From contig JBDTZT010000001.1 of NCBI GenBank assembly GCA_040005005.1, positions 1 to 25,067 of the forward strand: 25,067 nucleotides of DNA, in the 5' to 3' direction. How positions within the stretch are numbered: the first letter of the stretch is position 1; the number at the start of each line of letters is the position of its first letter. The notes below the pieces were generated by a model. That model saw only the letters and a list, made by a program, of their open reading frames with translations, was not told the DNA's origin and did no database searches. This document shows positions 1 to 25,067 of the stretch, one piece after another. Source of the stretch: Actinomycetota bacterium (GTDB lineage Bacteria; Acidobacteriota; Blastocatellia; Pyrinomonadales; Pyrinomonadaceae). A program made the position numbers and the translations under genes.

Positions 1-28
1 AGCAAATTGATAAAGAAAAACAATCTGA

Positions 29-1789
29 ACCCGTTCATTCAACAGCCGGCAAAGCGTCGTCCCCAAATACGAGTATCTGTTCGCTTCCGGTTTCGTTCAG
101 GATGATATCAAACTGACATCGAAACTAACTCTCAATGTCGGTATTCGTTATGATTTCAACGCTCCGCGCACCGAAGCGCAGGATTTCTTCCGGGGATTTA
201 GCCCAACGACACCGAATTCGGCAATCGGCGGCCGGCTCGGCGCGATTATCGGCGCGGGCGGTCAGGGCGGTCTGCAAGCCAAGTATCGCGGACTGGTCAA
301 ATCCGACCGCAAGGATTTCGGCCCGCGCTTAGGTTTCGCATATGCGGTCAATCAAAAAACCGTGGTGCGCGGCGGATTCGGGATTTATTACTCGCCGGTC
401 TTTTACGGCAACGGCGGCGACGGTCTGCTCGGCTACAATTCGGCTAGCACACCGATCAACTTCGGATTTGATGCGGGAATTACGCTCGACACCTACGTTC
501 CGCTTCCGACAGTCAATCCAAACAGTCAATTCATCGGCGATCTGGGAATTACGCAGGATTATTACGACCAGAATTTCAAACTCGGCCGCGTCATACAGTA
601 TGATCTTAATTTCCAGCGCCAATTGCCTTATAACTTTGCCGTTTCTTTAAGTTATATCGGCAATCGCGGAACGCGGCTTCGGTCGAGCTTTAATCCGCTC
701 AATGCGCTGCCGCTCAATGCTTTGAAACTTGGCGAACAATTATTAAGGAAAAGACTGGCTGATGTCACGCCGGCCGACCGCACATATGCGGCGAGCGTCG
801 GGTTTCCGCTGCCCGCAAGTCCAGATGCAGTTTATCCCGGATTTAACAATCAGGTTGGAAATGTCGGAATTCTCGGAGGCGGTTCAGTGGCTCAGGCACT
901 TCGTCCGTTTCCGCAATACGGACCGCTCAACAATCGGCTTGAAAGTCAGGGACAAAGTTTTTATAACGCTTTCAAAGTTGATGTCCAGCGACGATTTACC
1001 AACGGAATACAGTTTGGCGCGTCATATACCTTTTCGAAATTAATTACCGACGCGGCGAGTGATTTGTACGGTGGTTCGGCACTGACCGGCGTGCTCCAAG
1101 ATCCCGGTGACCGCCGATCGCTGCGCTCGATTTCGCCGGATGACGTACCGCACAACTTTGTCGTCAACTACTTGATCGAATTTCCCTTTGGCAAAGGCAA
1201 GCCTTATCTGAACAAAAATCCCTGGGTTAACCGCCTCGCCGGCGGCTGGCAGGTGAGCGGCATTCAGCGCTATCGTTCCGGCACGCCGATTACGGTGTTT
1301 ATCGCCGGCGGACGGCGTGATTTCCTTGATTTGCTCGGCTCCGGTGGCAATTTGCGTCCGAATATAACCGGACAACCGTTTTACTTGAACGGAACGGTGC
1401 AGGGCGATAGCACCTCTTTCCGTTATCTAAATCCGGCCGCTTTTGTTGCCCCGGCTCCCTATAACGGCACCAATGCAGCAATCGGAAGTCCTGAATATGC
1501 GGCCTATTACGCTAATCCTTCCCGCTTTTTGGGAACGGCGGCACCGACTTATAATAATCTGAGAACGAAACCGTTTTTCACTGAGGATTTTAGTATTATC
1601 AAGAAGACGCGGATCACGGAAACGACTTATTTTGAGATCAGAGCTGAATTTTTCAACTTGTTGAACCGCAGTCGTCCTTCGGGTCCGGAATCCAATTTTG
1701 ATAACATCAGTATTTTCGGAAATTCGGGCTATTTCTCCGATATCGGTCAACCGCGTCGAATCCAACTCGGAGCGCGATTTGTATTCTAG
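29..1789 (+). CDS. TonB-dependent receptor (Oar/carboxypeptidase-regulatory type), C-terminal part only; 5' end disrupted or missing
   Basis: The frame is open from 29, upstream of the track start at 362. It reads ...YEYLFASGFVQDDIKLTSKLTLNVGIRYDF...DRKDFGPRLGFAY..., then YTFSKLI and RAEFFNLLN, and ends PRRIQLGARFVF (terminal Phe). In-frame stops lie at 8-13 and 26-28. Confidence 0.9.
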   Translation, partial: TRSFNSRQSVVPKYEYLFASGFVQDDIKLTSKLTLNVGIRYDFNAPRTEAQDFFRGFSPTTPNSAIGGRLGAIIGAGGQGGLQAKYRGLVKSDRKDFGPRLGFAYAVNQKTVVRGGFGIYYSPVFYGNGGDGLLGYNSASTPINFGFDAGITLDTYVPLPTVNPNSQFIGDLGITQDYYDQNFKLGRVIQYDLNFQRQLPYNFAVSLSYIGNRGTRLRSSFNPLNALPLNALKLGEQLLRKRLADVTPADRTYAASVGFPLPASPDAVYPGFNNQVGNVGILGGGSVAQALRPFPQYGPLNNRLESQGQSFYNAFKVDVQRRFTNGIQFGASYTFSKLITDAASDLYGGSALTGVLQDPGDRRSLRSISPDDVPHNFVVNYLIEFPFGKGKPYLNKNPWVNRLAGGWQVSGIQRYRSGTPITVFIAGGRRDFLDLLGSGGNLRPNITGQPFYLNGTVQGDSTSFRYLNPAAFVAPAPYNGTNAAIGSPEYAAYYANPSRFLGTAAPTYNNLRTKPFFTEDFSIIKKTRITETTYFEIRAEFFNLLNRSRPSGPESNFDNISIFGNSGYFSDIGQPRRIQLGARFVF

Positions 1790-1802
1790 GAAAGGTAACG
1801 TT

Positions 1803-1849
1803 AAACGGGCGGTGATTAAATAATAATCTTATTTGATACCGCCCGTTTT
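1803..1849 (+). terminator. Long stem-loop after TBDR stop (terminator or mRNA-stabilising hairpin)
   Basis: AAACGGGCGGT (1803-1813) pairs perfectly with ACCGCCCGTTT (1838-1848). The inner arm ATTAAATAA/TTATTTGAT extends the stem, and only a short T run follows. Confidence 0.65.
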
Positions 1850-1874
1850 ACTGAGAATTTAGGTTTGGCAGGTT

Positions 1875-3518
1875 ATGTATTTGACGTTTTCGATGCGATT
1901 AATTGTGTCAGGATTCATTTTCGCCGTTTTGAGCGGGATGAATTTGCAGGCCCAGGCGTCTAAAAACAGTTCACAACTCTCACAATCACAGAAAAGCAGT
2001 AGTATTTTGATCAAGCAAGGCATCGAAGCCTTTCAGAACGGTGATTTGATAAATGCTCGCTCGTTGCTTGAAAGCGCCCTAAAAGCGAACCCGAACGACC
2101 CGGAAGCACATCAATATCTCGGAATTCTGGACGACGGCGCAGGTGATTTCAAAAACGCGGAAATTCATTTTGCGAAAGCGGCGAGGTTATCACCGAAATC
2201 GGCCTCGGTACGGAATAATTACGGTGCTATTTTACTAAAAAACAACCGTCAGCGTGAGGCGGCGGCGGAATTTGAGGCATCTTTGAAAATTGACGCGAAG
2301 CAGCCGAATGCGATCGTCAATCTCGCGCAAATTCGGTATATCGAAAATACGCCGGAAAGCCTGCGCGCTTCGTTCGGTCTGTTTGAGCGGGCCGCCGCTT
2401 TGATTTCTGATGCGACGGTCGAACGCTCGTTAATCGTCATTGCGCTGCGGCTCAAAAACACCGCGCAGGCAGCTAAACATTATCAAATTTACGCCGGACA
2501 GACAGCGAATGCCAGTGCCGATTCGAACGCCGCGGCGAATCGCGCCGAACTTGGAGGCGCGCTTTTTGAAGCCGGGTTATTCGGCGAAGCGGAAACGGAA
2601 TTGAAGGCGGCCATCGCCGCTGATTCGACCAACAGCGATGCTACTATCCTTTTGGGACGGGTTTATCTGGCGCGTGGCGACATCAAATCTGCCGGTCTGC
2701 TGCTCGAAACGGCAGTCGTCCGAAAACAGGCGACGGCCGGAATTTATTCTTTACTGGCCGTCGTTTACGAGAAAAGCGGACATTACGAAAATGCAATTCC
2801 GGCGATGCGCCTCGCCATTGGTTTAAAGCCTGATTCGGAAAATTATCGTTTTCAATACGGACTGCTGCTGACCAACGCCGATGCCCCCGCTGCCGCAGTT
2901 ATTCGGCTCGATGAAGCATTAAAAACCTTTCCGAATTCGCCGCGTTTGTGGCTTGCCCGCGGCATTGCCGACCTGAAGGATAATAAGAATTTTGAAGCCG
3001 CCCAATCAATCACCAAAGCGATTGCGCTGGATTCGAAATTCGCCCAGGCTTATGCTTATCTCGGACTGGCGCGGGCCCAAGTCGGCGAGTATCAGGAAGC
3101 GGTAAAATTGTATGAAAAGGCGCTTGCAAACGATCCGGGTTTGGCGGTCGTTCACCAATTGATCGCTGATGCGCTGCTTCAGCAAACCGACGGCGATCCA
3201 GTGCGGATCGAAGCCGAATTAAAAAAGTCAATCGCGTTCGCCGCCGATTTTCTGCCGGCTCATTTGACGCTTGGCAAACTTTATGTGCGGATGCAGCGCT
3301 GGACGGAAGCCGTTGTCGAACTGAGCGAAGTCGTGCGCCAAAACCCCGAATCGGCGGAAGCCTATTATCTGCTCGGTCGCGTTTACGCCCGTCTCAAACT
3401 TAAAAAAGAAACCGACGCGGCACTCGCGAAATTTAAGGAACTAAGCGAATCACAAAAAACAAAATCCGACGTTGATTTGCGCGAAACAGTGCGCCGTTTG
3501 GCTGATGTTAAATTTTAG
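1875..3518 (+). CDS. Secreted tetratricopeptide-repeat protein
   Basis: Sec-type signal peptide (..LSGMNLQA-QA) with no lipobox Cys. Many TPR motifs, e.g. ALKANPNDPEAHQYLG, AIALDSKFAQAYAYLG, VVRQNPESAEAYYLLGRVY. Confidence 0.9.
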   Translation: MYLTFSMRLIVSGFIFAVLSGMNLQAQASKNSSQLSQSQKSSSILIKQGIEAFQNGDLINARSLLESALKANPNDPEAHQYLGILDDGAGDFKNAEIHFAKAARLSPKSASVRNNYGAILLKNNRQREAAAEFEASLKIDAKQPNAIVNLAQIRYIENTPESLRASFGLFERAAALISDATVERSLIVIALRLKNTAQAAKHYQIYAGQTANASADSNAAANRAELGGALFEAGLFGEAETELKAAIAADSTNSDATILLGRVYLARGDIKSAGLLLETAVVRKQATAGIYSLLAVVYEKSGHYENAIPAMRLAIGLKPDSENYRFQYGLLLTNADAPAAAVIRLDEALKTFPNSPRLWLARGIADLKDNKNFEAAQSITKAIALDSKFAQAYAYLGLARAQVGEYQEAVKLYEKALANDPGLAVVHQLIADALLQQTDGDPVRIEAELKKSIAFAADFLPAHLTLGKLYVRMQRWTEAVVELSEVVRQNPESAEAYYLLGRVYARLKLKKETDAALAKFKELSESQKTKSDVDLRETVRRLADVKF

Positions 3519-3620
3519 TCATCAAATTATTACCGGAACTCAAACGGGGCAAGAGTCTGAGAGAAAAATACGGACTTAACTTCTGGCGGATTTCGGAGTT
3601 TGAAAGGAAACGTAAGATAT

Positions 3621-4772
3621 ATGATATTCAAAAGGCAGCGAATTTGGCGATTAACGGCGATCATCATGCTTTTGTGCAGTCTCGCCGTGAGTGGTTGGGC
3701 GCAGCAGAAATGGACGGCGCAGAAGGCGAACGATTGGTATAAAAATCAACCGTTTCTGGTCGGCGCAAATTTTAATCCGGCGACCGCGATCAACGAGCTT
3801 GAAATGTGGCAGGCCGATTCATTCGATCCGCAGCGCATTGATCTCGAACTCGGCTGGGCGGAAAAAATCGGGATGAACACGATGCGCGTTTATCTGCACG
3901 ATCTTTTGTGGAAACAGGATTCGGTGGGTTTTACCAAGCGTTTGAACGAATTTCTGACCATTGCCGACAAACATAAAATCAAACCGGTTTTCGTGATTTT
4001 CGATTCGTGTTGGGACCCGTATCCCGCGCTCGGCCGGCAGCGCGAACCGCGTCCGGGCATTCATAATTCCGGTTGGGTGCAGTCTCCGGGCGCCGTCGGC
4101 TTGACCGATCCGGCACAGTATCCGCGCCTTGAAGCGTATGTCAAAGGATTGGTCGGAGCGTTCAAAAACGACCGGCGCATTTTGGCGTGGGACGTTTGGA
4201 ACGAACCCGACAATACGAACGGCAGTTCATACGGCGCGAGCGAACCGATCAACAAAGTCGAACTCGTCAATAAACTGCTGCCGCAGGCATTTCAATGGGC
4301 GCGTTCGGCCAATCCGTCGCAGCCGCTCACCTCGGCCGTCTGGAAAGGCGATTATTCAGCGGATGACAAGCTCGACGCGACGCAGAAAATTCAACTCGAA
4401 AATTCCGACATCATGACCTTTCACAACTACGATTCGGGCGAAGAGTTCGAGAAGCGAATCAAATGGCTCGAGCGTTACCAGCGCCCGATCCTCTGCACCG
4501 AATATATGGCGCGAGGCAATAATTCGACTTTTCAAAATTCGCTTCCCGTCGCCAAAAAATACAAAGTTGCGGCAATTAACTGGGGACTTGTCGGGGGCAA
4601 ATCGCAGACTTTTCTGCCGTGGGATTCGTGGGAAAAACCCTACGTCGGACGCGAGCCGAAAATCTGGTTTCATGAAGTTTTCCGGATTGACGGCACGCCC
4701 TATCTGCAGGAAGAAGTCAATCTGATTATGGAATTGACCGGCAAAAGCAAAGCGATGAGTGCGGCGAAATAA
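3621..4772 (+). CDS. Glycoside hydrolase family 5 (resembles subfamily GH5_13, arabinofuranosidase/galactofuranosidase type)
   Basis: Signal peptide; clan GH-A motifs WDVWNEPDN (acid/base) and CTEYMAR (nucleophile); N-terminal WT.QKANDWY...GANF.P.TAINELEMWQ. ATG 3621 follows AAAGGAAA and is preferred to TTG 3600. The subfamily call is from recall only. Confidence 0.8.
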   Translation: MIFKRQRIWRLTAIIMLLCSLAVSGWAQQKWTAQKANDWYKNQPFLVGANFNPATAINELEMWQADSFDPQRIDLELGWAEKIGMNTMRVYLHDLLWKQDSVGFTKRLNEFLTIADKHKIKPVFVIFDSCWDPYPALGRQREPRPGIHNSGWVQSPGAVGLTDPAQYPRLEAYVKGLVGAFKNDRRILAWDVWNEPDNTNGSSYGASEPINKVELVNKLLPQAFQWARSANPSQPLTSAVWKGDYSADDKLDATQKIQLENSDIMTFHNYDSGEEFEKRIKWLERYQRPILCTEYMARGNNSTFQNSLPVAKKYKVAAINWGLVGGKSQTFLPWDSWEKPYVGREPKIWFHEVFRIDGTPYLQEEVNLIMELTGKSKAMSAAK

Positions 4773-4806
4773 GTTTTAGCGGTAAATGACCAACGGTAAA
4801 TGGTGA

Positions 4807-5871
4807 ATGAAAACTTTCCTGAAAATTATTACAGGGAAAATTGCGGCGGCATTAATCCTGAGTTTATCGGTTTCAATTTTAGCGGCGGCGCAGTCGAAAC
4901 AGTCAAAAAAAGCGGGCGGAACATTTACGAATCCGCTCGTCACAACGCAGGATTCAGCTGATCCGTGGATGTTCTATCAGGATGGTTTTTATTATTTGAC
5001 GGCGACGCTCGATCCCGATGGCGGAGTTTGGCTGTGGCGTGCAAAAACGCTCGCGAATTTTGCCGCAAGCGAGAAAAAGAAGATTTACGAAGCACCGAAA
5101 ACAGGTTTGCGAAGCCGCCAAATCTGGGCCCCGGAAATTCACCATTTCGGCCAACGCTGGTATTTGTATTTTACCGCGTCGGACGGCACGGACGAAAATC
5201 ACCGCATTTATGCAGCGGAAAGCCGCCGCGACGATCCGTGGAGCGAATACGATTTCAAAGCCCGCGTATTTGATGAGAAAAATGACGATTGGGCAATTGA
5301 TGCAACGGTTTTCCGTGATCAAACGGGCGCGTTTTTTATGCTTTGGTGCGGACACGTCCCAAAAAACGGAAACGGAATTTACATCGCTCCGATGAGCAAT
5401 CCGTGGATGATTTCAGGCGAGCGTGTTTTACTTTCGCAAGCCGATTTTGATTGGGAACGCGTTCGTTATCCGATTAACGAAGCACCGGAAATCTTGCAGC
5501 ACGGCGGCAAAACTTTTCTCGTTTATTCGGCGTCCGATACGGGAACGCCCGATTACGCGCTCGGAATGCTGACGCTTTCCGGCAGAGATGTTTTGAATCC
5601 TCAATCGTGGAAAAAATCGCCGCAAGCCGTTTTTTCAAAGGTTTCAGGTGCGGACGGCAATGTTTTCGGTCCCGGACACAACGGATTTTTCAAATCGCCC
5701 GACGGACGCGAAGATTGGCTCGTTTATCACGGCAAGCAGTCAGGCGAATACACTTATCGCGGACGGGTCGCGCGGGCGCAGAAATTTAGCTGGAACACGG
5801 ACGGCACACCGAATTTCGGACGCCCGCAGCCGGCGGGGAAAATTTTGCCGGAACCTTCAGGCGAAAAGTAA
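4807..5871 (+). CDS. Glycoside hydrolase family 43, single domain, alpha-L-arabinofuranosidase-like (GH43_26-like)
   Basis: Signal peptide; GH43 motifs ADPW, IWAPEIH, WAIDAT, INEAPE, GPGHNGFF. Confidence 0.85.
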   Translation: MKTFLKIITGKIAAALILSLSVSILAAAQSKQSKKAGGTFTNPLVTTQDSADPWMFYQDGFYYLTATLDPDGGVWLWRAKTLANFAASEKKKIYEAPKTGLRSRQIWAPEIHHFGQRWYLYFTASDGTDENHRIYAAESRRDDPWSEYDFKARVFDEKNDDWAIDATVFRDQTGAFFMLWCGHVPKNGNGIYIAPMSNPWMISGERVLLSQADFDWERVRYPINEAPEILQHGGKTFLVYSASDTGTPDYALGMLTLSGRDVLNPQSWKKSPQAVFSKVSGADGNVFGPGHNGFFKSPDGREDWLVYHGKQSGEYTYRGRVARAQKFSWNTDGTPNFGRPQPAGKILPEPSGEK

Positions 5872-5919
5872 TTTGAGCAGAGTTTATTTTCAAAAATTAT
5901 TGACGAAAAAGAGGTAATT

Positions 5920-6594
5920 ATGAAAGCAGCGAAAATAATAAACAGTTTGATTTTAATTCTCGGCGGAACATTTTTCTGCGCGGCGCAGGAACAGATGACA
6001 AAACCCACACCGACTCCGCCGGCGTTGACCGAAGTTAAGGAAGAGTTTGAGGGCGCGGCGCTCGACGCAAAAAAATGGGAGCAGTATTCACTCGAAGGCG
6101 GCGGCAAAATCAAGGTCGAAAACGGCAAATTACAGACGAGCGGCGCGAACGGCTCACGCGCCGGCGTGCGGAGTGTCCAGTCGTTCACGGCGGAAAAGTT
6201 CATCGTCAGCGCGAAAATCGCCAAAGTTTCCGCCGGTTTGAGCGATGCTTCGGGAACGCCGACCGGTAATGCGATTTTGGCGATAATGTTCGATAACACC
6301 GGAATCAACCGCCTCGAGTGGTTGTTGACGACCGAAGGAACCTTTGAAGCGTGGCTGATCCGCGACGGCAAAAGCGAGCGGCTCGATGGCAAGAATCTCG
6401 GCACCAAAGAAAAATCGCCGACACTCGGCATCGGGCGGCGCGGCGACGATTATTTTTTTATGCTTAACGGCGAAGTTGGTTTGCAGAAAAAAATCAAAAA
6501 TCTGCCCGCCACTTTTCGCGTGATGCTTTACGGTTTCGGCACGTCCAAAGACGAATGGGAATCGGTCAGCATCATCACGCCGGAGCAAAAATAA
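5920..6594 (+). CDS. Secreted hypothetical protein, probable ConA-like beta-sandwich
   Basis: Signal peptide and Pro/Thr linker (KPTPTPP), then EEFEGAALDAKKW and beta-strand patterning (LGIGRRGDDYFFMLNG). GAGGT RBS upstream. Confidence 0.75.
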   Translation: MKAAKIINSLILILGGTFFCAAQEQMTKPTPTPPALTEVKEEFEGAALDAKKWEQYSLEGGGKIKVENGKLQTSGANGSRAGVRSVQSFTAEKFIVSAKIAKVSAGLSDASGTPTGNAILAIMFDNTGINRLEWLLTTEGTFEAWLIRDGKSERLDGKNLGTKEKSPTLGIGRRGDDYFFMLNGEVGLQKKIKNLPATFRVMLYGFGTSKDEWESVSIITPEQK

Positions 6595-6653
6595 ACTCGC
6601 CTTCTCCGGCAATGTGAAGGTTGATGTCAGAAATAAATGGAAATTGGGTTCAA

Positions 6654-6675
6654 AGTTAAATATTCAATTTTAACT
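6654..6675. promoter_or_regulatory. Candidate operator upstream of lacI-family gene
   Basis: Inverted repeat AGTTAAA-N8-TTTAACT about 30 bp upstream of the start. The DNA is AT-rich, so chance is possible. Confidence 0.25.
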
Positions 6676-6704
6676 GAAACTATGTTTTGCGCGGATAATC
6701 CGAT

Positions 6705-7721
6705 ATGAACATTAAAAAAGTTGCCGAACACGCAAAGGTTTCGACCGCGACGGTTTCGAGATTGATTAACAAAACGTCGTATATCAGTCCGGAAACGGCG
6801 AAGAAAGTGTGGGCGGCAATCGAAGAACTCGGCTATTATCCGAACATCACTGCACGCGGTCTGGCATCCGGGCGCAGTCTTCTGCTCGGTTTAATCGTTT
6901 CGGATATTGTCAACCCGTTTTTCCCCGAACTGGTCAAAAGTTTTGAAGAATGTGCCGTCGAAAAAGGTTATGAAATTATCACAGCGAACACCAATTATGA
7001 CCCGGCGCGCACGGCAATGCGCGTCCGGCGGCTAATTGAGCGCCGCGTTGACGGCGTGGCGGTAATGACTTCGGAAATGGATCAGTCGCTGATTGACGAG
7101 CTTTCAACGCGCGGCATCCCGATCGTGTTTCTCGATACCGGCGAAATTCAGGAAAATATCAGTAATATTCGGATCGACTACGAGCAAGGCATCAGCGAAG
7201 CCGTCAATCATCTGCTCGAACTGGGTCATTGCCGCATCGGATTTATCAGTGGTCCGCTCGATTTGAAGTCGGCAAAAATCAGGCGTTCAGCGTTTCTCAA
7301 GTTTTTGCGTCAGAAGGGGATCATTGAAAAAAAAGAATTGGTGACGACCGGCAATCATAAAATCAGCGGCGGAAAAGCGGCGATGAACCGGCTGCTCGAA
7401 TTGAAAGAGCGACCGACCGCCGTCCTCGCTTCCAACGATTTGACGGCCATCGGGGCGCTTCAGGCGTTGAGAACCCACGGTTTGCGCGTGCCGCAAGATA
7501 TTTCGCTGATCGGTTTCGATGATATTGTGCTGGCTGAATCAACCGATCCGCCGCTGACGACCGTTAATATTTCACGCGTCAAAGTTGGCGAATCAGCCTT
7601 TAAATCTCTTTATGAATTGATAAACGGCGAAACCGAATTCGGGACGGAAGTGCTCGTTGAAACGACGCTTGTGATTCGTGAATCAACGGCGCGACCCTTC
7701 CTTTCAGACAAGCAGCAATAA
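6705..7721 (+). CDS. LacI-family transcriptional regulator
   Basis: N-terminal HTH MNIKKVAEHAKVSTATVSRLIN, hinge YYPNITARGL, sugar-binding domain ending in VPQDISLIGFDD..PPLTTV..LVIRESTA. Confidence 0.95.
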   Translation: MNIKKVAEHAKVSTATVSRLINKTSYISPETAKKVWAAIEELGYYPNITARGLASGRSLLLGLIVSDIVNPFFPELVKSFEECAVEKGYEIITANTNYDPARTAMRVRRLIERRVDGVAVMTSEMDQSLIDELSTRGIPIVFLDTGEIQENISNIRIDYEQGISEAVNHLLELGHCRIGFISGPLDLKSAKIRRSAFLKFLRQKGIIEKKELVTTGNHKISGGKAAMNRLLELKERPTAVLASNDLTAIGALQALRTHGLRVPQDISLIGFDDIVLAESTDPPLTTVNISRVKVGESAFKSLYELINGETEFGTEVLVETTLVIRESTARPFLSDKQQ

Positions 7722-7756
7722 GATAGCTTTTCGGAATGATAAACAGCAAAGAAAAA

Positions 7757-7975
7757 ATGATCTCGACCGACCGTCTGGCGCATAAATTCAAGAAATTATG
7801 GCGGGGCGAACATCCCCGATCTTTTCGCGCTCCGGGCCAAGTCAATTTAACCGGCGCACTGATTATAACGACGGATTCATTGCTGCCGATGGCGCTCAAT
7901 TATCAGACCACGGTCGCCGAAAACAGGTATCAGGAACGCGCTCATCAGCGCGATGGCGGGCGCGAAAAATCAAAA
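7757..7975 (+). pseudogene. galK: Galactokinase remnant (frameshifted, mostly deleted)
   Basis: The GalK N-terminal signature (F)[24 protein letters not shown] is split across two frames. One reads FRAPGQVNLTG..LLPMAL and the shifted frame reads TDYNDGF. Similarity ends near 7920; a possible C-terminal trace (DGGRE) follows. Confidence 0.75.
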
Positions 7976-8046
7976 CGGCAAAACAAACTAACATCGAAAT
8001 AAACCGACAAAATAATGAAATTTGACGGGACAGCGGGATAAAAATT

Positions 8047-9714
8047 ATGGGAATCAAACGACGAGATTTTTTAATGGGCGCACTCGGCGGCACGGCGGCT
8101 CTGGCTTTATTGGGTAAAAGTGGTTTGACGCAGACTTCGCGGTCGGGCGCGGCGCGGATCGAGATTTTGCTCGACGAAAAAATCGGCACGATCAATCCGA
8201 ATCTTTACGGGCATTTCGTCGAACATCTCGGCGGCGTAGTTTATGACGGAATCTGGGTCGGCGAGAAATCAAAGGTGCGAAATTACAACGGTCTCCGCGC
8301 CGATTTGGTGGATGCCCTGAAGAAAATAAAACCGCCGAACGCACGTTATCCGGGCGGTTGCTTTGCCGATTCCTATAACTGGCGCGACGGGGTGGGTGCG
8401 CGCGCCAATCGCCCGACGCGGACGAATTTCTGGAACAACGATCCGGCGATGAAGCAGCAAACAAACTCTCCGGGGCGTTTTGAGCCGAATACCTTCGGCA
8501 CGAACGAATTTGTCAAATTTACGCAAATGATCGGCGCGAAACCTTACCTGGCGGCTAACTTACGCGGTTTGGGCGCGAACGATTTTTACGAGTGGGTCGA
8601 ATATTGTAATTCACCCGCCGGGGCGACTTCGGGCGCAAAAATGCGGGCGACCGGCGAAATGGGCAGTAGTCAGCCGTTCGGTGTGGAATATTGGGGAGTT
8701 GGCAACGAAGCGTGGGGCTGCGGCGGTGATTTTCTGCCCGAAGAATACGCTGAAGAATTCCGGCGTTTTACATCGAGCGTGCCGAATTACGGCTTGCCGC
8801 TCAAATTTATCGCTTCGGGCGCGAATGGCGAAGATTACAGCTGGACGCGCGGTTTTTTTGCCAAATCGGCGGAAAAAGGCAATTGGGTTTTCGACCGGAT
8901 GTATGGCTGGTCAATTCATTACTACACGTGGAATGCTTCGGGCGGACGGACGGACGATTGGGTCGAAGGCAAATCCGACGCCCTCAAATTCGACAATGAA
9001 CAGTATTATAATCTGCTTCAGGAATCGAACAAAATGGACGGACTGCTACGCGAAAACTGGCGGATTATGGGCGAATACGACCGCGCCCACAAAACGAAAT
9101 GCATTGTTGACGAATGGGGTTCGTGGCATCGTTCGGGAACGGAAGTCGGCGACAACTATTTGTTAAGTCAGCAAGTTGCGATGCGGGATGCGCTCGTTTC
9201 CGGCATCACGCTCGATACTTTTATTCGCAATGCCGACAAAGTGGCGATGGCAAACGCCGCCCAGCTCGTTAATTGTCTGCATTCGCTATTTTTAGCATAT
9301 GAAGATAAATTTACGGTAACGCCGAATTATCACGTTTTTGAAATGCACCTGCCGCATATGGGCGCGCAAGCCGTCCGCGCGGAATTTTTTGCCGAACCGA
9401 TTTCCTATTCGCGCAACAATCAGCCGTCAACGCTTGTCGGACTCGCCGGGGCGGCTTCCCTGACCGGCAAAACGCTGACTTTAACCGTTTCAAATCCGCA
9501 TATTTCCGAAGCGCATGAAGCGGAAATAAACTTGGTCGGCGCGAAGGCCGTGAGCGGCACGGCACGCGTTCTCTCCGGCGAGATTCACGCGCACAATACT
9601 TTTGAAAATCCGAATGCCGTGGTGCCGCGCGACGAAAAGTTTGATGTTAAATCACCGCTCAAATTTCGTTTCGCGCCTGCTTCGGTGACGCGGCTGCAAA
9701 TTATTTTAGCTTGA
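8047..9714 (+). CDS. GH51 alpha-L-arabinofuranosidase with Tat signal peptide
   Basis: Twin-arginine leader KRRDFL; GH51 motifs YGHFVEHLG, RYPGGCFAD.Y.W, WGVGNEAWG, VDEWGSW, MANAAQLVN; C-terminal beta-sandwich. Confidence 0.93.
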   Translation: MGIKRRDFLMGALGGTAALALLGKSGLTQTSRSGAARIEILLDEKIGTINPNLYGHFVEHLGGVVYDGIWVGEKSKVRNYNGLRADLVDALKKIKPPNARYPGGCFADSYNWRDGVGARANRPTRTNFWNNDPAMKQQTNSPGRFEPNTFGTNEFVKFTQMIGAKPYLAANLRGLGANDFYEWVEYCNSPAGATSGAKMRATGEMGSSQPFGVEYWGVGNEAWGCGGDFLPEEYAEEFRRFTSSVPNYGLPLKFIASGANGEDYSWTRGFFAKSAEKGNWVFDRMYGWSIHYYTWNASGGRTDDWVEGKSDALKFDNEQYYNLLQESNKMDGLLRENWRIMGEYDRAHKTKCIVDEWGSWHRSGTEVGDNYLLSQQVAMRDALVSGITLDTFIRNADKVAMANAAQLVNCLHSLFLAYEDKFTVTPNYHVFEMHLPHMGAQAVRAEFFAEPISYSRNNQPSTLVGLAGAASLTGKTLTLTVSNPHISEAHEAEINLVGAKAVSGTARVLSGEIHAHNTFENPNAVVPRDEKFDVKSPLKFRFAPASVTRLQIILA

Positions 9715-9746
9715 TAATTTAACTACTTGATAAGTTACCCGAAGGA

Positions 9747-11387
9747 ATGATTCAAAAAATGAAACCCCGGATTTTCCAAGTTGCGCAGAAATTGAAGCAA
9801 AGCTTTATAAAAAAGCTACCGGCGATTAGCTGTGCAAAATTGTGGTTAATAATCCTGGTTTTCGGCTTGGGAACTTCCGCCCAAACCTACAATAATCCTG
9901 TCATTCCCGGCGATTTTCCCGATCCGTCGGTGATCCGCGTTGGCGAAGATTTTTATGCGACCGCGACGACCGGCGGCTGGTCGCCGCAGTTCCCGATTCT
10001 TCATTCAAAGGATTTGGTCAACTGGAAAATCATCGGCGCCGTTTTCAACGATAAACCGGCGTGGGCCAAAGGCGATTTTTGGGCACCGGAAATCGTTGCC
10101 GACAAAGGCCGGTTTTTTGTTTATTACACGGCGCGGCGCGATGAAGGAAAGGGCAAACGCGGAACTTTGTGCGTCGCCGTGGCAATTGCTGAAAAGGCGG
10201 ACGGCGAGTGGCGTGATCAAGGACCACTGGTTTGTCAGGAAATGGGTTCGCTTGACCCGGCTTTCACGCGCGACGAAAACGGTCAGCCGTTTTTGATCTG
10301 GAAAGAAGACGGCAACGACCGCCAAAAACCGACGTGGCTTTACGCGCAGGGTTTGGACGAAAAAGGCACGCACCTGACCGGAAAACCGACGAAACTTTTC
10401 CGCAACGATGCGGTTTGGGAAAAAAATGTTGTCGAAGGCGCTTACATTTTGCGCCGCAACGGCTGGTTTTATCTTTTTTATTCGGGCAGTGCCTGCTGCG
10501 GTCGGTCGTGCGATTACGCGCTCGGCGTGGCGCGGTCAAAAACTTTACTGGGAAAATGGGAAAAAAATCCGGCGAATCCGATTCTGGCGGCAAATGAAAC
10601 GTGGCAGTGTCCGGGACACGGGAGCCTCGTTTCGACGCCGGACGGACGCGATTTCCTGCTCTATCACGCTTATCGAAAAGGCTCGGAAGGCTTTAACATC
10701 GGACGCGAAGCACTGCTTGATGAAGTAAAATTTGAAAACGGCTGGGCGACAATTAACGGCGCAAGCGGTCCCTCAAAAACCGCTGCCGCGCCGTTTAAGC
10801 TGACCAAACAGCAATCAATTTTCAGCGGATTAACCGACGAATTTAACGAAAGTGTGCTCGCGCCCTTCTGGAATCAAATGATTTTTAATGATCACACGAC
10901 TCGTTTGACCGAAGGTTTTCTAGTGCTGGCGCCGACTGAAAAACAACTCTTAAATGAGAAAATGCCGGAAATCGTCGTCACCGAACGCACCGTTGCGGGC
11001 GATTATACGGCGACAACACGGGTTGATTTTGAAAAAATAGCCGCCGATGAATTTGCCGGAATGTCCGTTTACAGCTGGCGCGATAATGCCGTCGGCATCA
11101 GTTTGGGAAACGGGAAAATCTTCACCTGGCGGCGTGAGGGCGGGAAACAAACGGACGCGGGAAACATCACTTTGCCGAAAAACACCACGGCACTGCAACT
11201 GCGCGTGCGAGCCGCAGTCGGAGAAGTTTTTGATTTTGCTTACAGCACGGACGGAAAAAGTTGGATGCAGGTCGGCGATAAAATAAGTTTCGGCAATCTT
11301 GAAGGCGCACGCATTGCACTTGTTTACAATGGCCGAACGGCGAATGCCGGGGTGCGTTTTGACTGGATCAGAGTCGAAGGAAAATGA
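9747..11387 (+). CDS. GH43 glycoside hydrolase with C-terminal ConA-like domain
   Basis: FPDPSV, FWAPEI, SLDP, VVEGAY and CPGHGS motifs. The C-terminal domain starts TDEFNESVLAPFW and contains FAYSTDG. The start could be 9759. Confidence 0.88.
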   Translation: MIQKMKPRIFQVAQKLKQSFIKKLPAISCAKLWLIILVFGLGTSAQTYNNPVIPGDFPDPSVIRVGEDFYATATTGGWSPQFPILHSKDLVNWKIIGAVFNDKPAWAKGDFWAPEIVADKGRFFVYYTARRDEGKGKRGTLCVAVAIAEKADGEWRDQGPLVCQEMGSLDPAFTRDENGQPFLIWKEDGNDRQKPTWLYAQGLDEKGTHLTGKPTKLFRNDAVWEKNVVEGAYILRRNGWFYLFYSGSACCGRSCDYALGVARSKTLLGKWEKNPANPILAANETWQCPGHGSLVSTPDGRDFLLYHAYRKGSEGFNIGREALLDEVKFENGWATINGASGPSKTAAAPFKLTKQQSIFSGLTDEFNESVLAPFWNQMIFNDHTTRLTEGFLVLAPTEKQLLNEKMPEIVVTERTVAGDYTATTRVDFEKIAADEFAGMSVYSWRDNAVGISLGNGKIFTWRREGGKQTDAGNITLPKNTTALQLRVRAAVGEVFDFAYSTDGKSWMQVGDKISFGNLEGARIALVYNGRTANAGVRFDWIRVEGK

Positions 11388-11408
11388 TCTGTGAAACAAG
11401 TCCCGAAA

Positions 11409-11570
11409 ATGCACGAAATATACGAAGTCTTTTTGACACCGGAAAATCTGCTCAACGGGCGGCGGCAAAATTCGATGCTCGGGATTATCGCGCTTGGCCT
11501 GACCTCCATTATTTTAACCGGCGGCATAGATTTATTAGAGCAGATTTTGCAGGAATGTCTGGCGAACTTT
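11409..11570 (+). pseudogene. Sugar ABC transporter permease (RbsC/MglC-like) remnant
   Basis: [35 protein letters not shown] matches the permease pattern [24 protein letters not shown](SVG). After a frameshift, FAGMSGELS continues the pattern. The rest of the gene is absent. Confidence 0.75.
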
Positions 11571-11671
11571 CGGTTTGCCAATTGCGATCACGGGCAATAA
11601 ACTGAAAGTTTGTTGGACTTTTTTTGCCATCTATCAATCTCGAATCGGCTCTGGTTTCGGAAATTTTAAAT

Positions 11672-13432
11672 ATGAGTTTTACAAAAATAGAATCTGCATT
11701 ATTGCTGCTGATTTTAACCGCTTCGATTTTCGCGCAAGATGAAACCCAAAAACCGCCGCTAACCGGAAAATCCTATGACACCGGAGAAATAAAACGTCCT
11801 GCGACAACCGCGCCGCAGTTTCCTTCGCCCGTTACTTTTACTGACATTACGGCGCTGACGAAAATTGATTTTCGTCATTCCGCCTCGCCGACATCACTCA
11901 AATATCTGATCGAAACCATGAGCGGCGGCGTGGCGTTGATTGATTTTGACAATGACGGATTGCTCGACATTTTTTTTACCAACGGTGCCTTGCTCAAAGA
12001 AAATATGCCGAAAAACGCGCTGCCCGAAAAGAACGACAAAAAATATTGGAACCGGCTTTACCGACAAAAAAAAGACGGCACTTTTGAAGATGTCACCGAA
12101 AAAGCCGGATTACAGGGCGCGGGTTACGATTTCGGCGTGGCGGTCGGCGATTATGACCGCGACGGCTTTTCCGATCTGTTCGTCACGCGCTACGGCGGCG
12201 CTACGCTTTACCGGAACAACGGCGACGGAAGTTTTACGGATGTTACCAAAAAACTCGGGATCAATCTGGACGGCGTCGCGACTTCCGCCGGATTTTTCGA
12301 TTACGATAATGACGGGCGGCTCGATATTTTCGTCGCCCGCTACGCCGAATGGGATTTTGAGATTGGCAAAATCTTCTGCGGCGATACGCGACCCGGTTAC
12401 CGCGCTTACTGCCATCCGGATAATTTCAAAGCTGTCGCCAATGTCTTACTGCATCAAAAAGCGGACGGCACTTTTGAAGATGTGAGCCTCAAATCGAAGA
12501 TCGCCGATTCAAAAGGAAAAGGTTTAGGCGTCGCGTTTGCCGATTTTGACGGCGATGGCCGGACAGACGTTTTCGTCGCCAACGACAACGCCGATCAATT
12601 GCTTTTTCGCAATAAAACGGACGGCACTTTTGAAGAAACCGCACTCTCCGCCGGAATTGCTTTTAACGATAAAGGCGGGCGATTCGCCGGAATGGGCGTG
12701 GATGCCGCCGATTACGACGGCGACGGCCGCCCGGATGTGGTTATCACCGCGCTCTCGAATGAAACTTATCCGCTTTACCGAAACGACGGCGACTGGCTTT
12801 TTGATTATGTCACGCAAACGAGCGGGGTCGCGCAAATTACTATTTTGGGTTCGGGCTGGGGAATCAAATTTATTGATGCCGACAACGACGGCCGGCGCGA
12901 TATTTTTGTTGCGCAGAGTCACGTTCTCGATACGATTGAAAAAACGACCTCATTTTTGAAATACAAACAATCGCCGCTGCTGATGCGCAACACCGAAAAG
13001 GGATTTCAAGATGTTTCGTTTTCTGCGGGCGATGTTTTTCAGAAAAATTTTGCAGCGCGCGGAATGGCGGTCGGTGATTTGGACAACGATGGCGACATTG
13101 ACGTTGTAATTGCTCAAAACGACGGTGTTCCCGTCATTTTACGCAACAACGGCACGAAAAATAATTGGCTCGGAATTGATTTGCGCGGCGGCGAAAAAAG
13201 CGCACCGCACGGCGAAGGTTCGAAAATAATCGTCGCCGACAAAAATGGGAAAAAACAGACTTTGGAGGTTAGCGGCGCGGGCAGTTATCTTTCCGCCAAC
13301 GATTTGCGCGTTGTTTTCGGAATCGGCGCGACGAATGCCGTTCAATCAATTGAGATCCACTGGTCAAGCGGAAAAGTTCAGAAGATCGAAAATCCCGCAA
13401 TCAATCAATATCACTTGATAAAAGAAAAATAG
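11672..13432 (+). CDS. CRTAC1-family FG-GAP beta-propeller with C-terminal ASPIC/UnbV domain
   Basis: Signal peptide from ATG 11672, preferred to TTG 11624. Seven D[FYAL]D.DG..D Ca-binding repeats; C-terminal GSYLSANDLRVVFGIG...IEIHWSSG. Confidence 0.9.
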   Translation: MSFTKIESALLLLILTASIFAQDETQKPPLTGKSYDTGEIKRPATTAPQFPSPVTFTDITALTKIDFRHSASPTSLKYLIETMSGGVALIDFDNDGLLDIFFTNGALLKENMPKNALPEKNDKKYWNRLYRQKKDGTFEDVTEKAGLQGAGYDFGVAVGDYDRDGFSDLFVTRYGGATLYRNNGDGSFTDVTKKLGINLDGVATSAGFFDYDNDGRLDIFVARYAEWDFEIGKIFCGDTRPGYRAYCHPDNFKAVANVLLHQKADGTFEDVSLKSKIADSKGKGLGVAFADFDGDGRTDVFVANDNADQLLFRNKTDGTFEETALSAGIAFNDKGGRFAGMGVDAADYDGDGRPDVVITALSNETYPLYRNDGDWLFDYVTQTSGVAQITILGSGWGIKFIDADNDGRRDIFVAQSHVLDTIEKTTSFLKYKQSPLLMRNTEKGFQDVSFSAGDVFQKNFAARGMAVGDLDNDGDIDVVIAQNDGVPVILRNNGTKNNWLGIDLRGGEKSAPHGEGSKIIVADKNGKKQTLEVSGAGSYLSANDLRVVFGIGATNAVQSIEIHWSSGKVQKIENPAINQYHLIKEK

Positions 13433-13435
13433 TTG

Positions 13436-13458
13436 ATTCCTTTCGGAGGAATGTTTTC
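13436..13458 (+). terminator. Possible weak terminator after CRTAC1 gene
   Basis: ATTCCT-TTCGG-AGGAAT stem followed by GTTTTC. Confidence 0.35.
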
Positions 13459-13469
13459 AACATTTGAGA

Positions 13470-13643
13470 AGACCCGTTTGAAAAATCAACCGCGGAGTTT
13501 TTTAATAAATTAAACATCGAATCCGCCGCGTTTCATTATTTATCAACATCACAGGCGGTCGCGGCAAATGTTCGAGCAATTGTCATTGCTCATCGGAATG
13601 GTCTTCGGAATATGTTTTTCTATTCATTGCGAAAACAGTCTAG
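13470..13643 (-). mobile_element. Degenerate, internally deleted IS5-family element (scar)
   Basis: The minus frame from ATG 13627 reads MNRKTYSEDHSDEQ*QLLEHLPRPP, resembling the IS5 transposase N-terminus (RK.YPSDL.DEQW..LE..LP) with W changed to a stop. The ends AGACTGTTTTCGCAA (next to CTAG) and AGACCCGTTTGAAAA form a weak inverted pair, about 9/15. Confidence 0.4.
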
Positions 13644-13755
13644 CCGCTTCCGCTTCATCAATTGCCAGTGCCTTCGATGAACGCGGTAACGGCATCTTTG
13701 GTCGCCACGTCAGTAACGGCGTAAAGCCGTCCGATAATCCAAAGTTTTTGTTCCG

Positions 13756-15138
13756 CTAACTTTTTTTACCCGGCGGCATTACAAAAACAATGGTTTCGCC
13801 GAACTTTATGTTTTGCGGTTTCGCTTCGATTTTTATCTCTTGCGGAAAATAGTTTTGATCGAGACGGACGACCTTGATCAGATTGATATTTTCACAAGAA
13901 CTTTCCTGATCCGCTGCTGCGGCTGAAACAGCATAACAGCGGAGCGCGAGCGCGGACGGCAGCCGATTTGAAAATTCCGGCCCCAAACGAAGTGCGATGC
14001 GGACAAAACCGCTGCGATTCATTCGCCACCAGTTGTTTCCCGAATCGGAAGAAATTGTTCTTCCGTCCGGCCTCTCGGCTTCAAGCGCAATTGCCGCGTT
14101 TTTCAGTTCGCCGTAAATTTCCGCATATAAATATTCGCGCGGGTCGGCAATCGTATTGGCATCGAGTTTTTCCCGGTTCACGCGCCCTTCACGAATCGCT
14201 TCTTCCGCCATTATTCGATAAATCCACGGAAATGCTTCCATTTCTGTTTCGCGCGAGCGGCCCGATAAATCAGCCTCGACGAGTGTTGCCGAAACGCGCA
14301 GCGCCGAACAACCCGAATCGGCAAAATTATTGTTGACGGTCGCATCTAAAATTAATGGATGCGAGCCCAATCGGCGACCCTTAAAATCTTTTGTTTCGTG
14401 ATTTGCGCCCTGATAAATTTCCGATATAATTTCGCCCGATTCGCGAACCCGAATCTCGTAAACCCATTCAATATCGGTCATTCGTCCCCACCGCGCCATC
14501 AGTGCGGCAGATTGCGTGCCGCCGTCTTCGTTGGTAAAGATCGTTGTATAACGAATTTTTTTGACCTTTTCCGGTTCGTCAAAAATTTCATAATAAGTTA
14601 AAAGCGGAATATCCGAAAATTTATCAATCGTCTCGCGGCGCAAATAAATTAGCGGAGCATTTACTGTGGCGATATATGCCGGAACAGATCGGCCGGCAGT
14701 TTTGGCGGCGGCGATTACATCTTCAAAAACAGTCGAAAAAACCGCGTGAATTGTAACTTTTCCGGCATTTGGCGCGGAATGCGCTTTATTTAGAACAATC
14801 GTGATTTGATGCTCATAGAAATTATATTTTCCGAGCAGCATTTGATATTCAAAAACCTTTTCGCCCGCAAAGAGAATCGCGTCCTGGTTATATTTTCCGT
14901 CAACAAAGACGGTTAAAACCGCTGCTTCGGCTCCTTTTTTTTGCCACGAGGCGCCTTTCACACTCGCCCTTACAAATAAACCGATTTCGGCTTCGGCAGA
15001 ATTAGAGTTGGCTTTCTTTAATTTTAATTCCTTTAAGATTTTGCCGGTTGTTTCAATCGTCGGCGCGGTTTCGCACTGCGCGAAAATCCCGAGCGTCAAA
15101 AGCATATTTAACACTATTATCCAAAAAAAATTCTTCAT
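13756..15138 (-). CDS. Secreted hypothetical protein
   Basis: 460-aa ORF with a Sec signal (..LTLGIFA-Q). It overlaps the upstream gene by 4 nt (ATGA coupling). No family recognised. Confidence 0.8.
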   Translation of the reverse strand: MKNFFWIIVLNMLLTLGIFAQCETAPTIETTGKILKELKLKKANSNSAEAEIGLFVRASVKGASWQKKGAEAAVLTVFVDGKYNQDAILFAGEKVFEYQMLLGKYNFYEHQITIVLNKAHSAPNAGKVTIHAVFSTVFEDVIAAAKTAGRSVPAYIATVNAPLIYLRRETIDKFSDIPLLTYYEIFDEPEKVKKIRYTTIFTNEDGGTQSAALMARWGRMTDIEWVYEIRVRESGEIISEIYQGANHETKDFKGRRLGSHPLILDATVNNNFADSGCSALRVSATLVEADLSGRSRETEMEAFPWIYRIMAEEAIREGRVNREKLDANTIADPREYLYAEIYGELKNAAIALEAERPDGRTISSDSGNNWWRMNRSGFVRIALRLGPEFSNRLPSALALRCYAVSAAAADQESSCENINLIKVVRLDQNYFPQEIKIEAKPQNIKFGETIVFVMPPGKKS

Positions 15139-16622
15139 TTTTTCTCAACGTAAATCGGATTGGTAAAGGCCAGCATCGCGCCGCTGACGCTTCTGATTTC
15201 CAAACGGAAATATAAATCTTTTTCGATATTAAAGACTTTCGTCAGGGCGTATTCCGCATTCTCGATTTTATCGGTTTGCAAAACCTGTCCATTTGAAATG
15301 ATAGAAACAATCGCGCCGCGGGGAAAGTTTTTTGCACGCCAGTCAAGTTGAATTTTTTTGTCTGAAACCGGCACTGTTTCGCCGATATTATATCGTTTCG
15401 TTTCGTCGAAAGCGGAAAATTCCAAACTATCGTCAGCGGGTTTATCACTGATCCAGACCCGACCATTTTTGATTGCGGCGAAAAGCTCGGTTTGGGTCAA
15501 TTTTTTCAAACCGACATGCGATGTCGGTGTTCCGGCGGAAAGATTGGTCGCATAATTACTCGGTTCCGAAGGCGGGCGATGGGTATCACTTGAACCGATT
15601 GCCGTCAAGTGCTGCCCGGTCTGCAAAAGTTCGTCCCATTTTTTCAAAGCATTTTCATCCTGAAAATCCCACGCGCCGTTCCAGATTTCAACCGAATCCA
15701 TCATCTGCCAATCGCCGTAACTCCAGCTACATCCGCCGCAAAGCGCAGTCGGATGATTAAGCGAGGCGATCAGTCCGAGCCGGTGAACGCCGTCAACAAT
15801 TGATTGTAATCGGTTTCTGTCGGTCGGCATCACGCGAAAATCAACCAGCGTATTTTTGGGCAAACCCCAAACGTTAAAATGTCCGCCGTAAGTCGTTACC
15901 TCTTCGCTCCGCAAAACAAGCAGATTTTTGTAATTCGGGGCGAGCGCGTCGATCTCTTTGTGATGGGCGCAAGTATTGTGGTCGGTGATACCGATGAAAT
16001 CCAGATTATTGGTTTCGGCAAAATCGAGCAAGCCTTTCACCGTCCAATTTCCGTCGCTGTAAAAAGTGTGCGTGTGCAGATCGCCGCGAAACCAGGTGTA
16101 ACCATTTGCCGTCGCGGGCGCGATTCTTTGGCTTTTTGGGAAATCGAAAGTTTTGTTTTTTTCGCTTTTCAGCTCGGCTTCGGCAGCCGTATCAATTTCG
16201 TTGAATTTGACCTTCACGGTTACTTCAACACCTTCCGGAGCGATTTTGTAAAGTCCTAAAATTACGCGCCAGACACCTGGCCGAAGTTCCCCGGCGAGGT
16301 AACCGTTCGAGGCTGAATTTTCGGCGATATAGATTGTGTTTCGACGACCGCCGCTCCAGCCGCGAAAGCCGCGTGTATTTGTTTCCGAGCCGTCAAAAAG
16401 CGCATCGAAAACGCCAAGGTCCAAAACATTTGCGCCGTCCTTTTGATCGTACTGGTAGGAAAGCGTAAGGCTTTTGGTCTTGGCGGGCACCTCAAAATCC
16501 ATATAAAAATAACGGCTCGCGCCTTCCTTGAGCGCGGGAATCGAAACGGTTTTCTTGAAAGAAAATGATTGGGCGAAAACCGCTGCCGACAACAAAATTA
16601 AAAAAGCGGCAAGTTTTAACAT
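15135..16622 (-). CDS. Secreted PHP-domain metallohydrolase (CehA/McbA-like)
   Basis: Signal peptide and an N-terminal beta domain. PHP metal motifs GDLHTHTFYSDG, ITDHN, EEVTTYGGH, NHP, VEIWNG, GSSDTH. Confidence 0.88.
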   Translation of the reverse strand: MLKLAAFLILLSAAVFAQSFSFKKTVSIPALKEGASRYFYMDFEVPAKTKSLTLSYQYDQKDGANVLDLGVFDALFDGSETNTRGFRGWSGGRRNTIYIAENSASNGYLAGELRPGVWRVILGLYKIAPEGVEVTVKVKFNEIDTAAEAELKSEKNKTFDFPKSQRIAPATANGYTWFRGDLHTHTFYSDGNWTVKGLLDFAETNNLDFIGITDHNTCAHHKEIDALAPNYKNLLVLRSEEVTTYGGHFNVWGLPKNTLVDFRVMPTDRNRLQSIVDGVHRLGLIASLNHPTALCGGCSWSYGDWQMMDSVEIWNGAWDFQDENALKKWDELLQTGQHLTAIGSSDTHRPPSEPSNYATNLSAGTPTSHVGLKKLTQTELFAAIKNGRVWISDKPADDSLEFSAFDETKRYNIGETVPVSDKKIQLDWRAKNFPRGAIVSIISNGQVLQTDKIENAEYALTKVFNIEKDLYFRLEIRSVSGAMLAFTNPIYVEKK

Positions 16623-16639
16623 ATCTGAAAATTAATATT

Positions 16640-16670
16640 GGAGAAGCGGATTTTGGTTTTCCGCTCCTCC
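16640..16670 (-). terminator. Stem-loop after second TBDR (terminator or stabiliser)
   Basis: On the minus-strand RNA, GGAGGAGCGGA pairs with UCCGCUUCUCC (11 bp, one G-U). The plus strand would have an A-C mismatch. No U-run follows immediately. Confidence 0.6.
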
Positions 16671-16693
16671 GAAATCAGCAGCCGGATGGTTGA

Positions 16694-19600
16694 TTAAAAG
16701 CTAAATCGCAACGCAAACTGCATAATGCGCGGGTCGCCTTGCAAAGTTGTGATGGTGCCGAAACCACCGCCGTTGATCGTTCGATTCGGAAGTCCGAAAT
16801 TGGCGTGATTAAGGACATTAAAAACTTCCCAGCGGAATTCAAGATTCGTGTTTTCGCGGCCCAGATTAAAACGACGATGAACGGCCATATCAAGCGAAGC
16901 GAATCCGGGTCCGCGCAGCGCATTGCGCGGCTGTAAACCAAAACGCGTCGTGCTGCCGGTTAATAGCGCAAATGCCGCCGTATTAAAAAAATTATCAACC
17001 GTTTGATTCGTCACATTCGGGTCGCCGACTAAATCGGCAAGTTCGGTTGAAAGCGAACCGAGTTTGAGAGGATCGCCCGACTGCGTCACGGTAAATGGTC
17101 TGCCCGAACGGACATTGAGACTTCCCGTCAAATCCCAACCGCCCAAAATTGCCCCGCTGATTCCGCTTTTGAAAAATTGTTTGCCATTGCCGAACGGTAA
17201 TTCCCAGATACCGTTGACGACAAACCGGTGCCGGACATCGAAATCCGAGGGTCCATACCAATTTGACAGATTGCGGGAGTTATCGGGCAGTGAATTCGAA
17301 CCGCCGCTCGTTAAATGCTCACCGGAATTATCTTTCGATTGCGACAAAGTATAAACGGCGCGCACGGTGTAGCCGTTGGAAAATCGTTTATCGAGCGTCG
17401 TTTCAAAACCGTCATAACGCGATACGCCGTTGTCTTCGCGGTATTCGATCAAACCGAATTGCGGAAACGGGCGCGTGTTCGGCTGGTTCGGGAGCGGCTG
17501 ATTCAAATCGCGCAGGGTATAAAGTTTCGTTCCTTTGGTATGCACGTAGTTGGCTTCGGCAAACCAGTCGTTGCCGAATTGATACTGGACGCCGATACTC
17601 ATCTGCTGAATATAAGGTGTTTGCGCGTCGGATTTACCGGCCCGAACCTGAATGTTGCGGATTTGAATATTGTTCGGACTAAGTAAATTAGCGGGAAGCC
17701 CGCCGCTTAAGGTAACGCCCGCAACGGCTGAACCGGCCGTGTCGGTGCGCGTATTGAAGTTAATGATATTCGGCGGATTAAGCGCGATCTGATCTTCCGA
17801 ACCAATGCGGTCAATCAAGTTGTAATAAATCCCGTAACCGCCGCGCACAACGAATTTATTAGTGACTGAATACGCAAAACCGAAGCGCGGCGCGAAATTA
17901 TTGCGGTCGGGTTTGATCAGCGAACGGCTTTCCAAACTTCCGTCGCTTGCCAATCTTAAGGATGCCAGAGCCTGTGCCTGGTTGGTCGCGGCGAGAGCGG
18001 CGACCGGATCGAAATTCGCCAGCCGATTTCCCGCCTCAAACGAAGGCGAGCCGAAATCGTAGCGCAGTCCGAGGTTAAGGGTTAATTTCGGAGTCACTTT
18101 CCAATCGTCCTGACCGAAATACGAATACATATAACGGCGTTGCCGGACGACACTTGAATTCGTCAGCAAAACATTGATCGGTGTTCCGGCGAGAAAATCG
18201 GCAAGTGCATTACCGGTTCCGCTTAAACCCAAATAACTCGTGTAAGCCGCGGCGAAGTCAAACCGTCCGCGCGTTCCGGGAACGTCAATGTAATCGAGTT
18301 TGAGCGGAGCCATAATATCGGGTCCGAAACGAACCGTATGGGCGCCGCGGATGACGGTCGTCGTGTTAGTGAATTGAAATTGTTTTGACTTTTGAAATTT
18401 CGGCAAAAAGTCGGCCGAACCGAGCCGCGGACTAAATCCCGAAATAACGATTGCCGGAATGCCGCCCTGACCGACATCGGGCAATCCGCGGATGAAGGTC
18501 GAACTGTTGCCTTCACCGAACGGCTCCTGGGTCGAAGTCGCGTTGGCATAGTTGTAACCAAAGCGGAATTGATTAAAGACATTGGCGGAGATCGTGTAAT
18601 TCCAACCCGTTACTAAAGCGTGCGTTTTAACGCTCGTCAGTCCCCATGCCGAAGTATCCGTCCCGTCCGCCACACCGCCGAAAAAACCGGGGACAAAGCG
18701 GTTGCGTTTGCCGTAAGCATAACGACCGAAAATGTCATTTTTTGAATTAATCTTATAATCGAGCCGCGTGGTCAGGCGGTCGCCGTCATCGGTTAAAGTC
18801 GGCGTGCGGGCAAAATTATTAGATGTTCCGCCGAGCGTCGGATTCGGAAATAGTGCCGCCAAACGGGCAGCAACCGGGTCAATATTGGAAATCAGATTAC
18901 CGCCGTAGGGCTGCGGAAAATATGGCAGATTTGTCAGTCCGGGAGCTTGATTCGGATTAAAATTCGGGTTCGGACACAGGTTGCGGCTGTTCGGATTGAA
19001 GATCTGTCCGCTGCGCACGACCTGCCCCGAAAGGGTTCCGTCGCAATTAAAAATCGGAATCTGATTACCGCTGACGGTAATAGGACTGCCGAGCCGGGCG
19101 GAAAAGTTGCCGGCTTTTTCCGTTGCCAGCGGGACGGTCGCAATTCGCAAAACGCCTTGTCTGATGCGGGTTCCCTCAAAGTCGGTGAAAAAGAACGCCC
19201 GGTTTTTCCAAATCGGACCGCCAAAATTGCCGCCGAATTGGTTCTGAACCCGTTGCGGACGTTTGCGTCCTAAACGATTCGAGAAAAAATCGTTCGCATC
19301 GAAAACCCGGTTTCGCAGGTATTCGTAAGCTAACCCGTGAAAATCGTTGGTTCCCGATTTGGTCGTCACGCTGACAACACCGCCGGCCGCGCGTCCCGTG
19401 TCGGCGGAAAATTGCGACGTGATGACCTTAAATTCGCCCAAAGAATCAATCGAAGGGCGCGAAACCTGCGTCGAAAATTCCTGCACGTTCGTCGAGATCG
19501 AATTATTGTCCTGTCCGTCGAGAATAAAATTATTGTAAAGCGAACGAATGCCGTGAATATTGACCGAGCCGGTTCGGCCCGAAGCGGTGCCGCCGGATTG

Positions 19601-20125
19601 TTCCGTATAGGGATCGCCCTGCGTTCCGGCAACCTGCGTCAGGAGGTCATCCCAGCTGCGCTGCGGTAGCGGGAGAGTCGTGACGCGGCGATTATCAACG
19701 ACATTGCCGAGACTTGCGTCTTCGCGCTGGAGCTGCGATTGTGTTTCCGAAGTAACCTCAACAACCGCACTGGCATCGCCGACGGAAAGCGTTAAATCAA
19801 GCCGCGCTTTTTGCCCGATGTTTAATTCATAGTCTTTCAGTGAACTGGTTTTGAAATTTGGTTGCGCCGCTTCGATCGTGTATCGGCTCGGTCGCAAGTT
19901 CGTAAAAGTGTAATAACCGTCGCTATTGGTGGTCGTTTCCGTCCTGATGCCGGTTGCCTGATTAGTCGCCGTGACCCGCGCTCCCGCAACGACCGCGCCT
20001 TGCGGGTCAGTTAAGAGTCCGGTCAGCGAAGCGGTGTCAATTTGCGTCCAACTTACCGTCGCACCGAACATCAATAAAATTAAAGCCCCGCAAATTCGGT
20101 GGATGAAAAACTTTCGATTGCACAT
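16694..20125 (-). CDS. TonB-dependent receptor with N-terminal carboxypeptidase-regulatory-like domain
   Basis: Signal peptide; SLTGLLTDPQGAVVAGARVTATN; YEYLRN..FDANDFF; QDDWKVTPKLTLNLGLRYD; ends PRIMQFALRFSF. GAGGAG RBS. Confidence 0.95.
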   Translation of the reverse strand: MCNRKFFIHRICGALILLMFGATVSWTQIDTASLTGLLTDPQGAVVAGARVTATNQATGIRTETTTNSDGYYTFTNLRPSRYTIEAAQPNFKTSSLKDYELNIGQKARLDLTLSVGDASAVVEVTSETQSQLQREDASLGNVVDNRRVTTLPLPQRSWDDLLTQVAGTQGDPYTEQSGGTASGRTGSVNIHGIRSLYNNFILDGQDNNSISTNVQEFSTQVSRPSIDSLGEFKVITSQFSADTGRAAGGVVSVTTKSGTNDFHGLAYEYLRNRVFDANDFFSNRLGRKRPQRVQNQFGGNFGGPIWKNRAFFFTDFEGTRIRQGVLRIATVPLATEKAGNFSARLGSPITVSGNQIPIFNCDGTLSGQVVRSGQIFNPNSRNLCPNPNFNPNQAPGLTNLPYFPQPYGGNLISNIDPVAARLAALFPNPTLGGTSNNFARTPTLTDDGDRLTTRLDYKINSKNDIFGRYAYGKRNRFVPGFFGGVADGTDTSAWGLTSVKTHALVTGWNYTISANVFNQFRFGYNYANATSTQEPFGEGNSSTFIRGLPDVGQGGIPAIVISGFSPRLGSADFLPKFQKSKQFQFTNTTTVIRGAHTVRFGPDIMAPLKLDYIDVPGTRGRFDFAAAYTSYLGLSGTGNALADFLAGTPINVLLTNSSVVRQRRYMYSYFGQDDWKVTPKLTLNLGLRYDFGSPSFEAGNRLANFDPVAALAATNQAQALASLRLASDGSLESRSLIKPDRNNFAPRFGFAYSVTNKFVVRGGYGIYYNLIDRIGSEDQIALNPPNIINFNTRTDTAGSAVAGVTLSGGLPANLLSPNNIQIRNIQVRAGKSDAQTPYIQQMSIGVQYQFGNDWFAEANYVHTKGTKLYTLRDLNQPLPNQPNTRPFPQFGLIEYREDNGVSRYDGFETTLDKRFSNGYTVRAVYTLSQSKDNSGEHLTSGGSNSLPDNSRNLSNWYGPSDFDVRHRFVVNGIWELPFGNGKQFFKSGISGAILGGWDLTGSLNVRSGRPFTVTQSGDPLKLGSLSTELADLVGDPNVTNQTVDNFFNTAAFALLTGSTTRFGLQPRNALRGPGFASLDMAVHRRFNLGRENTNLEFRWEVFNVLNHANFGLPNRTINGGGFGTITTLQGDPRIMQFALRFSF

Positions 20126-20380
20126 TTATTTAATCAACTCCTCTTCAAATAGATAAAATTTTCTCCATCAAAAACGGATTGTTATTCATTTCTTGAATCC
20201 AATTTTTTGACTCATTTTCCTGTGGTTTAGTCTGGAGAAGAGATAGTCTAACAACGGGTGTTTAATAAAATGTGTCGGTTATCTAATCAGTGAGTTAATT
20301 TTTTATGAAATTGAGGTAACGAATTTTACTAACTAAGAGGTTACTAAAATAATTGCCAACAAAATAAATTTTTCATAAAA

Positions 20381-20407
20381 GGTCTCCTCGTTTGGATCAG
20401 AGGAGCC
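20381..20407. other. Intergenic hairpin
   Basis: GG(T)CTCCTC...GAGGAGCC stem. On the minus strand it is followed by TTTT. Function unclear. Confidence 0.3.
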
Positions 20408-20434
20408 GAAAACCGGTTTGGTCGCAAAAGTATT

Positions 20435-20464
20435 TTGACTTAGATCGTAAATTTTGCAATAAAT
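20435..20464 (+). promoter_or_regulatory. Candidate sigma70 promoter for the ileS leader
   Basis: TTGACT at 20435-20440, with a poor TG-preceded -10-like AT-rich hexamer at about 20458-20464. This would start transcription near the leader ATG at 20471. Confidence 0.3.
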
Positions 20465-20470
20465 GAAGTG

Positions 20471-20524
20471 ATGAAAAATTTTAACATTATAATTGGCATT
20501 TTTATTTTGGATGACCACGGCTGA
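20471..20524 (+). CDS. Putative Ile-rich attenuator leader peptide MKNFNIIIGIFILDDHG
   Basis: Five Ile codons (ATT ATA ATT . ATT . ATT) within codons 6-12. It lies directly upstream of an antiterminator/terminator pair and of ileS. Confidence 0.65.
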   Translation: MKNFNIIIGIFILDDHG

Positions 20525-20565
20525 AGCTGGAAAGAAAATTTTTGCTTATGCCGCGCGTCCTGAAT
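20504..20565 (+). promoter_or_regulatory. Putative antiterminator hairpin
   Basis: 20504-20521 (AUUUUGGAUGACCACGGC) pairs imperfectly with 20550-20565 (GCCGCGCGUCCUGAAU). AAGC 20524-20527 pairs with GCUU 20544-20547. This sequesters the 5' arm of the terminator. Confidence 0.55.
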
Positions 20566-20591
20566 CGTCAGATTCGGGATTTTTTATTTTT
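20558..20591 (+). terminator. Intrinsic terminator in the ileS leader
   Basis: TCCTGAATC-GTCA-GATTCGGGA (9 bp, one G-U) followed by TTTTTTATTTTT. Confidence 0.8.
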
Positions 20592-20599
20592 AATCAGAA

Positions 20600-20665
20600 A
20601 CAAACAGGATTGATAGACAAGATATATTCAATCGCATCTTGGCAAATCCTGTCTATCTTGTTTGT
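20600..20665. repeat. REP-like imperfect palindrome built from ~9-nt ACA[GA]GAT units
   Basis: ACAAACAGGATTGATAG pairs with CTGTCTATCTTGTTTGT. In an alternative register GATAGACAAGAT pairs with ATCCTGTCTATC. Confidence 0.55.
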
Positions 20666-20704
20666 ATGACTTTTTTATCGTGATAACATTGAGTTTTTAA
20701 ATTT

Positions 20705-23587
20705 ATGAGTGAACCTTTAGAACTGAAAAAAACCGTTAATTTACCGAAAACCGATTTCGCGCAAAAAGCGAATCTCGGACAAGCAGAACCCGCGCGTTTG
20801 AAAAAATGGTCGGACGCGCGGCTATACGAAGCGATTCAAACGGCGCGTCAAACAGCAGAAAAATTCATTTTGCACGACGGTCCGCCGTATGCCAATGCCG
20901 ATATTCACATCGGCACGGCGCTCAATAAAATTTTAAAGGATTTTGTCGTCAAATCGCGCTCGATGATGGGTTTCGAGGCGCCATACATTCCGGGTTACGA
21001 TTGCCACGGGCTTCCGATCGAAACGCATGTCGAGAAAAAGTTGAAGGAAAAAGGCAAGAACAAAAACGATTTGCCGGTCGCGACCTTCCGCCGAATCTGC
21101 CGCGAACACGCTTCGACGGCGATGAATAATCAGACGCGCGATTTTTCGCGGCTCGGAATCTTGGGCGAATGGGAAAAGCCTTATCTCACGATGTCGAACG
21201 AATACGAATCGGAAACGGCGCGGCTTTTCGGGCGGTTTCTGGAACGCGGCTACGTTTATAAAGGTTTGCGTCCCGTCTATTGGTGTATTCACGACCAGAC
21301 GGCTTTGGCAGAAGCGGAAGTCGAATACAAACTCCACACTTCGCCTTCGATCTACGTAAAATTTCCGCTGGTGACCGATCCGGCGGAACTTGACGCTAAC
21401 TTAGCGGGCAAAAGAGTTTCGCTCGTGATCTGGACAACTACGCCGTGGACAATTCCGGCAAATCTGGGAATCGCGGTTCATCCTGATTTTGAATATGTCG
21501 CTTTTGAAAGTTGCGGTGAGATTTTGGTGGTCGCTGCTGAACTTGTCGGTTTGGTCGTCGTTAAATGCTGTCTCGGCGAAGCGAACGAAAACGGCGAACG
21601 CCAAATTCCGCCAGTTCTGGCAAGATTTAAAGGCTCAAAGCTCAACAATATGAAAGCGAAACATCCGTGGATTGACCGTGAATCGTTAATAATGAACGGC
21701 GAACACGTGACGATGGGCGGCGAAGCGGACGCGGAAACGGAAGTTGATGTTTCCGAAGCACGCGAGAAAAAAGAAACGGCTAAAGCCGGCACGGGACTCG
21801 TCCACACCGCGCCCGGTCACGGCCACGACGACTATGTGATCGGCAAGGAATACGGCTTGGAAATCTATTGTCCGGTTGATAGCGCGGGACGGTTTGCGGC
21901 TGAAGTCGAACATTTTGCGGGCGAAAATATTTTCACCGCGAATCCCAAAATCGTCGAATTTATGCGCGAAAACGGTTCTCTACTGTTTTCGGAAAACTAC
22001 GAGCATCGTTATCCGCATTGCTGGCGATGTAAAAACCCGGTGATTTTTCGCGCGACCCCGCAGTGGTTTATCTCGATGGACGAAGTGGGCGAAAAATCCT
22101 TGCGCGCGCAGGCTTTGCGCGAAGTTGAGAGCGTCAAATGGCATCCGGCCTGGGGGATGGGGCGAATGGCGAATATGATAAAGCAGCGTCCCGATTGGTG
22201 CGTTTCGCGGCAGCGTTCGTGGGGCGTGCCGATTCCCGTGTTTTATTGCCAGAAATGCAATGAGCCAATCGCCGACGCGAAGATCGTCAATCACGTCGCC
22301 GATATTTTTGCCAAAGAAACCGCCGACGCCTGGTATAACCGGCCGGAATCGGAACTACTGCCCGAAGGGTTTACTTGCCCGAAATGCAACAGTTCGGATT
22401 TCAGCAAGGAAACCGACATTCTCGATGTTTGGTTCGATTCGGGTTCGAGTTGTGTTGCCGTGCTCGAAACGCGTGAAAACTTACGTTTTCCGGCGGACGT
22501 TTATCTCGAAGGCGGCGACCAGTATCGCGGTTGGTTTAACTCAAGTCTGATGTGCGGAATCGCCGCGCACGACACCGCGCCGTATCGGCAGGTCATCACG
22601 CACGGCTGGGTCGTTGACGGAAACGGCAAAAAGCAGAGTAAAAATGATGGAAATGTGACCGCGCCGAAGGAAATCATCGACAAATCCGGCGCAGATGTTT
22701 TGCGCCTGTGGGCGGCGGCGGTTGATTACACCGAAGATATGCGCTGTTCCGATGAAATTCTGCAGCGCGTCACGGATGCCTATCGAAAATTTAGAAATAC
22801 TCTGCGGTACGCGCTCGGCAATCTTGACGGATTTAATCCCGAAACCGAAAGTGTCCCGCTTGCCGAGATGCTCGAGATTGACCGTTGGGCGTTGGCGAGC
22901 TTTAATGAGGCGGCGAAAAAAATCCTCGCCGGTTATGAAGCCTTTGATTTTCAAGCGGTTTATCAGACGATCTACAATCTTTGCACCGTTACACTTTCGG
23001 CGCGGTATTTTGACATCATCAAAGACCGTCTTTATATCTTTGCGCCAAAGTCGCCGGAACGTCGTTCGGCGCAAACCGCGCTCTTTGAGATGACCGACAA
23101 ATTGTGCCGTCTGCTCGCACCTGTTCTGGCATTTACAGCGGACGAAGCGTTTGAAAATTTGCCGGAGCAAAAACTCGCGTCGGTGCATCTCGCGGAATTT
23201 CCGAAGCTCACGGGCGCTGATAATTCAAAGCTTTTGAGCGATTGGGAGCGTATCTTCTCGATCCGCGATGATGTTTTGAAGGCACTCGAAGAAGCCCGCG
23301 AGCGCAAGGAGATCGGTTCGTCGCTCGAAGCGAAAGTCGTTTTGAAGACCGACGGCGAAACGGCGCGTTTTTTGATGCCGTATTACGAAGATCTGCGCTA
23401 TATCTTTATCGCGTCGCAGGTCGAAGTGCACGAAGAAGATTATTTCGGAGTGCACATCGAAAAAGCCGCCGGCGCGAAATGCGAACGCTGCTGGAATTAC
23501 TCGACAAGAGTCGGCGAATCGGAAAAATATCCGACCGTCTGCGAAAGATGCGTCGCGGCATTGGCGGAAATCGAAAACGCGTTATAA
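20705..23587 (+). CDS. ileS: Isoleucine--tRNA ligase (type 1)
   Basis: LHDGPPYAN, PGYDCHGLPIE, IWTTTPWTIPAN, GTGLVHTAPGHG, RPDWCVSRQRSWG, DVWFDSG, EGGDQYRGWF; C-terminal zinc finger CERCW...CERC. Confidence 0.98.
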   Translation: MSEPLELKKTVNLPKTDFAQKANLGQAEPARLKKWSDARLYEAIQTARQTAEKFILHDGPPYANADIHIGTALNKILKDFVVKSRSMMGFEAPYIPGYDCHGLPIETHVEKKLKEKGKNKNDLPVATFRRICREHASTAMNNQTRDFSRLGILGEWEKPYLTMSNEYESETARLFGRFLERGYVYKGLRPVYWCIHDQTALAEAEVEYKLHTSPSIYVKFPLVTDPAELDANLAGKRVSLVIWTTTPWTIPANLGIAVHPDFEYVAFESCGEILVVAAELVGLVVVKCCLGEANENGERQIPPVLARFKGSKLNNMKAKHPWIDRESLIMNGEHVTMGGEADAETEVDVSEAREKKETAKAGTGLVHTAPGHGHDDYVIGKEYGLEIYCPVDSAGRFAAEVEHFAGENIFTANPKIVEFMRENGSLLFSENYEHRYPHCWRCKNPVIFRATPQWFISMDEVGEKSLRAQALREVESVKWHPAWGMGRMANMIKQRPDWCVSRQRSWGVPIPVFYCQKCNEPIADAKIVNHVADIFAKETADAWYNRPESELLPEGFTCPKCNSSDFSKETDILDVWFDSGSSCVAVLETRENLRFPADVYLEGGDQYRGWFNSSLMCGIAAHDTAPYRQVITHGWVVDGNGKKQSKNDGNVTAPKEIIDKSGADVLRLWAAAVDYTEDMRCSDEILQRVTDAYRKFRNTLRYALGNLDGFNPETESVPLAEMLEIDRWALASFNEAAKKILAGYEAFDFQAVYQTIYNLCTVTLSARYFDIIKDRLYIFAPKSPERRSAQTALFEMTDKLCRLLAPVLAFTADEAFENLPEQKLASVHLAEFPKLTGADNSKLLSDWERIFSIRDDVLKALEEARERKEIGSSLEAKVVLKTDGETARFLMPYYEDLRYIFIASQVEVHEEDYFGVHIEKAAGAKCERCWNYSTRVGESEKYPTVCERCVAALAEIENAL

Positions 23588-23654
23588 TTTGAGTGCGATG
23601 TTAAAACTTGCTCCGATAAAGGAAATACCAAAATATAAATCAGGAGTTAATGAA

Positions 23655-24074
23655 ATGGGATTGGTTTATGCCGAAATTGATTTACTAAATGGCGGCGATG
23701 TTTATTTGCAGCGTCAGAAATTGCTGGATGAAAAAGATGTCAAACAAGTCCGCGTCAATGCACTGGTTGACAGCGGCGCGTATAATCTTTCGATCAACGA
23801 AACCATCCGGGCACAGCTCGATTTGCCTTTTATCCAAAAGCAATTTGCCACGCTGGCAGATGAAACTTTGATTGAAGTTGACGTCGTCGGACCGGTTGAA
23901 GTGCAGTTTGAAAATCGTTCAACAACCGTGAGGGCAATCGTGTTGCCCGGCGACGCGGAAATTCTGCTCGGCTCGATTCCGATGGAGGATATGGATGTTT
24001 TGATTGATCCGCGCGCACAGAAACTCGTCGTTAATCCGAAACATCCATACGTGGCAACCAAACATCTGAAATAA
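23655..24074 (+). CDS. Clan AA (retropepsin-like) aspartic protease, AF_0612-like
   Basis: Start MGLVYAEIDL follows an AGGAG RBS (23642-23646). Catalytic motif ALVDSGA; C-terminal ILLGSIPMEDMDVLIDP. Confidence 0.85.
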   Translation: MGLVYAEIDLLNGGDVYLQRQKLLDEKDVKQVRVNALVDSGAYNLSINETIRAQLDLPFIQKQFATLADETLIEVDVVGPVEVQFENRSTTVRAIVLPGDAEILLGSIPMEDMDVLIDPRAQKLVVNPKHPYVATKHLK

Positions 24075-24078
24075 AATT

Positions 24079-24591
24079 GTGAATAAAAAAGATATTTTCT
24101 GGAAATTGGGTTACTTAGCGGCGGCGGGCGCGGTTTTTATGATTGACCAGACGACGAAGGCGTGGGCGGTTCGCCGTCTGCGATTCGGCGATGTCAAAGA
24201 AATAATTCCGAACTTTTTGAATTTTGCCTACGCGCAAAACACGGGCGTCGCGTTTTCGATGTTTGACAGCCACGGCGACGCGGGACGCTGGGGATTATCA
24301 ATCGTCGCGTTTGTCGCGGCAACGCTGGTGTTGTATTTCTTCTGGCGAACACCGCGCACCGACGATCGGATCCTCGGCGCGTTGGCTTTGCTTCTCGCGG
24401 GAATTGTCGGCAACGTCATTTACCGCGCCCGGCTCGGTTTCGTCGTTGATTTTATTGACGTGCAATTCGGCAGCTGGCATTACCCGACTTTTAACGTCGC
24501 GGATACGGCAATTTGCATCGGCGCGGGTCTTTTGGTTTTAGATATGTTTTTCTCGCGGAAAGACAAAAAGCCGGACGAAGCGAAGGCTTAA
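24079..24591 (+). CDS. lspA: Lipoprotein signal peptidase II
   Basis: DQTTK, NTGVAFS, GNVIYR (normally GNxxDR), VVDFI, FNVADTAI; GTG start; position after ileS. Confidence 0.95.
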   Translation: MNKKDIFWKLGYLAAAGAVFMIDQTTKAWAVRRLRFGDVKEIIPNFLNFAYAQNTGVAFSMFDSHGDAGRWGLSIVAFVAATLVLYFFWRTPRTDDRILGALALLLAGIVGNVIYRARLGFVVDFIDVQFGSWHYPTFNVADTAICIGAGLLVLDMFFSRKDKKPDEAKA

Positions 24592-24682
24592 AATTTACAG
24601 GAATAAAACTGACGCACGGGAACGAAAACTTTTCTTCGCATTAAAATTTTTGGTAGTGAACTAAAAGTAATGCTGAAAGAGT

Positions 24683-24776
24683 TTTTCACCGCCGGGACAC
24701 CGAGAGAAGACGCAGAGTTTCGCTTGAGGATTCTCTCTGCGTCTCTCGGCGAGAACTCTGCGTCTCGGCGGTAAAA
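24683..24776. repeat. REP-like palindromic element of the GACGCAGAG/CTCTGCGTC type
   Basis: TTTTCACCGCCGGGAC...AGACGCAGAG is inverted against CTCTGCGTCTCT...CTCTGCGTCTCGGCGGTAAAA. The unit is duplicated in the right arm. Confidence 0.7.
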
Positions 24777-24882
24777 GCATTTCTTTTTGAGCATCACCAA
24801 ATTTTTGTTCGTCCGCTTTGTTTCTGTAATTAAGTTTGTATCTCAGCGAATTTCGACGGACGTGATAACCGGCATTTCTTAT

Positions 24883-25067
24883 ATGAAAATTTACGATGTG
24901 ACCGTTCGGATTAGTGCGCGAACGCCCGTTTACGAAGGCGACCCGAACGTTGAAATTAAAACCGCGAACGCGATTGCGCGCGGTGACGCGGCAAACGTTT
25001 CGCGCCTCTGCTGTGGCGTTCACACCGGAACGCACGTTGACGCGCCCGCGCATTTTATCGAAGGCGC
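24883..25067 (+). CDS. Cyclase family / kynurenine formamidase-like metallohydrolase, truncated by window end
   Basis: Not in the ORF track because it has no stop in the window. It reads MKIYDVTVRISARTPVYEGDP...HTGTHVDAPAHFIEG, containing the HxGTHxDxPxH motif. Confidence 0.9.
   Translation, partial: MKIYDVTVRISARTPVYEGDPNVEIKTANAIARGDAANVSRLCCGVHTGTHVDAPAHFIEG

What the first reader, a model, noticed from the sequence alone, without database searches (positions are those of the whole stretch)
20471..20591. Isoleucine-sensing leader-peptide attenuator upstream of ileS
Seen: (i) the ORF 20471-20524, MKNFNIIIGIFILDDHG, with five Ile codons in seven positions. (ii) An intrinsic terminator at 20558-20591, about 115 nt before ileS. 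(iii) An alternative helix, 20504-20521 with 20550-20565, that captures the terminator's 5' arm. A ribosome stalled on Ile codons 6-8 would leave most of the antiterminator arm (20509-20521) free, giving read-through. One reaching the stop at 20522 would cover it, giving termination. Established: this is the logic of the E. coli trp, his, thr, ilvGMEDA and pheST attenuators, whereas ileS in Firmicutes and Actinobacteria uses T-boxes. I know of no characterised example for ileS in this lineage, but the literature needs checking. Caveat: ATT codons are common in AT-rich DNA.
Basis: partly seen in the sequence, partly recalled or inferred. Interest (0 to 1): 0.85.

Follow-up and report, generated by a model that had tools for sequence, protein, structure and literature searches.

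The report
Isoleucine leader-peptide attenuator before ileS
A 17-codon, isoleucine-rich mini-gene, an RNA switch and a transcription stop signal sit in front of the isoleucyl-tRNA synthetase gene of a soil acidobacterium (Pyrinomonadaceae) and recur in about a third of its family, so this is very probably the textbook ribosome-stalling sensor applied to a gene and a phylum for which I found no published description.

Summary
The ORF 20471-20524 (MKNFNIIIGIFILDDHG), the terminator (stem 20557-20580 plus T tract) and the competing helix (20504-20521 with 20550-20565) are all present.

- All 16 same-genus genomes that can be checked carry a 16-18-codon ORF with 3-6 Ile codons from codon 6-8, followed by a terminator.
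- A covariance model finds one strong copy per genome in 40 of 121 Pyrinomonadaceae genomes (19 of 60 genera). Every copy that can be checked lies 7-169 nt upstream of ileS.
- Ile codons are in frame 155 times, against 16 and 21 out of frame.
- The antiterminator arm (GGGAC) is conserved in three different reading frames.
- The terminator shows eight compensatory pairs.
- Simulated folding gives a stable antiterminator with a ribosome on the Ile codons and none with a ribosome at the stop codon.

New points: the mini-gene is probably leaderless, and a second promoter-like element (20681-20689) lies between terminator and ileS. The same genome also has ilvB and cysteine-synthase leader peptides.

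The mechanism is textbook, so this is a new member of a known kind. This scan has already noted ileS leader peptides in CPR bacteria, Alphaproteobacteria and Comamonadaceae. No transcript data exist.

The parts
20435..20440 (+). P1 -35 element TTGACT
   Evidence: Invariant TTGACT at a fixed 17-nt spacing from the -10-like hexamer in 21 related loci. The consensus scan did not flag it because its -10 rule needs a T at position 6.
20455..20463 (+). P1 extended -10-like element TGC-AATAAA
   Evidence: Conserved as TG(C/G)-(A/C/G)ATAA(A/C) in relatives. The leader ATG follows 7 nt later in the window and in all type A and most type B relatives, which implies a leaderless or nearly leaderless mRNA. 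Inferred, not mapped.
20471..20524 (+). Leader ORF, 17 codons plus stop: MKNFNIIIGIFILDDHG
   Evidence: In 39 distinct relatives, Ile makes up 24% of leader residues against 6.7% in the proteome. ATH triplets fall 155 times in frame against 16 and 21 out of frame.
20486..20506 (+). Regulatory Ile codons 6, 7, 8, 10 and 12 (ATT ATA ATT .. ATT .. ATT)
   Evidence: The Ile run starts at codon 6-8 in 36 of 39 leaders and all three Ile codons are used (ATT 91, ATC 33, ATA 31). A ribosome with its A site on codons 6-10 leaves the antiterminator arm free.
20504..20521 (+). Antiterminator 5' arm (ATTT, GGATG, CGGC), inside the 3' end of the ORF
   Evidence: RNAfold helices. The homologous arm GGGAC/GGAC is 86-97% paired with the terminator 5' arm across 39 sequences, with a G-C to A-U double change. 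It is conserved in three different reading frames.
20524..20547 (+). Inner hairpin enclosed by the antiterminator
   Evidence: Present in every fold of the window. An analogous hairpin is present in relatives.
20550..20565 (+). Antiterminator 3' arm; overlaps the terminator 5' arm from 20557
20557..20591 (+). Intrinsic terminator: 10-bp stem, GTCA loop, T tract
   Evidence: Pairing is 91.9% across 39 sequences and 8 pairs have compensatory changes. It is the RNAalifold consensus.
20681..20689 (+). P2: extended -10-like motif TGATAACAT, 16 nt upstream of the ileS ATG
   Evidence: TGnTA(A/G)(A/C/G)AT is present between terminator and ileS in all same-genus loci. It is also present in relatives that lack the attenuator, and absent where the terminator abuts the ATG. 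Inferred promoter.
20705..23587 (+). ileS, the regulated gene (960 aa)
   Evidence: TIGR00392 at 902.9 bits, against a cut-off of 621.

Best explanation
This is a classical ribosome-mediated transcription attenuator that sets ileS transcription according to the supply of charged tRNA-Ile.

Proposed mechanism:
1. Transcription starts at promoter P1 (TTGACT-17-AATAAA), at or next to the ATG of a 17-codon ORF. The ORF is therefore probably translated as a leaderless message.
2. When Ile-tRNA(Ile) is plentiful, the ribosome runs to the stop codon at 20522. There it covers the arm 20504-20521. The terminator 20557-20580 then forms and most P1 transcripts end near 20591.
3. When Ile-tRNA(Ile) is scarce, through lack of isoleucine or lack of IleRS activity, the ribosome stalls on Ile codons 6-10. 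The arm stays free and pairs with 20550-20565. This sequesters the 5' half of the terminator, and RNA polymerase reads through into ileS.
4. A second promoter-like element next to ileS (20681-20689) would give a basal level of expression. The attenuator would add inducible expression on top of it.

Shown by computation: all the sequence elements, their conservation, their covariation, and their exclusive linkage to ileS.
Inferred: the transcript starts, leaderless translation, the stalling, and the response to isoleucine.
For: - The elements are present at the stated coordinates.
- Within the genus, 16 of 16 checkable genomes carry the ORF with an Ile run plus the terminator. The sequences fall into three diverged subtypes.
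- A covariance model searched over whole genomes finds one strong hit per genome in 40 of 121 Pyrinomonadaceae genomes (19 of 60 genera). All 27 hits with enough flank lie 7-169 nt upstream of ileS on the same strand.
- The upstream neighbours differ between loci: a TonB-receptor-like gene, an IS200 transposase, phosphoglucomutase, M13 peptidase and DUF2442. The element therefore travels with ileS.
- In six relatives the terminator ends 13-14 nt before the ileS ATG with no promoter-like motif in between. In those loci ileS can only be transcribed through the terminator.
- Ile codons are selected as codons. ATH triplets number 155 in frame against 16 and 21 out of frame, and all three synonymous Ile codons are used.
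- The antiterminator arm GGGAC sits in three different frames (RDF, KGT, EGL), so it is conserved as RNA.
- The terminator has 8 compensatory pairs.
- In simulated folding of 39 leaders, a ribosome on the Ile codons leaves a structure of -10.5 to -31 kcal/mol that holds about half of the terminator 5' arm. A ribosome at the stop codon leaves 0 to -7 kcal/mol.
- In 35 of 39 leaders at least two Ile codons lie 13 nt or more upstream of the arm, and the arm starts 11-21 nt before the stop codon.
- The same genome uses the mechanism elsewhere. It has an Ile/Val-rich leader plus terminator before ilvB and a CCCCCQC leader plus terminator before cysteine synthase.
Against: - There are no transcript, Term-seq or ribosome-profiling data. 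The only RNA run that holds any of the sequence covers 4% of the sampled words.
- P1 is inferred from conservation alone and was not called by the consensus promoter scan.
- The conserved P2-like motif downstream of the terminator means ileS could be expressed without the attenuator in this genus.
- The antiterminator contacts to the terminator arm are short in the window (4 + 5 bp, plus a separate 4-bp helix). Most of its columns are invariant within a subtype, so the covariation support is moderate.
- A few relatives keep the ORF and terminator with only 2 Ile (L046, L048) or a degenerate ORF (L039).
- The related sequences are not independent samples.
Confidence: 0.8

Rival explanations
1. 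The mini-gene with its terminator is an independent transcription unit, either a small hydrophobic peptide or an sRNA. On this reading ileS is transcribed only from the proximal promoter-like element at 20681-20689, and the position upstream of ileS is mere linkage.
For: A conserved extended -10-like motif lies between terminator and ileS in all same-genus loci. It is also present in relatives that lack the mini-gene. The terminator is strong.
Against: Only the Ile run is conserved as peptide, and the remaining residues change with the frame of the RNA arm. The element is found nowhere else in the genomes and always precedes ileS despite changing upstream neighbours. In six relatives the terminator abuts the ileS ATG without any promoter-like motif. 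The conserved complementarity between the ORF end and the terminator arm has no role in this reading.
Confidence: 0.08
2. The leader is a transcription attenuator, but the sensor is not a ribosome stalled on Ile codons. A protein (for example IleRS binding its own leader) or uncharged tRNA would stabilise one of the two RNA structures instead.
For: Other aminoacyl-tRNA synthetase genes are controlled in that way: T-boxes in Firmicutes and Actinobacteria (PMC1262725), and the E. coli thrS operator by established knowledge. The alternative structures alone do not say what flips them.
Against: Nothing in Rfam matches the region, T-box included, even at E up to 10. The strong in-frame excess of Ile codons, the fixed start of the Ile run at codon 6-8 and the fixed distance to the arm and stop codon are unexplained without translation.
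Confidence: 0.07
3. The ORF and helix are a chance product of AT-rich intergenic DNA next to an ordinary terminator.
Against: The ORF is conserved in GC-richer relatives that use ATC and ATA codons, the frame bias is 155 against 16 and 21, and the whole genome holds a single such hit.
Confidence: 0.01

Closest known systems
E. coli pheST attenuator (pheM leader peptide)
   Same: A short leader ORF rich in the cognate amino acid, then terminator and antiterminator, upstream of an aminoacyl-tRNA synthetase operon. It senses charged tRNA, and therefore also the synthetase's own activity. This rests on established knowledge; PMC1262725 names pheST as the gamma-proteobacterial example.
   Different: The amino acid (Phe, not Ile), the gene and the phylum differ. 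Here the leader is probably leaderless and a second promoter-like element follows the terminator.
Enterobacterial ilvGMEDA / ilvBN leaders (ilvL, ivbL) and this genome's own ilvB leader
   Same: Ile/Val-rich leader peptide plus terminator. The window's genome has such a leader before ilvB on contig C511 (..SPFVIISISVIILFGG). The ileS covariance model weakly cross-hits an ilvB leader (MQNSVVIIISIIIVSLTKR) in a family relative.
   Different: Those leaders control biosynthetic operons and mix Ile, Val and Leu codons. The ileS leader is almost purely Ile and controls the synthetase.
T-box riboswitches upstream of ileS (Firmicutes; translational T-boxes in Actinobacteria)
   Same: Same gene and the same physiological signal, the charging level of tRNA-Ile (PMC1262725).
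   Different: T-boxes bind uncharged tRNA directly and need no translation. No T-box match was found here or in 20 ileS loci of relatives, most of which lack the leader.
'ileS leader CDS' CCNA_03934 of Caulobacter crescentus (Schrader et al. 2014, PMC4117421)
   Same: A small CDS named as the ileS leader in that ribosome-profiling-based annotation.
   Different: In that paper it is used only as a negative control in a swarm-plate assay. I found no sequence, structure or regulatory analysis, and I could not fetch the locus for comparison.
Mycobacterial leaderless poly-cysteine short ORFs (bioRxiv 10.1101/834739)
   Same: A leaderless short ORF whose run of one amino acid's codons makes downstream expression respond to that amino acid (title and abstract only).
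   Different: It differs in amino acid and phylum. Here an intrinsic terminator and antiterminator pair is evident.

Membership tests
Classical ribosome-mediated (leader-peptide) transcription attenuator | Short ORF in the 5' leader with clustered codons for the regulatory amino acid | tested here: met
   17 codons, 5 Ile in codons 6-12. Conserved with 3-6 Ile in 36 of 39 distinct relatives, with an in-frame ATH excess of 155 against 16 and 21.
Classical ribosome-mediated (leader-peptide) transcription attenuator | Intrinsic terminator between the leader ORF and the regulated gene | tested here: met
   Stem 20557-20580 plus T tract, -14.2 kcal/mol, 8 compensatory pairs.
Classical ribosome-mediated (leader-peptide) transcription attenuator | Antiterminator mutually exclusive with the terminator. 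Its 5' arm is free when a ribosome sits on the regulatory codons and covered when it sits at the stop codon. | tested here: met
   Tested in silico only. Helices 20504-20521 with 20550-20565. The core is 86-97% paired in 39 sequences, exceeding slid and shuffled controls. Footprint-constrained folds. Spacing.
Classical ribosome-mediated (leader-peptide) transcription attenuator | Promoter upstream of the leader, so that ORF, terminator and gene form one transcript | tested here: inconclusive
   Conserved TTGACT-17-NATAAA. Six relatives have the terminator 13-14 nt from the ileS ATG. There is also a P2-like motif downstream in the window, and no RNA data exist.
Classical ribosome-mediated (leader-peptide) transcription attenuator | Read-through rises when the cognate charged tRNA is limiting and depends on translation of the regulatory codons | not testable with these tools
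   Needs reporter, Term-seq or in vitro coupled assays.
Classical ribosome-mediated (leader-peptide) transcription attenuator | Upstream 1:2 (pause or protector) hairpin that sequesters the antiterminator arm when the leader is not translated | tested here: inconclusive
   The full-length minimum-energy fold pairs 20494-20501 with 20509-20517. The pre-terminator fold without a ribosome prefers the antiterminator. Not examined across relatives.
Attenuator of an aminoacyl-tRNA synthetase gene by its cognate amino acid (pheM-pheST type) | The regulated gene is the synthetase for the amino acid enriched in the leader | tested here: met
   The downstream gene is ileS. All 27 checkable model hits precede ileS. 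valS has no such leader.
T-box riboswitch | Match to the T-box model (stem I with specifier loop, T-box sequence in the antiterminator) | tested here: not met
   No T-box hit in 20000-20800 even at E up to 10.
Leaderless short-ORF attenuators (mycobacterial poly-Cys type) | Transcript starts at the start codon of the short ORF | not testable with these tools
   Only the spacing is available. The -10-like hexamer ends 7 nt before the ATG in the window and 6-12 nt before it in most type A, B and D relatives.

The most novel reading that the evidence does not exclude
Leader-peptide control of ileS may be a widespread and essentially undescribed alternative to the T-box. In this reading the Pyrinomonadaceae version is a leaderless mini-gene that arose from the lineage's own ilvB leader, with which it shares an RRLSP-(F)VII/III motif. 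Combined with a constitutive proximal promoter, it would work as an IleRS-activity homeostat that raises ileS expression both in isoleucine starvation and when natural IleRS inhibitors are met in soil.
Probability: 0.25. Interest if true: 0.6.

Novelty: new member of a known kind. Interest (0 to 1): 0.5.

Why it matters
Regulation of aminoacyl-tRNA synthetase genes is well described for T-boxes (Gram-positives) and for a few E. coli cases such as pheST and thrS. Almost nothing is known for Acidobacteriota, a dominant and hard-to-grow soil phylum. [quoted passage not shown]

This element gives a clean, well-conserved and testable example with about 65 natural variants. It shows that the lineage uses classical attenuation for at least ileS, ilvB and cysteine synthase. 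It also offers a natural series for study: subtypes, leaderless starts, and loci with or without a second promoter. Finally, it would improve annotation, because the mini-gene is too short for gene callers.

The mechanism itself is textbook, so it does not change concepts.

Tried and rejected
- Rfam scan of 20000-20800 at E up to 10 gave only chance-level hits (tmRNA and sRNA models at 10-20 bits) and no T-box or leader family.
- A search for public RNA runs found no usable transcript data. One ice metatranscriptome holds 4% of the sampled words and the rest are DNA runs. I therefore did not lay reads.
- The consensus promoter scan did not call P1 or P2. Its three hits (20325-20353, 20481-20508 and one on the minus strand) are at the level expected from shuffles.
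- The genome-wide de novo scan produced other apparent leaders (MTTTTTTTTPKKNK and MCGEIIIIQFREFIRF on C443, MLPMIIII on C208). These face convergent genes or have no downstream gene, and I rejected them as chance.
- valS upstream regions in four same-genus genomes show no Val-rich leader.
- The weaker secondary hits of the covariance model are an unrelated repeated small ORF (MNLRRILILVNEHPPNI), terminator-only matches, and one genuine ilvB leader.
- ileS loci below about 76% identity to the window (other Pyrinomonadaceae genera, other Blastocatellia, Terriglobia, Vicinamibacterales) have no Ile-run ORF with a terminator. L070 and L108 have Ile runs that are the ends of longer frames.
- I could not fetch the Caulobacter ileS leader for comparison.
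- I did not resolve the second antiterminator helix (CGGC with GCCG) by covariation. It is invariant within type A and shifted by one column in type B.

Full report
**1. What is in the window**

The stretch 20126-20704 is a 579-nt gap between two genes. One is a minus-strand TonB-receptor-like gene (16694-20125). The other is ileS on the plus strand (20705-23587; TIGR00392 at 903 bits). ileS is followed by a small aspartic-protease-like gene and lspA.

- The ORF is ATG AAA AAT TTT AAC ATT ATA ATT GGC ATT TTT ATT TTG GAT GAC CAC GGC TGA at 20471-20524.
- A terminator-like hairpin lies at 20557-20580 with 10 pairs and a GTCA loop, followed by TTTTTTATTTT.
- Folding the transcript as it exists before the 3' terminator arm is made gives three helices: 20504-20507 with 20562-20565, 20509-20513 with 20556-20560, and 20518-20521 with 20550-20553. 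They surround an inner hairpin at 20524-20547.
- No Rfam family matches the region, not even weakly for T-box.

**2. Is it more than chance?**

I scanned the whole 4.36-Mb assembly for short ORFs that end within 90 nt of a terminator-like hairpin. Of 4068 such sites, 94 distinct intergenic ORFs had four or more identical residues in a 7-residue window. Seven of these were Ile-rich, and only one had five Ile: the ORF in front of ileS.

**3. Conservation**

- The assembly belongs to the Pyrinomonadaceae (Blastocatellia, Acidobacteriota), judging by the record titles of the nearest genomes.
- All 16 same-genus genomes with enough upstream sequence have a 16-18-codon ORF with 3-6 Ile, followed by a terminator, 80-140 nt before ileS. 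A seventeenth is cut by a contig end.
- The sequences fall into diverged subtypes:
  - Type A (..IIISIIILEDNG), to which the window belongs.
  - Type B (..IIIIRITEDRR).
  - Type C (..IIIxxxRDFT).
  - Type D (MRRPSPIII..GT..), found in other genera.
- A covariance model built from 39 distinct leaders was searched over 121 whole genomes sampled evenly from the family.
  - It found matches at E of 0.01 or better in 40 genomes, in 19 of 60 genera.
  - 38 of these had exactly one strong full-length hit (E below 1e-7); the other two had only a weaker hit.
  - The tallies include one unpublished genome, G049. Without it the count is 39 of 120, and the genus count is unchanged. I used no sequence from it.
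- All 27 model hits with enough flank lie 7-169 nt upstream of ileS on the same strand.
- The gene on the other side varies between loci: IS200 transposase, phosphoglucomutase, VWA protein, M13 peptidase and DUF2442, with the receptor-like gene in the window. The element belongs to ileS.
- ileS loci less than about 76% identical to the window, from other genera, classes and orders, have no such ORF. A scan of 20 ileS loci of relatives, most of which lack the leader, found no known RNA family in its place.

**4. Coding signal against RNA signal**

- In the 39 leaders, Ile is 24% of residues after Met1, against 6.7% in the genome's long ORFs.
- ATT, ATC and ATA triplets occur 155 times in frame, against 16 and 21 times in the other two frames.
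- All three Ile codons are used. ATA makes up 20% of leader Ile codons against 9% genome-wide.
- The Ile run starts at codon 6-8 in 36 of 39 leaders.
- The block GGGAC (GGAC in types A and B), 11-21 nt before the stop codon, behaves differently. It is read as R-D-F, K-G-T, Y-G-T, E-G-L or E-D-N depending on subtype. It is therefore conserved as nucleotides.
- GGGAC is complementary to GTCCC, the outer part of the terminator 5' arm. Across the alignment these five pairs are formed in 86-97% of sequences. One pair switches from G-C to A-U in type A. The register exceeds all slid registers and all 500 shuffles for percentage paired.
- The terminator itself is 91.9% paired, with 8 of 13 pairs showing compensatory changes. 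It is also the RNAalifold consensus.

**5. Geometry and folding**

- I assumed that a ribosome protects 12 nt beyond the first base of the A-site codon. On that basis, 35 of 39 leaders have at least two Ile codons from which a stalled ribosome leaves the arm free.
- In the window, folding the transcript before the 3' terminator arm is made gives the following:

| A site on | Pre-terminator fold energy | State of the terminator 5' arm |
|---|---|---|
| Ile6 | -20.3 kcal/mol | 8-9 of its 10 bases paired upstream |
| Ile8 | -19.3 kcal/mol | 4 of its 10 bases paired upstream |
| Ile10 | -17.3 kcal/mol | 3 of its 10 bases paired upstream |
| Ile12 | -14.2 kcal/mol | contacts with the upstream antiterminator arm lost |
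| stop codon | -1.8 kcal/mol | no pairing with any upstream segment |

- Over all 39 leaders, the stalled state leaves structures of -10.5 to -31 kcal/mol. The stop-codon state leaves 0 to -7 kcal/mol.

**6. Promoters**

- TTGACT (20435-20440), 17 nt, then AATAAA preceded by TG (20455-20463), is conserved with fixed spacing in 21 loci.
- The leader ATG follows the hexamer by 7 nt in the window, and by 7-10 nt in the other type A and B loci. Type D loci have TGTGnTAnnAT motifs 6-12 nt before the ATG.
- The leader is therefore probably translated from a leaderless or nearly leaderless mRNA. Type C loci have 12-22-nt leaders with purine-rich stretches. All of this is inference from spacing.
- Downstream of the terminator, all same-genus loci carry TGnTA(A/G)(A/C/G)AT. 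In the window this is TGATAACAT at 20681-20689, 16 nt before the ATG. The same motif precedes ileS in relatives that have no attenuator.
- The motif is absent in six relatives whose terminator ends 13-14 nt before the ATG. Those six show that ileS is transcribed through the terminator.
- The window's genus probably combines a basal promoter with an inducible, attenuated one.

**7. Context in the same genome**

- ilvB on contig C511 is preceded by a 35-codon ORF ending ..SPFVIISISVIILFGG plus a terminator. This is conserved in two same-genus genomes.
- A cysteine synthase on contig C561 is preceded by an ORF with CCCCCQC plus a terminator, 31 nt upstream.
- valS has no leader. leuS has a different conserved small ORF.
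- Classical attenuation is thus in general use in this lineage. The ileS element is one of at least three leader-peptide elements in this genome, and the only one found at an aminoacyl-tRNA synthetase gene.

**8. Comparison with what is known**

- The logic is that of the E. coli pheST (pheM) attenuator and of the ilv, trp and his leaders (established knowledge).
- T-boxes do the same job for ileS in Firmicutes, and translationally in Actinobacteria (PMC1262725).
- My literature searches found no described leader-peptide attenuator of ileS.
- Subscription-only papers were not searchable. That includes Russian comparative-genomics work on attenuation of aminoacyl-tRNA synthetase operons, which I recall but could not check.
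- Earlier notes of this scan report ileS leader peptides in CPR bacteria, Alphaproteobacteria and Comamonadaceae. I did not test these. They suggest the theme recurs, which lowers the novelty of the kind but not the soundness of this case.

**9. Verdict**

This is a new member of a known kind. It is of moderate interest because the gene, the phylum, the leaderless start and the dual-promoter layout are new, while the mechanism is textbook.

Noticed in passing
window 20599-20666: A long imperfect palindrome (ACAAACAGGATTGATAGACAAGAT ... ATCCTGTCTATCTTGTTTGT) lies between the attenuator terminator and the proximal promoter-like motif. Similar palindromes with the word ATCCTGTCTATC occur on contigs C405 and C734 of the same genome, and a related one occurs at the same place in relative L039. 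It may be a small repeated palindromic element.
   Followed up: partly
own genome contig C511, upstream of ilvB (ilvB match at 1933-3621, minus strand); L161: A 35-codon leader ORF, MLMQSNIKKINNELKNERFSPFVIISISVIILFGG, followed by a terminator lies directly upstream of ilvB. It is conserved in G017 and G004. Its RRLSP/RFSP-FVII segment resembles the MRRLSPIII start of type D ileS leaders, which hints at a common origin.
   Followed up: partly
own genome contig C561:1678-1839 (minus strand); L159: A short ORF, MKKTRLKNQICCCCCQCAWQ.., plus a terminator lies 31 nt upstream of a cysteine synthase (TIGR01138 cysM 381 bits, TIGR01136 357 bits). It is a candidate cysteine-sensing leader-peptide attenuator.
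   Followed up: partly
L117, L119, L122 (leuS upstream regions of same-genus genomes G004, G001, G017): A conserved 11-codon ORF ending ..(N/F)LALR-stop (CTCGCCCTTAGATAG) is followed by a conserved GC-rich hairpin (GCCGCTCG..CGACGCGGC) without a T tract, upstream of leuS. It is a possible separate regulatory leader.
   Followed up: no
relatives L003, L006, L009, L011-L017 just upstream of the ileS ATG; L113, L115 upstream of valS: Runs of a 7-nt unit (CTGACCR, or CTGATAA in one genome) lie immediately before the start codons of ileS and valS. In valS they form long inverted repeats. After the ileS terminator there are also GATTTTG heptad repeats, and GATTTTGGATTTT occurs 86 times in the window's genome. 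The function is unknown.
   Followed up: no
window 20411-20420: A perfect palindrome AAACCGGTTT lies 15 nt upstream of the P1 -35 element, with palindromic counterparts at the same place in type A relatives (L007, L014). It may be a regulator site or a hairpin.
   Followed up: no
L155 (G133:C53:10343-10464): In another genus of the family, ilvB (TIGR00118, 787 bits) is preceded by the leader MQNSVVIIISIIIVSLTKR plus a terminator. The ileS-leader covariance model picked it up weakly, at E = 5e-4.
   Followed up: yes
L154 (G113:C120:2686-2789 and 4321-4431): There are two near-identical copies of a small ORF (MNLRRILILVNEHPPNI) with a terminator, 1.6 kb apart and each in front of a different gene. 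This is a repeated leader-like module of unknown role.
   Followed up: no
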